Below are positions 1 to 64,000 of a DNA stretch of 64,000 nucleotides, one piece after another. Where the stretch lies: positions 59,586 to 123,585 of the forward strand of contig JAKQEI010000087.1 of NCBI GenBank assembly GCA_029573495.1. The letters run 5' to 3'. The notes below the pieces were generated by a model. That model saw only the letters and a list, made by a program, of their open reading frames with translations, had not been told where the DNA came from and did not search any database. How positions within the stretch are numbered: the stretch's first letter is position 1; each line of letters opens with the position of its first letter. A program made the position numbers and the translations under genes. This DNA is from Bacteroidota bacterium (lineage in GTDB: Bacteria > Bacteroidota > Bacteroidia > Flavobacteriales_F > PHOS-HE28).

Positions 1-21
1 GGAGTCTGGTTAGCATCTGCA

Positions 22-576
22 TCACCAATCCTTTTCAATGTTCTGGCGCGTTACCGGTCGGCGACGCAGTCGCACCTTCTCCTGGATGTCCTTCTCCGAA
101 CGCTCCAGCGCGTCCAGCATGCGCATGGCATCCTGAGGTGCGATGTTGTTGGCTTCTTCGCCTTTGCGTTGCTCCTCCTTCCTGCTGTTGTCAGCCTGCT
201 GCGGGGGCTCGTTCTTCTCCTGTTGAGGCTCTTGCTGTTGCCGGTCTTCGGGTTTGCCCTGGTCCTGCTCCTGCTGTTCGTTCTTCCCGTCCTGGTCCTG
301 CTTCTCCTTGTCCTTTCCCTGCTGGTCCTTGTTCTGCTCTTGTTGCTGCTTCTTCTCTTCGTCCTTCAAGAGCGCTTCGGCCAGTTTGAGCAATTTGGGA
401 TCACCGGGATAAGCCTGAAGTCCACGGTCCAGGGTGCGCATGGCGGTCATCTTATCCACTTTCACGAACTCCCGTGAGGCTTGGTTGAAGTAGGCTTCAG
501 CCGTCACCTCCTGGGCCACGGCGCCGCCTGCCAGGAGGCTGATGGCGATCGGAAGGGCGATGCGTAACGTGCTCAT
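22..576 (-). CDS. Secreted TPR-like protein with long Q/E/K-rich low-complexity C-terminal region; terminal gene of Bat-like operon (occupies BatD/BatE position but much shorter)
   Basis: ATG start at 576 overlaps upstream gene by 4 bp. N-terminal signal peptide (LPIAISLLAGGAVAQ). TPR-like helices, then about 100 aa of EEKKQQQEQNKDQQGKDKEK... low complexity. Confidence 0.55.
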   Translation of the reverse strand: MSTLRIALPIAISLLAGGAVAQEVTAEAYFNQASREFVKVDKMTAMRTLDRGLQAYPGDPKLLKLAEALLKDEEKKQQQEQNKDQQGKDKEKQDQDGKNEQQEQDQGKPEDRQQQEPQQEKNEPPQQADNSRKEEQRKGEEANNIAPQDAMRMLDALERSEKDIQEKVRLRRRPVTRQNIEKDW

Positions 577-1379
577 TGGGCTTTCGCGGCCTGGGTCACC
601 AGGTCCAGTTTGTTCATGTAGTCCTGCTTCTGCTGCAGGGTCGGCTCGGCCTTCAGTCCATCCTGCAGCACCTTCAATGCTTCGGTGAACTTATAGCGGT
701 CCACCAGTTCATCCGCTTTCTTCATCAGGAGGAGGGCTTTATCGCTGAGCGTCTTCTCCTCGTTCTTCTGCTGGTCATTCTGACGTTGCTCGGCTTCCTT
801 TCGCCGCTGCGTGATGCGCTGCTGTACAAGGGCGAGGTTGTACCGGGCATCCTCATCTGCCGGGCTCAGACGCAGCGCTTCCTTGTAGGCGGCGGCGCCC
901 TGTGCCAGCGCACTGTCCTCCAGGTGTTCGAGTTGCTGACGGACCCGCGCCAGCGAATCCCGGGTCACGGCCATGCGCAACTTCATCGCGATGTCATCGC
1001 CTTGGATCACCGTGGTCTCCAGTTCCTTGTCACACCTGTGGATGGCCGAATCGGCATCCAGTGCGATCGTGGTCCAGGCGTTCGCCAGGTTGTAGCGAAC
1101 GGCCGCGCGCAGGGTGATGTCCATTATGGCTGGTTCGCTGATGCGGTAGGACCTGGTCGCACTGTCAGCCAGTTCCATCCGGTAGAGGGCGTTCCCCAGG
1201 TTGAAACTGACTCGTGCATCATGGGGTGCTGCGGCGTAGACCGCTGCGGCTTCCTGGAAACGTCCTTCCCGATAGGGGATCGCACCTTCGTGCAGCGCTT
1301 CCTCGGCGGCTTGCTGTGCCGCATCGCCACAACCAAGCAGAAGGGGTGGAATTACAGCGATATGGAGCAGGCGTCTCAT
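573..1379 (-). CDS. batC: BatC-like TPR-repeat protein of aerotolerance (Bat) operon
   Basis: Signal peptide, multiple TPR-like A-x-x-Y-x-x-A motifs. Positioned after two VWA genes in Bat-type operon, with 4-bp overlaps on both sides. Confidence 0.6.
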   Translation of the reverse strand: MRRLLHIAVIPPLLLGCGDAAQQAAEEALHEGAIPYREGRFQEAAAVYAAAPHDARVSFNLGNALYRMELADSATRSYRISEPAIMDITLRAAVRYNLANAWTTIALDADSAIHRCDKELETTVIQGDDIAMKLRMAVTRDSLARVRQQLEHLEDSALAQGAAAYKEALRLSPADEDARYNLALVQQRITQRRKEAEQRQNDQQKNEEKTLSDKALLLMKKADELVDRYKFTEALKVLQDGLKAEPTLQQKQDYMNKLDLVTQAAKAQ

Positions 1380-2521
1380 GCGTTGATGGATGGCCAGCGA
1401 GCGCGCCAGTGCCGCCGTTCCCCCATGGCCAGGCCGAGCAGGGTCATGGCGATCCCTATCGCGAGCGGATATTGGAACTGGTCCTCGTGCGCGGTGTACA
1501 TGAAGGAGGTGGTCTCCGCGGATTCGAGGTTGCGCAGGTCGGCCACCAGTTGTTCCAGGCCGCTGGAAGTGGAGGTGGCGCGCACGTACATGCCCTTGCC
1601 TTCCGCAGCGATGCGCTCGAGCATCGGTTCGTTCAGGCGGCTCACCACGGTGTTGCCGTTCTGGTCCTTCCGGAAGCCGACCACCTGGCCGTTGCGCCGG
1701 ATGGGAAGTGGACCACCTTCAGGGGTGCCCATGCCGATCGTATGAACGATGATGCCCGCCTCCGCCGCCTTGCGCGCGGCACCCTCGGCATCATCCTCAT
1801 GGTTCTCCCCATCGGTGATCACGATGATGGCCTTCCCGCCGGGTGACTCCAGGTCGAAGCTCTCGCGTGCCAGATCGATGGCAGCCCCGATGGCTGTGCC
1901 TTGCGTACCAACGGATCGAGTGCTCAGCGCATCGAGGAAGAGCTTTGCGGCCGACCGATCGGTGGTGATGGGCAGTTGCACGAAGGCTTCGCCGGCGAAG
2001 ACCACGATGCCCAGGCGGTCGCCGCGCATCTTATCGATCAGCTGCGACATGGCGCGGCGGGCGGCTTCCATGCGATCGGGTCGCAGATCCTCGCAGGCCA
2101 TGCTGTTGCTCACGTCCATGGCCACCACCAGGTCCACACCTTCGGAGCGCACCTCGCTCAACCGCGTGCCGAACTGTGGACCGGCCAGTGCCACGGCGAT
2201 GAAGGATAGCGCATGGCGCACCAGCAGGAAACGCAGGATCACCCGCGTGTCGGAGTTGCCCGGGACCATGCGCGCCAGCGTGGCCTTATACGCGAAGCGC
2301 TTCTGGGCGCGAACCCGCCAGGCGAGATTCAAGAGGAAGACGATGGCGAGCAGCGGTCCGGCGAGCAGGCCATAGAGCATTTCCGGTCGCTCCAGTCGGA
2401 ACGCAGGCACCTCCTGGTCCAGGAGCCACCAGCAGGCCACCCACGTGATGCCGGAGAGGACCTCCAGGCCGAGCACCACGGCCGTGGCGACACCGAGGTG
2501 ATATGTGCCTGGGTTCCTCAT
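1376..2521 (-). CDS. batB: BatB-like von Willebrand factor type A (VWA) domain membrane protein
   Basis: N-terminal TM helices followed by VWA/MIDAS-like region (DVSNSM, ITDGENH). Second of two tandem VWA genes after DUF58/MoxR. ATG start verified. Confidence 0.75.
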   Translation of the reverse strand: MRNPGTYHLGVATAVVLGLEVLSGITWVACWWLLDQEVPAFRLERPEMLYGLLAGPLLAIVFLLNLAWRVRAQKRFAYKATLARMVPGNSDTRVILRFLLVRHALSFIAVALAGPQFGTRLSEVRSEGVDLVVAMDVSNSMACEDLRPDRMEAARRAMSQLIDKMRGDRLGIVVFAGEAFVQLPITTDRSAAKLFLDALSTRSVGTQGTAIGAAIDLARESFDLESPGGKAIIVITDGENHEDDAEGAARKAAEAGIIVHTIGMGTPEGGPLPIRRNGQVVGFRKDQNGNTVVSRLNEPMLERIAAEGKGMYVRATSTSSGLEQLVADLRNLESAETTSFMYTAHEDQFQYPLAIGIAMTLLGLAMGERRHWRARWPSINA

Positions 2522-3600
2522 GCCATGCTGCGGAGGATGGTGCGGTCAAGGAAGGCGGCGGCGAACAGCAGGGATGCACCGACCAGGACGAAGGGCAGGT
2601 ACTCCTCGTTCTTCGAACGGTGCTCGGTCACCTTGATGCGTGTCTTCTCCAGGCGGTCGATCTCTCCGTAGATCTCCTTCAACTTGGCTTCATCCGTGGC
2701 TCGGAAGTACTTGCCACCCGTGAGGTCCGCTATGCGTTGCATGGTGGCCTCGTCCAGGTCCACGTCCACGTATTCATACCGGTATTGGCCCGTGGCGTAC
2801 CGAGCGACCGGGGAAAGGGCCTTGCCACGTGTGCCCACGCCGATCGTGTATACGCGGATGCCGAGCTGTTCCGCGATGCGGGCGGCATCGATCGGCTGGA
2901 TCGTTCCCGCATTGCTCACACCATCGGTAAGGAGGATCACCACCTTGCTCTTGGCCTCGCTCTCGCGCAGACGGTTCAATGCGGTGGCCAGTCCGCTCCC
3001 AACCGCGGTGCCGCCCTCGATCAACCCGGGTGCCACATCGGCGAAAAGTTCCTTCAACACACGGTGGTCCGTGGTGATCGGGCATTGCGTGAACGCCTCT
3101 CCCTCATATACCACGAGGCCGATGCGGTCGTTGGGCCGATCGTCGACGAAGTCCATGGCCACCCGTTTGGAGGCCTGAAGACGGTCAGGCTTGAAGTCCT
3201 TGGCGAGCATGCTCGCCGAGATGTCCAGCGCGATGACGATGTCGATGCCCTCGCGCTTCACGTCCTGCCAGTTGTCCTCGCTCTGCGGTCGTGCCAGGCC
3301 GATGATCAGCAGGCCGGTGCCGAGGATCCCCATGGCCATGGGCAGGTGTCGGAGATAGGCGAGGATATCCAGTGGTCGCTGCCCAACGGTGTGCAGGGTG
3401 CTCAGGCGCACCATGGATCGGCGCCGTACCGTGCGCAGGAGATGGAAGCCCACCAGGGGAAGCAGCAACAACAGGAGCCAATAGCACCATGCGCTCGCTG
3501 CTTCGTACCGCCGAAGGGCGAATACGAGCGCAAGGACCACACCCGCCAGCGCAAGGAGGCACCACACCACACCGGCTATGAGGTCGCGGCTCCTACGCAT
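2518..3600 (-). CDS. batA: BatA-like VWA domain membrane protein
   Basis: ORF track start 3606 is TTG; in-frame ATG at 3600 chosen. TM segments then VWA domain (DISASM ... LLTDGVSNAG). Confidence 0.75.
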   Translation of the reverse strand: MRRSRDLIAGVVWCLLALAGVVLALVFALRRYEAASAWCYWLLLLLLPLVGFHLLRTVRRRSMVRLSTLHTVGQRPLDILAYLRHLPMAMGILGTGLLIIGLARPQSEDNWQDVKREGIDIVIALDISASMLAKDFKPDRLQASKRVAMDFVDDRPNDRIGLVVYEGEAFTQCPITTDHRVLKELFADVAPGLIEGGTAVGSGLATALNRLRESEAKSKVVILLTDGVSNAGTIQPIDAARIAEQLGIRVYTIGVGTRGKALSPVARYATGQYRYEYVDVDLDEATMQRIADLTGGKYFRATDEAKLKEIYGEIDRLEKTRIKVTEHRSKNEEYLPFVLVGASLLFAAAFLDRTILRSMA

Positions 3601-4513
3601 GGCCAACGGGTTCCGGACGCGGTGCGGTCTCTCTTACGAATTGTACCGCGCTCGCCATCATCTGTTCATTCTCCTGCGGAGAGGGCAGTGCCTTGGCGAA
3701 CTTCACCATATCCGCAAGTCGCAACATGTTCTCCAACCGTCCGCGTTGATCGGTGTTCAAGGGGCTCACCCGCAATTCGCGCAACAGTTCGTCGGTCGTA
3801 CTCTCCATCGCAGGCACCCGGTAGCGCTCCTCGATGTATCCGCGCAGGAGGTCCGTCAGACGCGATTGGTATTGCTTGTGATCCCCTCGTTGCCAGATGC
3901 GTTCCGCCTCGAGGCTGCGCAGACCGGCAAGTACACGATCGGTGAGCGGGAGTGCGACCGCCTCGGTCATGACCGGTATGGTCGACTTGCGGCGGGTGAG
4001 GTACAGTAGCAGCCCGATGAGCGAACCGATGGTCGCGAGCGCGACGAGCAGCCAGAGCGCGTGCATGCGTATCCAATACAGAAGGCTGAATGGCAGCTCA
4101 ACGATGTCCTTGATGTCGCGGATCGGCTTCGACGCATCCACATCCACCGTGCGCACCTCCACGAGCATCGCCTTCGTCTCCTGAGGTGCTCCGTTCACGA
4201 TGAACCGGAAGGGGGGGATGGCCCAATAGCCCGTGTCGAACGCGGTAAGGTGGAGGGTCCGCACCTGGCGCATCGATCCCGGGGTGGCCTCGGCGGTGTC
4301 CACGCCGCTGTCACGCACCACTTCGATATGGGTGGCGAGGGTGTCGCCGATCGCAGGCCAGATCACGCTGACCGCCTCGGGATGGCTCACTTCGAGCTGA
4401 AGCCGGACCTGTTCTCCGATGCGGATCACGTTCGTGTCGATGCGCGCATCAACGACGCTGGAGCCGGGCTGAGCCGTTGCGACCAGCGGGATCACCAGGA
4501 CGATATGGAACAT
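3593..4513 (-). CDS. Bat operon membrane protein (signal peptide + single C-proximal TM; DUF4381-like position between DUF58 and BatA)
   Basis: ORF track start is GTG at 4522; in-frame ATG at 4513 gives clean signal peptide MFHIVLVIPLVATAQP. Hydrophobic helix LWLLVALATIGSLIGLLLYL mid-protein. Confidence 0.55.
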   Translation of the reverse strand: MFHIVLVIPLVATAQPGSSVVDARIDTNVIRIGEQVRLQLEVSHPEAVSVIWPAIGDTLATHIEVVRDSGVDTAEATPGSMRQVRTLHLTAFDTGYWAIPPFRFIVNGAPQETKAMLVEVRTVDVDASKPIRDIKDIVELPFSLLYWIRMHALWLLVALATIGSLIGLLLYLTRRKSTIPVMTEAVALPLTDRVLAGLRSLEAERIWQRGDHKQYQSRLTDLLRGYIEERYRVPAMESTTDELLRELRVSPLNTDQRGRLENMLRLADMVKFAKALPSPQENEQMMASAVQFVRETAPRPEPVGHA

Positions 4514-4518
4514 CCATC

Positions 4519-5403
4519 TCACCGGACCTCGCGCTGTTTGAGCAATTGCATCAACGGGCGCACATAGCCATCCTGTGTGCTGATCGTCGCATGGTCCACA
4601 CCGGAACGGCGCAGGATCTCGCGGGTGCGGTTCTGGTGCTTCAGCGCAGCCGCCCGGAAGGCGTTACGGATGGCGCGGCTACCCGTGTTCACCCAGCGCC
4701 CTTCACCCGTCTCGGGATCCACGAACTGCACCAGACCGATGTTCGGAAGCTCCCCCTCGCGCGGGTCGGTCGTGCGCAGGACCACGAGGTCATGTCGTCT
4801 GTTGGCGATCTTGAGCGCGGCCTCGTAGTCCGTATCCATCATATCGCTCAGCAGGAAGGTGATGCTCCGCTTCTTGATCACGCTGTTGAGGTAGCGCAGG
4901 GCGGCGGTGATGTCCGTGCCCCGTTCTCGCGGTTGGAATTCCAGGAGTTCCCGCACGAGGCGCAGGATGTGACTGCGACCCTTCTTGGGTGGGATGAACT
5001 TCTCCACCTGCCCGGTGAAAAGGATGAGTCCCACCTTGTCATTGTTCTTGATGGCGCTGAAGGCGATGGTGGCACAGGCTTCGGTGATCAGTTCACGCTT
5101 CAATTGGTCCGTGGTGCCGAACTCACCGGAGGCGCTCAGGTCCGCGACAAGCATCACGGTGAGCTCACGTTCCTCTTCGAACACCTTCACGAACGGATGT
5201 CCGAAGCGAGCGGTCACGTTCCAATCGATGGTGCGTACCTCATCGCCGGGCGTGTATTCACGCACCTCGCTGAAGGTCATGCCACGCCCTTTGAACGCAC
5301 TATGGTACTCGCCGGAGAAGATGTGCTCGCTCAAGCCGCGTGTCTTCAGCTCGATCAAGCGCACCTTGCGGAGCAGCTCCTTGGTATGTTGCGTCGTGTT
5401 CAT
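4519..5403 (-). CDS. DUF58 domain protein (MoxR-associated, VWA-like)
   Basis: Typical DUF58 sequence (TFSEVREYTPGDEVRTIDWNVTAR...) immediately downstream of MoxR ATPase. ATG start verified. Confidence 0.8.
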   Translation of the reverse strand: MNTTQHTKELLRKVRLIELKTRGLSEHIFSGEYHSAFKGRGMTFSEVREYTPGDEVRTIDWNVTARFGHPFVKVFEEERELTVMLVADLSASGEFGTTDQLKRELITEACATIAFSAIKNNDKVGLILFTGQVEKFIPPKKGRSHILRLVRELLEFQPRERGTDITAALRYLNSVIKKRSITFLLSDMMDTDYEAALKIANRRHDLVVLRTTDPREGELPNIGLVQFVDPETGEGRWVNTGSRAIRNAFRAAALKHQNRTREILRRSGVDHATISTQDGYVRPLMQLLKQREVR

Positions 5404-5464
5404 GTGGGCACCTGGGCCGTAGGACCGGTGCAGGACATCCTTGGAGCCTGCACCTGCGCGTGGA

Positions 5465-6505
5465 TCAAGGCACCTCCACCGTGTTCAGCACACGGTCGAT
5501 GATCTCGGTGACGGTGATGTTCTCCGCCTCGGCCTCATAGGTCAGACCGATGCGGTGGCGCAGGACATCAGGGCAGACGGCGCGCACATCCTCGGGGATC
5601 ACGTATCCGCGCCGTTTCGTGAAGGCGAATGCCTTTGCCGCGAGCGCCATGTTGATACTCGCACGCGGGCTACCGCCGAAGCCGATCATGCTGGTGAGGT
5701 CGGTGAGCTTGTACTGGTCCGGCTTGCGTGTGGCGTACACGATGTCCACGATGTACTGCTCGATCTTCTCGTCCATGTACACCTCGCGCACCAGTTGACG
5801 GGCCTTCATGATCTCATCGGGGCGCACCACGCGCTGAGGCTCGGCCATGCCCCCCGGCCGCACGTTCTGGCGGATGATGAGCTTCTCCTCCTCCTTTCGC
5901 GGATAATCGAGCACGACCTTCAGCATGAAGCGATCGGTCTGGGCCTCGGGGAGCGGGTAGGTGCCTTCCTGCTCGATGGGGTTCATGGTGGCGAGTACCA
6001 GGAAGGGTTGGGGCAGGGGATAGGTGGTGGCACCGATGGTGACCTGTCGTTCCTGCATGGCTTCGAGCAATGCACTCTGCACCTTGGCGGGGGCTCGGTT
6101 GATCTCGTCGGCCAGGATGAAGTTGCTGAAGATCGGCCCCTTCTTCACACTGAACTCCTCGTTGCGCTGGCTGTAGATCAAGGTGCCGATGAGGTCGGCC
6201 GGGAGCAGGTCGGGGGTGAACTGGATCCGGCTGAAGTCCACATCCACGGTGCGGGCGAGCGCTTTGATCGCCATGGTCTTCGCCAGGCCGGGGACCCCTT
6301 CAAGCAGGATATGCCCATCGGCGAGCAGGGCCACGAGCAGCTTTTGGACCATGTCCTTCTGGCCCACGATCACCTTGCCCATTTCCTGATCGATGAGGTC
6401 GACGAAGGCACTGGCCTGCTGGATGCGTTCGTTCAAGGCACGGATGCTGTCCGAGGTGACGGCTTGTGTGCTTCCGGTGGTGGTCTCGTCCATGGGTTCG
6501 GTCAT
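5465..6505 (-). CDS. moxR: MoxR-family AAA+ ATPase
   Basis: Walker A GVPGLAKT, MoxR signature regions. ORF track start 6535 is TTG; in-frame ATG at 6505 (MTEPMDE) preferred. Confidence 0.9.
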   Translation of the reverse strand: MTEPMDETTTGSTQAVTSDSIRALNERIQQASAFVDLIDQEMGKVIVGQKDMVQKLLVALLADGHILLEGVPGLAKTMAIKALARTVDVDFSRIQFTPDLLPADLIGTLIYSQRNEEFSVKKGPIFSNFILADEINRAPAKVQSALLEAMQERQVTIGATTYPLPQPFLVLATMNPIEQEGTYPLPEAQTDRFMLKVVLDYPRKEEEKLIIRQNVRPGGMAEPQRVVRPDEIMKARQLVREVYMDEKIEQYIVDIVYATRKPDQYKLTDLTSMIGFGGSPRASINMALAAKAFAFTKRRGYVIPEDVRAVCPDVLRHRIGLTYEAEAENITVTEIIDRVLNTVEVP

Positions 6506-6677
6506 GATCGGCGGCTGGCCGTGGTTCTTACGCAAAGGTCAAAGGGCTGGCTCGCGCGGTCCGGCAGGTGCGAGTTAAAGAACGTTAACCCATCACAGGC
6601 ATTGGCAGGTCCCGGCAGCGTATCGCGATGAACGGTTCCAGGTATTATGGAAGGACATCTCGGGTACCTTCGGGCCT

Positions 6678-7091
6678 ATGCAGACCACCACGCAAGCCCT
6701 GACCCTCGACGAGGCCACCACCCATGTCCGCGCGTTCCACGAAGCCTTCGGCATCCCGAACGCTGCGCAACCCACCGGCAACATCGGCGATCGCGATGCC
6801 TTGTTGCGGTACAAGTTGATCCGTGAGGAGAACGAGGAGTACCTGGAAGCGGCGCTGCGCGGTGACCTGGCGGAGGTGGCCGATGCACTGGGCGATATCC
6901 TATATATCCTTTGTGGCACCATGCTGAAGCATGGATTGGAGCACAAGATGAACGAGGTGTTCCGCGAGATCCAACGCAGCAACATGAGCAAGCTCGGAGC
7001 GGATGGCAAGCCCATCTACCGTGAGGATGGCAAAGTGATGAAAGGACCGGGATACTTCAAGCCGGATATTCAGCGGATACTGGAACGATGA
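6678..7091 (+). CDS. MazG-like nucleotide pyrophosphohydrolase family protein
   Basis: EEXXE-type motif (REENEEYLEA) and all-alpha MazG/HisE-like sequence. ATG start. Confidence 0.7.
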   Translation: MQTTTQALTLDEATTHVRAFHEAFGIPNAAQPTGNIGDRDALLRYKLIREENEEYLEAALRGDLAEVADALGDILYILCGTMLKHGLEHKMNEVFREIQRSNMSKLGADGKPIYREDGKVMKGPGYFKPDIQRILER

Positions 7092-7594
7092 ACCTATCCG
7101 CCCTCCTCACCAAAGCCCGCACCTCCGCGTACTCCCGCTGGTGGTTGAACAGGGTGTTGCCGTTCTCCATTCCATTCAATCGACCGCACGGCTTCGAAGT
7201 GATCCCATTGCGTGACGGTGGCATCAGCGTACGCATACCGTATTGGCGTGTGAACCGCAACCACATCAGGGGTATTCACGCCTGCGCCATCGCCACGGCA
7301 AGCGAGATGTGCAGTGGCTTGTCGATCCTGGAGAAGTTGGATCCCAAGCAATACCGCTTGATCATGCGTACCCTGCACGTCGAGTACCACTATCAAGCGA
7401 AGAAGCCGGCCACGGCGACCTGCGTACCCTCCACGGACGAGATCACGACCCGCGTGGTGGAACCATTGCGCAACCAGGATGCGGTGGACTATGGCAGCAC
7501 CGTGGAGGTGCATGACGCCGACGGTAAGCACCTGGCCACCGCCACGGTCACCTGGCAGGTGAAGGAGTGGAGGAAGGTGCGGACGAAAGTGTGA
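7088..7594 (+). CDS. DUF4442-type hotdog-fold (thioesterase-like) protein
   Basis: Sequence pattern typical of DUF4442 (WWLNRVLPFSIPFNRPHGFEVIPL...). 4-bp overlap with upstream MazG-like gene. Confidence 0.6.
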   Translation: MNLSALLTKARTSAYSRWWLNRVLPFSIPFNRPHGFEVIPLRDGGISVRIPYWRVNRNHIRGIHACAIATASEMCSGLSILEKLDPKQYRLIMRTLHVEYHYQAKKPATATCVPSTDEITTRVVEPLRNQDAVDYGSTVEVHDADGKHLATATVTWQVKEWRKVRTKV

Positions 7595-7598
7595 AGAG

Positions 7599-8357
7599 AT
7601 GACAGAGGAAGCGCCAGTTCATTGGGTAACTGTCGGGACCTTTCCCCATGGGATGGATATCATCTTCATCGAGCATGAACTCGCGGAACAGGACATTCCG
7701 TATGTCAAGCTCGATGAGACCACGGTCCAGGTGATCCCGCACTTGAGTCAGGCTTTGGGCGGGGTTCGGCTTCAAGTTGCTTCGTACGATGTACCTCGGG
7801 CACTGGAGGTCTTGAAGGTCGCCGGGGTCGCGATCGAGGATGTCGACAGGGGTAGTCCACTTTTGGAAGTTTTCGATGACCTTACATCGCGCCTTCGGTT
7901 CATAGGTAGCTTCCCTTTAGGATGGCGTTTCATCATCGTATTCGCCGGGCTCGTCACGCTAATTGGAGGGACGATGTACCTGGCCTTCGTTCCGGATCTT
8001 TCCGAGCGCCTTGTGAAGCACGATTGGTGTGTCCGCACTTTCCGGTCCAAAGGAGAGCTCACATCATTGGCGACCATCGGCTCGTTCCGGATGATCACGA
8101 CCGATTGTTCTGAGCGCATCCGGTTCTGGCCTGGTGGAGCGGTCCAATTCCCTGGGATCAACACACCGGAGGTATCAGCCTCCTGGGAGGTCATCGATGG
8201 GAGACTGCGGATCTACGGGGCTGATACGTTGTGGGATGTGTACGAAGGGGAATATGAGGTCGAAGTGGATGACTTCAAGATACGCCTGATATCACTGTCA
8301 ACCGCGATAACGGCAGGGCGTGATAGGACCGTTGAGAACCTGTTCCAAGGCCTATGA
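7599..8357 (+). CDS. Hypothetical membrane protein with N-terminal DUF2007-like domain
   Basis: ATG start. N-terminal region resembles putative signal-transducing DUF2007. Central hydrophobic helix FIIVFAGLVTLIGGTMYLAFV. Confidence 0.5.
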   Translation: MTEEAPVHWVTVGTFPHGMDIIFIEHELAEQDIPYVKLDETTVQVIPHLSQALGGVRLQVASYDVPRALEVLKVAGVAIEDVDRGSPLLEVFDDLTSRLRFIGSFPLGWRFIIVFAGLVTLIGGTMYLAFVPDLSERLVKHDWCVRTFRSKGELTSLATIGSFRMITTDCSERIRFWPGGAVQFPGINTPEVSASWEVIDGRLRIYGADTLWDVYEGEYEVEVDDFKIRLISLSTAITAGRDRTVENLFQGL

Positions 8358-8999
8358 ATGCGATGGTCCGAAGGACCTTCGGAACACACTCACCACCACC
8401 ATCACCAGCACCGCCCCACTGAAGGCCAGCGCCATGTCCTTCTGCGCATCCCACACATCCCCTTGTGAGCCCAGGTAGGCCGCTCCCTGGGCGGGGAAGA
8501 AGACGTCGGCCACGGCCCACTCGAGCAATTCGTAGGCCCCGCTGAAGCTGAGTGTGATCTCCACGGGCAACACCCAGCACACCCAGTTGGGCCAGTGGAA
8601 GTGGTTCTTGAAGTAGTCGCGCATGGGATAGGCCAGCAGCAGGCCGAAGCTGAAGTGTACGATCCGGTCGTAGTGGTTCCGCTCGCCGTGAAAGAGATCC
8701 TGCAGCCAGTATCCGAGCGGGTTCTCTGCATAGGTGTACATGGCGCCGTAGATGTGGAGCAGGATGTACACGAACATCAGGGTATAACTGAGGTCACTGA
8801 ACCGGAAGCGGCGATGGGAGAGCGCCAGCCCCCCGATGAACACGGTGGTGAGCGCGTTCTCGGTGAACCAGTTGGCCTTGTCGGTGGTGCCAATGAAGGT
8901 CCACACCCAGATGATCAGGAAGACCGTGAGATAGGTCTTCAACAGGGTGTTGCGGCCGAAGGGCAGGCGCTCGCCGGTGGATGCGGTGGCGAATGGCAT
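8352..8999 (-). CDS. DUF2238 (YjdF-like) integral membrane protein
   Basis: The 422-aa ORF is an artefact fusion. Real protein starts at in-frame ATG (MPFATAS). Multiple TM helices, HFSFGLLLAYPMRDYF motif. Confidence 0.65.
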   Translation of the reverse strand: MPFATASTGERLPFGRNTLLKTYLTVFLIIWVWTFIGTTDKANWFTENALTTVFIGGLALSHRRFRFSDLSYTLMFVYILLHIYGAMYTYAENPLGYWLQDLFHGERNHYDRIVHFSFGLLLAYPMRDYFKNHFHWPNWVCWVLPVEITLSFSGAYELLEWAVADVFFPAQGAAYLGSQGDVWDAQKDMALAFSGAVLVMVVVSVFRRSFGPSHS

Positions 9000-9019
9000 T
9001 TTGATCAGCGTGGATGAGA

Positions 9020-9655
9020 TCAGTTCTCCTCTTCCTCCTTCCTGGGTCGTTCCTTCTTCTCCGGCAGGTAGTAGGTGTAGTGCAGGCCCACCACGAGGTT
9101 CTGCCCGCGGATCACCGGACTGAAGGGCGTTACGCTCTGTTGGATCCGCACTTCGAAGGCCGATGTGCCGATATCCCAACCCATGCCTGCCGCCAGGCTC
9201 ACCTGCGTGCGATTGGTCGTACCGGAAAGGGTGTACTTCTGGTCCGTGAGCACGTTGCCATCCTGCTTCACCTTGTACCGCCCGTTCATCCATAACCCGC
9301 CGATCGCGCCACCGGCCAGGTAGATGCCGCCGGGGTCGTTCTGCAGGCTGAACTTGATCATCACCGGAAGCTCGAGGTAGCCCAAGCGGTTGCTGGTCCA
9401 TGTGCGCAGTTGCGCGTTCTGCACCAGGCTCCCCTTGGTGATGTACATCGGTTCGACGAGGAAGGAGGCTTGCGCCGCCCAGGGGATCTCGAAGGACCAT
9501 CCGAAGAGCGGACCGATCTTGGGAAGCCCGTTCCATTCCAGGAACTGGCCGGCACTGATGGTGGCCAGGCCTACGCCCAACCGCGGACCGGTGCGTACGG
9601 ATTGTGCGCTGAGCGCGCAAGGGACGAGCAGGAGGGAAAGCAGATAGCTGCGCAT
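9020..9655 (-). CDS. Outer-membrane beta-barrel (porin-family/OmpW-like) protein
   Basis: Signal peptide MRSYLLSLLLVPCALSAQS. Alternating amphipathic beta-strand pattern. C-terminal aromatic residue region. Confidence 0.6.
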   Translation of the reverse strand: MRSYLLSLLLVPCALSAQSVRTGPRLGVGLATISAGQFLEWNGLPKIGPLFGWSFEIPWAAQASFLVEPMYITKGSLVQNAQLRTWTSNRLGYLELPVMIKFSLQNDPGGIYLAGGAIGGLWMNGRYKVKQDGNVLTDQKYTLSGTTNRTQVSLAAGMGWDIGTSAFEVRIQQSVTPFSPVIRGQNLVVGLHYTYYLPEKKERPRKEEEEN

Positions 9656-9703
9656 GGTGTGCCGGATCGTCCGCACAAGATCGGACTTCCGCGCGTCTTG
9701 CCG

Positions 9704-10189
9704 CTACCGCTTCTTCAGCGCAGCCATCTTCAGTGCGGCCACCGCACAGTCCACGCCCTTGTTGCCGTGTTTGCCACCGCTCCGGTCCCTGGCTTGCTGC
9801 ATGGTATCATCCGTCAGCAGTCCGAAGATCACCGGCAGGCTGAACTTCAGGCCCACGTCCATGATGCCCTGGGTGGCGCCCTGGCACACGAAGTCGAAGT
9901 GCGGGGTCTCGCCACGCACCACGCTGCCCAGGCAGATCACCCCGTCCAGGGCCTCCTTTTCCAGCAACAGTTGGGCTCCAAGCGCAAGCTCGAAGCTGCC
10001 AGGAACCCAGACCTCCAGGATGTCATGCTCCTTGACACCGTGCCGCAACAAGGTCTCCCGCGCACCTGCTCGCAAGGCGTCGGTCACCTCGCGGTTCCAC
10101 TCGCTCACCACCAGGGCGAAACGACGACCAGCGCCACTGGGGACGCTGGTCGGGTCGTAATGCGATAGATGGTGTTCGGCGGTCGCCAT
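9704..10189 (-). CDS. ribH: 6,7-dimethyl-8-ribityllumazine synthase
   Basis: Full-length match to lumazine synthase pattern (FALVVSEWN, VWVPGSFELA, GVDCAVAAL). Confidence 0.9.
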   Translation of the reverse strand: MATAEHHLSHYDPTSVPSGAGRRFALVVSEWNREVTDALRAGARETLLRHGVKEHDILEVWVPGSFELALGAQLLLEKEALDGVICLGSVVRGETPHFDFVCQGATQGIMDVGLKFSLPVIFGLLTDDTMQQARDRSGGKHGNKGVDCAVAALKMAALKKR

Positions 10190-10192
10190 GGC

Positions 10193-10894
10193 CTAGCCGC
10201 CCATGGCCTCCGCGTGGCCGGCGTACTTCCGTGCGGTGCTGGCTTCCTGACTGGTGGGGAACTCGGTGGCGATGCGCTTGAACGCCTTCGCAGCGCCAGC
10301 CCAGTTGGCCGCCTGTTGGTGCAGGATCCCGGCCTTCATCAGGTACATCGGGGCGATCAGTTCGTTGTTCGTCATGCCCGCGGCCTTCTCGAACTGCTTC
10401 ACCGCCTCATCGGTGCGGCCCAGTTCCACCAGGGCATCGCCTTGGTTGCCCACGGCCATCACGCGCAGGACGTCATCCTCCAGGTCGGCCTTCTTGTAAT
10501 GGTCCAGTGCGGCTTCGAATTCGCCCTGCTGCATGTAGATGGCCCCCAGGTAGTAATGCGCCAGGTTGCCGCTCGGGGTGCTGCCATGGTCCTCGGCGAT
10601 GCTGAGGAAGCCCGGCCACTGGCCATCGCCATCGAGCGCCTTGGTGAGTGAGTCCACTTCGAAGTAATACTCCGCTTTCCACATCATCTCGGCCGCCTCG
10701 GTCGCAGCGGGTTCAGCGATCAACTTCTTGTAGCCCAGGAGGCCGCCCACCACTACCAGAACGCCCACCACCCCGATGGTGATGGCCTTCTTGTTGTTCT
10801 CGATGAACAGCTCGGTACGGGTGTACACCTGACCCAGGTCCACGTCCTTGCTTTCCGTGGTGGTCGCGTGGTGCGGGTTCACTTTATTGCTCAT
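10193..10894 (-). CDS. Membrane-anchored tetratricopeptide-repeat protein
   Basis: In-frame ATG at 10894 (MSNKVN). Single TM helix, then TPR-like repeats. Conserved neighbour of ribH in Bacteroidota. Confidence 0.65.
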   Translation of the reverse strand: MSNKVNPHHATTTESKDVDLGQVYTRTELFIENNKKAITIGVVGVLVVVGGLLGYKKLIAEPAATEAAEMMWKAEYYFEVDSLTKALDGDGQWPGFLSIAEDHGSTPSGNLAHYYLGAIYMQQGEFEAALDHYKKADLEDDVLRVMAVGNQGDALVELGRTDEAVKQFEKAAGMTNNELIAPMYLMKAGILHQQAANWAGAAKAFKRIATEFPTSQEASTARKYAGHAEAMGG

Positions 10895-11047
10895 GGTCTG
10901 TCTAAGGAGCGGCAAAAGTAGACCTTTTAGGGACTTGGGGATGAGCCATCTACCGGCTTATGGACAGTGGTTGGTCGATAGCGGGGCGGCCTGCCTTCCA
11001 GGAAGTCCGGGCGCAGGGGGGGCATGCGGTTACCTTTGGCCCCGGTC

Positions 11048-12181
11048 ATGCGGTTCCACCTTGCCAGCCTGTCACTCTTGCATTTCCGCAACCACCGCGA
11101 GGCGGAGGTGGAGCTCGGTTCCGAAGTGAACTGCTTCGTGGGTCCGAACGGGGTGGGGAAGACCAACTTGCTCGATGCGGTGCATTACCTGTCCCTGGCG
11201 AAAAGCTACTTCGACCCGGTGGACACCCACAACATCCTGCACGGGGAGGAGTTGTTCATGGTGCAAGGCCGGATGCACACCGCCGAAGGGGAGGATGCCA
11301 TCCTTTGCAGCGTGCGCAACGGGCAGCGCAAGATCCTCAGCCGCAACAAGAAGGAGTACGACCGTCTCGCGGATCATGTGGGCCGCTACCCGGTGGTGAT
11401 GATCACGCCCTACGATGGCCAGCTCATCCTGGAGGGTTCCGAGGTCCGCCGGCGTTTCCTCGATGGCCTGATCGCCCAGTTCGATCGGGCCTACCTCGAC
11501 GCCCTGATCCGTTACAACCGCTCGCTGGCACAGCGCAACACCATGTTGAAGGCATTCGCCGAGATGGGCGGTGGATCATTGGACCAGCTGGAACCTTGGG
11601 ATGAACAACTCATCCAATACGGCAGCGCGGTATTCGAGGTGCGCAATGCCTTCATGCAGGAGCTGGTCCCGCTGCTCGAACGCCATTATGCCGGGATCAG
11701 CGCAGGACCGGAACGGGTGGCATTGTCCTATCGATCCGCTGTCGAGGCCATGCCCATGCGCGAGCTCTTGCGCAAGGCCTGGGATCGCGACCGGTCTGCT
11801 GGGCACACCACGCAGGGCATCCACAAGGACGACCTCCTGTTCACCATCAATGGCCAGCCGCTCAAACGCTATGGTTCACAGGGGCAGCAGAAGACCTACC
11901 TCATCGCACTGAAGCTGGCCCAGTTCGACCTCACCCAGCAACGGAACGGCTTGCGGCCCATCCTCTTGCTGGACGACATCTTCGACAAGATCGACCCGCA
12001 ACGTATGCGCCACCTGCTGAAGCTGTTGAGCGATCAACGCTTTGGCCAGGTCCTCATCACCGATACCGATGCCAGCCGCCTGCACATGGCGTTGGATGGC
12101 CTCGACCTGGATGTGCGTTTCTTCCACCTGGACCACGATAGACCGCTGACCCGTGAAAAAGTCGAACGAACGATCGCTTAA
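11048..12181 (+). CDS. recF: DNA replication and repair protein RecF
   Basis: Walker A GPNGVGKTN, RecF signature and ABC-like motifs (LLLDDIF). ATG at 11048 (MRFHLASL). Confidence 0.9.
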   Translation: MRFHLASLSLLHFRNHREAEVELGSEVNCFVGPNGVGKTNLLDAVHYLSLAKSYFDPVDTHNILHGEELFMVQGRMHTAEGEDAILCSVRNGQRKILSRNKKEYDRLADHVGRYPVVMITPYDGQLILEGSEVRRRFLDGLIAQFDRAYLDALIRYNRSLAQRNTMLKAFAEMGGGSLDQLEPWDEQLIQYGSAVFEVRNAFMQELVPLLERHYAGISAGPERVALSYRSAVEAMPMRELLRKAWDRDRSAGHTTQGIHKDDLLFTINGQPLKRYGSQGQQKTYLIALKLAQFDLTQQRNGLRPILLLDDIFDKIDPQRMRHLLKLLSDQRFGQVLITDTDASRLHMALDGLDLDVRFFHLDHDRPLTREKVERTIA

Positions 12182-12188
12182 GTCCGCC

Positions 12189-12443
12189 ATGGAGCAGCTG
12201 ATCGACAGCTACGGCCTGCGGGAGAAGATGGACGAACTGGACATCACCACCGGCTGGGACCAGGCCGTGGGTCCCATGATCGCGCGCCATACCAAGAGCG
12301 TGCGACTCCGCAAGGGGCGGTTGAACGTGAAGGTGGATTCGGCCCCGCTGCGCCATGAGCTTGGCTTCATGCGGGAGACGCTCATCGAGATCCTCAACCG
12401 TCGCGCCGGGCGTAAGGTGGTGGAGGAGATCGTGCTGGAGTGA
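12189..12443 (+). CDS. DUF721 domain protein (RecF-associated)
   Basis: Conserved recF-downstream small protein. ATG MEQLIDS at 12189 just after recF stop. ORF track GTG start at 12153 would overlap recF. Confidence 0.7.
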   Translation: MEQLIDSYGLREKMDELDITTGWDQAVGPMIARHTKSVRLRKGRLNVKVDSAPLRHELGFMRETLIEILNRRAGRKVVEEIVLE

Positions 12444-12470
12444 ATGCCAGTTCTTAGTTGGCAGTCCGCA

Positions 12471-12512
12471 GTTGGCAGTGGAACGCCCTCAACGGTGCAT
12501 TCCACTGCCAAC
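12471..12512. terminator. Putative bidirectional terminator/hairpin between convergent DUF721 gene and ndk
   Basis: Perfect 13-bp inverted repeat GTTGGCAGTGGAA/TTCCACTGCCAAC with 16-nt loop, plus extra direct copy of AGTTGGCAGT at 12456-12465. Confidence 0.5.
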
Positions 12513-12538
12513 TGCCCACTCAGAACTGCTTACTTGAG

Positions 12539-12955
12539 CTAGAACCGCTCGCGTCCGCTGAAGAAGAAGTTGCCTTCGATCTCCGCGTTCGCGTCGCTAT
12601 CGCTGCCGTGGCAGGCGTTCTTCGCCTTGCTTTCCGCGAACCGCTTGCGGATGGTACCTTCCTCGGCCTGCGCGGGGTCCGTGGCGCCGATCAACTTCCG
12701 GAAATCCTCCACGGCATTGGTCTTCTCCAGGATGGCGGCGAAGATGGGGCCGCTGGCCATGTAGTCCACCAGCTCGCCATAGAAGGGGCGCTCCTTGTGC
12801 ACTTCGTAGAAGGTGCCGGCCTCCTCGCGGGACAGGCGGGTGTACTTGAGGGCGATGATCTTGAAGCCGTTGCTGGTGATCATATCGATGATCTTGCCTG
12901 CATGTCCGGCGGCCACGGCCTCCGGTTTGATCATCGTGAAAGTTCGGTTGCTCAT
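12539..12955 (-). CDS. ndk: Nucleoside diphosphate kinase
   Basis: NDK signature ([10 protein letters not shown] ... NACHGSDS with active-site His). Confidence 0.9.
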
Positions 12956-13101
12956 GCGCGTAATGCCGTTCAGGGCGTTGATTGTTGAAAAAGCCGCGCA
13001 AAACTACTTGTTGTATCGTTCCGGGCATCCCTCCCGTAGAAGCTTCCTTCGTACTGTGGAACGGCGGTGTCGCTCCGCGCTCCCAAACACTTTCTACCAC
13101 G

Positions 13102-13986
13102 ATGGGACTTACACTACGCGCTCTCCCGCTCCTGGCCGTGCTTGCCACCGCATGCGGCGGAGGGGAGGAGCCACAAGCCGACGACAAGGGGCCGAACCTG
13201 ATCATCGGGAACGACGGGGCCGAGAGCTCCGTGGCCAGCCTGTACCAGATGCCCACCCCGAACGAGCTCTTCAGCCTGGTGCGGCAGATGGCGGGAGATG
13301 GTCAGAAACGGCTGATGAACCCGGTATCCAATGTGGACCGCTATGCCACCCTGAAGGCACGCGCCCTCAACTTCGGCATCTATTCCACCGATCTGGTCTT
13401 CGCGAGCTACTTCAAATTGAACGTGGAGGTGGTGCGGTATTACCTCACCACCAAGAAGCTGGCCGAGAGCCTGGGCATCGTCAGTGCCTTCTCCGATGCC
13501 GACTTCGTGCGGCTGGAAGCGAACCTGACGCGTGGGGATTCTCTCGAGATCATCAGCAACGACGCATATGCAAAGGCCTATGCCAAGCTTCAGGATGAGA
13601 AGATGGGACCGACCCTTTCCTTGGTCCTGGCCGGTGGCTGGGTGGAGAGCATGCATCTCCTCCTCAACCAGATCGAGGCGCATGGGAGCAGCCCGGAGCT
13701 CATGGACCGAGTGGGTGAACAGAAGGTCACCCTGGAGCACCTCGTGGACATGATGCGACCGAACGAGTCGGACGCGGATGTGGCCTCGGTGATGACGGAC
13801 CTCCTCGCCATACGCGATATCTACGACCAGGTGAACGTGAAACGCGTCGTGCACCAAGGTCCGTCGACCACGGGTCGCATGGTCCTCGGGGATGATGTGG
13901 AGGTGGAGTTGACGGACGAGAAGTACCAGGCGTTGAAGACCGCGGTCGATGAATTGCGTGGCCGCATGATCCAGCCGGAGGCCTAG
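13102..13986 (+). CDS. Hypothetical lipoprotein
   Basis: In-frame ATG at 13102; lipobox LATAC. N-terminal 40 aa of track ORF rejected as extension. Confidence 0.5.
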   Translation: MGLTLRALPLLAVLATACGGGEEPQADDKGPNLIIGNDGAESSVASLYQMPTPNELFSLVRQMAGDGQKRLMNPVSNVDRYATLKARALNFGIYSTDLVFASYFKLNVEVVRYYLTTKKLAESLGIVSAFSDADFVRLEANLTRGDSLEIISNDAYAKAYAKLQDEKMGPTLSLVLAGGWVESMHLLLNQIEAHGSSPELMDRVGEQKVTLEHLVDMMRPNESDADVASVMTDLLAIRDIYDQVNVKRVVHQGPSTTGRMVLGDDVEVELTDEKYQALKTAVDELRGRMIQPEA

Positions 13987-14010
13987 AAGAACACCCGAAC
14001 GAGAAGACCG

Positions 14011-14625
14011 ATGAAACCGACCATGAAGAGCACCATCCTGATCACCGCGATGTGCGGTGCGTTGGGGGCCGCTGCCCAGTACAAGTGCACCGACTACCAT
14101 CGGCTGAACGGGAACCTGAGCAACGACAAGCGTTTCTCCATCAACGGCCAGAGCAAGAGCGCCATGGTCCAGGTGGGCAAGGAGACCGAGTTGAACATCA
14201 TCGTGTACAGCGGCCAGGACTATCGGATCTCCGTTGCCCACGATGAAAAGGTGCTGGGCGACGACCTGGCCATCCGGCTGGTGGAGAAGTACCGCGTTCC
14301 GACCGATGAGGTATCCGGAGGCACCACCAAACAGCCGGTGATGGATGACCAGGGCCGCACGACCGGCAGTACCGTGGAGGTGAAGACGCAGGAGAAGAAG
14401 AGGACCTACAAGGAAGAGGAGAAGGTGCTCTGGGACAATACGGAGCACGACATGGCCAAAGAGGTCGAGTTCACCTGCACGGCCACCAAGCGCATCGCGG
14501 TCGAGGTCGTAGCGCCAGGTAACAGCGAGGCGAAGACCAAGCGGGGAGAGCCGAACGATATCGGATGTGTGGGCATCCTCATCGAGCACATGCCGACACC
14601 GGCCGTCGGATTCGAGGCACGCTGA
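14011..14625 (+). CDS. Hypothetical secreted protein
   Basis: ATG start, signal peptide MKSTILITAMCGALGAAAQ. No recognisable motif. Confidence 0.5.
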   Translation: MKPTMKSTILITAMCGALGAAAQYKCTDYHRLNGNLSNDKRFSINGQSKSAMVQVGKETELNIIVYSGQDYRISVAHDEKVLGDDLAIRLVEKYRVPTDEVSGGTTKQPVMDDQGRTTGSTVEVKTQEKKRTYKEEEKVLWDNTEHDMAKEVEFTCTATKRIAVEVVAPGNSEAKTKRGEPNDIGCVGILIEHMPTPAVGFEAR

Positions 14626-14678
14626 GCGCATCCGCGTACTTTTGCGACCCGCCTCCAGGCGGGTCGCTTCGTTCAGCC

Positions 14679-15695
14679 ATGTCCCTTCCGCCCGATCAAC
14701 TCGCCATCCTCCGGGAGATCCTGGTGAAGCCGCGCCGCGTGGCCATCGTCTCGCATCACAACCCGGACGGCGATGCCGTGGGGTCGACCCTGGGGCTCAT
14801 GCAGCTCCTGAGGGCCAACGGTCATCACGCGCGCGTGGTCCTGCCCAATACCCCGGCGGACTTCCTCGACTGGCTTCCTGGTCGTGGTGATGTGTTGTGC
14901 CTGGATCGTTCACCGGACGCCGCGCTTTCCACCGTCCGTACCTGTGACGTGGTGATCTGCGCCGACTTCAACCGCCTTGACCGGATAGGCGGTCTTGAGG
15001 AGGCGGTGCGCGGTGTGACGACCAAGGTGCTCATCGATCACCACCAGGATCCGGAGGCCTTCGCGAAGGCCACCTTCTCCGACACCAGCGCGAGCAGCAC
15101 CTGCCAGATGGTGGTGGATCTGGCCCTGGCCATGGGTTGGGACGGGAACATCAACACCGACGTGGCCACCTGTCTATATACGGGCATGGTCACGGATTCG
15201 GGTTCCTTCCGGTTCCGCAGCACCACGCCGCACACCCTGCGGACGGCCGCCCTGCTGCTCGAGCGTGGGGTCGACCTGGACCTGGTGCACAACGCCATCT
15301 CCGATACGAACAGTGCCGATCGCCTGCGGCTGCTCGGCTTCACCCTGCAGGAGCGGATGACCGTGATGCCCGAGCACCGCACGGTCATCATCGGGCTGGG
15401 CCAGGATGATCTGAAGCGCTTCCACTTCAAACAGGGCGACACCGAAGGCTTCGTGAATTATGGACTATCCATCAAGGGTATCCGGCTCGCGGCCTTCTTC
15501 ATGGAACATCCCGATATGGTGAAGATCAGCCTGCGCTCAAAGGGCGACCTGCCGGTGGACCGTTTCCTGAAGGAACACTTCCAGGGCGGTGGTCACCAGA
15601 ACGCCGCCGGTGGGAAGTCCACCTTGAGCCTCGAGGCCACCGTGGGACGGTTCATGTCGCTGCTACCCGCCTTCCTGCAAGCGCACCCGGGATGA
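14679..15695 (+). CDS. nrnA: DHH-family phosphoesterase (NrnA-like bifunctional oligoribonuclease/pAp phosphatase)
   Basis: DHH motifs (HHNPDGDAVGS, DHH at IDHHQD) and DHHA1-type GGGH motif (QGGGHQNAAG). ATG MSLPPDQ at 14679; upstream part of track ORF is extension. Confidence 0.8.
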   Translation: MSLPPDQLAILREILVKPRRVAIVSHHNPDGDAVGSTLGLMQLLRANGHHARVVLPNTPADFLDWLPGRGDVLCLDRSPDAALSTVRTCDVVICADFNRLDRIGGLEEAVRGVTTKVLIDHHQDPEAFAKATFSDTSASSTCQMVVDLALAMGWDGNINTDVATCLYTGMVTDSGSFRFRSTTPHTLRTAALLLERGVDLDLVHNAISDTNSADRLRLLGFTLQERMTVMPEHRTVIIGLGQDDLKRFHFKQGDTEGFVNYGLSIKGIRLAAFFMEHPDMVKISLRSKGDLPVDRFLKEHFQGGGHQNAAGGKSTLSLEATVGRFMSLLPAFLQAHPG

Positions 15696-16213
15696 AAGGC
15701 ATCTTGCTCCTGTTGTGCATGTTGATCATCGGGTGTGATCGAGATCGTCGCCATCCCGGGAAGAAGGCCCAGCCGACGAATGCACAGGAACTCGTGCAGG
15801 CGAACAAGGAAGCGGTGAAGCTGGAACAGCACGACATCAGGTTGTACGCTGAGCGCCTTGGCCTCGCGCTCACGCCCACCGGCACGGGTGTCCACATCCA
15901 GATGATCCGTGACAAGGAAGGTCCGACGGCCATGCCGGACCAATGGGCGAAGGTGAACTACCGGTTGGAACTTTTGAACGGTGATACCGCGTACAGCACC
16001 GAGCCTGGTCGACCGGAATCGTTCATGGTGGAGATGGATCAGGTGGAGAGCGGCCTGCACGAGGCGATCCAGTTGCTGAGCGCGGGCGATAGCGCCATCA
16101 TCATCATCCCTTCCTATCGGGCCCACGGCCTCATTGGTGATCAGGACCGCATCCCCATGCGCAGTAGCATCGTCTATCGCATCGGTGTGGTCGGTATCTC
16201 GGACCGGCCATGA
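15692..16213 (+). CDS. FKBP-type peptidyl-prolyl cis-trans isomerase lipoprotein
   Basis: Lipobox LIIGC. FKBP domain features. ATGA overlap with nrnA stop. Confidence 0.75.
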   Translation: MKGILLLLCMLIIGCDRDRRHPGKKAQPTNAQELVQANKEAVKLEQHDIRLYAERLGLALTPTGTGVHIQMIRDKEGPTAMPDQWAKVNYRLELLNGDTAYSTEPGRPESFMVEMDQVESGLHEAIQLLSAGDSAIIIIPSYRAHGLIGDQDRIPMRSSIVYRIGVVGISDRP

Positions 16214-17091
16214 TCAGGTTCTTCGGCCTCGTTGCGACCACCGTGTTGCTCAACTCGTGCGCCCGATCACCTTATGATGGCTACAAGGTCGTCGCGGACG
16301 ATGTTCACCTCCATTTGCTCACGCTCGGCGATGGTGAGGAACTCGCATCGGACAGCGACTCGGTCTACGTCCGCTTGCGCATGGGGCGGGTGGCCGGAGA
16401 GGTCGGCGGTCTCTTCAGCACGGAGCGCGCCTACCTGGCGAAGGACATCCGCACGGGGGCGATGGGACCGGTGTTGCATCGCATGCACGTCGGCGACAGC
16501 CTCAGCGTGATCGCGCCTGCGGAGCAATGGCCGTGGGAGGTGTTCACCGAGGGGATGAGGGTGGATCATCCGGACACGGGGATGGTGCGACTCGAGGTCG
16601 CGCTGTTGGATCTGCGGACACCGGCCATCATGCGCGCGGAGGCTGAACGACTGCGGCGGAATGACCCGCTTGCTTACGAAATGCAATTGATCCATGCGTA
16701 CGTGCAGGCGTCGCCGGTCCCGTTCCTACGTTGGGGCACCAGTGACATCCGTTACCATATCAAGGGCACGCCAACGGATACCGCTGCCGTGGCCCAGCGC
16801 GATGTGGTGACTATCAGTTACCAAGGCCGAAACCTGGAAGGCGGTCGCCTGTTCGACGATACCGGGCGCAATGGGGCGCCGCTCACCTTCGTCTTCGGCG
16901 ACAAGGACCAGGTGATCCAAGGTCTGGAGGTCGCGGTGAGCCTGCTGCGCGAAGGGCAGGAGGGTACCTTTCTGTTCCCGAGCCTGTTCGCCTTCGGAGA
17001 GAAGGGGATCCCGGGTGTGCTGGAACCGAACACGCCCGTGGCGTACACGGTCCACTTGGAAAGAGTGGAACGGTCGCGTCCAGTTCCTTAG
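16210..17091 (+). CDS. FKBP-type peptidyl-prolyl cis-trans isomerase (two-domain)
   Basis: C-terminal FKBP domain (VISYQGRNLEGGRLFDDT ... QVIQGLEVAVSLLREGQEGTFLFPSLFAFGEKG). 4-bp overlap with upstream FKBP. Confidence 0.75.
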   Translation: MIRFFGLVATTVLLNSCARSPYDGYKVVADDVHLHLLTLGDGEELASDSDSVYVRLRMGRVAGEVGGLFSTERAYLAKDIRTGAMGPVLHRMHVGDSLSVIAPAEQWPWEVFTEGMRVDHPDTGMVRLEVALLDLRTPAIMRAEAERLRRNDPLAYEMQLIHAYVQASPVPFLRWGTSDIRYHIKGTPTDTAAVAQRDVVTISYQGRNLEGGRLFDDTGRNGAPLTFVFGDKDQVIQGLEVAVSLLREGQEGTFLFPSLFAFGEKGIPGVLEPNTPVAYTVHLERVERSRPVP

Positions 17092-17816
17092 CGCGCGCTG
17101 CTGCCGATGATGAGGACGGCGGGTCGCTTGCCCAATAGCGGGATGGACCGGCGCCACTCGCCGATGGAGCGTGTGATCGTTGATCCGCCGGGCTGGGTCA
17201 GGTCGATGGCGATCGTCAACAAGGTGCTCGGTCCGAGTTGATCGAGCAGGTCCTTCAACAGCGCATCATTGCGGTACGGTGTTTCGATGAAGAGCTGCGC
17301 CGCACCGGTCCGCCGGGCATCCTGTTCCAGCCGACCGATCGCGACCTTGCGTTCGTATGGCTTCACGGGCAGGTAGCCGTGGAAGGTGAAGCGCTGGCCG
17401 TTCAGGCCGGATGCGGCCAACGCGAGGAAGAGCGAGCTCGGTCCGATCAATGAGACCACGTCGATCCCCGCCCGATGAGCGGCGGCCACCAGCACGGCAC
17501 CAGGGTCGGCGATGCCTGGCATGCCCGCCTCACTGACAATGGCCGCATCCCTTCCGTTGCGCATCAGCTTGATCAGTTCGTCCGCCTCCGCGCGGTCCGT
17601 GTTCTTATCCAGCCGATGGATCTCCAACGCGGGCAGTTCGATCGCAGGCACCATGCGCCGCAGCATCTGCCGCGCGGTCTTCTCATGCTCCGCGAAGTAG
17701 AGGGTCGTGCGTTCGACCACCGCGATGTTCTCCGGCGGCAGCTGCTCCACACCGCCTGCTTCACCCAGCCACACAGGCAGCAGATACAAGGTGCCGGACT
17801 CCTCAACCGTTGACAT
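17088..17816 (-). CDS. SAM-dependent methyltransferase of tetrapyrrole-methylase superfamily (RsmI/YraL-like)
   Basis: TP-methylase fold pattern (YLLPVWLG..., ETPYRNDALLKDL). 242 aa. Confidence 0.75.
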   Translation of the reverse strand: MSTVEESGTLYLLPVWLGEAGGVEQLPPENIAVVERTTLYFAEHEKTARQMLRRMVPAIELPALEIHRLDKNTDRAEADELIKLMRNGRDAAIVSEAGMPGIADPGAVLVAAAHRAGIDVVSLIGPSSLFLALAASGLNGQRFTFHGYLPVKPYERKVAIGRLEQDARRTGAAQLFIETPYRNDALLKDLLDQLGPSTLLTIAIDLTQPGGSTITRSIGEWRRSIPLLGKRPAVLIIGSSAR

Positions 17817-18261
17817 CGACGATCAGATTGGTGCAGGCGATGGTGAGCATCTGGTACACTTCCTCGAACCCTTCATCGCCACCGAAGTACGGATCGGGCA
17901 CCTCGCGCAAGGCGTGGTCGGGTGCGTGGTCCATCATCAGCCGCGCCTTCATCGCATGGTCCTTGGACGGGGCGAGCCGCCGCATGTTCTGCAGGTTGTT
18001 CGCATCCATCGCGAGCAGCAGGTCGAACTCCTCGAAATCCGATACATGGAGCTGCCTTGCCCGCAGGTCGCTGATGTCGATGCCATGGTCCTGCATCGCT
18101 TTCATCGCGCGCCTGTCCGGCTGCTCGCCCACGTGGTAGTCACCGGTGCCTGCGGAATCCGTGCGCCAGTCGAGTCCCTGCTTCCGGATCATGTCGCGCA
18201 GGATGCCTTCTGCCATGGGTGAACGGCAGATGTTGCCCAGGCAGACGAGGAGGATCTTCAT
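17803..18261 (-). CDS. Low-molecular-weight protein tyrosine phosphatase
   Basis: P-loop CLGNICRSPMAEG and DPYFG motif. In-frame ATG MKILLVC at 18261; 204-aa N-terminal extension of track ORF rejected. Confidence 0.85.
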   Translation of the reverse strand: MKILLVCLGNICRSPMAEGILRDMIRKQGLDWRTDSAGTGDYHVGEQPDRRAMKAMQDHGIDISDLRARQLHVSDFEEFDLLLAMDANNLQNMRRLAPSKDHAMKARLMMDHAPDHALREVPDPYFGGDEGFEEVYQMLTIACTNLIVDVNG

Positions 18262-18280
18262 GCGACGAAGATGGGAAATG

Positions 18281-18303
18281 AAAAAGCCTCCTTTGCGGGA
18301 GGC
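18281..18303 (-). terminator. Rho-independent terminator downstream of dnaA
   Basis: On minus strand, GCCTCC-6 nt loop-GGAGGC hairpin (18286-18303) followed by TTTTT (18281-18285), 24 nt after dnaA stop. Confidence 0.6.
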
Positions 18304-18326
18304 TTCTTCGGGTCGTTCGATCGGGT

Positions 18327-19757
18327 TCAGTGGATGCTGAGCTTCTTCTCGAGGTCCTCGAGGTAGCCGCGGAACTGCTTGTCCGTTTCCTGCAGGTTGT
18401 TCACGGTGCGGCAGGCGTGCAGCACGGTCGCGTGGTCCTTGCCGCCGCAGTGCGCACCGATGTTGGCGAGCGAGCTCTTCGTCATCTTCTTCGCGAAGTA
18501 CATCGCGATCTGGCGGGCCTGCACTACTTCGCGCTTGCGCGTCTTGCTCTTCAGCAGTTCGATCGGCAGGTCGAAGTAATCGCAGACCACCTTCTGGATG
18601 TAGTCGATGCTCACCTCGCGCGCCGTGTTCTTCACGAACTTGTCGATCATCTGCTTGGCGAGATCGAGCGTCACGGCCTTCTTGTTCAACGAGCTCTGCG
18701 CGATCAGGCTGATCATGGCGCCTTCGAGCTCGCGGATGTTCGTGGTGATGCTGTAAGCGAGGTATTCCACCACCTCCTTGGGCAGGTCGATGCCTTCGGC
18801 GTACATCTTCTTCTCCAGGATGGCGATGCGTGTCTCCAGGCCCGGTGTCTGCAGATCGGCGCTGAGGCCCCACTTGAAGCGGGAGAGGAGACGTTGCTCC
18901 ATGCCGGCCATTTCCACCGGCGCCTTATCGCTCGTGATCACGAGCTGCTTGCCGGCCTGGTGCAGGGCGTTGAAGACGTGGAAGAACACGTCCTGGGTCT
19001 TCTCCTTGCCGGCGAGGAACTGCACATCATCGATGATGAGCACGTCCATCATCTGGTAGAACTGGGTGAAGTCGCCCACGGTGTTGTTCTTCACCGCTTC
19101 GATGAACTGCTGGGTGAACTTCTCCGCCGGAACATAGAGGATGGTCTTGTCCGGGTGGTTCTTCTTGATCTCGATGCCGATGGCGTGCGCGAGGTGGGTC
19201 TTGCCGAGCCCGACGCCACCATAGATCAGCAACGGATTGAAGGCGGTGCCGCCGGGCTTCTGCGCCACGGCATAACCGGCACTGCGGCCCAATCGGTTGC
19301 AATCTCCCTCGATGAAGGTGTCGAAGGAATAGTTGCCGTTGAGGTGGCTCTCGACCTTGATCTTGCGCAGGCCGGGGATGATGAAGGGGTTCTTGATGGG
19401 GCTGTTGGCCATATCGATCGGGAGCGACACGGCGGGGTTCTTCACCTCGCGAGCGTGGCTCGTCGGCATCTTCACGGTATACGGGTTGGCGTTCTGGAAG
19501 CCGTTCTCCATGATGATGGAGTACTCCAGACGCCCTTCACTACCCAATTCTTTCTTGATGATCTTCTTGAGGAGACCGATGTAATGCTCCTCCAGCCATT
19601 CGTAGAAGAACTGCGACGGCACCTGGATGGTCAGCACACTGTCTTGCAGACGCAAGGCCTTGATCGGTTCGAACCAGGTCTTGAAGCTCTGCTCGCTCAC
19701 ATTGTCCTTGATCACTTCCAGGCACCGGTCCCAGATCTTCTCGTGGTCCTTCTTCAT
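18327..19757 (-). CDS. dnaA: Chromosomal replication initiator protein DnaA
   Basis: Walker A GGVGLGKTHL, Walker B LIIDDVQFL, DnaA signature, C-terminal DNA-binding domain (REVVQARQIAMYFAKKMT). Confidence 0.95.
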   Translation of the reverse strand: MKKDHEKIWDRCLEVIKDNVSEQSFKTWFEPIKALRLQDSVLTIQVPSQFFYEWLEEHYIGLLKKIIKKELGSEGRLEYSIIMENGFQNANPYTVKMPTSHAREVKNPAVSLPIDMANSPIKNPFIIPGLRKIKVESHLNGNYSFDTFIEGDCNRLGRSAGYAVAQKPGGTAFNPLLIYGGVGLGKTHLAHAIGIEIKKNHPDKTILYVPAEKFTQQFIEAVKNNTVGDFTQFYQMMDVLIIDDVQFLAGKEKTQDVFFHVFNALHQAGKQLVITSDKAPVEMAGMEQRLLSRFKWGLSADLQTPGLETRIAILEKKMYAEGIDLPKEVVEYLAYSITTNIRELEGAMISLIAQSSLNKKAVTLDLAKQMIDKFVKNTAREVSIDYIQKVVCDYFDLPIELLKSKTRKREVVQARQIAMYFAKKMTKSSLANIGAHCGGKDHATVLHACRTVNNLQETDKQFRGYLEDLEKKLSIH

Positions 19758-20097
19758 GGATGGGTCCGTGAGTTAATGGGTGGTACCGTTGATCGCTTGG
19801 TCGAACGGCTTCGCGCGTAGTGCATCCGGTCCGTTCGATAAGGGGGCAAATATGGACCACAGAAAGTGAAAAACAAAAGTGCCGGACACTTGCAGGAAAG
19901 GAAAATTTCACTTCCGCTTCGCTTGATCGACCGATCACCGGGACACCTTGTCCCACGCGGGTTTGCGGGGATCATATCGAAGCCGTAAGCTTCCGCCGGA
20001 GCGGGCCAACGAAGACCCGCAGGGAGCGACTGTGAAGGAAGGTTGCACATGGGCCGGAACGCGCTGCGAACGCATCGAAAGTTAAGGCATGTGAACG

Positions 20098-20568
20098 ATG
20101 CCACACAAGGTGGAGGAGGATGGACGGAACGAGGTCTTCCGACCTAACTTCCCGGCCATGTTCCAACACGATGCCGAACTGCGCGTACGCTATGGCGAGA
20201 CGGACCAGATGGGCTACGTGTATTACGGCGACTATGCGGAGTACTTCGAGGTGGGACGGGTGGAGGCGCTGCGCAGGCTGGGCTTCGCATATAGACGGCT
20301 GGAGGAACAGGGTGTGATGCTCCCCGTCCGCGACCTGCGCATCACCTACCACAAACCGGCGCGCTATGACGATCTTCTCACCGTCCGCACCCGCATCACC
20401 GCGCTGCCCGACGTGCGGATCGTCTTCGACTACGAGGTGATCAATGCGGATGGCGTCCTGCTCTGCGAGGCCATGACAACGCTCATCTTCGTGGACAGCG
20501 CAACGATGCGGCCAAGGCGCGCACCGGAGGAGTTGCTCGCGACCCTGCGACCGTTCTTCGATCGCTAG
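20098..20568 (+). CDS. Acyl-CoA thioesterase, YbgC/4HBT hotdog family
   Basis: YbgC-like pattern (VRYGETDQMGYVYYGDYAEYFEVGR). Start could alternatively be the in-frame Met that begins MFQHDAELRVRYGETDQ (about 60 nt downstream); not verified. Confidence 0.8.
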   Translation: MPHKVEEDGRNEVFRPNFPAMFQHDAELRVRYGETDQMGYVYYGDYAEYFEVGRVEALRRLGFAYRRLEEQGVMLPVRDLRITYHKPARYDDLLTVRTRITALPDVRIVFDYEVINADGVLLCEAMTTLIFVDSATMRPRRAPEELLATLRPFFDR

Positions 20569-21164
20569 ACCGGATCAACACGCACGCCGAGCAGTTCCCA
20601 CTTCGGCCGAAGTTGCGCCCCACGCCCGAGCGGGAGCTCGATCGTTGCGGTACAGTCCGACGTGAAGGCCTGGTCCACGATGTGCCCGCCACTGGCGAGC
20701 ACCTCCGCCTTCACGCCATCGAATCGTTCGTACCCGCACCGGATGGACCAACGCTCCATCACCACGCGTTCCACGATCTCCGCGGCATCCAGTGCGAGCC
20801 TCGCGGCTTCACCATAAGCATGGATCAGGCCGGGCTTGCCCAGCAGGGTGCCTCCGAAGTAGCGCACCACGGCCACCCCGCAATAGGTGAGATCGAACGA
20901 ACGGATGCGACGCAGGATCGGAAGACCGGCGGTGCCGCTGGGTTCGCCATCATCATTCGCGCGGTGGTGATCCCCCTCATTGCCGAGGACCCAGGCGTAG
21001 CACACATGACGCGAGGAAGGATGCTCGTTGCCGAAAGCTCCTGCGAGGCGCTTGAACTCAGCCTCATCCGCGATGGGGAAGGCCCGCGCGATGAACTTGC
21101 TGGCCAGTTCCCGGTACACCCCTTCAACGGGGGCGCCGATGGTGCGGTAGCGATCGCGGCTCAT
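20565..21164 (-). CDS. yigZ: YigZ/IMPACT family protein
   Basis: UPF0029 signature region (GGTLLGKPGL...). 4-bp overlaps with neighbours. Confidence 0.8.
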   Translation of the reverse strand: MSRDRYRTIGAPVEGVYRELASKFIARAFPIADEAEFKRLAGAFGNEHPSSRHVCYAWVLGNEGDHHRANDDGEPSGTAGLPILRRIRSFDLTYCGVAVVRYFGGTLLGKPGLIHAYGEAARLALDAAEIVERVVMERWSIRCGYERFDGVKAEVLASGGHIVDQAFTSDCTATIELPLGRGAQLRPKWELLGVRVDPV

Positions 21165-22018
21165 GGCGCCGTACTAAGGAAGAGCAGCATGGCGCCGATG
21201 CAACCTCCGATGCCGCACCATTGCAGCAGGGTGAGCCTTTCGCGGAACAGGCTGAGACCGGCGATCGTGGCGAAGAGGATCGCGAGGATGTTCATCAGGG
21301 GGAATACCAACGAGGCTTGAAGGCCACCGGAGCCGAGCGCGCGCATCAGGAACAGGAGGGAGGCGTAGTTCACCGCGCCCAAGGCGATGCCACCGATCCA
21401 TGTGCGCTTGTTCTGAAGCGCTTTCATTCCAGTGCTGGCGATCAACAGGAATACACTGACCAGGGTGGATGCGGCGAAGCACAGGGTGGGGAAGCCGTCC
21501 GCGGTGACCGGGGTGGTCAGCTTCCGTTGCACAAATGTCACGCTGATGTCGGCCGCACCGCTGCACACGAACAGGAGCAATGGCAGGAACCAGACCGCGC
21601 GTCCGGCGCGTTGTTCCGAGGGGCCCACGGCGGTGAGCACAAGACCCACCAGCGCGATGAGGATGCCGACCACCGTCAGTGGATCGAGCCGTTCGTCAAA
21701 GAGGATGACGGCACCGCTGATCGTGAGGATGAGGCTCATGCGCCCCGCGATGGTGGTGCGTGCGGCACCTGCCTGCTGAGCGGAAAGACCGGTGACCGAG
21801 AAGATCGCCACGAACAAGGCGCCGAGCCCGGCCGCGGCGAGGAGCACTGGTCGGGAGGTGTCGGTCCAGTCCGGAGGTGCCACGAGCAAGCCACAAACAA
21901 AGGCCGTCGCATAGTTGATGGTGATCGCCGGAAGCAAGGGGACCTCGAACCGTTCGAACAGTCGGAACAGGATGGCGAAGCCAGCCACGCACAAAGCCGC
22001 GAGCACTACCAGTCCCAT
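21161..22018 (-). CDS. EamA/DMT-family transporter
   Basis: 10-TM hydrophobic profile typical of duplicated EamA domains. Confidence 0.75.
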   Translation of the reverse strand: MGLVVLAALCVAGFAILFRLFERFEVPLLPAITINYATAFVCGLLVAPPDWTDTSRPVLLAAAGLGALFVAIFSVTGLSAQQAGAARTTIAGRMSLILTISGAVILFDERLDPLTVVGILIALVGLVLTAVGPSEQRAGRAVWFLPLLLFVCSGAADISVTFVQRKLTTPVTADGFPTLCFAASTLVSVFLLIASTGMKALQNKRTWIGGIALGAVNYASLLFLMRALGSGGLQASLVFPLMNILAILFATIAGLSLFRERLTLLQWCGIGGCIGAMLLFLSTAP

Positions 22019-23079
22019 GTTACATGACCTGCTTCCCTGCGATGCAACACGATCCGATCACCGCCGACCATCCGTTCGATCCGGACCGCACTATCGATAC
22101 GGGGTGCGGGTGTGCCGTTGCCGAAGAAGACCTGACCATGGATCACCCGTGCTTCATCCCAAAGGCCGCGTTGGACGAAGTGCTCGATCAACTCCGCACC
22201 TCCTTCCACCAGCACGGAGCGCATGTTCCGGTCGTGCAGGTGCGCGAGGATCCCATCCAGGGGATCATCGGTCGGTGACGTCATGATCTGTTCGACCGGC
22301 AGCTCAGGTCGGGCGGTTCCTGTGAAGAGTACGGTGTTCCCTGCATCGGTGAAGACCTTGCTCTGCGAAGGTGCACGGCCGCCACGATCCAGTACGACAC
22401 GGAGAGGAGCGCGGCCCTCGATATGTCGCACGTTGAGCGATGGATCATCGTTCATCACGGTCCTGCTCCCGACAAGGATCGCGGCTTCCTCGGAACGCCA
22501 GCGATGCACGATGACGTCCGTCGCGGGTGTGCTGATGCGCTGAACTCCGCGCCCGGCGCGTGGATGGCGATCCAGGAAGCCATCGGCAGAGGCCGCCCAC
22601 TTCAGGATGATGTACGGCCTGTTCCTTTCCACTGAGCTGATGAACCGTCGTTGCAGCCAGCGGCATTCATCCAGCAGCACGTCCTCCGCGACCTCGACCC
22701 CGGCGTTCCGCAACCGCTCGATCCCACGCCCGGCCACCTGCGGGAATGGGTCGCGCATGCCGACCACAACGTGTTTCACTCCGCGTGCGACGAGCAGGTC
22801 CGCGCAGGGTGGTGTGCGGCCATGGTGCGCGCACGGCTCCAGGTTCACGTACATGGTCGCATCCACGGGCACCGGTCCATCACCGAATGCCTGCAGGCAG
22901 CGTACTTCGGCATGTGGTCCTCCGGCGCGTTCATGCCAGCCTTCGGCCAACAACCGCTCCCCTTGCACCAGGAGCGCGCCCACCAAGGGGTTCGGAGCGG
23001 TACCGCCAGCCCCAAGACGAGCGATCTCGAGGCATCGTCGCATCCAGCGCTCATTGGTCGGTGTTGGGGCAGTGGCCAT
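22006..23079 (-). CDS. ribD: Bifunctional riboflavin biosynthesis protein RibD (deaminase/reductase)
   Basis: CMP/dCMP deaminase zinc motif HAEV...PCAHHGRTPPC. C-terminal RibD reductase domain. Confidence 0.9.
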   Translation of the reverse strand: MATAPTPTNERWMRRCLEIARLGAGGTAPNPLVGALLVQGERLLAEGWHERAGGPHAEVRCLQAFGDGPVPVDATMYVNLEPCAHHGRTPPCADLLVARGVKHVVVGMRDPFPQVAGRGIERLRNAGVEVAEDVLLDECRWLQRRFISSVERNRPYIILKWAASADGFLDRHPRAGRGVQRISTPATDVIVHRWRSEEAAILVGSRTVMNDDPSLNVRHIEGRAPLRVVLDRGGRAPSQSKVFTDAGNTVLFTGTARPELPVEQIMTSPTDDPLDGILAHLHDRNMRSVLVEGGAELIEHFVQRGLWDEARVIHGQVFFGNGTPAPRIDSAVRIERMVGGDRIVLHRREAGHVTWDW

Positions 23080-23144
23080 CAGAAGGGGCGCAAAGGTGCA
23101 TCATCCGGGCAGGTCTGCCGGGCTACTTTTGCCATCCTGCCCGC

Positions 23145-23998
23145 ATGCGAATCGCCAACAACACGGTCGGATCCCTCTACGAGCTCTATCACACCGAGCT
23201 TTCGCCGCTCTTCGGAGCTTCAGAGGCGCGGGCCATGGCGCGGGCGGTCTTCCAGGGGGCTTTTGGCTGGGATATGATCGAGTTGGATGCGCGCCGGTCC
23301 GCTGCGTTGAGCGAGTCGGAAGTGCTGAAGGTGTACACGCCGCTCGCGCGCCTGCGCACGGGCGAGCCGCTGCAATACATCCTGGGTCGCACCTGGTTCA
23401 TGGGGATGGAACTCGCTGTGGCCCCGGGCGTGCTCATCCCCCGTCCAGAGACCGAGGAGATGGTGGACCTCATCCTGCGGACAGGTCGGTCCTTCGGACG
23501 CATCGTCGATATCGGTACCGGCAGTGGATGCATCGCCCTGGCCTTGAAGAAGCATCTGCCTGCATCCACGGTCATCGGTCTGGACGTGTCCACAGAAGCT
23601 CTGACCATCGCGCGGGGCAATGGTGAACGGCTTGGCATGGACGTTGAGTGGATGGAGCAGGATGTACTGCGGCCGGCTTCCAAGTTGCCTTCCGACCTGG
23701 ATCTGGTGGTGAGCAATCCGCCATACATCCCGGCCATGGAAAAGGGAACACTCGAGCGACATGTGCGGGAACACGAGCCGCACCTGGCCTTGTTCGTTGC
23801 GGACGATGATCCGCTGTTGTTCTATCGGGTGATCGCGCAGCAAGCCATGGGATCATTGGTTGCCGGTGGGGAGATCCGGTTCGAGGCGCATCATCGCCAT
23901 GCCGGCGAGGTGGGTCAGCTGCTCCGCGCATTGGGCTATCATCATGTCAACGTTCTCCGCGACCTGAGCGGCTCCGAACGGTTCATACACGCCACCCG

Positions 23999-24002
<4 letters not shown>
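23145..24002 (+). CDS. prmC: Release factor glutamine N5-methyltransferase PrmC (HemK)
   Basis: NPPY motif (VVSNPPYIP), SAM motif I (VDIGTGSGCIAL). In-frame ATG MRIANN at 23145; the 133-aa upstream part of the track ORF lies opposite ribD and is rejected as antisense artefact. Confidence 0.85.
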
Positions 24003-27214
<3,212 letters not shown>

Positions 27215-27232
27215 CGCGATAGCGCCCATCAC

Positions 27233-28126
27233 ATGCACGAACGTTTCCGCGGCCTAGGGGTCGCCATGGTCACACCCTTCCGAGCCAACGGTGGCATCGA
27301 TTACGCCGGGCTGGAGAAGCTCATCGAACACCAGATCACGGGTGGCGTGGACTACGTCGTGAGCATGGGCACCACGGGCGAGAGCGTGACCCTCAGCAGG
27401 GACGAGAAGAAGCAATTGCTCGCCACCACCATCGAACTCGTGCGTAACCGGGTGCCGGTGGTACTTGGCGTCGGCGGCAACAGCACTGCAGCTGTGATCG
27501 ACGATCTGAACAGCTTCGAAATGGACGGGGTGGACGGCATCCTCAGTGTGAGCCCGTATTACAACAAGCCGACACAGGAAGGTATCTACCAGCATTTCAA
27601 GGCCATTGCGCAGGTGAGCCTCCGGCCGATCATCCTGTACAATGTGCCGGGGCGCACCGGAAGCAACATGAGCGCCGAGACCACCGTGCGCCTGGCGCGG
27701 GACCTCAAGAACGTGGTGGCCATCAAGGAGGCCAGTGGCAACCTCGACCAGATGGGCATGATCCTGAAGCACAAGCCGAAGGACTTCTTGCTGATCAGTG
27801 GCGATGACACCTTGACGCTGCCCGCCATCGCGATCGGTGGCGTGGGCGTGATCAGTGTGGTGGGTAACGCACTGCCTGAGGAGACGAGCCGCCTGGTCCA
27901 TGCGGCGTTGAAGGGCGACCTGGCCACCGCAGGCAGGGAGCATCTCCGCCTGCTGGAGATCATCAACCTGCTATTCGCGGAAGGCAATCCGGGCGGCATC
28001 AAGTACGTGCTCAAGGCCCTCGGCATCTGCGAAGACCACATGCGGCTGCCGCTGGTGAACGTCAGTGAAGCACTTGAGAAGAAGTTGTACCACGCCCTGG
28101 CCGATGCCGAAGTGGTGAAGCTTTGA
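27233..28126 (+). CDS. dapA: 4-hydroxy-tetrahydrodipicolinate synthase
   Basis: DapA pattern (GVAMVTPF, GTTGES, YNVPGRTG, active-site Lys region AIKEASGN). Confidence 0.9.
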   Translation: MHERFRGLGVAMVTPFRANGGIDYAGLEKLIEHQITGGVDYVVSMGTTGESVTLSRDEKKQLLATTIELVRNRVPVVLGVGGNSTAAVIDDLNSFEMDGVDGILSVSPYYNKPTQEGIYQHFKAIAQVSLRPIILYNVPGRTGSNMSAETTVRLARDLKNVVAIKEASGNLDQMGMILKHKPKDFLLISGDDTLTLPAIAIGGVGVISVVGNALPEETSRLVHAALKGDLATAGREHLRLLEIINLLFAEGNPGGIKYVLKALGICEDHMRLPLVNVSEALEKKLYHALADAEVVKL

Positions 28127-28133
28127 CCATCCC

Positions 28134-28742
28134 ATGGACTTCCTCGCCCTCGACTTCGAAACAGCCACCTCTCGGTCGGACAGCCCGTGTGAACTGGGGA
28201 TCGCCGTGGTGCGCGGGGGCGTGGTGCGCGAGGTGCGCAACTGGCTGATCAAGCCGCGCGGATGGCCGCACTTCAGCCCGTGGAACATCGCCGTGCATGG
28301 GATCCGGCCGGAGGATGTGGCCGATGCACCACGTTGGGAGGGCATCTGGGAGGAGGTCGCTGAAGTGCTGCATCACCAGACCGTGGTGGCCCATAACGCA
28401 GCCTTCGATATGACCGTGTTACGTAGCACCCTCGCGAGCCATGGCCTGCCACACCCCACGTTCCAGTACTTCTGTAGCGTCAGCTTATGCAGGAAGGTCT
28501 GGCCGGGCCATCCGTCGTATGGCTTGAAGCCCATGTGCGATCTGCACGGCATCCGTTTCAAGCACCACCGGGCCGGGAACGATGCGGAGGCTACGGCAGA
28601 GCTCGTCCTGCGCGCAGTGGAGCAGCGCCCTTCGCTGGACATGCCGCAGTTCCTGTTGGATGCCCGTGTTAAGCTCGGCGCCTTCTACCCGGGAGGCCAT
28701 CGCACGCCGGGCGGCAAGCTTACGGCCGCCACGATCTATTAG
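28134..28742 (+). CDS. DnaQ-like 3'-5' exonuclease (DEDDh) domain protein
   Basis: Exo I motif FLALDFETAT, Exo II VVAHNAAFDMTVL, Exo III HRAGNDAEAT. Confidence 0.8.
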   Translation: MDFLALDFETATSRSDSPCELGIAVVRGGVVREVRNWLIKPRGWPHFSPWNIAVHGIRPEDVADAPRWEGIWEEVAEVLHHQTVVAHNAAFDMTVLRSTLASHGLPHPTFQYFCSVSLCRKVWPGHPSYGLKPMCDLHGIRFKHHRAGNDAEATAELVLRAVEQRPSLDMPQFLLDARVKLGAFYPGGHRTPGGKLTAATIY

Positions 28743-28901
28743 AGCGCATCTCGAAATTGCTTTTGGTCGCGAGCGAGAGGGATCTCGCGTTCAGGCGGGG
28801 CGGCGGAACCGGGCATCGTCGTGTGCTCTTTGAGGTAACGGCAACGAAGCATGGACGCGAAAGACCCTCGCGCAGCCCGAAGGGCGTTGTTGAGATGTGC
28901 T

Positions 28902-29675
28902 CTAGGGGCGCACGACGATGTGTGTGAACGGCGATGCCGGCCGGCCGAAGCGGGCCAGCGTGCGGTCCATGCCTCCGGGCGCCGAGAGGATGCGGCATCG
29001 ACCTGCCGCTTGCACATCCGATAGACGGTGCATGTGGTAATGTCCGGCCATTTCCGGGAAGCCCAATTCCGCGTAATAGTTCGTACTGCGGGTCCGGGCA
29101 TCCTCCACCTCGGTCCGGCTCTGGTAAAGGATGGTGTCCAGGATATGCACCTCACCACGTGCACCTAACAGCTCACGGCATCGCGCGAGGGTTCCGGCGG
29201 CATCGGCGAAGTACTGGAAGCTGGCGGCGAACACGATCACATCATAGTGCTCCTTCGGTAGTTCCGAGGTGATCAGGTCGGCGCGTGCGAAGTCGGGACC
29301 GGGAAAGAGCCTGGCCGCCTGCTCCAGTTCTGCGGTAAAGGCATCGATGCCGGTGGTCATGTGTCCCTGTTGATGCAGCAGGTTGGTGAGCCAGCCATTA
29401 CCGCAACCAACATCCAGGATCTTCAAGGGACGATCCTCCTGTTCCAGAACATGGACCAGTCGACGGGCTCCCCGTGCCCGGATCCGCCATTCATCGGCGT
29501 TCCAAAGGGCGTCCCCGTTCGGCAGGGCACGCACCTCTTCATCCGTGAGCAAGCGGCGCTCCGCATCGCGCACCTGCCCGTAGAGATCCGCGAAGAGCGA
29601 AGGCCCGGCGAGGATCCGTACCCCGTTCTCGCATGGAGCCGCTTCAAGCCAGTTGCCCGTGAGGTTGGTGTTCAT
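28902..29675 (-). CDS. Class I SAM-dependent methyltransferase
   Basis: Motif I LDVGCGNGW. Acidic residue after strand 2. 4-bp overlap with upstream methyltransferase. Confidence 0.75.
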   Translation of the reverse strand: MNTNLTGNWLEAAPCENGVRILAGPSLFADLYGQVRDAERRLLTDEEVRALPNGDALWNADEWRIRARGARRLVHVLEQEDRPLKILDVGCGNGWLTNLLHQQGHMTTGIDAFTAELEQAARLFPGPDFARADLITSELPKEHYDVIVFAASFQYFADAAGTLARCRELLGARGEVHILDTILYQSRTEVEDARTRSTNYYAELGFPEMAGHYHMHRLSDVQAAGRCRILSAPGGMDRTLARFGRPASPFTHIVVRP

Positions 29676-30466
29676 GCCGACTTGCGCAAGGTGATCACGA
29701 AATGATCACCACCGTTCCGGATGAAGGGCAGGCTGGCCAGCCCATCCTCGATCCGTTCCAGGAGTTGGAAGATACGGGGCCAGCGCTCCATGAAGTCAAG
29801 TTGGTGCGGCGGTGGAACGAAGAAGGACAAGGCGCGATGGGCGATCACGCGATACCCTGGTCCGAGATGGTGGCGTGCATACGCGGGTCCGTAGTAGTGG
29901 CAGGTGAAGGCGTGACCCTCCACCACCGCCTCCGCACCACCGCGCTTCCAACGACGACGGGCCAGCTTGAGGTTGCCGCGCAGGGCCGCCATCAGTTCCC
30001 ACGGACTGAAGCGCGGCATGATCACCAGGGTGCATGTGCCGTTCGGCAGGAGCACACGGTCGATACCGCGCAGCACCTCATCAAGCCGCGCCGTGCAGTT
30101 CAAGCCACCGAAATTGCTGAATACATGCTGGAAGCGCCGGTCGCCGAGCCGGTCGAGTTCGTTGAAGGAACAGGCGATCACTTCCAGTGGGAGCTCCGGT
30201 GCTGCTGCTTGTTTCGCTCGTAGCTGGTCGATCATGCCCGGAGCCGCATCAGTGGCCAGGACCTTCATGCCTTGCGCCGCGAAGAAGCAACTGTCAATGC
30301 CTGTTCCAGCGTTCAGTTCAAGCAGCGTATCGCCGCGCTGCATGTTCTTCAGTGCCTGCCTCCTCACCCGTTCACGTACCCACGCGATCAACGGATTACC
30401 TGCATCAATGCTGTCGAACGCACCGGCCTGTGCGGAGAACGCGGTGCTCGCCTCCGTGGTCATCAT
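29672..30466 (-). CDS. Class I SAM-dependent methyltransferase
   Basis: Motif I LELNAGTGIDS. Rossmann MTase topology. 4-bp overlap with radical SAM gene. Confidence 0.75.
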   Translation of the reverse strand: MMTTEASTAFSAQAGAFDSIDAGNPLIAWVRERVRRQALKNMQRGDTLLELNAGTGIDSCFFAAQGMKVLATDAAPGMIDQLRAKQAAAPELPLEVIACSFNELDRLGDRRFQHVFSNFGGLNCTARLDEVLRGIDRVLLPNGTCTLVIMPRFSPWELMAALRGNLKLARRRWKRGGAEAVVEGHAFTCHYYGPAYARHHLGPGYRVIAHRALSFFVPPPHQLDFMERWPRIFQLLERIEDGLASLPFIRNGGDHFVITLRKSA

Positions 30467-31905
30467 GTCTTCGCCAGTCGGCTGATCCGGACCTGCTCCA
30501 TCCAGGTCACCGGCACGTAATAGAGCGTGGACAATATTCGTTGTGCCGCGAAGTGCTGGCCCTTGATCGCATTCCTCAAGGCCTCCAACCCCTGCTTGCG
30601 ACGGTACCGCTTGTGCACGTATCGATGCAATCGCTTGTAGTAGGCGGGACGCTGGCGGTTCTGGAACATCATGGCCAGATCGTCGCTATCGGTCCAGTTG
30701 GACTTGTCCACCAGGTCGGCCTTCACCTTCTCGTAAAAGAGCGTTCCTGGAAGGGGGTAGGAGATGGAGACGCCGATGTCATCCGGCATCAGTTCCTCCA
30801 CCATCGCGATGGTATCGTGTACGTCGGCTTCAGTCTCTCCCAAATAGCCGAACTGCAGGAAGAAGCCAACGCGCACACCCTTGGACCGCAACAGTCTCGT
30901 GGCCTCGGCGATCTGTTCCACCGTGGTGCCCTTGTCCATGGCATCGAGGATGCGCTGGCTGCCGCTCTCAGCGCCCACCCACACCTCCTCCAGACCACTG
31001 GCCACGAGCGCGTCGATGGTATCTGCCTCCAACAGCAGGTCCACCCGGCTCTGGATCTTGTAAGGGATGCGTAGCCCCTTCTCCTGAAGCAGGTCGCGGA
31101 AACGTTGGACCCAACCCGGCTTCAGCCCGAAGATGTCATCAGCGAACCAGATGTGATCGGGTCGGTGGACCAGCAAAGCCTCCAGCTCGCGCACCACATG
31201 TTCAGGTGACCGGCTGTTGTACCGATTGCCGTAGATCGGTTTCGCGCACCAGTTGCATTTGAAGGGACAGCCCCTTGTGGTCGCCAGGTTGAGGGAGAAC
31301 CGGCCATGTGCCTCCCGCCATATCCTTCGGTATGGTTCCAGATCGATCAGGTCCCAGGCGGGCAACGGCAGGGCATCGAGGTCCCGCATGACCGGCCGTT
31401 TCGCGGTGTTTTGGACGTTTCCGTTCTCCAGGAAGGCGATGCCCGGCACGTCGCCAGGCGTCCCATCGTTCCTCCAGCGATCGATGACATCCAGAAGACC
31501 GGGCTCCCCTTCACCCAGCAGCACCACATCCGCGCCGGCGCGCAGGTAGACCTCCGCATGGTCCGTGGCGTCGGAACTGTTCACGACCACACGGCAACCC
31601 GAACCCTTGGCTATTCCGATCATTCGGAACATGGCCTCCCGCATCACCGTGAGGCACATCTTCGTCAGGTAGTTGAACCCGTCGTCGAAGAACACCACCA
31701 CTTCCGGTCGATGCTTCTCGATTGCTGCTTGGAGCGGTTCAGGACCGGGCAATAGGCCGGTGTCGAAGACATTGACCGTGTGACCGGCCTGGCGCAGGAC
31801 CGCCGCCGCGAGCAGGGTGCCCATCGGTGGATAGGGTCTGGCATCGGCCCACTGCTTCGGGTCGAGGCGGTAGAAATAGCCGTGCGTGACAAGAACACCC
31901 GCCAT
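30463..31905 (-). CDS. B12-binding domain-containing radical SAM protein
   Basis: N-terminal cobalamin-binding-like Rossmann region. Radical SAM cluster motif CPFKCNWC (CxxxCxxC). 480 aa, typical of class B radical SAM methylases. Confidence 0.85.
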   Translation of the reverse strand: MAGVLVTHGYFYRLDPKQWADARPYPPMGTLLAAAVLRQAGHTVNVFDTGLLPGPEPLQAAIEKHRPEVVVFFDDGFNYLTKMCLTVMREAMFRMIGIAKGSGCRVVVNSSDATDHAEVYLRAGADVVLLGEGEPGLLDVIDRWRNDGTPGDVPGIAFLENGNVQNTAKRPVMRDLDALPLPAWDLIDLEPYRRIWREAHGRFSLNLATTRGCPFKCNWCAKPIYGNRYNSRSPEHVVRELEALLVHRPDHIWFADDIFGLKPGWVQRFRDLLQEKGLRIPYKIQSRVDLLLEADTIDALVASGLEEVWVGAESGSQRILDAMDKGTTVEQIAEATRLLRSKGVRVGFFLQFGYLGETEADVHDTIAMVEELMPDDIGVSISYPLPGTLFYEKVKADLVDKSNWTDSDDLAMMFQNRQRPAYYKRLHRYVHKRYRRKQGLEALRNAIKGQHFAAQRILSTLYYVPVTWMEQVRISRLAKT

Positions 31906-31908
31906 GGC

Positions 31909-32874
31909 TCAGCTTCTGCTCGGGGCCACTCGCTCCTCCAGTTCCGCCATGCGCGCATGGAAGCCATCAAGGACCCGCTCCTGGAAGTTCCTCGGATGAT
32001 GCTTGCTCACATAGGTCCGCGTGCGCAAGGCCAGTTCGAAGGTGCGCGCATCGAGATGGCCGAACTTCCGTTTCCAGAATCGCCAGGTAAGGTTCATGGC
32101 GCCCTGGTCCAGCATGGCTCCAAGGCGCCCGTTCATCAGGAGTTCCAGACGACGTTTGAACCGACCGCTTCCGATGCTGATCTCCCTGCTTCTCGGTCGC
32201 GGTACGTTCGGGTACATGTGGAAGGCCCAGGCGTTACGTGCGAAGAAGGCTTCCGTGGTGCCATTACCGTACATCGGGATCAGCGTCACCACCTCCGTGG
32301 CGGTGAAACGGTTCCGGTCCTCCACCTCCAGATGCTCGGAATCCAGGAAATAGTTCAAGCAGAAGTCGCGACGGCTGTTCAACAGGAAGATCTTCTTGTA
32401 CAGGATAAGGAGTGTCCTGGCGACCCATAATCTTCCCGGTGTCGTCACCACGAAGAAGTCGATATCACCGTCCTCGGCCAGGACGCCTTTGCTGAGGCTG
32501 CCACTGATGAAGACGGCTCGGACGAACGGAAAGCAGGCGATCCGGCGGGCCATGACAGTGGCCTTCGGCATGCGCGAACGGGCACGGCGTTCGCTCTCAA
32601 GGCGCCGGTCAGTGCGCTCTTCCACCTGCTTCAAAGCCCAATAGGCTCCGGAACGCTCGATCAGACCCCGCTCCTGAAGACCGCCGAGCAGGGCGATGAT
32701 GCGCGACGGGTCCTTGGTGAGCTGCGACAGGTAACGGATGATCTCGTCACTGCGCAATGGATGGGAGAACACGTCGAAGTATCCGAGCACGCGCAACACG
32801 GCCAGTTCAACGGAACGATCTTCCGGGGTGCCGCGCTCAGGAGGAGAGAGGGGAGGGGCGGGTCTGCTGTCCAT
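31909..32874 (-). CDS. Nucleotidyltransferase-fold (Pol-beta superfamily-like) protein with N-terminal wHTH-like region
   Basis: GSLSKGVLAEDGDIDFFVV matches hG[GS]x9-13DhD minimal NTase motif. First gene of 4-gene cassette, 3 nt from radical SAM start. Confidence 0.5.
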   Translation of the reverse strand: MDSRPAPPLSPPERGTPEDRSVELAVLRVLGYFDVFSHPLRSDEIIRYLSQLTKDPSRIIALLGGLQERGLIERSGAYWALKQVEERTDRRLESERRARSRMPKATVMARRIACFPFVRAVFISGSLSKGVLAEDGDIDFFVVTTPGRLWVARTLLILYKKIFLLNSRRDFCLNYFLDSEHLEVEDRNRFTATEVVTLIPMYGNGTTEAFFARNAWAFHMYPNVPRPRSREISIGSGRFKRRLELLMNGRLGAMLDQGAMNLTWRFWKRKFGHLDARTFELALRTRTYVSKHHPRNFQERVLDGFHARMAELEERVAPSRS

Positions 32875-32976
32875 TGCCTTGGTGACGGATCAGGCCTCCT
32901 GATCGTGGTCCGAAGGGGCTGTGTTCTACCTGGAAAGGCGATGAAACGGGATGAACGACCGACGGAACGGGAGCAG

Positions 32977-33417
32977 CTACTCCTCCGAGGCCATGTACAT
33001 CTTCTTGATCCGCATCAACGGACCGGGGCAATGGCTGCCATGACAGTTCGCGCAGCTTTGCACCAGCGCATTGTACGCTTGCTGTCGCTTCGCAGGCTGC
33101 ACCTTGTACAACTCATCGAGCTTCAATTGATAGTCCTTCGCGAAGGTCGGGAAGGTGATCGGGTCGATGTGCATCCCCGGGGTCGGCTCGGCCTTTAACA
33201 GACCTTTGAATTCCTTCGGATAGGAGGGCAATCCATCACCACGGGATAACGCCGCTTTCACGGAGTCCGCATGGGCGGCCATCTGACGCATCATCAGGGC
33301 GAGCTCACTCGGAGGCGCGAGTTCTTGATCCACTTCCACTGCAGGGGGATCAGCGCTGATGAAGCAGCCGGCCAGCGCGGCCAATAGAAGGAAAAGGTGG
33401 GTGTTCAAGGCCATCAT
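32977..33417 (-). CDS. Small c-type cytochrome-like lipoprotein (single CxxCH)
   Basis: Signal peptide and lipobox LAGC. Heme-binding motif CANCH near C-terminus. Confidence 0.55.
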   Translation of the reverse strand: MMALNTHLFLLLAALAGCFISADPPAVEVDQELAPPSELALMMRQMAAHADSVKAALSRGDGLPSYPKEFKGLLKAEPTPGMHIDPITFPTFAKDYQLKLDELYKVQPAKRQQAYNALVQSCANCHGSHCPGPLMRIKKMYMASEE

Positions 33418-33480
33418 GCGTGCAAAGTAACCAGCCCTGACACAATGGCCGTGCCGGATCTAGGGTCCGATCTTTGACCG

Positions 33481-34236
33481 ATGCACTCCATGCAGGCGAT
33501 CGATCCAGCAAGGCCCGGCCAGAACGAGCGCAAGCTTGGAACATCGGCCGTCCTTCCTGCGATCATCGCACTGGCCTTGTGGTGCGTGTATCTATTGGAC
33601 CAGGGACTCCACCTGGATCTCTATCAACACGGGATCTACCCGCGGACCCTGCAAGGTCTGCCCGGTGTCCTGTTCTCTCCCTTCATCCATGGCGACACCG
33701 AGCATGTGCTGAACAACTCCATCCCGGTCGTTGTGCTTGGTACCGCGCTCATGTACTTCTTTCCGCAACTCGCTGGCCGCGTACTCCTCTATTCCTGGCT
33801 GGTGAGCGGGCTCGGGGTATGGCTCAGTGCGCGTGCCAGCTATCACATCGGTGCCAGTGGTATCGTTTATGGTCTTGCCGCATTCCTCTTCACCACCGGC
33901 GTCCTTCGCAAACAGCGCATGCTCATGGGCCTGTCGCTCCTCGTGGTCTTCCTGTACGGAAGCATGCTCTGGGGAGTGGTACCGCTCTTCCCGAAGATCA
34001 GCTGGGAGAGCCATTTCTGGGGGGCGGCAGCGGGGGTGGTCATGGCCTTCGCCTATCGCAACATTCCATCCGTTGTGCGTGATCCTCGAGAGGTCGTCTG
34101 GCCCGAGGAGGAAGAGGAGGATGGGATGGCCGATGGGGCTGTTGATCCCGCGGAGGCTGACGAACAGGGCGCCAGCTCGTGGCGGACGAGCCACAGTTGG
34201 CTGCGATTTGATCCCAAGGATCAGGAGACCCGGTGA
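33481..34236 (+). CDS. Rhomboid-family intramembrane serine protease
   Basis: 6 TM profile, GxSG motif (GASGIVYG), downstream His in TM6. Acidic C-terminal tail. Confidence 0.75.
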   Translation: MHSMQAIDPARPGQNERKLGTSAVLPAIIALALWCVYLLDQGLHLDLYQHGIYPRTLQGLPGVLFSPFIHGDTEHVLNNSIPVVVLGTALMYFFPQLAGRVLLYSWLVSGLGVWLSARASYHIGASGIVYGLAAFLFTTGVLRKQRMLMGLSLLVVFLYGSMLWGVVPLFPKISWESHFWGAAAGVVMAFAYRNIPSVVRDPREVVWPEEEEEDGMADGAVDPAEADEQGASSWRTSHSWLRFDPKDQETR

Positions 34237-34248
34237 TTCGATAAAGCC

Positions 34249-34677
34249 TTACTCGCTCTTCAAAGTCGCAAGTTCCTGTTCACCACCCATCAGCTTCAAC
34301 AGGCCACCGTCCAGCTTGAAGCCGTCGACACGCTTCAACGCGCCCAGGAAGGCGGTCTCCGTGGCCATCGTGTTGGCGCAATACTTCTTGGTGGAGCCCA
34401 CACCACCAGGGAAGGACAGCTTGTCGCCCTCCAAGGCGAAGGAGCCCATCAACTGATTGCAGCCGCCATGTCCCTCCAAGGAGTTGCCGTCCTTCATGAA
34501 CCTTAACCACGGGGCGGGCTCTCCGTCCGGCATGCTGATCGCGTTCTCACCCAGGGACTGCAACACCCACTTGGTGTCCAGCACCTTGGCCATGCCCGCC
34601 GCACCGGCCTGCTCCGAGTTGCACTTCTCAGCGCTCAAGGTGACGAAGAGGAGGGAGGCGAGCAGGATCCGTTGCAT
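34249..34677 (-). CDS. META domain (HslJ-like) lipoprotein
   Basis: Signal peptide. META/DUF306 pattern (WVLQSL ... GGCNQLMGSFALEGDKLSF). Confidence 0.65.
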   Translation of the reverse strand: MQRILLASLLFVTLSAEKCNSEQAGAAGMAKVLDTKWVLQSLGENAISMPDGEPAPWLRFMKDGNSLEGHGGCNQLMGSFALEGDKLSFPGGVGSTKKYCANTMATETAFLGALKRVDGFKLDGGLLKLMGGEQELATLKSE

Positions 34678-34681
34678 GGCA

Positions 34682-35803
34682 TCAGTTGTTCAGCATCACC
34701 GGCATCACCAGCATCAGCACATCCTCTCCGGCCTCACCTGGTTCACCAGGCAGGAGGATGCCGGCCCGGTTCGGGGCGCTCATCTCCAGCACCACGTGCT
34801 CCGCGCTGATGTTGTTGAGCATATCCATCAGGAAGCGCGAGTTGAAGCCGATGGTGATCTCGTCGCCCTCGTAGGAGCAGGTGAGCTTCTCGTTCGCCTC
34901 GTTGGCGAAGTCGAGGTCCTCGGCGCTTACGGCGAGTTGGCTGCCATTGATGTGCAGGCGCACCTGGTGGGTGGTCTTGTTCGCGAAGATGGACACCCGA
35001 CGGATCGAGCTCAGGAAGGCCGCGCGGTCGATGGTGAGCTTGTTCGGGTTGGTCTTCGGGATCACCGCCTCGTAGTTCGGGTACTTCCCGTCGATCAGGC
35101 GGCATACGAGCAGCGTGTTGTCGAAGCGGAAGGCGGCATTGTTCTCGTTGAACTCGATGGTCACCTCGGCGTTGGTCCCCGCCAGCGTGTTCTTCAGCAG
35201 GTTCAATGGCTTCTTGGGAACGATGAAGGAGGCGGCTTTCGGTGCCTGCAGGTCGGTGCGCTTGTACCGCACCAGCTTGTGCGCATCCGTGGCTACGAAG
35301 CGCACATCATCCTCGGCGAATTCGAACAGGATGCCGCTCATCACCGGGCGCAGGTCATCATTGCCGGTGGCGAAGATGGTCTTGTTGATGGCCGTGGCCA
35401 GCGTGCCGGCCGGAAGGCTCATCTTGGCGGCGTCCTCCAATTGAGGGCTCCGCGGGAACTCAGTCCCATTGAAGCCCGTCATCTTGTACTTGCCTTGATC
35501 GCTGTTGATCTCCACACCGAAATGCTTGGCATCGATGCTGAACGTGAGCGGCTGTTCCGGGAAGGCCTTCAACGTGTCCAGCAGCAGACGGGCCGGTATG
35601 GCCACCGTGCCTTTGTCCTTGGCCTCCACGGCCAGCGAGGCGGTGATCGTGGTTTCCAGGTCACTGGCGGTCACGGTCAGTTGTTTTCCGTCGATCTCGA
35701 ATAGGAAGTTGTCCAGGATCGGAAGCGTATTGCTGCTGGCGAGCACGCCTTGGAGAAGCTGCAGTTGCTTGAGCAGGGCGGTGCTGGAAACGATGAATTT
35801 CAT
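34682..35803 (-). CDS. dnaN: DNA polymerase III subunit beta (sliding clamp)
   Basis: Three-domain clamp sequence. In-frame ATG MKFIVSS at 35803. Confidence 0.9.
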   Translation of the reverse strand: MKFIVSSTALLKQLQLLQGVLASSNTLPILDNFLFEIDGKQLTVTASDLETTITASLAVEAKDKGTVAIPARLLLDTLKAFPEQPLTFSIDAKHFGVEINSDQGKYKMTGFNGTEFPRSPQLEDAAKMSLPAGTLATAINKTIFATGNDDLRPVMSGILFEFAEDDVRFVATDAHKLVRYKRTDLQAPKAASFIVPKKPLNLLKNTLAGTNAEVTIEFNENNAAFRFDNTLLVCRLIDGKYPNYEAVIPKTNPNKLTIDRAAFLSSIRRVSIFANKTTHQVRLHINGSQLAVSAEDLDFANEANEKLTCSYEGDEITIGFNSRFLMDMLNNISAEHVVLEMSAPNRAGILLPGEPGEAGEDVLMLVMPVMLNN

Positions 35804-35910
35804 CGGTGGATGAAGGCGTTTTTTGAAGTGGGCCAAAGTTAGCCGGGGCCATTTCCGGCTTCGGGCACACTTATCAACAGCCAGGCCGGGTTATCCACAG
35901 CCCCAGGGGC

Positions 35911-36924
35911 TCAAGGCCTGAAGGCCCTGATGGGCTGGAAGAGCCGTTCGAAGGCCGGACGTTGCATCTGAACGTGCAGCGTGTCCTGGATCAGCGCGTC
36001 CATGTACGTCGGGTCATACAGGGGACGCGGCATGCCGAAGGGAGGTTCCTCGCCCTTGTACGCCCGGAACCAGAAGCGTCCGCTCGTGGTCGTGCCATCG
36101 CGTTGGGTGATGCTCATGATCAGGTTCGGGGTCGTCCTCAACAGCGAGTCGCGCTTCGCCGGTTCCCAGCGTTCGATCTTCTCGAAGTTGGTCTGCTTCA
36201 GCGGGAGGATGGCACCGTGCACCAGCACGGTATCGAAGGGGACCGGGCGCCCGAGGTGGTCCTTCAGGGAGAACCGACCGTCCTCACCCTGCTCGATCTG
36301 GTAACCGTTCGCCGGGGCGGCCGGCATCTCCACTTTCACCGAGGCGATGTCACGCATGTCCGCCACATGGAAGAAGTCCGAACTGCGGAAGTGGTCCAGG
36401 TCCGTGTGGAAGCGGGTGGTGAGAATGCCTGTGAATCCGCCCATGCCCATGATGAAGGGAGCGTTGCTGCGACCGATCCCCGGTTTCTCGAGCAGCATGA
36501 AGGTGCCGAAGTGATCCTGCGTGCCATGGCCCACGATCCAGATCTTGGATGGCTTGTCCCCACCCTCGTAGATCTCCACGCGCTTGGCGGTGGCGGCCAT
36601 CACGCGCAGGGTCTTCGGCTGCAACGACTTCGGCACCGGACTCTTCACCTCGATCCGCTTGAAGGTCTTCAGCAACAGGTCCACCTCGTGCTGCTTGGCC
36701 ATGAACACGTCGTTCAAGCGCCAGCCTTCCTTGGTCCGCCGAAGGTCCACGGTGGTTCCGCCCTTGGTGTCCGCTATGAAGATGCGGGTGACCCCGGCCG
36801 TATCCGGCACGGCGAAGTCGCTCAAGGGCCGGTCCAGGGTGGTGGGGGCATCGTTGCGCATGAGCCACCAGGCAGCAGCACCCAGGACGATCACGACAAG
36901 AAGCAGGAGGACGCGGCGGTTCAT
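35911..36924 (-). CDS. DUF4340 domain protein (GldG-associated)
   Basis: N-terminal TM anchor. Positioned immediately downstream of GldG-like gene with 4-bp overlap, the typical arrangement. Confidence 0.65.
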   Translation of the reverse strand: MNRRVLLLLVVIVLGAAAWWLMRNDAPTTLDRPLSDFAVPDTAGVTRIFIADTKGGTTVDLRRTKEGWRLNDVFMAKQHEVDLLLKTFKRIEVKSPVPKSLQPKTLRVMAATAKRVEIYEGGDKPSKIWIVGHGTQDHFGTFMLLEKPGIGRSNAPFIMGMGGFTGILTTRFHTDLDHFRSSDFFHVADMRDIASVKVEMPAAPANGYQIEQGEDGRFSLKDHLGRPVPFDTVLVHGAILPLKQTNFEKIERWEPAKRDSLLRTTPNLIMSITQRDGTTTSGRFWFRAYKGEEPPFGMPRPLYDPTYMDALIQDTLHVQMQRPAFERLFQPIRAFRP

Positions 36925-38651
36925 GTGTTGCGAAGGGCTTGGCGCCGACGCCAGGCCTGGAACGCCAGACCGAGCAGCACGGCGATGATCACCGGCAGGG
37001 CGGTGTTGAACAACTGCCAGCGCGACCGGTCCACCACGATGCGTTCCGGGTCCAGCTGGCGCAGGGTGATGGCGCGCGAGCGGATGCTGATGAGGCTGCG
37101 ATCATCGAGCAGGTAGTTCATCGCGTTCACTATGAACTCGCGGTTGCCATAGATCTTGGCGTTGGCATAGCGATCGAAGCCGAGGGTGAAGTACATGCCC
37201 TTCGCATTGTCCACGCGGTTGCCGATCACATCCCCATCGGCCACCAGGATCTGGGCCGTGTGCGCACCCTTCTCCCGGTAGCCCACGCTTGGGTCCTTGA
37301 TGAACTCACTGGGCAGCCGGTCCGAGAAGGCCGAACGGAAACGACCCTCCAGGAGCACCGCCATGGGCATGTGCGGCGTGCTCTGCCGCTCGAAAGGCGG
37401 TGGCACCTCCACGATGTTCAAGCTCACCCGCACCGGGTTGCGCTGGGCCAGGGAGGCGGGCGAACTCGTGAGCAGGATCGTCTTCTTCACGCTGTCCGTA
37501 CCAACGGTATCGATGCTGCTGGCGAAGCGGAGGTGCACCGGGTCGATGTTGCTCACGATCGGATGCGTGCTCTGCGGGATGAGCACGGGTTCGAAGAACC
37601 AGGGGAAGCGTTCAAGCTTGCGCTGATTGCCGTAGGGTTGGGTGTACAGTTCGATGGGCGCACAGCTCCGGTCCAGCACCAGGTCCTTGTTCAATCGAAC
37701 GCCGTAGTTGAAGAAGAGGTCGTCCAGACCGAGCTCGTTCGCCACGGCGATGGAGAACTGGTTCTTGCGCAGGCTGTCCAGGTTGGCGTTCATCGGATCG
37801 ATGAGCCACAAGGCCTTGCCACCGTTCATGATGAACTGATCAAGGATGTATGCACAGCGTGGGCTGAACGCGCTGTCCGGCTTCGCCACGATGATGGCGT
37901 CGTAGTCGTTCAGCCGGTAGCGCATGTCCGGCACGGTGTGGCTCAACGCATCCAGTTGCTCGTCCAGCTTCACGCGCTTCACATCATACAGTTCGTTCAA
38001 CGCGTTGGTGATGTCGGCCACCTCCATGTCGCGCAGTTCGCCGTGGCCTTCAAGGAAGGCGATCTTCGCCCGCTCGCGCTGGGTGCTCTGTCGGAAGGCG
38101 CTTGCCAGTTCGTACTCCAGGTTGTTGATCGAGCGGTTCACGATGTCCGCGTCCGGTGTGCGCAACTGGGTCTTCAGCAACTGGACCGGAACGGTCTTGT
38201 CGCGATAGGTCACCAGCGCACCCGGGAAGACGATCCGCTCGCTGAAGGATTCCTTGTCGCGCATGCGGATGCTGCTGTATTGCAGTCCTTCCTTCTGCAG
38301 CTGGTCGTAGGTCTCCTTCCGCGTCTTCTCGTCCGTGCTGGCGCTCGGGTCGATGAAGCTGTACTGCACCTTTTCCGGCTGCACCACGCGCATCTCGTCG
38401 AGCAGTTCGCGGATGGAACGGGAGAAGCGCTGCAGGTCGGCGGGCAGCTCGCCGGTGAGGTAGACCTTCACGTACACCACATCGGGCAGTTCCTCCAGCA
38501 TCTGCTTGGTGGCTGGCGTCAGCGTGTAGCGCTTCTCGTCGGTGAGGTCGGCGCGCAGGCGTGCGAAGGAGCCGATGAAGAGCACGAGGCCCACGATGGC
38601 AAGGCCCAGGAGGAGCTCGAACAGGTCGCTGGTGCGCGCGCCTCGCTTCAT
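36921..38651 (-). CDS. gldG: GldG-like ABC transporter-associated protein (gliding-motility-type auxiliary component)
   Basis: 576 aa, N- and C-terminal TM helices with large periplasmic domain. Directly downstream of GldF-like permease. Confidence 0.75.
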   Translation of the reverse strand: MKRGARTSDLFELLLGLAIVGLVLFIGSFARLRADLTDEKRYTLTPATKQMLEELPDVVYVKVYLTGELPADLQRFSRSIRELLDEMRVVQPEKVQYSFIDPSASTDEKTRKETYDQLQKEGLQYSSIRMRDKESFSERIVFPGALVTYRDKTVPVQLLKTQLRTPDADIVNRSINNLEYELASAFRQSTQRERAKIAFLEGHGELRDMEVADITNALNELYDVKRVKLDEQLDALSHTVPDMRYRLNDYDAIIVAKPDSAFSPRCAYILDQFIMNGGKALWLIDPMNANLDSLRKNQFSIAVANELGLDDLFFNYGVRLNKDLVLDRSCAPIELYTQPYGNQRKLERFPWFFEPVLIPQSTHPIVSNIDPVHLRFASSIDTVGTDSVKKTILLTSSPASLAQRNPVRVSLNIVEVPPPFERQSTPHMPMAVLLEGRFRSAFSDRLPSEFIKDPSVGYREKGAHTAQILVADGDVIGNRVDNAKGMYFTLGFDRYANAKIYGNREFIVNAMNYLLDDRSLISIRSRAITLRQLDPERIVVDRSRWQLFNTALPVIIAVLLGLAFQAWRRRQALRNT

Positions 38652-38652
38652 C

Positions 38653-39396
38653 CTACCACTTGCGGCTTTGGAGCGCGGTGCGCGTGAACAACAGGAAGAC
38701 CGTGATGGTTCCTAGGAAGTAGAGCACGTCGCGCAGGTCGATCACCCCACGGCTCAGGCTCGCGTAATGTTCCTGGATGCCGATGCGCTTGATCGGCCCT
38801 TCCAACACACCAAAGGCATCGAAGCTGGCGATCAGATCGAAGCCCAGGTAAAGGAAGAAGCACAGGAAGACCGCGATCATGAAGGCGACCACCTGGTTGT
38901 CCGTGATGGAGGAGGCGAAGACGCCGATCGCGCCGAAGCAGCACGCCAGCAGGAGCAGCCCGATGTAGGAACCGATGATCCCACCCGTATCCAAGTTCCC
39001 CCTGGGCATCGCCAGTTCATGCAAACTGTACCAGTAGACCAAGGTGGGCAGCAGGGCGAAGAGGATGAGGATGACGGCCGCGATGTATTTGGCAAGCACG
39101 AGCTGTATCTCGGTCAATGGCTTGGTCAAAAGCAGTTCGATGGTGCCGGTGCGTCGTTCTTCACTGAAGCTGCGCATGGTCACTGCCGGCACCAGGAAGA
39201 GGAAGACCCAGGGGGCGATGAAGAAGAGCGGGGCCAGGTCCGCGTAGCCGGTGTCGAGGATGTTGTTCGGGAACACCCACAGGAAGAGGCCGGTGAGCAG
39301 CAGGAAGACCACCACCACCACCTGGCCGATCAAGGAGCCCAAGAAGCCCCGTACTTCCTTCAGGATCAGAACACGCATCGCGAAAGCGGGCGCCAA
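38653..39396 (-). CDS. gldF: GldF-like ABC-2 family permease
   Basis: 6-TM ABC-2 permease profile. Alternative ATG start at 39378 (MRVLILKEV). Confidence 0.75.
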   Translation of the reverse strand: MAPAFAMRVLILKEVRGFLGSLIGQVVVVVFLLLTGLFLWVFPNNILDTGYADLAPLFFIAPWVFLFLVPAVTMRSFSEERRTGTIELLLTKPLTEIQLVLAKYIAAVILILFALLPTLVYWYSLHELAMPRGNLDTGGIIGSYIGLLLLACCFGAIGVFASSITDNQVVAFMIAVFLCFFLYLGFDLIASFDAFGVLEGPIKRIGIQEHYASLSRGVIDLRDVLYFLGTITVFLLFTRTALQSRKW

Positions 39397-39458
39397 GATA
39401 GCGGTGCCGGGTAGGAGAGGAGGTACCGTTCCCCGGAGTGCAGCCGATGCAACGCTGC

Positions 39459-40334
39459 CTAGAACTCGATCACCGTCTTCCGGCGCCCGCGGACAGGCTT
39501 CTTCGGGATCTTCTCCTCATCCGTGTTGCAGTAGTTGCGAACGATGAACTTGGAGTCGCTTTCCCCCAGGCGCGCTGCCTCCCGCCAGCTCTCGCACGCC
39601 ATTTCCTTGTTCTTCAGTGCGTAATAGCAGTCGGCCCGGTAGTACAGCGCATCCTTCAAGGACTCATCCTCCGCATCGATCACCTTCGTGAAGTTGTTGA
39701 TCGCCTCCTGGTAGCGACCCGTCTCGAACTGCAGCACCGCCAGGCTCATCAAGCCATCCGCTATGCCGGGCTTCAGGTTCAACGCGGCTTCGAGGTCCAG
39801 GATGCCCGCCTCCTCCTTGAAGAGCTCGCCCTTCACCACGCCACGCAGGAAGAGCGCATCGGCGTTGTTCGGTCGCAGTTCCAGGCAACGCTCCAGGTCA
39901 CGTAATGCTCCCTGGTTATTCCTGCCCAGGTAGTTGGCACAGGCCCGGTTGTACCACGCGTCGGGGTCCTGGTCGTCCAGGTCGATCGCCCGTTCGATGT
40001 CGCGCATGGCCTCCTTCACGCGCTGCTCGGTGATGTGCACCGCCGATCGGCTCACGAACAGGCGGGCGTTCTCCGGTTCCACCTTCTCGGCCTTCACATA
40101 ATCCATCAAGGCGCCATGCATGTCCTGCTGCCGCTGTTTGATGTCGCCACGCAGCTTGTACCCGCCGGGAATGGAGGGGTCCAGCCCAATGGCGCTGTCG
40201 GCGTGCGCGAGGGCCACCACCAGGTCGTTCGCCTTGTACGCGGACTGTGCGTTCTTCAAGTGATCATCGGCAGTGGCCTGTGCAAGGAGCAGCACCGGCA
40301 GTGCGGCCACACAGGCGGTCAGGGAGCGCAACAT
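39459..40334 (-). CDS. Secreted tetratricopeptide-repeat protein
   Basis: In-frame ATG at 40334 gives signal peptide MLRSLTACVAALPVLLLAQA. At least 6 TPR units (AWYNRACANYLGRNNQGALRDLERCLEL etc.). Confidence 0.65.
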   Translation of the reverse strand: MLRSLTACVAALPVLLLAQATADDHLKNAQSAYKANDLVVALAHADSAIGLDPSIPGGYKLRGDIKQRQQDMHGALMDYVKAEKVEPENARLFVSRSAVHITEQRVKEAMRDIERAIDLDDQDPDAWYNRACANYLGRNNQGALRDLERCLELRPNNADALFLRGVVKGELFKEEAGILDLEAALNLKPGIADGLMSLAVLQFETGRYQEAINNFTKVIDAEDESLKDALYYRADCYYALKNKEMACESWREAARLGESDSKFIVRNYCNTDEEKIPKKPVRGRRKTVIEF

Positions 40335-40425
40335 GGTCCGAAGATCGGACAAAGACCGGACCGTTCGCCGGAAAAGCTGGCCCGATCGCGATCCGTGACC
40401 GATGAACGTCGGAAGCAAGCGGATA

Positions 40426-40722
40426 TCAGGGCAGGTGATGCTCGCGTTCAACGCTCCACGCCTCGGCGGGTGCGGCGAAGAGTGCTTTCACTGTGGGCCA
40501 CACGTCGGAGAAGATCGCTGAGACCCGGTAGTTCTCGAGATCCGCCGGGCCGTCCCAGTGACTGTAGGTGAAGAAGACGCGGGGATCGTCCAGGTCGTGC
40601 AACAACTCCAGGTGTCGGCATCCCGGGAAGGAACGGATCCGTGGTTTCCAGCTTTCGAAGTGGTCTTGGAAACGCCCGATCTCCTCGGGTCGGAAGGTCA
40701 TCTTGACGATGCGGACGATCAT
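40426..40722 (-). CDS. Antibiotic-biosynthesis-monooxygenase (ABM) family protein
   Basis: 98-aa ferredoxin-like ABM pattern (MIVRIVKMTFRPEE ... FTYSHWD). N-terminal track ORF extension rejected. Confidence 0.65.
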   Translation of the reverse strand: MIVRIVKMTFRPEEIGRFQDHFESWKPRIRSFPGCRHLELLHDLDDPRVFFTYSHWDGPADLENYRVSAIFSDVWPTVKALFAAPAEAWSVEREHHLP

Positions 40723-40772
40723 GTTGTTCGGCTTCGGGACCCAGGGCGGCCGCTGCGAACCTACTGAAGCCG

Positions 40773-41585
40773 TCAATTCCGGCTCCGTTCTCCGAACTCG
40801 ATGCGCACGGTATCCTCCTGGTGCACACCGAAGAGCCGGGCCGCACCACCGCCGAAGCCCTCCACACCCTTGTTCACCGCGATCTCCAGCAGCCCGGTGG
40901 CGTTGAAGAAGGCCACGCGTTCGCCCTGCGGAACATCCCCGTAGGATCCATGCAGGTTCAGGATGTCGTCCGCGCGATGGCCGAAGCCGATGCGGAAGGA
41001 GCGGCCCTTGCATACATCATCGAAGAGCTGCTTGCGCACGTTGGTCACCAGGTTGCCGTAGCTGTCGATGTACACGACCTTGCCGCGGATGCTCGTGGGG
41101 TCCACCGCGGGCTTGAAGCCGATCAGCTCCTTCACCCGGACCACCTTCCGCCCGATCACGTCCACCGTACCGCCGCGCGCCAGATGGCAGGCAGCCTTCA
41201 CGAACACGCTTCGGGTGGGGAATGCCGCATGGTCGTTGTCCAGCTTCATGGTCAGTTCGAAGGCCTCGTGCGGCATGCCCTCGAACAACAGGGAGAAGAT
41301 ACCGTTATCCGCGCCGATGAAGTAGTGTCCATCATGTCGCACCACCAGGTGCGGGGTCTGGCCATCGGCCTCCGGGTTCACCCCGATGATGTGGATCGTT
41401 CCCCTCGGGAACTCGGGATAGGCCTGGCGCAGCACGAATGCGGCTTGTGCGCTGTCAAAGGGCTTGATCCCATGACTGATGTCAACGATACGCGCCTCAG
41501 GGTACTGGGTCCAGATCGCACCCTTCACCGTGGCCACGTAATGGTCCCGCAGGCCCATGTCGGTGGTGAGGGTGATGATGGACAT
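40773..41585 (-). CDS. SAM hydrolase / SAM-dependent hydroxide (halide) adenosyltransferase family protein (DUF62)
   Basis: Conserved pattern ITLTTDMGLRDHYVATVKG ... DISHGI ... VVHIDSYGNL-like (VVYIDSYGNLVTN). Confidence 0.75.
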   Translation of the reverse strand: MSIITLTTDMGLRDHYVATVKGAIWTQYPEARIVDISHGIKPFDSAQAAFVLRQAYPEFPRGTIHIIGVNPEADGQTPHLVVRHDGHYFIGADNGIFSLLFEGMPHEAFELTMKLDNDHAAFPTRSVFVKAACHLARGGTVDVIGRKVVRVKELIGFKPAVDPTSIRGKVVYIDSYGNLVTNVRKQLFDDVCKGRSFRIGFGHRADDILNLHGSYGDVPQGERVAFFNATGLLEIAVNKGVEGFGGGAARLFGVHQEDTVRIEFGERSRN

Positions 41586-41683
41586 GGCACTGCGGAGCGA
41601 AGGCAACATCTACCTTCGGCGTCCAAAACTATCCCGGCACGGAAAGGGGTTCGGGTGGAAGAAATCAACGATCGAAAGTTACT

Positions 41684-42649
41684 TTGATTGAGAAGCTGAT
41701 CACGATCACCGGGGTGGACCCCGTGGAGGTCTTGGGCGCCAACGACGCCAGCCTGCGCATCATCCGCGGGCACTTCCCCAAGCTCAGCATCATCGCCCGA
41801 GGCGATACGCTGAAATTGAGCGGGACGGAGAACGATATCACCCAGTTCGAGGAGCGCTTCAAGCAGCTCGTGGAACACGCGGCACGCTACAATGAGCTTC
41901 CGCGGAAGGTGCTCGATGATATCATGGGTACGCACACGAGTCCGGGGGAACGGGAGAACCCGGATGAAGCCGATGTGCTGGTGTACGGGAATGCGGGCCT
42001 GCGGGTGAAGGCGCGCACGCCCAACCAGGAACGCTTGGTGGAGGCGGTCGCGGCCAACGACATGGTCTTCGCCATCGGTCCCGCTGGCACGGGGAAGACC
42101 TATACCGCCGTGGCGCTTGCCGTGAAGGCGTTGAAGGAACGCAAGGTGCGGCGGATCGTGCTCACGCGACCGGCTGTGGAAGCGGGGGAGAACCTCGGCT
42201 TCCTGCCGGGCGACCTGCGGGAGAAGTTGGATCCGTACCTGCAGCCGCTCTACGATGCTTTACGGGAGATGATCCCCGCCTCGAAGCTCGCCGACCACCT
42301 GGACGAAGGGGTGATCCAGATCGCTCCGCTCGCCTTCATGCGCGGCCGCACGCTCGACCATGCGTTCGTCATCCTCGACGAGGCCCAGAACGCGACGCTC
42401 ACCCAGCTCAAGATGTTCCTCACCCGCATGGGGCGCAATGCCAAGTTCGTGATCACCGGCGATGCCACCCAGGTGGATCTGCCCGACCGGCAGCCCAGTG
42501 GCCTGCTTCCCGTGGTGAACATGCTGCGCAATGTGGAAGGAGTGGCGGTTGTGGAGCTGGACGAGAAGGACGTGATCCGGCATGAGCTCGTGACCAAGGT
42601 GCTGAAGGCCTTCCGAGAGCTGGAGGCGAAGAACGAGCGGAAGTCATGA
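41684..42649 (+). CDS. phoH: PhoH-family ATPase
   Basis: Walker A GPAGTGKTY, Walker B FVILDEAQN. Confidence 0.9.
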   Translation: MIEKLITITGVDPVEVLGANDASLRIIRGHFPKLSIIARGDTLKLSGTENDITQFEERFKQLVEHAARYNELPRKVLDDIMGTHTSPGERENPDEADVLVYGNAGLRVKARTPNQERLVEAVAANDMVFAIGPAGTGKTYTAVALAVKALKERKVRRIVLTRPAVEAGENLGFLPGDLREKLDPYLQPLYDALREMIPASKLADHLDEGVIQIAPLAFMRGRTLDHAFVILDEAQNATLTQLKMFLTRMGRNAKFVITGDATQVDLPDRQPSGLLPVVNMLRNVEGVAVVELDEKDVIRHELVTKVLKAFRELEAKNERKS

Positions 42650-43599
42650 CGACCATGGACGCGACCTTGATGCGCACCGACCTGCACCTGCCAGGCGTCT
42701 CATCCATTCACCGGGGTAAGGTGCGGGACGTATACCACCTACAGGACGGCCGCACGATCCTTGTGGCCACCGACCGGATCAGTGCCTTCGATGTCATCCT
42801 GCCGCGCGGCATCCCGCACAAAGGACAGGTGCTCACACAGTTGAGCTGGCACATGCTGCAGGCAACAGCACCGGTGGCGCCGAACTGGGCCATCGCTACA
42901 CCCGACCCGAACGTGGTGATCGGCCACACGGCGAAGACCATTCCCGTGGAGATGGTGGTGCGCGGCTATCTGGCCGGTCATGCCTGGCGGCAGTACAAGG
43001 CGGGGCACCGCACCCTCTGTGGAGCGACCATGGCCGATGGCCTCCGCGAGAACGACCGCTTCCCCGAGCCATTGATTACCCCGAGCACCAAGGCCTCGGA
43101 AGGGCACGATGAGGACATCACCCCGCAGCAGATCCTCGACCGTGGCATCTGCACGCCCGCCGAATGGGACATGCTGTGCCGGTACGCCCTGGCCCTCTTT
43201 GCTGAAGGGACCCGGCTCGCCCGTGAGCGCGGCTTGATCCTGGTGGACACGAAGTACGAGTTCGGTCGGACGACCGATGGCCGCATCCTATTGATCGATG
43301 AGGTACACACGCCTGATAGTTCGCGCTACTTCCATGCCGACGGCTATGCTGAGCGGCAGGAGCGGGGCGAGGCCCAGAAGCAGTTGAGCAAGGAGTTCGT
43401 GCGGGAATGGCTCATCGCACACGACTTCATGGGCAAGGATGGTCAGCATGTCCCGGCCATGGACGACGCCTTCGTGCGCAGCGTCACCGAACGTTACACG
43501 GAACTCTACGAACGGATCACAGGGCTGCGCTTCGTGCCGGCACCGGCAGGCGACATGAACGCGCGGGTGCAGGAAGCCTTGGGCAACTACCTCCGCTGA
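42646..43599 (+). CDS. purC: Phosphoribosylaminoimidazole-succinocarboxamide synthase
   Basis: SAICAR synthetase signature (HRGKVRDVY ... LVDTKYEFG). 4-bp overlap with phoH. Confidence 0.9.
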   Translation: MTTMDATLMRTDLHLPGVSSIHRGKVRDVYHLQDGRTILVATDRISAFDVILPRGIPHKGQVLTQLSWHMLQATAPVAPNWAIATPDPNVVIGHTAKTIPVEMVVRGYLAGHAWRQYKAGHRTLCGATMADGLRENDRFPEPLITPSTKASEGHDEDITPQQILDRGICTPAEWDMLCRYALALFAEGTRLARERGLILVDTKYEFGRTTDGRILLIDEVHTPDSSRYFHADGYAERQERGEAQKQLSKEFVREWLIAHDFMGKDGQHVPAMDDAFVRSVTERYTELYERITGLRFVPAPAGDMNARVQEALGNYLR

Positions 43600-43609
43600 C
43601 ACGCGGTCT

Positions 43610-44728
43610 TCAACGCTGGAAGAACGCGGCGGTGGCCGGCCGTGTCCTCGTCCTCGGGAGACCTCGACCACCGGTGAAGAGGCCATACAACACCGGCATC
43701 CGGCGCGAGAGCCAGGCCGCGGTGCTGAAGCAGATCACCATGGTCACCAGCGGAGCCACCACGTAGATCATCAGTGCGGCCAATGGGGTGTCGCCCGACA
43801 GGAGGAAGAGGCTCTTCTTCAACACGGTGATCAGAGGCTCATGCGCGGCGTACAGGAAGAAGGAATAAGCCGACAACTTGAACAGGAAGCTACCCTTGAC
43901 ATCATCATCGCCCACCACCAGGTCGTACCATACCCATACCGCCGCCAGACCGAGCACGGTCGAAAGCTTGTGCATCACACGGACCACCTCGATATCCGCG
44001 GCGTTCAATAGCACCACGGCCGTCTTCGCCATCAGCAGGGCCAGCCAGCCCGCCACCAGCGTGCGACGTTGGCCGGTCGTGATGCTCGGGGTCCGGCCGG
44101 GTCCGCGCATGAACAACCAGGCCCCAGCGAGGTAGAAGGGCAGGGATTCGTTGGCGAGCACCACCAGGTCGATCTCGAACCACCAGGTGATCGCTGCAGG
44201 AAGTAGCGTCCACGCACCGATACGTCGGATGAGGACCATGAACACGGGGCTCAGGGCGAAGAGCACCATCAGGTCGCGCAGGAACCAGAGCTGATAGGGG
44301 ATCGGGTCAAGGAGGATCTTGTCGAACACCTGCAACGCAGAGAGCCCCCAGACCGGATTGTTGGGGAAGAGGCTGCGCATGGAGGAGGGCCATTGCATGA
44401 GCAGGTAGAGCAGGAAACCAGTGATCGACCAGAGCAGGTAGGGCACAGCGATGGTTCGCAGACGTTTCCTGAATTGAGTCAGGAAGCCGTCCCCGGGCCG
44501 CAGTACGGAGCGATGGAAGAAGTATCCTGACAGGATGAAGAACATGGGCACGCGGAACCGCGCAAGGCCCTGGCTCACGAAGTACTGGATGCTGAAGTTG
44601 AGCCCGTCCCAGGAGAGAACCCGGCCATGGAACGTGTTGGCCGGATAGGTGTACGCGTGCACCAAAGTGAGCAATACCATGGTGATCAAGGAGACCACCC
44701 GGATCTTGTCACTGAGTCTTGGGTCCAT
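43610..44728 (-). CDS. Acyltransferase-3 (OatA/OpgC-like) family membrane protein
   Basis: 10-TM profile with N-terminal conserved His (LTLVHAY) typical of acyltransferase 3 family. Confidence 0.75.
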   Translation of the reverse strand: MDPRLSDKIRVVSLITMVLLTLVHAYTYPANTFHGRVLSWDGLNFSIQYFVSQGLARFRVPMFFILSGYFFHRSVLRPGDGFLTQFRKRLRTIAVPYLLWSITGFLLYLLMQWPSSMRSLFPNNPVWGLSALQVFDKILLDPIPYQLWFLRDLMVLFALSPVFMVLIRRIGAWTLLPAAITWWFEIDLVVLANESLPFYLAGAWLFMRGPGRTPSITTGQRRTLVAGWLALLMAKTAVVLLNAADIEVVRVMHKLSTVLGLAAVWVWYDLVVGDDDVKGSFLFKLSAYSFFLYAAHEPLITVLKKSLFLLSGDTPLAALMIYVVAPLVTMVICFSTAAWLSRRMPVLYGLFTGGRGLPRTRTRPATAAFFQR

Positions 44729-44741
44729 CGGTGCGTGGCAA

Positions 44742-46205
44742 ATGTGGGCGCTCCCGTTGCGAAGTGCCAGCGGTGGGGGTCCTACTTTCGAGCCTGTGCC
44801 GGTTCATTACGCATCCTTCCGATGGTGGCTCCTGCTGCCTGTGCTCGTGGCCTGCGCCTGGGTGAGCACGGCAGGCTACCAGGGGCTCAACGGCCAGGAT
44901 GCGCACGACTACCTGCACCTCGCGGGCGGCTGGGATGCCTGGATGAGCGGTGGCGAACGACCTGTCATGGTGGAGCATCCGCATGGCTATCCCTTGCTCG
45001 GGGCCGTACTCGGTAAGCTTTCGGGTACGCTGTTCGCGATGCGTCTCATCCCATTGGTGGCATGGATGGGGATCGTATGGCTCATGCACCGGCTTCTGCG
45101 CAGGGATCTGACGGATGAACATGGCCTGACGGTCTATGTGTTGCTTGCTGTCTCCTTGGCTCCCTTCCTCCTGCGTCAGGCCCTGACGGTCATGAGCGAT
45201 GCTCCCGCATTGTTCCTCATCGTGGCTGCCTTTGCTGCGTACATCCGTTGGAAAGGGGGTGGTGGTACGTGGATGATCGTGTGGATGGCGCTTGCACTCG
45301 GTATCTCATTGACCGTTCGCACCGCAGCCGCACCGCTAGTGATCACCATGATCCTCCTCGTGGCATCGGACCGGATGGCACATCGGTTCGGCAGCCGCAC
45401 GCGCCGCATGATCAAGCTCCTTGGCGTGGGAACAGGCTTGGTCGTACTGTGGCTCCTTCGTCGCAACGGGGTCCTTCTCGATGGCCCGCTCGCGGATTGG
45501 ACTCCGCTCAACTGGTTCCGCAGTGAACTGCGCTCCGATGACGGTGTGCTGCGCTACACCTTGCCCAATCTGATGTACGCCGCATTCACATGTATCCATC
45601 CGGGCCAGTTCCCGCTCGGCGTGCTCCTGATCCCGTTCTTCCGGAAAGCCCACTTGAAGGACCCGCTCGTCCGACCCGCGGTGATCCTTCTTCTCGTTTA
45701 CCTGCTCTTCGTTGCAGGACTGCCGTTCCAGAATGACCGCGTTCTGCTCGCGGCACAGCCGTTCATCGTGATCACCTTTCACAAGGCCTTCACCGAGTCA
45801 TGGTCCTGGCTCAGGAAACGGGGATCATCCACGTGGATCACCGTGATCGGCATATCCATCGTTCAGGTCGCGCTCTTCGTTCGAGCCATGGTCCCCTTCG
45901 TGCGTCAGGCGGCAGCGGAACGTGAGGTGGCGGCCACCACCTGTGCCTTCGAGCCTGCACGGATCTACACCCATGGCATGGGTGCGGCATTGCTCACGTA
46001 TTGCCCGGGCGTGCGGGTCACGGAGCTGTGGTACGCGGAGATCGACCGCTTCGAGCCCGGTGCCTTCATCGTTGTTCGGCCCGAGGATCTCTCGAGCCAG
46101 TGGGTGGGCCGGCCACCGGGAACCAATTGGGACGCGCTACAACGGGCAGGAGCCTTTCCGGTGGTCGTTCGACCGGATGGATGGCTGATCGCCCGGCTAC
46201 CCTGA
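44742..46205 (+). CDS. GT-C-fold membrane glycosyltransferase-like protein (ArnT/PMT, GT39/GT83-like)
   Basis: About 11 TM helices. First periplasmic loop with D-x-H-D-Y (QDAHDYLHLAGGW) resembling the GT-C DE/DD motif. Start set to first ATG not overlapping convergent gene; track start is GTG at 44649. Confidence 0.45.
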   Translation: MWALPLRSASGGGPTFEPVPVHYASFRWWLLLPVLVACAWVSTAGYQGLNGQDAHDYLHLAGGWDAWMSGGERPVMVEHPHGYPLLGAVLGKLSGTLFAMRLIPLVAWMGIVWLMHRLLRRDLTDEHGLTVYVLLAVSLAPFLLRQALTVMSDAPALFLIVAAFAAYIRWKGGGGTWMIVWMALALGISLTVRTAAAPLVITMILLVASDRMAHRFGSRTRRMIKLLGVGTGLVVLWLLRRNGVLLDGPLADWTPLNWFRSELRSDDGVLRYTLPNLMYAAFTCIHPGQFPLGVLLIPFFRKAHLKDPLVRPAVILLLVYLLFVAGLPFQNDRVLLAAQPFIVITFHKAFTESWSWLRKRGSSTWITVIGISIVQVALFVRAMVPFVRQAAAEREVAATTCAFEPARIYTHGMGAALLTYCPGVRVTELWYAEIDRFEPGAFIVVRPEDLSSQWVGRPPGTNWDALQRAGAFPVVVRPDGWLIARLP

Positions 46206-46751
46206 GACCTCCTCCTTTCCCAGGCGAAGTCGCAGCACGTTCTGGACGTCTGTCAGAATAGCCGCCTTGTACGGATCCTGATCGGTCATACCAACACGCT
46301 CCATTCGACGAAGAGCGGCACGGGCCTCTTTCTCCGACCAGAACTCCTGGTTCTCGATCACCGTGAGGCATTCGAAGGATTCGGCTGCTGTTCCGGAGAG
46401 AGCGATGTCTACGAAGGTCTCCAGGCGTCCGCGCACGTCGATGCCGGCGTTCCAGAACGTGCTGAGGATGGTGGCCCTGATCCCGGCGAATTCCGCATCC
46501 TCCAAAGCGGCGAAGAGCGCCTCATCGGCTTGGGCGGCCTTCACCTGGAACAGGAGCTGGGTGATCCGCTGCTGGATGGCGGGGGAGTGGTTGTTCGCGA
46601 GTGCGACCAGTAGTGGCCGGATGGCACGCGCATCGCCCTCCGCATCGATCCGGGTGATGGCCGCCAGCACCTCCTCGTCGTCCTTGCTCAACAAGGAGGC
46701 GAAGGCGAGATCCATGCGCTTGGCCTTTTCAGTGGACTTGGAGGTTGCCAT
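46197..46751 (-). CDS. Hypothetical all-alpha (HEAT/ARM-like) protein
   Basis: In-frame ATG MATSKS at 46751. Upstream 84 codons of track ORF overlap end of OMP gene and are rejected. Confidence 0.4.
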   Translation of the reverse strand: MATSKSTEKAKRMDLAFASLLSKDDEEVLAAITRIDAEGDARAIRPLLVALANNHSPAIQQRITQLLFQVKAAQADEALFAALEDAEFAGIRATILSTFWNAGIDVRGRLETFVDIALSGTAAESFECLTVIENQEFWSEKEARAALRRMERVGMTDQDPYKAAILTDVQNVLRLRLGKEEVSG

Positions 46752-46785
46752 GGGGCCACGAAGGTAAAGCCGAAGCAACCCGGGA

Positions 46786-47796
46786 TCAGAGCCGCATGTA
46801 GGTGCGACGACCCGGTCGGCGTTTGAACTTATAGGATACCTCGAGGCTGAAATAGCTGAAGGAATCCAGCAACCCGGGATTGCCGCGACGGCTCGTCTTG
46901 ATGTCGTCGTTGTCCCCGACCGTGCCCCATCCTGTGGGATCGCTGATGTATCGCGCCAGCGTTCGATCACGATCGCTCTCGTAGAGCGCGTCGATCTGCT
47001 CATAGGTGGCGTACAGGTCGCTCACATCGTCCAGCTCGTCCGTCATGAACATGTAGTAGCAATACTCCACGCCCACGCTCAACTGCTTCGTCAACATGTA
47101 GCGCAGTCCCACGCCCATGGGCACACCGACGTGCCATGGCTTGTACTTGCGCGGCTTGCCCAGGTCCTTGTCCGTCCGGCTCGTTTCGGTGAGCCAGCTT
47201 CCCAGGTCGGTCTCATACCTGCCATCCCGTTCGATCACGGCCGCATTGGGTGTGCCGCGTGGTGCATCGCGGATCGTGCCATCGGACCAGAAGTAGTAGC
47301 GGTTCTCCGGATCCACGGTGCCACGGAAGAGGTCGGCCTTCGGCCGACCGTGGTAGATGCCCACACCAAGGTGGAAGAACATGAAGAACCGCTGCTGGAA
47401 GAGCGGGGTGTACGGTTCACGATAGGCATTGAGCACGAGGTGTCCCGATGCCCCGAGCAGGTCGTTGCGGAAGCTCAGCCCCCGGCGGAAGTTCTTCAGT
47501 TCAGTGGTAGGCACGTTGCGCATGGGGGCCGTTTCATCATAGCCGATGCGGAACCAGCTCAACCGGACCTCGGTCGTCAACGAACGGGTCACATACCGCT
47601 TCTTGTTGTTCAGGAAGTCCCGGAAGGTGACCTGCATGCCCGGACGCGCGCTGTTCCACTGAACTGGGCCGTCGATGTTGCCCAGATCCCCGTAGTAATG
47701 GGTCACGCCGGTGGCCAGCCCGATCTCCAGGTTGCGTTGCGCTCCGGCAAGCCCCGAAAGCAGGAGGGTGGTGACGAGAAGTGTCGGCCGGACCAT
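46786..47796 (-). CDS. Outer-membrane beta-barrel protein (DUF6089-like)
   Basis: Signal peptide MVRPTLLVTTLLLSGLAGAQ. Beta-strand periodicity. C-terminal ...SYKF. Confidence 0.55.
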   Translation of the reverse strand: MVRPTLLVTTLLLSGLAGAQRNLEIGLATGVTHYYGDLGNIDGPVQWNSARPGMQVTFRDFLNNKKRYVTRSLTTEVRLSWFRIGYDETAPMRNVPTTELKNFRRGLSFRNDLLGASGHLVLNAYREPYTPLFQQRFFMFFHLGVGIYHGRPKADLFRGTVDPENRYYFWSDGTIRDAPRGTPNAAVIERDGRYETDLGSWLTETSRTDKDLGKPRKYKPWHVGVPMGVGLRYMLTKQLSVGVEYCYYMFMTDELDDVSDLYATYEQIDALYESDRDRTLARYISDPTGWGTVGDNDDIKTSRRGNPGLLDSFSYFSLEVSYKFKRRPGRRTYMRL

Positions 47797-47861
47797 GGTT
47801 CGCAGCCTCTAATGTATGATGGTCAGACGCCGGAGTGGGCTTTGGTTGCCCGATCGACCGG

Positions 47862-48545
47862 TCAGGATGCTTTGGCCGGACGTTCCCCGAAGATGGCCGT
47901 TCCGATGCGCACAAGGGTGCTCCCGGCAGCGATGGCGAGTGGTGCATCCCCGCTCATGCCCATGCTCAAGCTATCGAAGGCCGGGCCTCCGGATCGATCG
48001 CGGAGCTGCTGGAAGAGCGCGGCGAGGACCGCGAACTCCATACCTACCACGGCCTCGTCATCGGTGTTCGTGGCCATGCCCATCAACCCGCGGATCCGCA
48101 CATGCTGCCATCGCCAGGGCGCTTCGACCAGGGCGAGCAACTCCTCCGCACTGAACCCATGCTTCGTGTCCTCCTGGGCGATATGCACCTGTAGCAGCAC
48201 CTCAAGGACCCGGCCTACCTGTGCTGCCCGCTTGTCCAGCTCATCCAACAACCGGATGCTGTCCACCCCATGGATCAGGTGAACGAAGGGGGCGATCTGC
48301 TTCACCTTGTTGCTTTGCAGATGGCCGATGAAATGCCACTCGATGTCGGCAGGAAGCCGGCTCTGCTTTTCACACAGCTCCTGGATGTAGTTCTCACCAA
48401 AGGCACGGTGGCCCAGTTCGTACAAGGCTTGGACCTCCTCCACGCTCCGGGTCTTGCTCACGGCGACCAGGGTTACGTGCGCTGGGATGCCACTTCGCAC
48501 GGTCTGGTACCGTGCGGCAAGTTCGACGCGTTCCTCCTCCGTCAT
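47862..48545 (-). CDS. yggS: YggS-family pyridoxal phosphate homeostasis protein
   Basis: PLP-binding Lys motif (LVAVSKTRS). Alanine-racemase N-terminal domain-like TIM barrel sequence. Confidence 0.85.
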   Translation of the reverse strand: MTEEERVELAARYQTVRSGIPAHVTLVAVSKTRSVEEVQALYELGHRAFGENYIQELCEKQSRLPADIEWHFIGHLQSNKVKQIAPFVHLIHGVDSIRLLDELDKRAAQVGRVLEVLLQVHIAQEDTKHGFSAEELLALVEAPWRWQHVRIRGLMGMATNTDDEAVVGMEFAVLAALFQQLRDRSGGPAFDSLSMGMSGDAPLAIAAGSTLVRIGTAIFGERPAKAS

Positions 48546-48547
48546 CC

Positions 48548-49774
48548 TCAGAGGTCTTCCAAGCTGTAAACGGTCATGCCGCTCCTCAATTTCGGCTCGA
48601 TGTAGGTGCTCTTCGGTGGCATCCGGTCGCCGGCATCGGCCACGGCCTTCAGCTCCTCGAAGCTCACAGGCCGCAGGTTGAAGGCCACGGCAGCCTCCCC
48701 GCTTTTCACCATGCGCTCCAGTTCCTCGGGGCCGGAAGTACCGGGAATGAAGCGCACATGTGGATCGGTGCGGAGGTCATGGATCCCGAGGACCGGGTCA
48801 AGGATCGCCTGGCTCAGGATCGAGGCGTCCAACCGATCGGCGGCACCAGCACGCGCAGGAGGTGTTGGCAGGCTGATGGAGAACCACCCCTGCCGGGTAC
48901 AAACGTTCACCGTGCCGTGTTCGGGCGCAGCGGTGGGCACAGCCATCGGTCCCTTTAACTCGCCCACCTTGTTCAGGGCCTCCAGGAACTCATCCGTCTC
49001 CATGCCGTTCAAGCTGGTGACGGCCCGGTCGAAGTTGTGTATGTGCAGGTGCTCCTCGGGGACGATGAACGCGAGGCACCATGCCTTGGGTGCATCGGCG
49101 AAAGCACCCCTGCTCTCCGCAAGGCGCGCGCTGCTTGCCATGCGGTGATGTCCGTCCGCGATGTAGAGCGCATCGATGGCGGTGAACCGCCTACCCAGTG
49201 CATCCAGCAAGGCCGGTTCATGGATCGCCCAATACCGGTGCCGCACCCGATCGGTGGTGCTGAAGTCGTAGGTCGGACGTTCATTCAGTATGTCACCCAT
49301 CACGGCTTCCAGGCCATTGCCAGCCGGAGCGGCCAGCAGGACCGGCTCGGCGTTGATGCCCGTGGCGTCCAGGTAGTCCTTGAAGAGCTCCTCGCGTGCC
49401 TGCAACGTGTGTTCATGCACCTTCACCTTGCCACCCCGATAATCACCAACGGAAACGGCGGTGATCAGACCACGGGAGAGCAGGCCCTTGCGGCTCTGCT
49501 CATAGAGGTAGATGCAGGGTTGTTCATCCCGCACGTACCAGCCTTCTCCGATGAATTCGTTCCATTTCCGGCGCACGTTCTGGAACCTGTCCTGCCGGCT
49601 CAATGGTTCGTCCTTCCCATGATCCGGGTGGATCACGTGCAGGAAGCTGAACGGATTCCCGATCAGTTTATCCCGCAATTGGTCATCGGTATAGGACACG
49701 TAGGACCGGGACCCCACCAGATGGGCCTTATCCGCCGTCGGGCGCCAGGCGCGGAAGGGACGGATGCGGATCAT
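48548..49774 (-). CDS. DUF1015 domain protein
   Basis: Characteristic DUF1015 N-terminus (IRPFRAWRP...HLVGSRSYVSY). Co-operonic with serA/serC as often observed. Confidence 0.7.
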   Translation of the reverse strand: MIRIRPFRAWRPTADKAHLVGSRSYVSYTDDQLRDKLIGNPFSFLHVIHPDHGKDEPLSRQDRFQNVRRKWNEFIGEGWYVRDEQPCIYLYEQSRKGLLSRGLITAVSVGDYRGGKVKVHEHTLQAREELFKDYLDATGINAEPVLLAAPAGNGLEAVMGDILNERPTYDFSTTDRVRHRYWAIHEPALLDALGRRFTAIDALYIADGHHRMASSARLAESRGAFADAPKAWCLAFIVPEEHLHIHNFDRAVTSLNGMETDEFLEALNKVGELKGPMAVPTAAPEHGTVNVCTRQGWFSISLPTPPARAGAADRLDASILSQAILDPVLGIHDLRTDPHVRFIPGTSGPEELERMVKSGEAAVAFNLRPVSFEELKAVADAGDRMPPKSTYIEPKLRSGMTVYSLEDL

Positions 49775-50743
49775 TCAACCTACGTCCACGGTGGAGCGCC
49801 AGGAGATGATCTGGTCGGCGAGTTCATCACCCACTCGACCTTGTGCCTCCGCGGTGGCCGCACCGATATGCGGGGTGATGCTCAATGACGGTTCGCTCAG
49901 GAGGTCCTCACGCGGTTCGGGTTCACCCACGAACACATCGAGCGCGGCACCGCGCACGCGGCCGTCCTTGATCGCCTTCAGCAATGCATCCTCATCCACG
50001 CTGCCACCGCGGGCGGTGTTCACGATCACTACGCCCGGCTTCACCGCCGCCAGTTCTGCCGCGCCGAGCACCGGGCGACCGTCCTTCTGCGCGGGAACAT
50101 GCAGGCTGATGGCGTCCGCCGTGGCAAGCAGTTCGGGCATCGCCACCATCTTCACGGGCACACGCACCGTTTGTCCGCCGATCTCCAGCTCGATCGCTTC
50201 CGCGGTGGCGCTGTTATCGACATAGATGACGCGCATGCCGCAACCCAGGGCATAACGGGCGGTCCATTGCCCGATCCGGCCGAAGCCGATCACACCGAGC
50301 GTCTTGCCGCGTACTTCGGAGCCCTTCTCGTACTCCTTCTTCAACTGCTTGAAGCGCTTCCGACCTTCGACCGGCATGGTCCGATTGGCCTTGTGCAGGC
50401 TGCGCATGAGCCCGAAGAGGTGGGCCATCACCAGTTCGGCCACGCTGATGCTGGAGGAGGCCGGCGTGTTGATCACCGGGATGCCCTTGCTCTTGGCGTG
50501 GACCACATCGATGTTGTCCAGACCCACACCACCGCGCCCGATCAGCTTCAAGGAGGGGCAGGCGTCGATCAGTTCTCGCCGCACCTTGGTGGCACTGCGA
50601 ACGAGCAGCACTTCGATCCCTTCCTTGTTGATGTGTTCGATCAGCTGGTCCTGCGGAACGTGGTCAGTGGTCACCTGGAAGCCTTCCTCGAGCAGGCTGT
50701 TCTTGGCTTGGGCGGAGATCCCGTCGTTGGCGTGTACCCTCAT
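49775..50743 (-). CDS. serA: D-3-phosphoglycerate dehydrogenase (D-2-hydroxyacid dehydrogenase family)
   Basis: NAD-binding GxGxxG (GVIGFGRIG), catalytic R/E/H pattern. In-frame ATG at 50743; 110-aa extension of track ORF rejected. Confidence 0.85.
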   Translation of the reverse strand: MRVHANDGISAQAKNSLLEEGFQVTTDHVPQDQLIEHINKEGIEVLLVRSATKVRRELIDACPSLKLIGRGGVGLDNIDVVHAKSKGIPVINTPASSSISVAELVMAHLFGLMRSLHKANRTMPVEGRKRFKQLKKEYEKGSEVRGKTLGVIGFGRIGQWTARYALGCGMRVIYVDNSATAEAIELEIGGQTVRVPVKMVAMPELLATADAISLHVPAQKDGRPVLGAAELAAVKPGVVIVNTARGGSVDEDALLKAIKDGRVRGAALDVFVGEPEPREDLLSEPSLSITPHIGAATAEAQGRVGDELADQIISWRSTVDVG

Positions 50744-50745
50744 GT

Positions 50746-51834
50746 TCAACCGTTCTTCTTGGCGAATTCCTCCATCACGTCCACCAGCACCTGTACGCTC
50801 TCGATCGGCAGGGCGTTGTACATGCTGGCACGATAACCTCCTACGCTGCGATGGCCGCGGATCCCACTGATCCCGGCCGCCTTCCACAGGGCATCGAAGG
50901 CAGGTTCCAAGGTGGCATCGGTCATCACGAAGGTGGCGTTCATCACGCTCCGGTCCTCCGGTGCGGTGGTCCCTTTGAACACGGGAAGCCTGTCGATGGT
51001 GTCGTACAACAGCTTCGCCTTCGCCGCGTTGCGACGCTCCATCTCCTTCACACCACCCTGGTCCTTCATCCACTGCATGGTGAGCATGCTCACGTACACC
51101 GCGTAGACCGGTGGTGTGTTGTACATGCTCTCCTTCGCGGCATGGTTCGCCAGATCCATCATCGGGCTCAGCTTGCGACCGGTCTTTCCCAGTTGGGCGG
51201 GATCGAAGAGATAGACCGTGGCGCCCGCGGGTCCCATGTTCTTCTGGGCACCGCCGTAGATCAGGGCGAAGTCCGCCACGTTCACGGGGCGGCTGAAGAT
51301 ATCGCTGCTCATATCGCAGATCAGCGGAGCGGCGCTCCTGGGGAACTCCTTGAACTGCGTTCCGAAGATCGTGTTGTTACTGGTGAAGTGCAGGTAATCC
51401 ACATCGTTCGGGACCTCGAAGCCCTTCGGGATGTAGCTGAAGTTCCTGTCCTCGCTGCTGGCGACCACAACGGTCTCACCTGCGAGCTTCGCCTCCTTGA
51501 TCGCCCGCCCGGCCCATTCCCCGGTATGCACGTAGGCGGACTTTCCTCCGGGGCGGAGGTAGTTCTGCGGGATCATATGGAAGCCCATACTGGCACCACC
51601 ACCCAGGAAAACGACCTGGTAACCATCCGGCGCCCCGAGCAGTTCCTTCACGAGTTGCTGGGCCTTCACCATCACCCCTTCGAACGGCTTGCTGCGGTGG
51701 CTCATCTCGATGATCGAGAGACCGGAATCCTCGAATTCAACGATGGACTCGGCGGCCTTGCGAAGCACCTCCTGTGGAAGGATGCAGGGACCGGCGCTGA
51801 AGTTGTGGACGTTCACCTTGATCGCGGTGCTCAT
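50746..51834 (-). CDS. serC: 3-phosphoserine/phosphohydroxythreonine aminotransferase
   Basis: SerC pattern (NFSAGPCILP..., PLP Lys region GGAQKNMGPAG). Confidence 0.9.
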   Translation of the reverse strand: MSTAIKVNVHNFSAGPCILPQEVLRKAAESIVEFEDSGLSIIEMSHRSKPFEGVMVKAQQLVKELLGAPDGYQVVFLGGGASMGFHMIPQNYLRPGGKSAYVHTGEWAGRAIKEAKLAGETVVVASSEDRNFSYIPKGFEVPNDVDYLHFTSNNTIFGTQFKEFPRSAAPLICDMSSDIFSRPVNVADFALIYGGAQKNMGPAGATVYLFDPAQLGKTGRKLSPMMDLANHAAKESMYNTPPVYAVYVSMLTMQWMKDQGGVKEMERRNAAKAKLLYDTIDRLPVFKGTTAPEDRSVMNATFVMTDATLEPAFDALWKAAGISGIRGHRSVGGYRASMYNALPIESVQVLVDVMEEFAKKNG

Positions 51835-51905
51835 GTGCTTGAATGGTCTTTTGGTTCAGGCGCGTCAAAGGTAACCCCTGCGTGCGAGGTGGTCGCCGCC
51901 CTCGA

Positions 51906-52772
51906 TCACTCCGCATTGGGCCGGGCACGATGCGACCGCTTACCGGACTTGCCGGCGGGCGCGTTCGTTCCGGGATCGCGCAGGTCCAGCTCCGGGCCGA
52001 ACCACCATTCCCCCTTGTGCCAGAAATAACCGTCATGCGTCATATCGGGCCCATAGAACGCCCATTGGTCCTTCAGGTCAGGACGGATGGGGGAAAGGTG
52101 GTCCATGACGATGGCTTCGATGGAAGGGTCGTAGCGCAAGGTCATGGTCACATCGTGTGCATAACCGAACACCCGCCGCATGGGGCGCAACCGGCCCTTG
52201 CCGAACAACGGTGCGCCGAATCGGGGTTTGTCGTTCCTGAAGCTCAGGATCTCGATCACCTTGCGCGTTTCCGCACTGCTGTATCCCTTCCATCCGAGCA
52301 GGGTGTAGTAGGTGCGACCGCCTTTCTTCACCGGTACCACCTCGTAGTACAGGGCGCCGTACCAGCGCTCAGGTCCGAGTTCAGGCACTTCTGGAGATGG
52401 CAACTTGCCGGTCATATCGCGCAGCTCATACAAGACCTGGCCACTGGAAGTGCGCACCAGCAGGAATCCTTCGAAGTCATGGTGGCCATCGCTGCGCGGC
52501 AGGTTCCACGTGAACAGATCAAAAGCCCCGTCCGGCGCGGCCACATGGGTCATCGGCAGGTCGGTGTAGCTCGTGGTGAGGGCCTCCTTCCGGTCCAGCA
52601 GGAGACGCATATCGGCCTTGATGGCCAGGTTGATGCTGTCCTGCAGGAGGTCGCCAGACTCCGGCAGGCGCTTCAAAGCGGTTCCGATCCGGTTCATCAG
52701 GTCAGCCTGTGCGGTGACCTGCAGCACGGAACAGGCGAGCAGATGGAGGAGTAGGTGACGCTTGGATGACAT
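51906..52772 (-). CDS. Hypothetical secreted protein
   Basis: In-frame ATG at 52772 gives signal peptide MSSKRHLLLHLLACSVLQVTAQA. Trp/Tyr-rich C-terminal half. Confidence 0.5.
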   Translation of the reverse strand: MSSKRHLLLHLLACSVLQVTAQADLMNRIGTALKRLPESGDLLQDSINLAIKADMRLLLDRKEALTTSYTDLPMTHVAAPDGAFDLFTWNLPRSDGHHDFEGFLLVRTSSGQVLYELRDMTGKLPSPEVPELGPERWYGALYYEVVPVKKGGRTYYTLLGWKGYSSAETRKVIEILSFRNDKPRFGAPLFGKGRLRPMRRVFGYAHDVTMTLRYDPSIEAIVMDHLSPIRPDLKDQWAFYGPDMTHDGYFWHKGEWWFGPELDLRDPGTNAPAGKSGKRSHRARPNAE

Positions 52773-52820
52773 CCGTAAGGAGGAACGCAGGGACTCGTTC
52801 ATCATTACGCCAGGACCGTG

Positions 52821-53168
52821 CTACAAGTGCATGAACTCCTTCTTCGCCATCAACTCCTCCTTCGTTTCACGATGGTCGGGGTCGTCCACGCAGCAATCCA
52901 CGGGGCATACGGCGGCACATTGGGGCTCATCGTGGAAGCCGGTACATTCCGTGCACTTGTCCGGAACGATGTAATAGACATCCATGCTCTTTGGCGCATT
53001 GGCCGTCTCCGCCTCATAGGTATTGCCCATCGGGGTGGTCTGCGAGCCTTTCAACGTGGTCCCATCGGCCAGACGCCATTCGGCACCACCCTCATAGATG
53101 GCGTTGTTGGGGCATTCGGGTTCACACGCACCACAATTGATGCATTCGTCGGTGATCATGATCGCCAT
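52821..53168 (-). CDS. 4Fe-4S dicluster ferredoxin
   Basis: Two cluster motifs CINCGACEPECP and CTECTGFHDEPQCAAVCP. In-frame ATG at 53168. Confidence 0.8.
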   Translation of the reverse strand: MAIMITDECINCGACEPECPNNAIYEGGAEWRLADGTTLKGSQTTPMGNTYEAETANAPKSMDVYYIVPDKCTECTGFHDEPQCAAVCPVDCCVDDPDHRETKEELMAKKEFMHL

Positions 53169-53245
53169 GGCGGTGCGGTCTACTTTTGTGCCCGCGGGCC
53201 TTAGACGCCCACGAACGGCCGCAAAGATAGCGGCCACGGTTACGA

Positions 53246-54322
53246 ATGAAGGATACGACCCTCTCACCTGCAGTGGCCGAGCGCCTCGCAGCACTGGCAC
53301 AATTGGGTCGGGTGATGATCCTGGTCGGGCAGGGTTCCACCTGGCCCGGACATGCATGCGGGCTGGCAGAGGAGGAGTACGAACAGCTGGATGCCACCGT
53401 GCGGCGTGCCCATCTGTTGAATGGCTGGTTCACCGAGGAGAACGTGCGTCATGCGTTCACGTGCTGGGGCGAGTCCCTGAACACGGAGGCCCTGGCGCAA
53501 TGGGCCAGTGCCTATCCGGAGCTCATGCGCGCACGTGATCCACGAACGGTGGGCTTGATCCTCGCCGGGAACATCCCGGTGGTGGGCCTGCACGACCTGC
53601 TGTGTGTGTGGATGTGCGGGCATCGTGCACGCGTGAAATGTTCTTCCCAGGACCCGGCGTTGCTGCCGGCCTTGTTCGACGTGCTGGATCGGTTCAGCCC
53701 GGGTGCTACCGATCGGATCGTGTTCCAGACCGGCAAGCTCGGGGCGGTGGATGCCGTCATCGCGACCGGAAGCGACAACACCGCGCGCTATTTCGAACAC
53801 TACTTCGGTCACCTGCCGCGTATCGTGCGGAAGAGCCGGATGAGCGTGGCCGTGCTGGACGGAACGGAGACACCGGAGGAGCTGGCCGCGTTGGGAGAGG
53901 ACATCTTCCGCTACTTCGGCCTGGGGTGCCGCAACGTGTCGCGCCTCCACCTACCAATGGACTTCGATCTCGATCGTTTCTTCACAGCGATCTATCCCTG
54001 GAACGCGATCGTGCACCACAACAAGTACGGTAACAACTACGACTACACGCGGGCGTTATGGCTCCTGGACGGGGTCACCTTCCTCGAGAACGGCTTCGTT
54101 CTCATGCGCGAGGACCCGGCGTTGGCCAGTCCGGTCGCGGCTGTGCACTATGCCCGGTACGACGCCCCATCACAGGTGGCCATGTCGCTGACCGCGGAAG
54201 CGGACCGTATCCAGTGCATTGTCGGCCATGGTCATCTACCCTTCGGCACCGCCCAGCGACCGGGTCTTGCGGACTATGCCGACGGCGTGGACACGCTGCG
54301 CTTCCTGCTGGACCTGCCGTAG
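53246..54322 (+). CDS. LuxC-family acyl-CoA reductase
   Basis: LuxC-like pattern (LAGNIPVVGLHDLLCVWMCGH, conserved Cys region FGLGCRNVS). Confidence 0.75.
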   Translation: MKDTTLSPAVAERLAALAQLGRVMILVGQGSTWPGHACGLAEEEYEQLDATVRRAHLLNGWFTEENVRHAFTCWGESLNTEALAQWASAYPELMRARDPRTVGLILAGNIPVVGLHDLLCVWMCGHRARVKCSSQDPALLPALFDVLDRFSPGATDRIVFQTGKLGAVDAVIATGSDNTARYFEHYFGHLPRIVRKSRMSVAVLDGTETPEELAALGEDIFRYFGLGCRNVSRLHLPMDFDLDRFFTAIYPWNAIVHHNKYGNNYDYTRALWLLDGVTFLENGFVLMREDPALASPVAAVHYARYDAPSQVAMSLTAEADRIQCIVGHGHLPFGTAQRPGLADYADGVDTLRFLLDLP

Positions 54323-54352
54323 AGCTTGTTCGAAGCGATAATGGACGGGCTC

Positions 54353-55921
54353 CTAGGGCGCGTACTCGTAACAGCCCAGGTCGTACTGTCCGTCGGCGCC
54401 ACGGTCCACCTCGTTCAGATCAAAGGCGGACTCGAAGAAGAAGGTGGCCGGTGTGGCCCTTCCTCGCGCAAAGGCGCTGGCTGTCAGTCGGAAGTCACGC
54501 GCCACCACGTCCACGAAGCCGGGGCTCTGGTTGCGGAAGATGGAGGCCGCATCGAAGTACGGTGAGCCACTGGTGCCCTGAGTCGTGCGCACGAGCGTGT
54601 AGGCGAAGCTCAGATCAGCTGGCGGCTGCAGGTTGTTGAACTCGAATTGGAATTCGTTCTCGTTCGCCCCGTAAACGATGCCGTTCTGGAACTCCCCGCG
54701 CACCTCGCGGACCTGAAGGGCGTTGTTGATGTCCGCGTACACGTTGTTGATGTAGAAGCCCGGTGTCTGACGGATCTCGTAGTTCCAGTAGTTGGCAACG
54801 GTGAAGTGCTCCATCCGGTAATCCCCACCACCGGTGAGGGCCACGCCGTACTGACCGCAATCGCCCACAAGCAGGTTCGTGGCGTCGATGGAGTAATTGC
54901 GGCTGAGGATGCCCGCAGCACTGCAGTTCCGGATGCGGACGTTCTGCAGGACCAACCTTTCCTCACTGGTGGCGGCGTCCGGTATCCACGGCAAGTTCTC
55001 GCATTGAATGCCTACGAGCGCGTTCTTGATGAGCACATGGCGGAACTCGTTCGACAGGTCCGCGGAACCCTCGTTCAACCATATCCTGTCCCATTGGCCG
55101 GGCACCTCCGCGTAGAAGGGCTCCAGCCGGTCGCCTTGGAAGATGATCGGGTCGCCAGGCGCCCCGTTGGCCTTGATCTGACCGTAATGGTAGACCCATA
55201 AGCCCCCTCCGTTATGGAAGTATACTTCCACGCCCGGCTCGATGATGAGGGTGCAGCACGAATCCACCACTCCGTAACCGTACACCACGTATGGCAGATC
55301 GTCCGTCCAGGTCACGGTTTCGCAGATCTGATTGCCATTCTCATCGTAACCACCGGCGATGTAGTTGAATGGTGGAAGCCCTTCGATCGCAAGGGACGGG
55401 TCCGGCTGTATGAAATGGGCATCTCGTCCCCAGGCCACCAACAGCACTTCCTGCGCGGTCCCGTTGGTGTTGAACCGGATATGGTCCTCGATCACGAAGG
55501 GATTGCTCTGGTTCTGGTGGTCCAGGGTGGCTTCCACGAAGATGAAGATGCTGTCGTCCCCAAGGATCTCGACCCCCTCGAAGCTGGTGCCGGAGGCGCC
55601 ATCCACGTTGATGCGGAAGGGGGAGGGGCTGCCTCCGACCAGAGCGATGTCCACACGTATGGCGTTGGGGTGTGGGTTGCGGGCAACGAAGCGTTTGGTC
55701 ACGGACCCGACGGTGGTGAAAATGGTATCGAACAGCACGGTATCCCGGCTGAAGTCGAGTTCGATACCCCCATCCTCGGTGAACTTGGCGTCCTTGCGGC
55801 AGCCAGGGAGCACGAGGAATAGGACCAGGAAGGGGATGAGTAGGGGGGCGAAGGACCGCAAAGCGCGTAAAGATGGCGGATCGGGTAGTACTACGGAATG
55901 GGATTGCCGATCATTGCCCAT
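54353..55921 (-). CDS. Right-handed parallel beta-helix repeat lipoprotein
   Basis: Lipobox LPGC, repetitive G-x-x-hydrophobic turns and N/G-rich rungs ([24 protein letters not shown]). Confidence 0.6.
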
Positions 55922-56010
55922 TCACGATCGTCTGGGGACGACAATTACCGAAGTGCCTCAATAACCGGAAAGGTTCCCTATATTTGCGGCCCGAAAAACG
56001 ACGAACCGTC

Positions 56011-56268
56011 ATGAAGCCCGAGATCCATCCCTCGAACTACCGCCTGGTGATCTTCAAGGACATGTCCAATGAGTACATGTTCATGGGAAAGAGCTGCGCC
56101 AACACCAAGGACACGATCAAGTGGGAGGATGGCAATGAATACCCGCTGGTGAAGCTGGACATCAGCCACACCTCGCACCCTTTCTACACCGGTAAGATGA
56201 TGCTGGTGGACACCGCTGGTCGCGTGGACAAGTTCAACAAGCGCTTCGCTCGTCACGCGAAGAAGTAA
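56011..56268 (+). CDS. rpmE2: 50S ribosomal protein L31 type B (zinc-independent paralog form)
   Basis: MKPEIHP... L31 sequence lacking the CxxC pairs. ATG at 56011. Confidence 0.85.
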
Positions 56269-56288
56269 TCGCCTTCAACCTTGTAAGA

Positions 56289-56314
56289 GCCCTGGGGAAC
56301 ACCCGGGGCTTTTT
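56289..56314 (+). terminator. Rho-independent terminator after rpmE2
   Basis: GCCCTGGGG-loop-CCCGGGGC hairpin (one G.U wobble) followed by TTTTT, 20 nt after stop. Confidence 0.6.
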
Positions 56315-56499
56315 CATTCCGGCTTCACCTCCTCAGTTCGACAATGCTCGACATGAATCGGGTATATATGCCTGATCATAAACGGATTGGTTGATTCATG
56401 TTGGATAAAAGTATGATCCGCTTGAACCACTAACAGGGCTCTTCCAAGAGCTCTTTGGGACCGGGCCTGGGTCCGCGATGCATCAACCAAGGGGCGTGT

Positions 56500-57105
56500 T
56501 CAGACCCGATGTTTATCCTCCTTACCAACGCCTTCCCGGATCATTTCCAGAGCCTGAGCGATCCGTCGTTTCCGTGTCTCGTCCTGCTTGGCATCGTCGA
56601 TCCACTCCACGTACTCCTTCTTATGGGTGTAATTGAACTTCTCCCAATGCTCCCAGGCTTCCCCGTCCTTCCTCAGGCAGCTCTCCAATTCTGGCGGGAC
56701 CACCAAGGCTTTCCGGGCAGGTTTGGCATCCCCGAGCTTGGTACCGGCCTGGTTCAGCTTCACCGCCTGCTTCACAAGGTCGACGAAGGCCTTCTCGTTG
56801 ATCGCCTCGCCCTCGGATAGTTTGAACTTCCGGATGCCGCGTTCCTCATCCTTCTCGGTCAACTTGAAGAGCCCATGGGTGTCCTTGAGCAAGGCACCTT
56901 TGTGGAACCATACGCTCACACAGGTCTTGAAAGCGTGCAGGCTGAGCATGATGCCGTCGTGGTCGAAACTGGGTGCGTTCCAGCGCCAGGTCTCGTCGAT
57001 CTCCTGGTCCGTGGCATGGATCAATTGGCGCAGACGTACCAACAAGCGGCGTTGCCATTCCGGCTGCTCTGCGATGTAGGAATTGATCTGTTCCTGTGGA
57101 TGCAT
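56500..57105 (-). CDS. YdeI/OmpD-associated family protein (DUF1801 + YdeI domains)
   Basis: N-terminal DUF1801-like region (WQRRLLVRLRQLIHAT...) and C-terminal YdeI-like (KKEYVEWIDDAKQDETRKRRIAQALEMI). Confidence 0.65.
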   Translation of the reverse strand: MHPQEQINSYIAEQPEWQRRLLVRLRQLIHATDQEIDETWRWNAPSFDHDGIMLSLHAFKTCVSVWFHKGALLKDTHGLFKLTEKDEERGIRKFKLSEGEAINEKAFVDLVKQAVKLNQAGTKLGDAKPARKALVVPPELESCLRKDGEAWEHWEKFNYTHKKEYVEWIDDAKQDETRKRRIAQALEMIREGVGKEDKHRV

Positions 57106-57179
57106 GTTCGGGGGAGTTGGTTCCGGGGACCAAGCTAATACCAGGCGAGGTCCACGTTACGCCAAGGTGAACCCGGTTC

Positions 57180-58385
57180 TCAACAGGCTTCCAGCACAAC
57201 GGCATAGCCCTGACCCACCCCTATGCACATGGTACACAGGGCATAACGCTTGTTCCGCGCCTTCAATTCCAAGGCCGCGGTCTGTAGCAGGCGGGCACCG
57301 CTCATGCCCAAGGGGTGGCCAAGAGCGATGGCCCCTCCGTTCGGGTTGATCCGCGGGTCGTCATCAGCGATGCCGAGGCTTCGCGTACAACTAAGCACCT
57401 GCGCCGCGAAAGCCTCGTTCAGTTCAAGGATGTCGATCCGATCCAGGTCAAGCCCGGCGCGCTTCAGTGCCAGCTTGCTCGCGTTCACCGGTCCGATGCC
57501 CATGATCCGGGGTTCCACGCCCACCACCGCGCTGCTCACGATCCGTGCGAGCGGCTTCAACCCGTGCTGCTTCAATCCCATGTCGCTTGCAACGAGCACG
57601 GCTGCTGCACCGTCGTTCAATCCACTGGCGTTGCCTGCCGTCACCGAACCACCCTTGCGGAAGGCAGGCCTCAATACGCCCAACCCTTCCATGGTGCTGT
57701 TCGGTTTGATGAACTCGTCCTGGCTGAAGAGCACCGGATCGCCTTTGCGCTGCGGGATGGGTACCGGGCTGATCTCCTGGGCCAGGCGGCCGCTGACTTG
57801 AGCGGCAGCGGCCTTCAATTGGCTCCAAACGGCGAACCGGTCCTGGTCCTCTCGGCTGATGGGGTTGGCGTCGAGCAGGTTCTCGGCCGTCTCACCCATC
57901 GCGTCCACACCGAACCGTTCCTTCATCAGGGGGTTCACGAAGCGCCAGCCGAAGCTGCTGTCAAAGAGCTGGGCATCACGTCCGTAGGGCGTGCTCGTCT
58001 TGCTCATCACCCATGGTCCGCGGGTCATGTGCTCAACCCCACCGGCGATGAAAAGGTCACCGGACTCAGCGGCGATGGCCCGGCCGGCTTGGACCACGGC
58101 GCTCATGCCGGATGCGCAAAGGCGGTTCACGGTCTCGCCGGGAACGGTGACCGGCATGCCCGCCAGCAGCAGCGCCATGCGGGCCACGTTCCGGTTGTCC
58201 TCACCGGCCTGGTTGGCACAACCCATGATCACATCATCAATAGCGGCCGGGTCAAGTCCGGAATGCCGCTCGAGCAGGCCTTTGATCACATGGGCTGCCA
58301 GATCGTCTGCGCGTACGGGGGCCAGGCTCCCGGTGAAACTACCGATGGGTGTACGGATGGCGTCGACGAGGTAGGCTGCCTTCAT
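57180..58385 (-). CDS. Acetyl-CoA C-acyltransferase (thiolase)
   Basis: Active-site Cys (LCASGMSAV), NEAFA, GHPLGMSGARL thiolase signatures. In-frame ATG MKAAYLV at 58385. Confidence 0.9.
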   Translation of the reverse strand: MKAAYLVDAIRTPIGSFTGSLAPVRADDLAAHVIKGLLERHSGLDPAAIDDVIMGCANQAGEDNRNVARMALLLAGMPVTVPGETVNRLCASGMSAVVQAGRAIAAESGDLFIAGGVEHMTRGPWVMSKTSTPYGRDAQLFDSSFGWRFVNPLMKERFGVDAMGETAENLLDANPISREDQDRFAVWSQLKAAAAQVSGRLAQEISPVPIPQRKGDPVLFSQDEFIKPNSTMEGLGVLRPAFRKGGSVTAGNASGLNDGAAAVLVASDMGLKQHGLKPLARIVSSAVVGVEPRIMGIGPVNASKLALKRAGLDLDRIDILELNEAFAAQVLSCTRSLGIADDDPRINPNGGAIALGHPLGMSGARLLQTAALELKARNKRYALCTMCIGVGQGYAVVLEAC

Positions 58386-58497
58386 GTGGCGAAAGTACCA
58401 CGACCCGTTCAACGGTATCTCCTTGGTGGGCTTGGTGGGTAAAGGCCGACCCTGTATTTTGCAGGGCAACGCCCGCAGGGCGCCAAACCATCATCAC

Positions 58498-59895
58498 ATG
58501 CTCACCATCATCGGTATCCTGCTCATCCTTCTCGGCATCGCCGCGATCGCCCTGCGCAAACGCGAGCTGGACCGCAACGCCGACACATCTGAAGCCATCC
58601 GCACCTCGCGCCCCGCACCGAAGCCGTTCCATAACCCACTCACCTTCAAACCCACCTGGCCCATCGTTGCAGGCGTGCTGGTGATCATGCTGAACGGTTT
58701 CTTCTTCTGGGCTGAAGCGGGTACCGCCTACGCGGTGCAATATCCCTGGGGTGGGGACAAGATGGTGAAGACACAGGGCCTTAAGACGAAGTACTGGGGC
58801 CGGACCATCGCACTGTCCTACGAGATCTCCATCAAGGACATCATTCCGGACAGGAACGGAGAAGGGAAGGAGATACCGAAGAACGACCTCGGCACCTACA
58901 ATCGAACGGCCAGCCAGTGGGAGTTCGCCGATGCCATCAAGGCGGACATCGCCACCGCGGTCGTGGTGGGTGTCAGCATCGACGATGAGGACCAGTTCCT
59001 GCGCATGGCGGACCGCAACCGTTCCGAACAGAAGTTGATCTCCGGTCGCGTAATGCCCAACATCGATGCGGCGCTGAAGAACACCTGCAAGCTGATGGAC
59101 GCGCAGGACTACATCTCCGGCCAGGCCTCCGAGTTCGACCGTTACTTCCGGGACCAGCTGGAGAACGGCACCTACCTGGTGGAAGAGTATTACCAGGAGC
59201 AGGATGAACCCGAGGTCATCGGTGACACGATGATCGTACGGGCCATCCAGCCGCGCAACGCCACCAAGCAGAAGCGGTACCGGATCAAGCGTGACGGCCA
59301 GGGCAACATCCTGCGCGACAACAAGAGCAATACGTTATCCCAGTACGGCGTCCGGATCTACCAGGCACAGGTGACGGGCATCGACTGGGAGAGCTCGTTC
59401 GATGAGCGCCTGCAACTGCAGAAGGAACAGGTGGCACAGACACAGCTGGAGAAGCAGGAGGCCGAGAAGGAATTCTACCGCGCCAAGAAGGAGGTGGCCA
59501 AGGGGGAATCGGACAAGGCCGCCGAGCGCGCCCGGTTGGAGAAGGAGCAGATCCAGCAGACCATCGAGGCCGAGACCCGCGCCAAGGTGGCCGAACAGGA
59601 CCTGATCGCGGAGAAGAAGCGCTACGAGGTGGAACAATTCAAGGCCAAGAGCAAGATGGTGGAGGCGGACGCCACCTACTACGAGAACAGCAAGCGCGTG
59701 GCCGCTGGTCTTACGCCGCAGGAACGCGCCCAACTCGAGAAGGAGATCGCCATCGGGGTCGCCGAACAGCTCAAGCAGCTCACCCTGCCCTCCACCGTGA
59801 TCACGACCGGAGGCGGTGGTGGGAAGGACCAGGCGAGCCTGTTGGAGAGTTTGATCGGGGCCGAGCTCGCGCGCAAGATGATGGCCGGGAACTGA
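58498..59895 (+). CDS. SPFH/band-7 (flotillin-like) domain protein with C-terminal coiled coil
   Basis: N-terminal TM helix (IIGILLILLGIAAIAL), SPFH core, long EA-rich coiled coil (LEKQEAEKEFYRAKKEVAKGESDKAAERARLEKEQ). ATG at 58498. Confidence 0.75.
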   Translation: MLTIIGILLILLGIAAIALRKRELDRNADTSEAIRTSRPAPKPFHNPLTFKPTWPIVAGVLVIMLNGFFFWAEAGTAYAVQYPWGGDKMVKTQGLKTKYWGRTIALSYEISIKDIIPDRNGEGKEIPKNDLGTYNRTASQWEFADAIKADIATAVVVGVSIDDEDQFLRMADRNRSEQKLISGRVMPNIDAALKNTCKLMDAQDYISGQASEFDRYFRDQLENGTYLVEEYYQEQDEPEVIGDTMIVRAIQPRNATKQKRYRIKRDGQGNILRDNKSNTLSQYGVRIYQAQVTGIDWESSFDERLQLQKEQVAQTQLEKQEAEKEFYRAKKEVAKGESDKAAERARLEKEQIQQTIEAETRAKVAEQDLIAEKKRYEVEQFKAKSKMVEADATYYENSKRVAAGLTPQERAQLEKEIAIGVAEQLKQLTLPSTVITTGGGGGKDQASLLESLIGAELARKMMAGN

Positions 59896-59903
59896 GCGGG
59901 CTT

Positions 59904-60347
59904 CTACACCTCCCAAGGCTTTCCTGTACGGTACACGGTGCCCTTGAAGTGTGCCACGGATTCGTTGCGCTGGTTGGTCACGGTGATGTAGTACATGCCG
60001 GTGCCGCGTGTCAGGCTCTTCTCCTCGCTGGTGGCGGTCAGCACGTCGCCTTCCTTCACGGGTTTGGTGTGGCTAATACTGGTCTCCACGCTCACGGCCT
60101 GTATGCCATGACTGTTGGATGCGAAGGCCAGGCAGCTGTCGGCGAGGGAGTAGGTGATCCCACCGTGGGCGATCGTGAAGCCGTTCAACATCTCCTCGCG
60201 CACCGTCATGCGCAGGACACAGGCACCGGGCCGTACCTCCACGCGCTCGATCCCCAGCCACACACTGAATGGGTCATTGTCGTACATGCGTGCGACCACC
60301 AGTTCGGCCCGCTTCTGATCATCCATGTGCACGAATGTACCGTTCAC
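59904..60347 (-). CDS. PaaI-family (hotdog) thioesterase
   Basis: PaaI-like motif (NGFTIAHGGITYSLADS). Confidence 0.75.
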   Translation of the reverse strand: MNGTFVHMDDQKRAELVVARMYDNDPFSVWLGIERVEVRPGACVLRMTVREEMLNGFTIAHGGITYSLADSCLAFASNSHGIQAVSVETSISHTKPVKEGDVLTATSEEKSLTRGTGMYYITVTNQRNESVAHFKGTVYRTGKPWEV

Positions 60348-60865
60348 CCTTCGCTGAAGAGGTCCGGGGCCAACACGCCTTCATGTTCCAACAGCCACTT
60401 CTTCCGCCAGATGCCACCGATGTATCCTGTCAGCAGACCATCCGCTGAGAGCACGCGATGGCATGGAACGATGATGGGGATCGGGTTCCGGCCACATGCG
60501 TTGCCGACGGTACGGGCGATGGCCTTGCCTCCGATGCGGTCCGCCAAGGCTTGGTAGGTGGTGGCCTGGCCGAAGGGGATCGCCTCCAGCATTCCCCAAA
60601 CGAGCTGCTGGAAGCGGGTCCCAAGCCGTTGGACAGGCAGTTCGAACCGGTCCTTCCGTCCCAGGAAGTAGGCCTCGAGCTGGTGCTGTGCTTCCGTCAA
60701 TACCGTTGGATGCCTGGCCTGCCGGACATGGAGTGCATCGAAGGAAAGTCGGGTGATCACCAGACCATCGCTCTCCACCCACAACTTGCCGATAGGGCTC
60801 TCCGCCACCGCCACGTGCAATGGCGCGAACAGTTCTGGCTCCGGGGTCTTCGGTCGACTGGGCAT
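60344..60865 (-). CDS. ogt: Methylated-DNA--protein-cysteine methyltransferase
   Basis: Active-site PCHRV motif. N-terminal and C-terminal MGMT domains. Confidence 0.85.
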   Translation of the reverse strand: MPSRPKTPEPELFAPLHVAVAESPIGKLWVESDGLVITRLSFDALHVRQARHPTVLTEAQHQLEAYFLGRKDRFELPVQRLGTRFQQLVWGMLEAIPFGQATTYQALADRIGGKAIARTVGNACGRNPIPIIVPCHRVLSADGLLTGYIGGIWRKKWLLEHEGVLAPDLFSEG

Positions 60866-60898
60866 GGCGCTCCGGTATCTTCGGGCAAATTACCCACG

Positions 60899-61564
60899 AT
60901 GGCCTGGTTCACCAACGACTTCAACGACTTCTTCAAGGACCTTGCGAAGAACAACAACAAGGAGTGGTTCGATGCGAACCGCAAGCGCTATGAAGCGAGT
61001 GTGAAGGAACCGTTCACCGCCTTCGTAGCAGAGGCCATCAAGCGCATCGGCAAGCACGATAAGGCCGTGCGCATCGAGCCGAAAGAAGCCATTTTCCGCA
61101 TCAACCGGGATATCCGTTTCAGCAAGGACAAGACCCCCTACAAGCTGAACGCATCGGCCATCATCTCACCCGCAGGACGGAAGGACCACGCCACGCCGGG
61201 CATCTATTTCGAACTGGGACCGGAAAGCGTGAAGTTCTACGGAGGCGCATACCAGCCGGAGAAGGAGCAATTGGAACGTATCCGCACCGCGATCATGCGC
61301 GACCCGAAGGGTTTCCGTAAGACCATCGAGAACAAGGCTTTCACCGCGCTGTTCGACGGCGTGCTGGGCGAGGCGAACAAGGTGTTGCCAAACGAGTTCA
61401 GGGAAGCTGCCATGAAGGAACCCCTGATCGCCAATAAACAGTTCTACGTGGGTGCGGAACGATCACCGAAGTTGGTGGCTGACCCGAAGTTGATGGACCA
61501 AATGATGGACCACTACCTGGCCATGCGCCCCTTCAATGCATGGCTGGCCGCCGCGATGCGATGA
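60899..61564 (+). CDS. DUF2461 (TIGR02453) family protein
   Basis: Characteristic MAWFTNDFNDFFKDLAKNNNKEWFDANRKRYE start. ATG at 60899; track ORF N-terminal extension rejected. Confidence 0.7.
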   Translation: MAWFTNDFNDFFKDLAKNNNKEWFDANRKRYEASVKEPFTAFVAEAIKRIGKHDKAVRIEPKEAIFRINRDIRFSKDKTPYKLNASAIISPAGRKDHATPGIYFELGPESVKFYGGAYQPEKEQLERIRTAIMRDPKGFRKTIENKAFTALFDGVLGEANKVLPNEFREAAMKEPLIANKQFYVGAERSPKLVADPKLMDQMMDHYLAMRPFNAWLAAAMR

Positions 61565-61624
61565 CGCCGGAAATAAGAAGCGCCCGCCGATGGCGAGCGC
61601 TTCCCACTTTCACCGAAAGGGACC

Positions 61625-62278
61625 TCAGTTGGCGGTGCCACTGAGTTCCACGGACAGTTCGATCGCGTCGTTGAGGACCACGTCCTTCATCGGCGCTTTC
61701 CAGGCTACACCATACTTCTGACGGTCGAAGGAGAGTTTCCCGGTGGCCTTCGCCATTCCGTTCTCTTGGGATACCGCGATATCGGTCACTTTTTCCTCAT
61801 TCGTCTTGCCACGCACGGTCAGGTTGCCAGTCGCGGTGCTGCCATCCACGCTGGTGATCTCGAAGGTCGCCGTCGGGAAGCTATCCACAGCGAAGAAGTC
61901 GGCGCTGCTCAGGTGCCCGACCAGCATGCTGCGCGTGCCCTGCTTGGCATCGTCCGCAGCGTAATTGCTATCAAGTGGGGTGATGCTCTTCATGTCCACC
62001 ACGAAGGAACCACCGGTGAGCATGTCACCTTTCACGCTGAACTTGCCTTCGGTGAGCTTCACCGTACCATGATGGCTCTTCACGCCGAGCATGGTACCGG
62101 TCCAAGTCACCTGGCTGCCCGCTGCGTCAACAGTGTAGGACTTCTCCATGGCAGCCACGTTGGCGAGGCTGTCCTGCATCGCTTTCTCTTTGGCTGCCTT
62201 GATCTCGGCTTCGCTGGGGCCGCACGCTACCAATGCAACAGCGGCGAGCGCGACAACGGACAATACAGGGGCTTTCAT
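61625..62278 (-). CDS. YceI-family lipoprotein
   Basis: Lipobox LVAC. YceI pattern (VTWTGTMLGVKSHHGTVKL ... KGKTNEEKVTDIAV). Confidence 0.75.
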   Translation of the reverse strand: MKAPVLSVVALAAVALVACGPSEAEIKAAKEKAMQDSLANVAAMEKSYTVDAAGSQVTWTGTMLGVKSHHGTVKLTEGKFSVKGDMLTGGSFVVDMKSITPLDSNYAADDAKQGTRSMLVGHLSSADFFAVDSFPTATFEITSVDGSTATGNLTVRGKTNEEKVTDIAVSQENGMAKATGKLSFDRQKYGVAWKAPMKDVVLNDAIELSVELSGTAN

Positions 62279-62367
62279 CTTGGGTTGAATGGTTGTTTGG
62301 GGTGGCAAAGGAAAAGACTTATTCCTTACCATGGAAAATAATTGAAGGAATTCGACGAAAACCCTGG

Positions 62368-63531
62368 TCAGCGCAACGAACTACGGTCGGTCGAGGCCTT
62401 CAGGAGAAGTGGTGATGGACGGTACCGGTCCTCGCCATAGGTGGCCTGCAAACGCTGCAGCACGCCAAGCCAATGGGCGGCGCCCTGTTCATCGGCCCAT
62501 GCCAACAAGCCTTTCGGGTAGTTCACTCCCTTGGTCATGGCCAGGTCGATGTCCTGCGCACTGGCCACTTGCCAGAACAGGGCATCGGCCGCTTCATTGA
62601 TCAGCATGGCGAGGATGCGCTCCACGATGGGTGTGGACACCGCCCCGTCCACCGCGGGGAATGCGGGCATCGCGCCATCGGCGTAGCTGTAGTACCCGCG
62701 CCCGCTCTTGCGTCCCAGGCGGCCGCTTTCCACTTGTCGCTGCTGGGTGAAGCTGGGCTTGTAGCGCGGGTCGTAGAAGAAGGCCTCCCAAACCGTCCTC
62801 GTCACGGTGAAGTTGATGTCGTTGCCGATGAGGTCCATCAGTTCGAAGGGCCCCATCTTGAACCCTGCGCTTTTCATGGCCGCATCGATGGTGGGCATGT
62901 CAGCGATGCCTTCCTCGAAGATGCGGATGGCCTCGCCGTAGAAGGGTCGCGCCACGCGGTTCACAATGAAGCCGGGAGTGTCCTTGCACACCACGGGGGT
63001 CTTGCCCCAGGCCTGCATCAGGGCCATCAGGCGGGAGGCCAGCGTGGCCTCCGTGGCCAGGCCGGGCACCACTTCCACCAAGGGCAGCAGGGGGGCGGGG
63101 TTGAAGAAGTGCAGGCCGATGACGCGCTCCGGCCGGCTGCAGGCCGCGGCAATGGCCGTCACCGATAAGGATGAGGTGTTCGTAGCCAGCACCGCATCCT
63201 CGGCAACGAAGGCTTCAAGGTCCGTGAAGACCTTCTTTTTAACGGCTAGGTCTTCGATAATGGCTTCAATGACCAGCCCACAAGGAGCCAGGTCCTTCAG
63301 GTTGGTGGCAGGCCTCAGTCGGTCGGTGATCGCTTTGCCTTCCTCCGCAGTGATCTTGCCTTTCGCGACAAGTTTGTCGATGGTGCCGCGCAGGCCGGTG
63401 AGCGCTCGCTCTAATGTGGCGCTGTTCGCGTCGTACAGGTAGCACGTGTGACCCGCTTGGGCAGCCACTTGCGCGATGCCGCTGCCCATGGTGCCCGCCC
63501 CGATGACCCCAACGATGGTGTTTTGTTCCAT
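62368..63531 (-). CDS. 3-hydroxyacyl-CoA (3-hydroxybutyryl-CoA) dehydrogenase family protein
   Basis: NAD-binding GVIGAGTMGSGIA. HBD N- and C-terminal domains plus extra C-terminal extension. Confidence 0.85.
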   Translation of the reverse strand: MEQNTIVGVIGAGTMGSGIAQVAAQAGHTCYLYDANSATLERALTGLRGTIDKLVAKGKITAEEGKAITDRLRPATNLKDLAPCGLVIEAIIEDLAVKKKVFTDLEAFVAEDAVLATNTSSLSVTAIAAACSRPERVIGLHFFNPAPLLPLVEVVPGLATEATLASRLMALMQAWGKTPVVCKDTPGFIVNRVARPFYGEAIRIFEEGIADMPTIDAAMKSAGFKMGPFELMDLIGNDINFTVTRTVWEAFFYDPRYKPSFTQQRQVESGRLGRKSGRGYYSYADGAMPAFPAVDGAVSTPIVERILAMLINEAADALFWQVASAQDIDLAMTKGVNYPKGLLAWADEQGAAHWLGVLQRLQATYGEDRYRPSPLLLKASTDRSSLR

Positions 63532-63550
63532 GCGGCGAAGATCGGGGTGC

Positions 63551-63584
63551 TGATCAGATGATCAGATGATGAGATGATCAGACA
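63551..63584. repeat. Short tandem repeat, three 8-mer GATGATCA-type units (one variant GATGATGA) plus partial unit, each with GATC
   Basis: Read directly: TGATCA GATGATCA GATGATGA GATGATCA GACA between divergent genes. Confidence 0.7.
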
Positions 63585-64000
63585 ATGAGAATCGGCTTCG
63601 ATATCATCACAGTGGTCCACCAGGCGTCCATTACGGATTGGATCCAGGCTATAGCGGCATTGTTGGCCGTGGTGGGCACGGTTGCCACGCTTTGGAAGCT
63701 GTACCAGCGCGATGAGCAGAAGCAGGCGATGATCGAGGAGTTGAAGACACATTCCGCAGCGGCGGTGGATCAAGCGAGGCACCTGAGCGAGCAGGTCACG
63801 CAATTGGGTCAGCAGGTCTTCCAGTTGGAGCGCATCCATGAGGCCATTGCCAAGGGGATCGAGTTCATGGCCAAGGATGAAGGCTTGAAGGCAGAGATCA
63901 AGAAGATCGAGATGCGGCCGGATTTCGAGTTCCAGTCCCATATGCCCAAACCTGGCCGGATCGAAGCGACACTGAAGGCAGTGAATCGCGGCGGGTTTGC
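63585..64000 (+). CDS. Hypothetical membrane/coiled-coil protein (5' partial, runs off window)
   Basis: ATG at 63585 with open frame to window end (138 codons). One TM helix (WIQAIAALLAVVGTVATLW) then coiled coil. Not in ORF track because there is no stop within window. Confidence 0.45.
   Translation, partial: MRIGFDIITVVHQASITDWIQAIAALLAVVGTVATLWKLYQRDEQKQAMIEELKTHSAAAVDQARHLSEQVTQLGQQVFQLERIHEAIAKGIEFMAKDEGLKAEIKKIEMRPDFEFQSHMPKPGRIEATLKAVNRGGF

What the first reader, a model, noticed from the sequence alone, without database searches (positions are those of the whole stretch)
28902..32874. Tightly coupled four-gene cassette: NTase-fold protein, B12-binding radical SAM enzyme, two class I SAM methyltransferases
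Four minus-strand genes are separated by -4, -4 and +3 nt, consistent with one translationally coupled operon. The first gene carries a minimal nucleotidyltransferase motif (GS-x10-DIDFF) behind a wHTH-like N-terminus. The second is a class-B (cobalamin-dependent) radical SAM protein with CPFKCNWC. The last two are Rossmann methyltransferases with intact GxGxG motifs. Class-B radical SAM enzymes usually methylate unactivated carbon or phosphorus centres (established for HpnP/HpnR, Fom3, TsrM, GenK families). Combining one with two conventional methyltransferases and an NTase predicts a multi-step methylation/nucleotidylation of an unknown small molecule, lipid or nucleic-acid substrate. I cannot assign it to any described pathway from sequence alone. 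The cassette sits between housekeeping genes (dapA/exonuclease and a cytochrome c/rhomboid pair) with no mobility genes, so it looks like a conserved chromosomal system rather than a horizontally acquired island.
Basis: partly seen in the sequence, partly recalled or inferred. Interest (0 to 1): 0.7.

Follow-up and report, generated by a model that had tools for sequence, protein, structure and literature searches.

The report
Uncharacterised Bacteroidota surface-glycan methylation cassette
Four tightly packed genes (a nucleotide-transferring enzyme, a vitamin-B12-dependent radical enzyme and two ordinary methyltransferases) form a real, widely conserved but unstudied module of Bacteroidota. 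In related genomes it usually lies among genes that build cell-surface polysaccharides, so it most likely decorates a surface sugar polymer.

Summary
Four minus-strand genes lie at the stated coordinates, with junctions of +3, -4 and -4 nt. They encode a wHTH-plus-Pol-beta-fold nucleotidyltransferase (NT), a B12-binding radical SAM enzyme (RS1) and two class I methyltransferases (M1a, M2). None reaches the cut-off of any curated NCBIfam family.

NT relatives occur in more than 516 species genomes, nearly all Bacteroidota. The conserved core is NT followed directly by RS1 and a methyltransferase. The exact four-gene form belongs to the window's own Flavobacteriales clade. Other lineages carry two to four B12 radical SAM paralogues and up to three methyltransferases.

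The new point is context. In 38 of 80 species loci the module lies next to GT-C-like, Wzy_C or GT1 genes. NT also occurs fused to a Bac_transf sugar transferase, to a GT1 glycosyltransferase and to an M2-type methyltransferase. The window's own GT-C-like gene lies 12 kb away. The NT catalytic part most resembles kanamycin and lincosamide nucleotidyltransferases, which act on sugar hydroxyls.

Best reading: a tailoring module for a Wzy-type surface glycoconjugate. The substrate and chemistry are inferred, not shown. It is an undescribed variant of a known kind and of moderate interest.

The parts
31909..32874 (-). NT: 321-aa protein with an N-terminal winged helix (about residues 17-80), a long linker helix, a Pol-beta-fold nucleotidyltransferase core (GS...DID, E194) and a helical C-terminal region with the invariant motif SKHHP.
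30463..31905 (-). RS1: 480-aa class B (B12-binding) radical SAM enzyme with a CPFKCNWC cluster motif. It starts 3 nt after the NT stop.
   Evidence: PF04055 at 76.9 bits and PF02310 at 33.4 bits. Best NCBIfam hits are BchE 125, MgmA 120 and HpnJ 118 bits, all far below cut-offs of 360-578. Best PDB hit is 9ccb, identified as MgmA in PMC11796369, at E 1e-22. Homologues share 60-84% identity. It directly follows NT in about 66 of 83 loci.
29672..30466 (-). M1a: 264-aa class I SAM methyltransferase, overlapping RS1 by 4 nt (ATGA).
   Evidence: Methyltransf_25, _11 and _12. Only weak sub-threshold NCBIfam hits: CpaM 38 bits, MenG 33 bits. Best PDB hit is CcbJ at E 9e-7. The M1a type (48-84% identity) occurs only in the window's clade. 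Other lineages have an M1b type at about 30% identity.
28902..29675 (-). M2: 257-aa class I SAM methyltransferase with an N-terminal extension of about 65 aa, overlapping M1a by 4 nt (ATGA).
   Evidence: Methyltransf_11, _23 and _25. BioC 59 bits and Tam 47 bits, both below cut-off. Best PDB hit is trans-aconitate methyltransferase at E 6e-8. An M2-type domain is fused to NT in P0289 (31% identity over 194 aa, E 4e-28).
44649..46205 (+). Unlinked probable partner: a multi-pass GT-C-like membrane protein. The ORF is listed from a GTG at 44649; the true start is probably later. Its orthologue sits divergently next to NT in 11 related genomes. Beside it lies an Acyl_transf_3 gene (43610-44728, minus strand).
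   Evidence: tblastn and blastp give 40-45% identity to the gene just upstream of NT in L006, L009, L011-L013, L015-L018, L021 and L022. Identity is 23-30% to the PMT_2-annotated gene inside the L085/L086-type clusters. Weak NCBIfam hits to GT-C 'cell surface glycopolymer' families. Acyl_transf_3 by Pfam.

Best explanation
The cassette is a cytoplasmic tailoring module for a Wzy-type cell-surface glycoconjugate of Bacteroidota (O-antigen-like polysaccharide, exopolysaccharide or another lipid-linked glycan).

Proposed steps:
1. NT is an active ANT/Lin-like O-nucleotidyltransferase with a winged-helix docking domain. It nucleotidylates a hydroxyl or phosphate of a sugar on the growing, probably polyprenyl-linked, unit. 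This activates the position or gives it a nucleotide handle.
2. RS1, translationally coupled to NT, uses 5'-deoxyadenosyl radical and methylcobalamin chemistry on that intermediate. The most likely reaction is methylation of an unactivated sugar carbon.
3. M1a and M2 add conventional O-, N- or carboxyl-methyl groups.
4. The modified unit is then handled by the GT-C-like and Wzy_C-type membrane proteins, which are encoded next to the module in many relatives and 12 kb away here.

Shown: gene structure, domain identities, conserved catalytic residues, conservation of the NT-RS1-methyltransferase core, and physical and fusion linkage to glycan-assembly genes.
Inferred: substrate class, order of steps, that RS1 is a methylase, and the handle role of NT.
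For: - Core conservation and tight coupling. NT-RS1(-MT) is present in about 66 of 83 loci from more than 516 species hits. NT/RS1 junctions of -4 to +4 nt are seen in independent gene calls.
- Glycan context. The same GT-C-like family occurs in 19 of 80 species loci, in different positions and orientations. Wzy_C(+TPR) occurs in 17 and one GT1 family in 10; the union is 38 of 80. No other flanking family exceeds 13 loci.
- Long clusters. L085 runs NT-RS1-MT-x-RS2-MT-PMT_2-GT1-RS3-MTS with GT87 nearby. L086 adds a polysaccharide deacetylase and an acetyltransferase. L090 has Wzz-Wzy_C directly upstream.
- Fusions. Bac_transf::NT sits in a GT1-GT4-Wzy_C-epimerase locus. GT1::NT is followed by RS1 and a carbamoyltransferase; two members from different sources have the same length. 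An M2-type methyltransferase is fused to NT.
- NT is catalytically intact everywhere. Its catalytic part is closest to kanamycin and lincosamide nucleotidyltransferases, which adenylylate sugar hydroxyls.
- Precedents. Fom3 methylates a cytidylylated substrate (PMC8158854). The B12 radical SAM review lists MoeK5, GenK and GenD1 among characterised Csp3-methyltransferases (PMC12931638). That these three act on sugars is from my own knowledge.
Against: - In the window itself no glycan gene is adjacent. The flanks are housekeeping genes and the GT-C-like orthologue is 12 kb away.
- 42 of 80 species loci show no glycan gene within 8 kb, though many contigs are short.
- Bacteroidota genomes are rich in polysaccharide loci, so some adjacency is expected by chance. 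I did not run a formal background test.
- RS1 is equidistant from a cyclase (BchE), a protein methylase (MgmA) and a ring-contraction enzyme (HpnJ), so methylation is not established.
- 14 loci have NT without RS1, so NT does not strictly need RS1.
- The MT::NT fusion comes from a contig with 2x coverage and could be an assembly error.
- There are no experimental data and no literature on this family.
Confidence: 0.5

Rival explanations
1. Membrane-lipid tailoring. RS1 (and its paralogues in relatives) methylate or otherwise modify the hydrocarbon part of a membrane lipid, as HpnP/HpnR do for hopanoids or Gmm does for archaeal tetraethers. The class I methyltransferases act on the head group and NT activates a head-group intermediate.
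For: RS1 and RS2 give sub-threshold hits to HpnJ, HpnR and the 'lipid biosynthesis B12-binding/radical SAM protein' model (118-154 bits). B12 radical SAM lipid methylases are well documented (PMC11214058, PMC12931638). In the window the cassette stands alone among housekeeping genes, as hpnP and hpnR often do (the latter from my own knowledge). GT-C, GT87 and GT1 neighbours would also fit a glycolipid.
Against: No lipid-synthesis genes recur next to the module. Fusions are to Bac_transf and GT1, and the neighbours Wzz, Wzy_C, RgpF, carbamoyltransferase and epimerase are polysaccharide genes, not lipid genes. All lipid-family scores are 3-6 times below cut-off.
Confidence: 0.17
2. Peptide or protein modification (RiPP-like). 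The winged helix of NT acts like a RiPP recognition element. RS1 and the methyltransferases methylate a peptide or protein, as PoyB/C, the bottromycin methyltransferases, MgmA or Mmp10 do.
For: The closest solved relative of RS1 by sequence is MgmA, a protein glutamine C-methylase (9ccb, E 1e-22). RS paralogues give sub-threshold hits to ApyD and 'RiPP maturation radical SAM C-methyltransferase'. Some relatives add a HemK/PrmC-like MTS methyltransferase. The nearest NT-core fold relatives include the MNT and DrrA nucleotidyltransferases. That these AMPylate proteins is from my own knowledge.
Against: There is no room for, and no trace of, a conserved small precursor ORF. Genes abut the module on both sides and the flanks differ between lineages. 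No protease, cyclodehydratase or exporter recurs. Fusions and neighbours are glycan enzymes.
Confidence: 0.08
3. Nucleic-acid modification or anti-phage defence. The wHTH-NTase binds DNA or RNA, or makes a nucleotide signal, and the radical SAM enzyme and methyltransferases modify nucleic acid.
Against: No meaningful PADLOC match. No nuclease, helicase or effector partner is present. There is no CD-NTase similarity. The locus is stable and vertically inherited in appearance, with native G+C content and no mobility genes. The conserved winged-helix residues (YFDxFxHP, E44) are not a typical DNA-reading surface, which is an inference.
Confidence: 0.05
4. Soluble small-molecule or cofactor pathway. 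The cassette methylates a diffusible metabolite (for example a corrinoid lower ligand, a quinone or a phosphonate). NT supplies a nucleotide handle exactly as in Fom1/Fom3.
For: Handle-then-methylate logic is established for fosfomycin (PMC8158854). RS2 of relatives scores best, though far below cut-off, against PhpK-type P-methyltransferases (171 bits versus 600). M1 and M2 weakly resemble CpaM, UbiE and BioC.
Against: No scaffold-forming gene (pepM, PKS, NRPS, bza, men, ubi) is linked in any of about 90 loci examined. The recurrent partners are membrane glycan-assembly proteins.
Confidence: 0.1

Closest known systems
Aminoglycoside/lincosamide O-nucleotidyltransferases (ANT(4')/KNT, LinB, AadA, AAD(9))
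   Different: There is no detectable sequence relationship (no PDB hit at E<=1) and identity is 11-18%. NT has an extra N-terminal winged helix, a long linker helix and its own invariant motifs (YFDxFxHP, NSxxxFCxNYF, SKHHP). It is not a resistance gene; it is a chromosomal gene coupled to a radical SAM enzyme.
Fom1 (cytidylyltransferase domain) / Fom3 (B12 radical SAM C-methyltransferase) of fosfomycin biosynthesis
   Same: A nucleotidyltransferase is paired with a class B radical SAM enzyme. In that system the nucleotide is a transient handle required by the methylase (PMC8158854). This is the logic proposed here.
   Different: The Fom1 cytidylyltransferase belongs to a different fold family (from my own knowledge, not tested here). 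RS1 scores far below the cut-offs of the curated phosphonate-pathway radical SAM families tested (PhpK 101 bits, Sden_1168 92 bits). No pepM or other phosphonate gene is linked.
Sugar C-methylating class B radical SAM enzymes in glycoside pathways (MoeK5, GenK, GenD1)
   Same: They are B12-dependent radical SAM methyltransferases (listed in PMC12931638). That their substrates are carbohydrate carbons of glycosides, lipid-linked in the case of moenomycin, is from my own knowledge. They work alongside ordinary methyltransferases and glycosyltransferases.
   Different: Those enzymes belong to antibiotic gene clusters of Actinobacteria. RS1 belongs to no curated family.
HpnI/HpnK/HpnJ and HpnP/HpnR (hopanoid side-chain and ring tailoring)
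   Same: A glycosyltransferase, a deacetylase and a B12 radical SAM enzyme act together on a membrane-anchored substrate. L086 carries GT1, Polysacc_deac_1 and several B12 radical SAM genes. HpnJ is among the top sub-threshold hits.
   Different: Scores are about five times below the HpnJ and HpnR cut-offs. No hopanoid synthesis genes are linked. There is no NT-like protein in hpn clusters (from my own knowledge).

Membership tests
Pol-beta-superfamily nucleotidyltransferase (Pfam NTP_transf_2, PF01909) | hG[GS] loop followed by a DxD (or [DE]h[DE]h) strand and a third acidic residue on a later strand | tested here: met
   PF01909 at 23.4 bits versus cut-off 21; 16 of 16 homologues hit it. G125, D137, D139 and E194 are invariant in 81 sequences (S126 in 76 of 81), and D178 is kept in 78 of 81.
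Pol-beta-superfamily nucleotidyltransferase (Pfam NTP_transf_2, PF01909) | alpha/beta NTase fold | tested here: met
ANT/Lin antibiotic O-nucleotidyltransferases | Sequence-level family membership and a helical C-terminal substrate domain of the KNT type | tested here: inconclusive
ANT/Lin antibiotic O-nucleotidyltransferases | Nucleotidylation of an aminoglycoside or lincosamide hydroxyl | not testable with these tools
   Needs an enzyme assay.
CD-NTase / CBASS-type signalling nucleotidyltransferases | cGAS/DncV-like fold and an effector partner in a defence operon | tested here: not met
MNT-HEPN toxin-antitoxin | Minimal NTase of about 100-140 aa paired with a HEPN RNase gene | tested here: not met
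   NT is 321 aa with extra domains. The downstream partner is a radical SAM enzyme, not a HEPN protein. The similarity is confined to the NTase core.
Class B (cobalamin-dependent) radical SAM enzymes | N-terminal B12-binding Rossmann domain plus a radical SAM core with CxxxCxxC | tested here: met
   PF02310 at 33.4 bits (cut-off 32.1) over residues 25-137. PF04055 at 76.9 bits over residues 209-368. CPFKCNWC is present.
Class B (cobalamin-dependent) radical SAM enzymes | Cobalamin actually bound and methyl transfer chemistry | not testable with these tools
   Needs reconstitution. Class B also contains cyclases, dehydratases and ring-contraction enzymes (PMC12931638).
Curated B12 radical SAM families (BchE, MgmA, HpnJ, HpnR, PhpK, BzaD, AprD4, ladderane-type, RiPP C-methyltransferase) | Score at or above the NCBIfam curated cut-off | tested here: not met
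   Best scores are 125 (BchE, cut-off 481), 120 (MgmA, 360), 118 (HpnJ, 578) and 101 (PhpK, 600) bits. The paralogues RS2-RS4 of relatives also fall below all cut-offs.
Class I SAM-dependent methyltransferases | Rossmann-like methyltransferase domain with the glycine-rich SAM loop | tested here: met
   M1a: Methyltransf_25 at 43 bits and _11 at 41 bits, loop NAGTG. M2: Methyltransf_11 at 48 bits and _23 at 47 bits, loop GCGNG.
BioC / Tam / UbiE-MenG / CpaM (specific methyltransferase equivalogs) | Score at or above the NCBIfam cut-off | tested here: not met
   M2: BioC 59 bits versus 185, Tam 47 versus 297. M1a: CpaM 38 versus 180, MenG 33 versus 327.
Wzy-dependent surface polysaccharide locus | Initiating phosphoglycosyl transferase, glycosyltransferases and Wzy/WaaL-like (Wzy_C) and Wzz genes encoded with the tailoring genes | tested here: inconclusive
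   Met in relatives: L088 has Bac_transf::NT, GT1, GT4, Wzy_C and an epimerase. L089 has Bac_transf, Wzy_C twice, RgpF and GT1::NT. L090 has Wzz and Wzy_C. 38 of 80 species loci carry GT-C, Wzy_C or GT1. Not met locally in the window: only a GT-C-like gene and an Acyl_transf_3 gene lie 12 kb away, and no Wzy_C homologue is found in the 64 kb.

The most novel reading that the evidence does not exclude
The NT family is a previously unrecognised class of glycan-directed nucleotidyltransferase. It installs a transient nucleotide handle on a lipid-linked sugar, and the coupled B12 radical SAM enzymes then build C-methyl-branched or otherwise radical-modified sugars. In relatives with up to four radical SAM paralogues these could be multiply methylated. 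Such sugars in the surface polysaccharides of abundant environmental Bacteroidota would be a new route to branched-chain sugars that acts after glycan assembly, not at the NDP-sugar stage.
Probability: 0.22. Interest if true: 0.72.

Novelty: new variant of a known kind. Interest (0 to 1): 0.52.

Why it matters
Class B radical SAM enzymes are one of the largest pools of unassigned radical chemistry. Almost all characterised members come from antibiotic, pigment, hopanoid or methanogen pathways.

Here a distinct family (RS1, 60-84% identical among its 120 closest database relatives) is locked to an undescribed wHTH-nucleotidyltransferase family. That family comprises 849 clusters at 50% identity with E<=1e-30. 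It is carried by more than 500 species of Flavobacteriales, Saprospiraceae and Chitinophagales, groups common in lakes, oceans and activated sludge.

If the module decorates surface polysaccharides, it would explain part of the unassigned methylation capacity of these genomes. It would also predict unusual, possibly C-methylated, sugars that affect phage receptors, grazing resistance and the recalcitrance of marine polysaccharides. Finally, it would give a second, independent example of 'nucleotide handle first, radical methylation second'. If it instead acts on a lipid, it could point to new methylated biomarkers.

Tried and rejected
- Curated families: NCBIfam and Pfam scans of all four proteins and of the paralogues in relatives gave no family above cut-off.
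- PDB sequence searches: nothing for NT and only distant hits for RS1, M1 and M2.
- PADLOC: only trivial methyltransferase and radical SAM matches, so defence was rejected.
- Rfam on the whole window: no family at gathering threshold, so no riboswitch or RNA element is associated.
- Sigma-70 promoter and terminator scan: nothing above the shuffle expectation. It is also not informative for Bacteroidota promoters.
- Search for a precursor-peptide gene: there are only overlapping shadow ORFs inside the genes. One 37-codon ORF that I read from the sequence overlaps the convergent exonuclease gene. No conserved small ORF was found across loci, and the flanks are not conserved. The RiPP reading was therefore down-weighted.
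- The 146-aa CxxCH lipoprotein upstream of NT was considered as a fifth member. It is present only in the five closest relatives and was rejected.
- The afdb50 fold library was unavailable.
- Look-up of the Lewinella cohaerens homologue P0422, the only cultured carrier seen, found no record.
- Literature searches for the gene combination returned nothing.
- My first regular-expression test of catalytic motifs in NT-alone proteins was too strict and misleading. It was replaced by an alignment.

Full report
**1. Observation**

The ORF table and the sequence show four co-directional minus-strand genes:
- NT, 31909-32874, 321 aa
- RS1, 30463-31905, 480 aa
- M1a, 29672-30466, 264 aa
- M2, 28902-29675, 257 aa

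The NT stop is followed by 3 nt and then the RS1 start. The RS1/M1a and M1a/M2 junctions are ATGA overlaps. Long antisense ORFs in the same region are shadow ORFs of a 62% G+C genome.

Pfam confirms NTP_transf_2 for NT (23.4 bits, just above the cut-off of 21). RS1 has B12-binding plus Radical_SAM. M1a and M2 hit several class I methyltransferase models.

G+C content is the same as in the flanks. The flanks are LigA, DUF6913, DapA and an RNase_T exonuclease on one side, and a CxxCH lipoprotein, rhomboid, META, DnaN and a GldG-like ABC auxiliary protein on the other.

**2. No known pathway**

NCBIfam gives nothing for NT. For RS1, M1a and M2 it gives only hits three to six times below the curated cut-offs: BchE 125 bits versus 481, MgmA 120 versus 360, HpnJ 118 versus 578, BioC 59 versus 185.

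The closest solved relative of RS1 is 9ccb at E 1e-22, which is the MCR glutamine C-methylase MgmA (PMC11796369). A profile of the NT family finds no PDB sequence at E<=1. PADLOC and Rfam add nothing. Full-text searches for the gene combination return no paper.

**3. Distribution and anatomy of the module**

NT has 1886 relatives in the 90% identity database. An exhaustive search finds 6002 clusters at 50% identity with E<=1e-3, of which 849 have E<=1e-30.

The best 80 are all Bacteroidota MAGs (Flavobacteriales, Saprospiraceae, Chitinophagales, 'Bacteroidia'), apart from a few records with odd titles that look mis-binned.

I classified the ORFs of 83 loci against reference proteins. The architectures were:
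- NT-RS1-M1a-M2, the window's form: 17 intact plus 3 with split genes. All are close Flavobacteriales relatives (NT 45-84% identical).
- NT-RS1-M1b-RS2, with or without M2: 21.
- (RS4-)RS3-MTS-NT-RS1-M1b-RS2: about 10.
- Truncated contigs with NT-RS1.
- NT alone: 14, mostly Saprospiraceae.

RS1 is more conserved than NT (60-84% identity among the best 120 hits). Independent gene calls show NT/RS1 junctions of +3, +4, +1, -1 and -4 nt. The invariant unit is therefore NT followed by RS1 and a methyltransferase. The four-gene cassette is one lineage's version of a modular system that elsewhere holds up to four B12 radical SAM paralogues and three methyltransferases. None of the paralogues reaches a curated family cut-off either.

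**4. What NT is**

The AlphaFold model (pLDDT 77.6) has four parts:
- an N-terminal winged helix
- a 30-residue linker helix
- an alpha/beta NTase core
- a helical C-terminal region

In an alignment of 81 sequences, S124, G125, S128, K129, D137, D139, E194, S290, K291, H292 and H293 are invariant (P294 in 80 of 81). This includes the NT-alone proteins. NT is therefore an active enzyme of the Pol-beta superfamily. It is structurally nearest to enzymes that adenylylate sugar hydroxyls, but it has its own domain architecture and motifs and no curated family.

**5. Context: the main new result**

Flanking genes are not conserved as such, but three membrane or glycan families recur:
- A GT-C-like multi-pass protein, annotated PMT_2 in some members, in 19 of 80 species loci. 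It is either divergent from NT or inside the operon downstream of M2.
- Wzy_C proteins (O-antigen ligase/polymerase type), often with TPR repeats, in 17 loci.
- One GT1 family in 10 loci.

Together these cover 38 of 80 loci. No other flanking family exceeds 13.

Annotated long loci make this explicit:
- L085: Wzy_C | NT-RS1-MT-x-RS2-MT-PMT_2-GT1-RS3-MTS, with GT87 and a SPASM radical SAM gene next to it.
- L086: NT-RS1-MT-RS2-MT-(GT-C-like)-GT1-polysaccharide deacetylase-acetyltransferase-PMT_2.
- L084 and L087: Wzy_C(-TPR) directly upstream of NT.

Three fused forms found by the exhaustive search are Rosetta-stone links:
- Bac_transf::NT, inside a GT1-GT4-Wzy_C-...-epimerase locus.
- GT1::NT, followed by RS1, a carbamoyltransferase and another B12 radical SAM gene, with Bac_transf, two Wzy_C genes and RgpF upstream. 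Two members from different data sources have the same 681-aa length.
- M2-type methyltransferase::NT, followed by RS1-M1b-RS2 and preceded by Wzz-Wzy_C. This contig has low coverage, so this fusion is tentative.

In the window the cassette has no glycan neighbour. However, the orthologue (40-45% identity) of the GT-C-like gene that lies divergently beside NT in 11 related genomes is present at 44649-46205, next to an Acyl_transf_3 gene. It gives weak hits to GT-C 'cell surface glycopolymer' families.

**6. Mechanism proposed**

The module most likely tailors a Wzy-type surface glycoconjugate on the cytoplasmic side. The proposed steps are:
1. NT nucleotidylates a sugar hydroxyl or phosphate, for activation or as a handle.
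2. RS1 carries out cobalamin-dependent radical chemistry on that intermediate, most simply C-methylation.
3. M1a and M2 add conventional methyl groups. The BioC/Tam-like signal of M2 hints at a carboxyl ester, but that signal is very weak.
4. The GT-C-like and Wzy_C proteins handle the product.

Two precedents support the logic. Fom3 needs the cytidylylated substrate made by Fom1 (PMC8158854). MoeK5, GenK and GenD1 are listed among characterised class B radical SAM Csp3-methyltransferases (PMC12931638). That they act on sugar carbons is from my own knowledge.

Shown are the gene structure, the domains, the conserved catalytic residues, the conserved pairing and the genomic and fusion linkage. 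The substrate, the reaction types and the order of steps are inferred. I put 0.5 on the glycoconjugate reading as a whole and roughly 0.2-0.25 on the specific handle-plus-C-methylation mechanism.

**7. Rivals**

- Lipid-core methylation (HpnP/HpnR/Gmm-like) remains possible, about 0.17. It lacks any linked lipid gene.
- A RiPP or protein target, about 0.08. It is disfavoured by the absence of any conserved precursor ORF, protease or exporter.
- Nucleic-acid modification or defence, about 0.05. It is disfavoured by PADLOC, by the lack of effectors and by the native, stable locus.
- A soluble metabolite or cofactor, about 0.1. It lacks scaffold genes in about 90 loci.

**8. Caveats**

- I did not compute a background rate for glycan-gene adjacency in Bacteroidota.
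- Many loci come from short MAG contigs.
- Structural similarities are fold-level only.
- Whether NT-alone genomes carry RS1 elsewhere is unknown.
- No cultured carrier could be inspected.

**9. Verdict**

The finding is real. It is better seen as one lineage's four-gene version of a widespread, modular NT-RS1-methyltransferase system linked to surface-glycan assembly. It is a new variant of a known kind (class B radical SAM tailoring cassettes) with a novel nucleotidyltransferase partner. Interest is moderate, and higher if the handle and C-methyl-sugar chemistry is borne out.

Noticed in passing
window 43610-46205: A GT-C-like multi-pass membrane protein (ORF 44649-46205, plus strand, no Pfam hit) lies divergent from an Acyl_transf_3 gene (43610-44728, minus strand). 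The former is the orthologue of the gene that sits beside NT in 11 related genomes, so part of the system appears to have been separated from the cassette in this genome.
   Followed up: yes
window 24627-28126 and L084 785-4242: The ligA-DUF6913-dapA block next to the cassette is also found, in the same order, about 5 kb from the NT-RS1 cluster of a distant Bacteroidia MAG (L084; NT there is about 45% identical). In that genome the cassette is in the opposite orientation relative to the ligA-DUF6913-dapA block. This suggests an old chromosomal neighbourhood rather than recent acquisition.
   Followed up: partly
window 32977-33417 (minus strand): A 146-aa predicted lipoprotein (signal peptide ending LAGC) with a single C-terminal CxxCH haem-binding motif and no Pfam or NCBIfam hit. 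It lies 102 nt upstream of NT on the same strand, but only in the five closest relatives.
   Followed up: yes
L003 8206-9556: In the ENA metagenome contig that carries an NT 100% identical to the window's, RS1 is called as two genes (203 and 243 aa). The window's RS1 is intact, and an identical 480-aa protein (P0121) exists. This is probably an assembly frameshift in that contig.
   Followed up: partly
L069 4280-12506; L085 9118-20130; L089 10001-18395: Some relatives carry three or four B12 radical SAM paralogues in one cluster, with a HemK/RsmD-like MTS methyltransferase, a carbamoyltransferase, GT87 and a SPASM radical SAM gene. This implies a much more heavily modified product than in the window's genome.
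   Followed up: partly
L063, L069, L075, L079 (record titles): Four loci with typical Bacteroidota-type clusters come from MAGs titled Henriciella, Methylacidiphilales, Vulcanococcus and Desulfobacterales. This is probably contig mis-binning rather than true occurrence outside Bacteroidota. I did not check it.
   Followed up: no
window 35911-36924 (minus strand), 46197-47796 (minus strand), 40821-41687 (plus strand): Several ORFs of 270-340 aa have no Pfam hit. The 337-aa one lies between dnaN and the GldG-like gene and is conserved in the closest relative contig L003. I did not examine them further.
   Followed up: no
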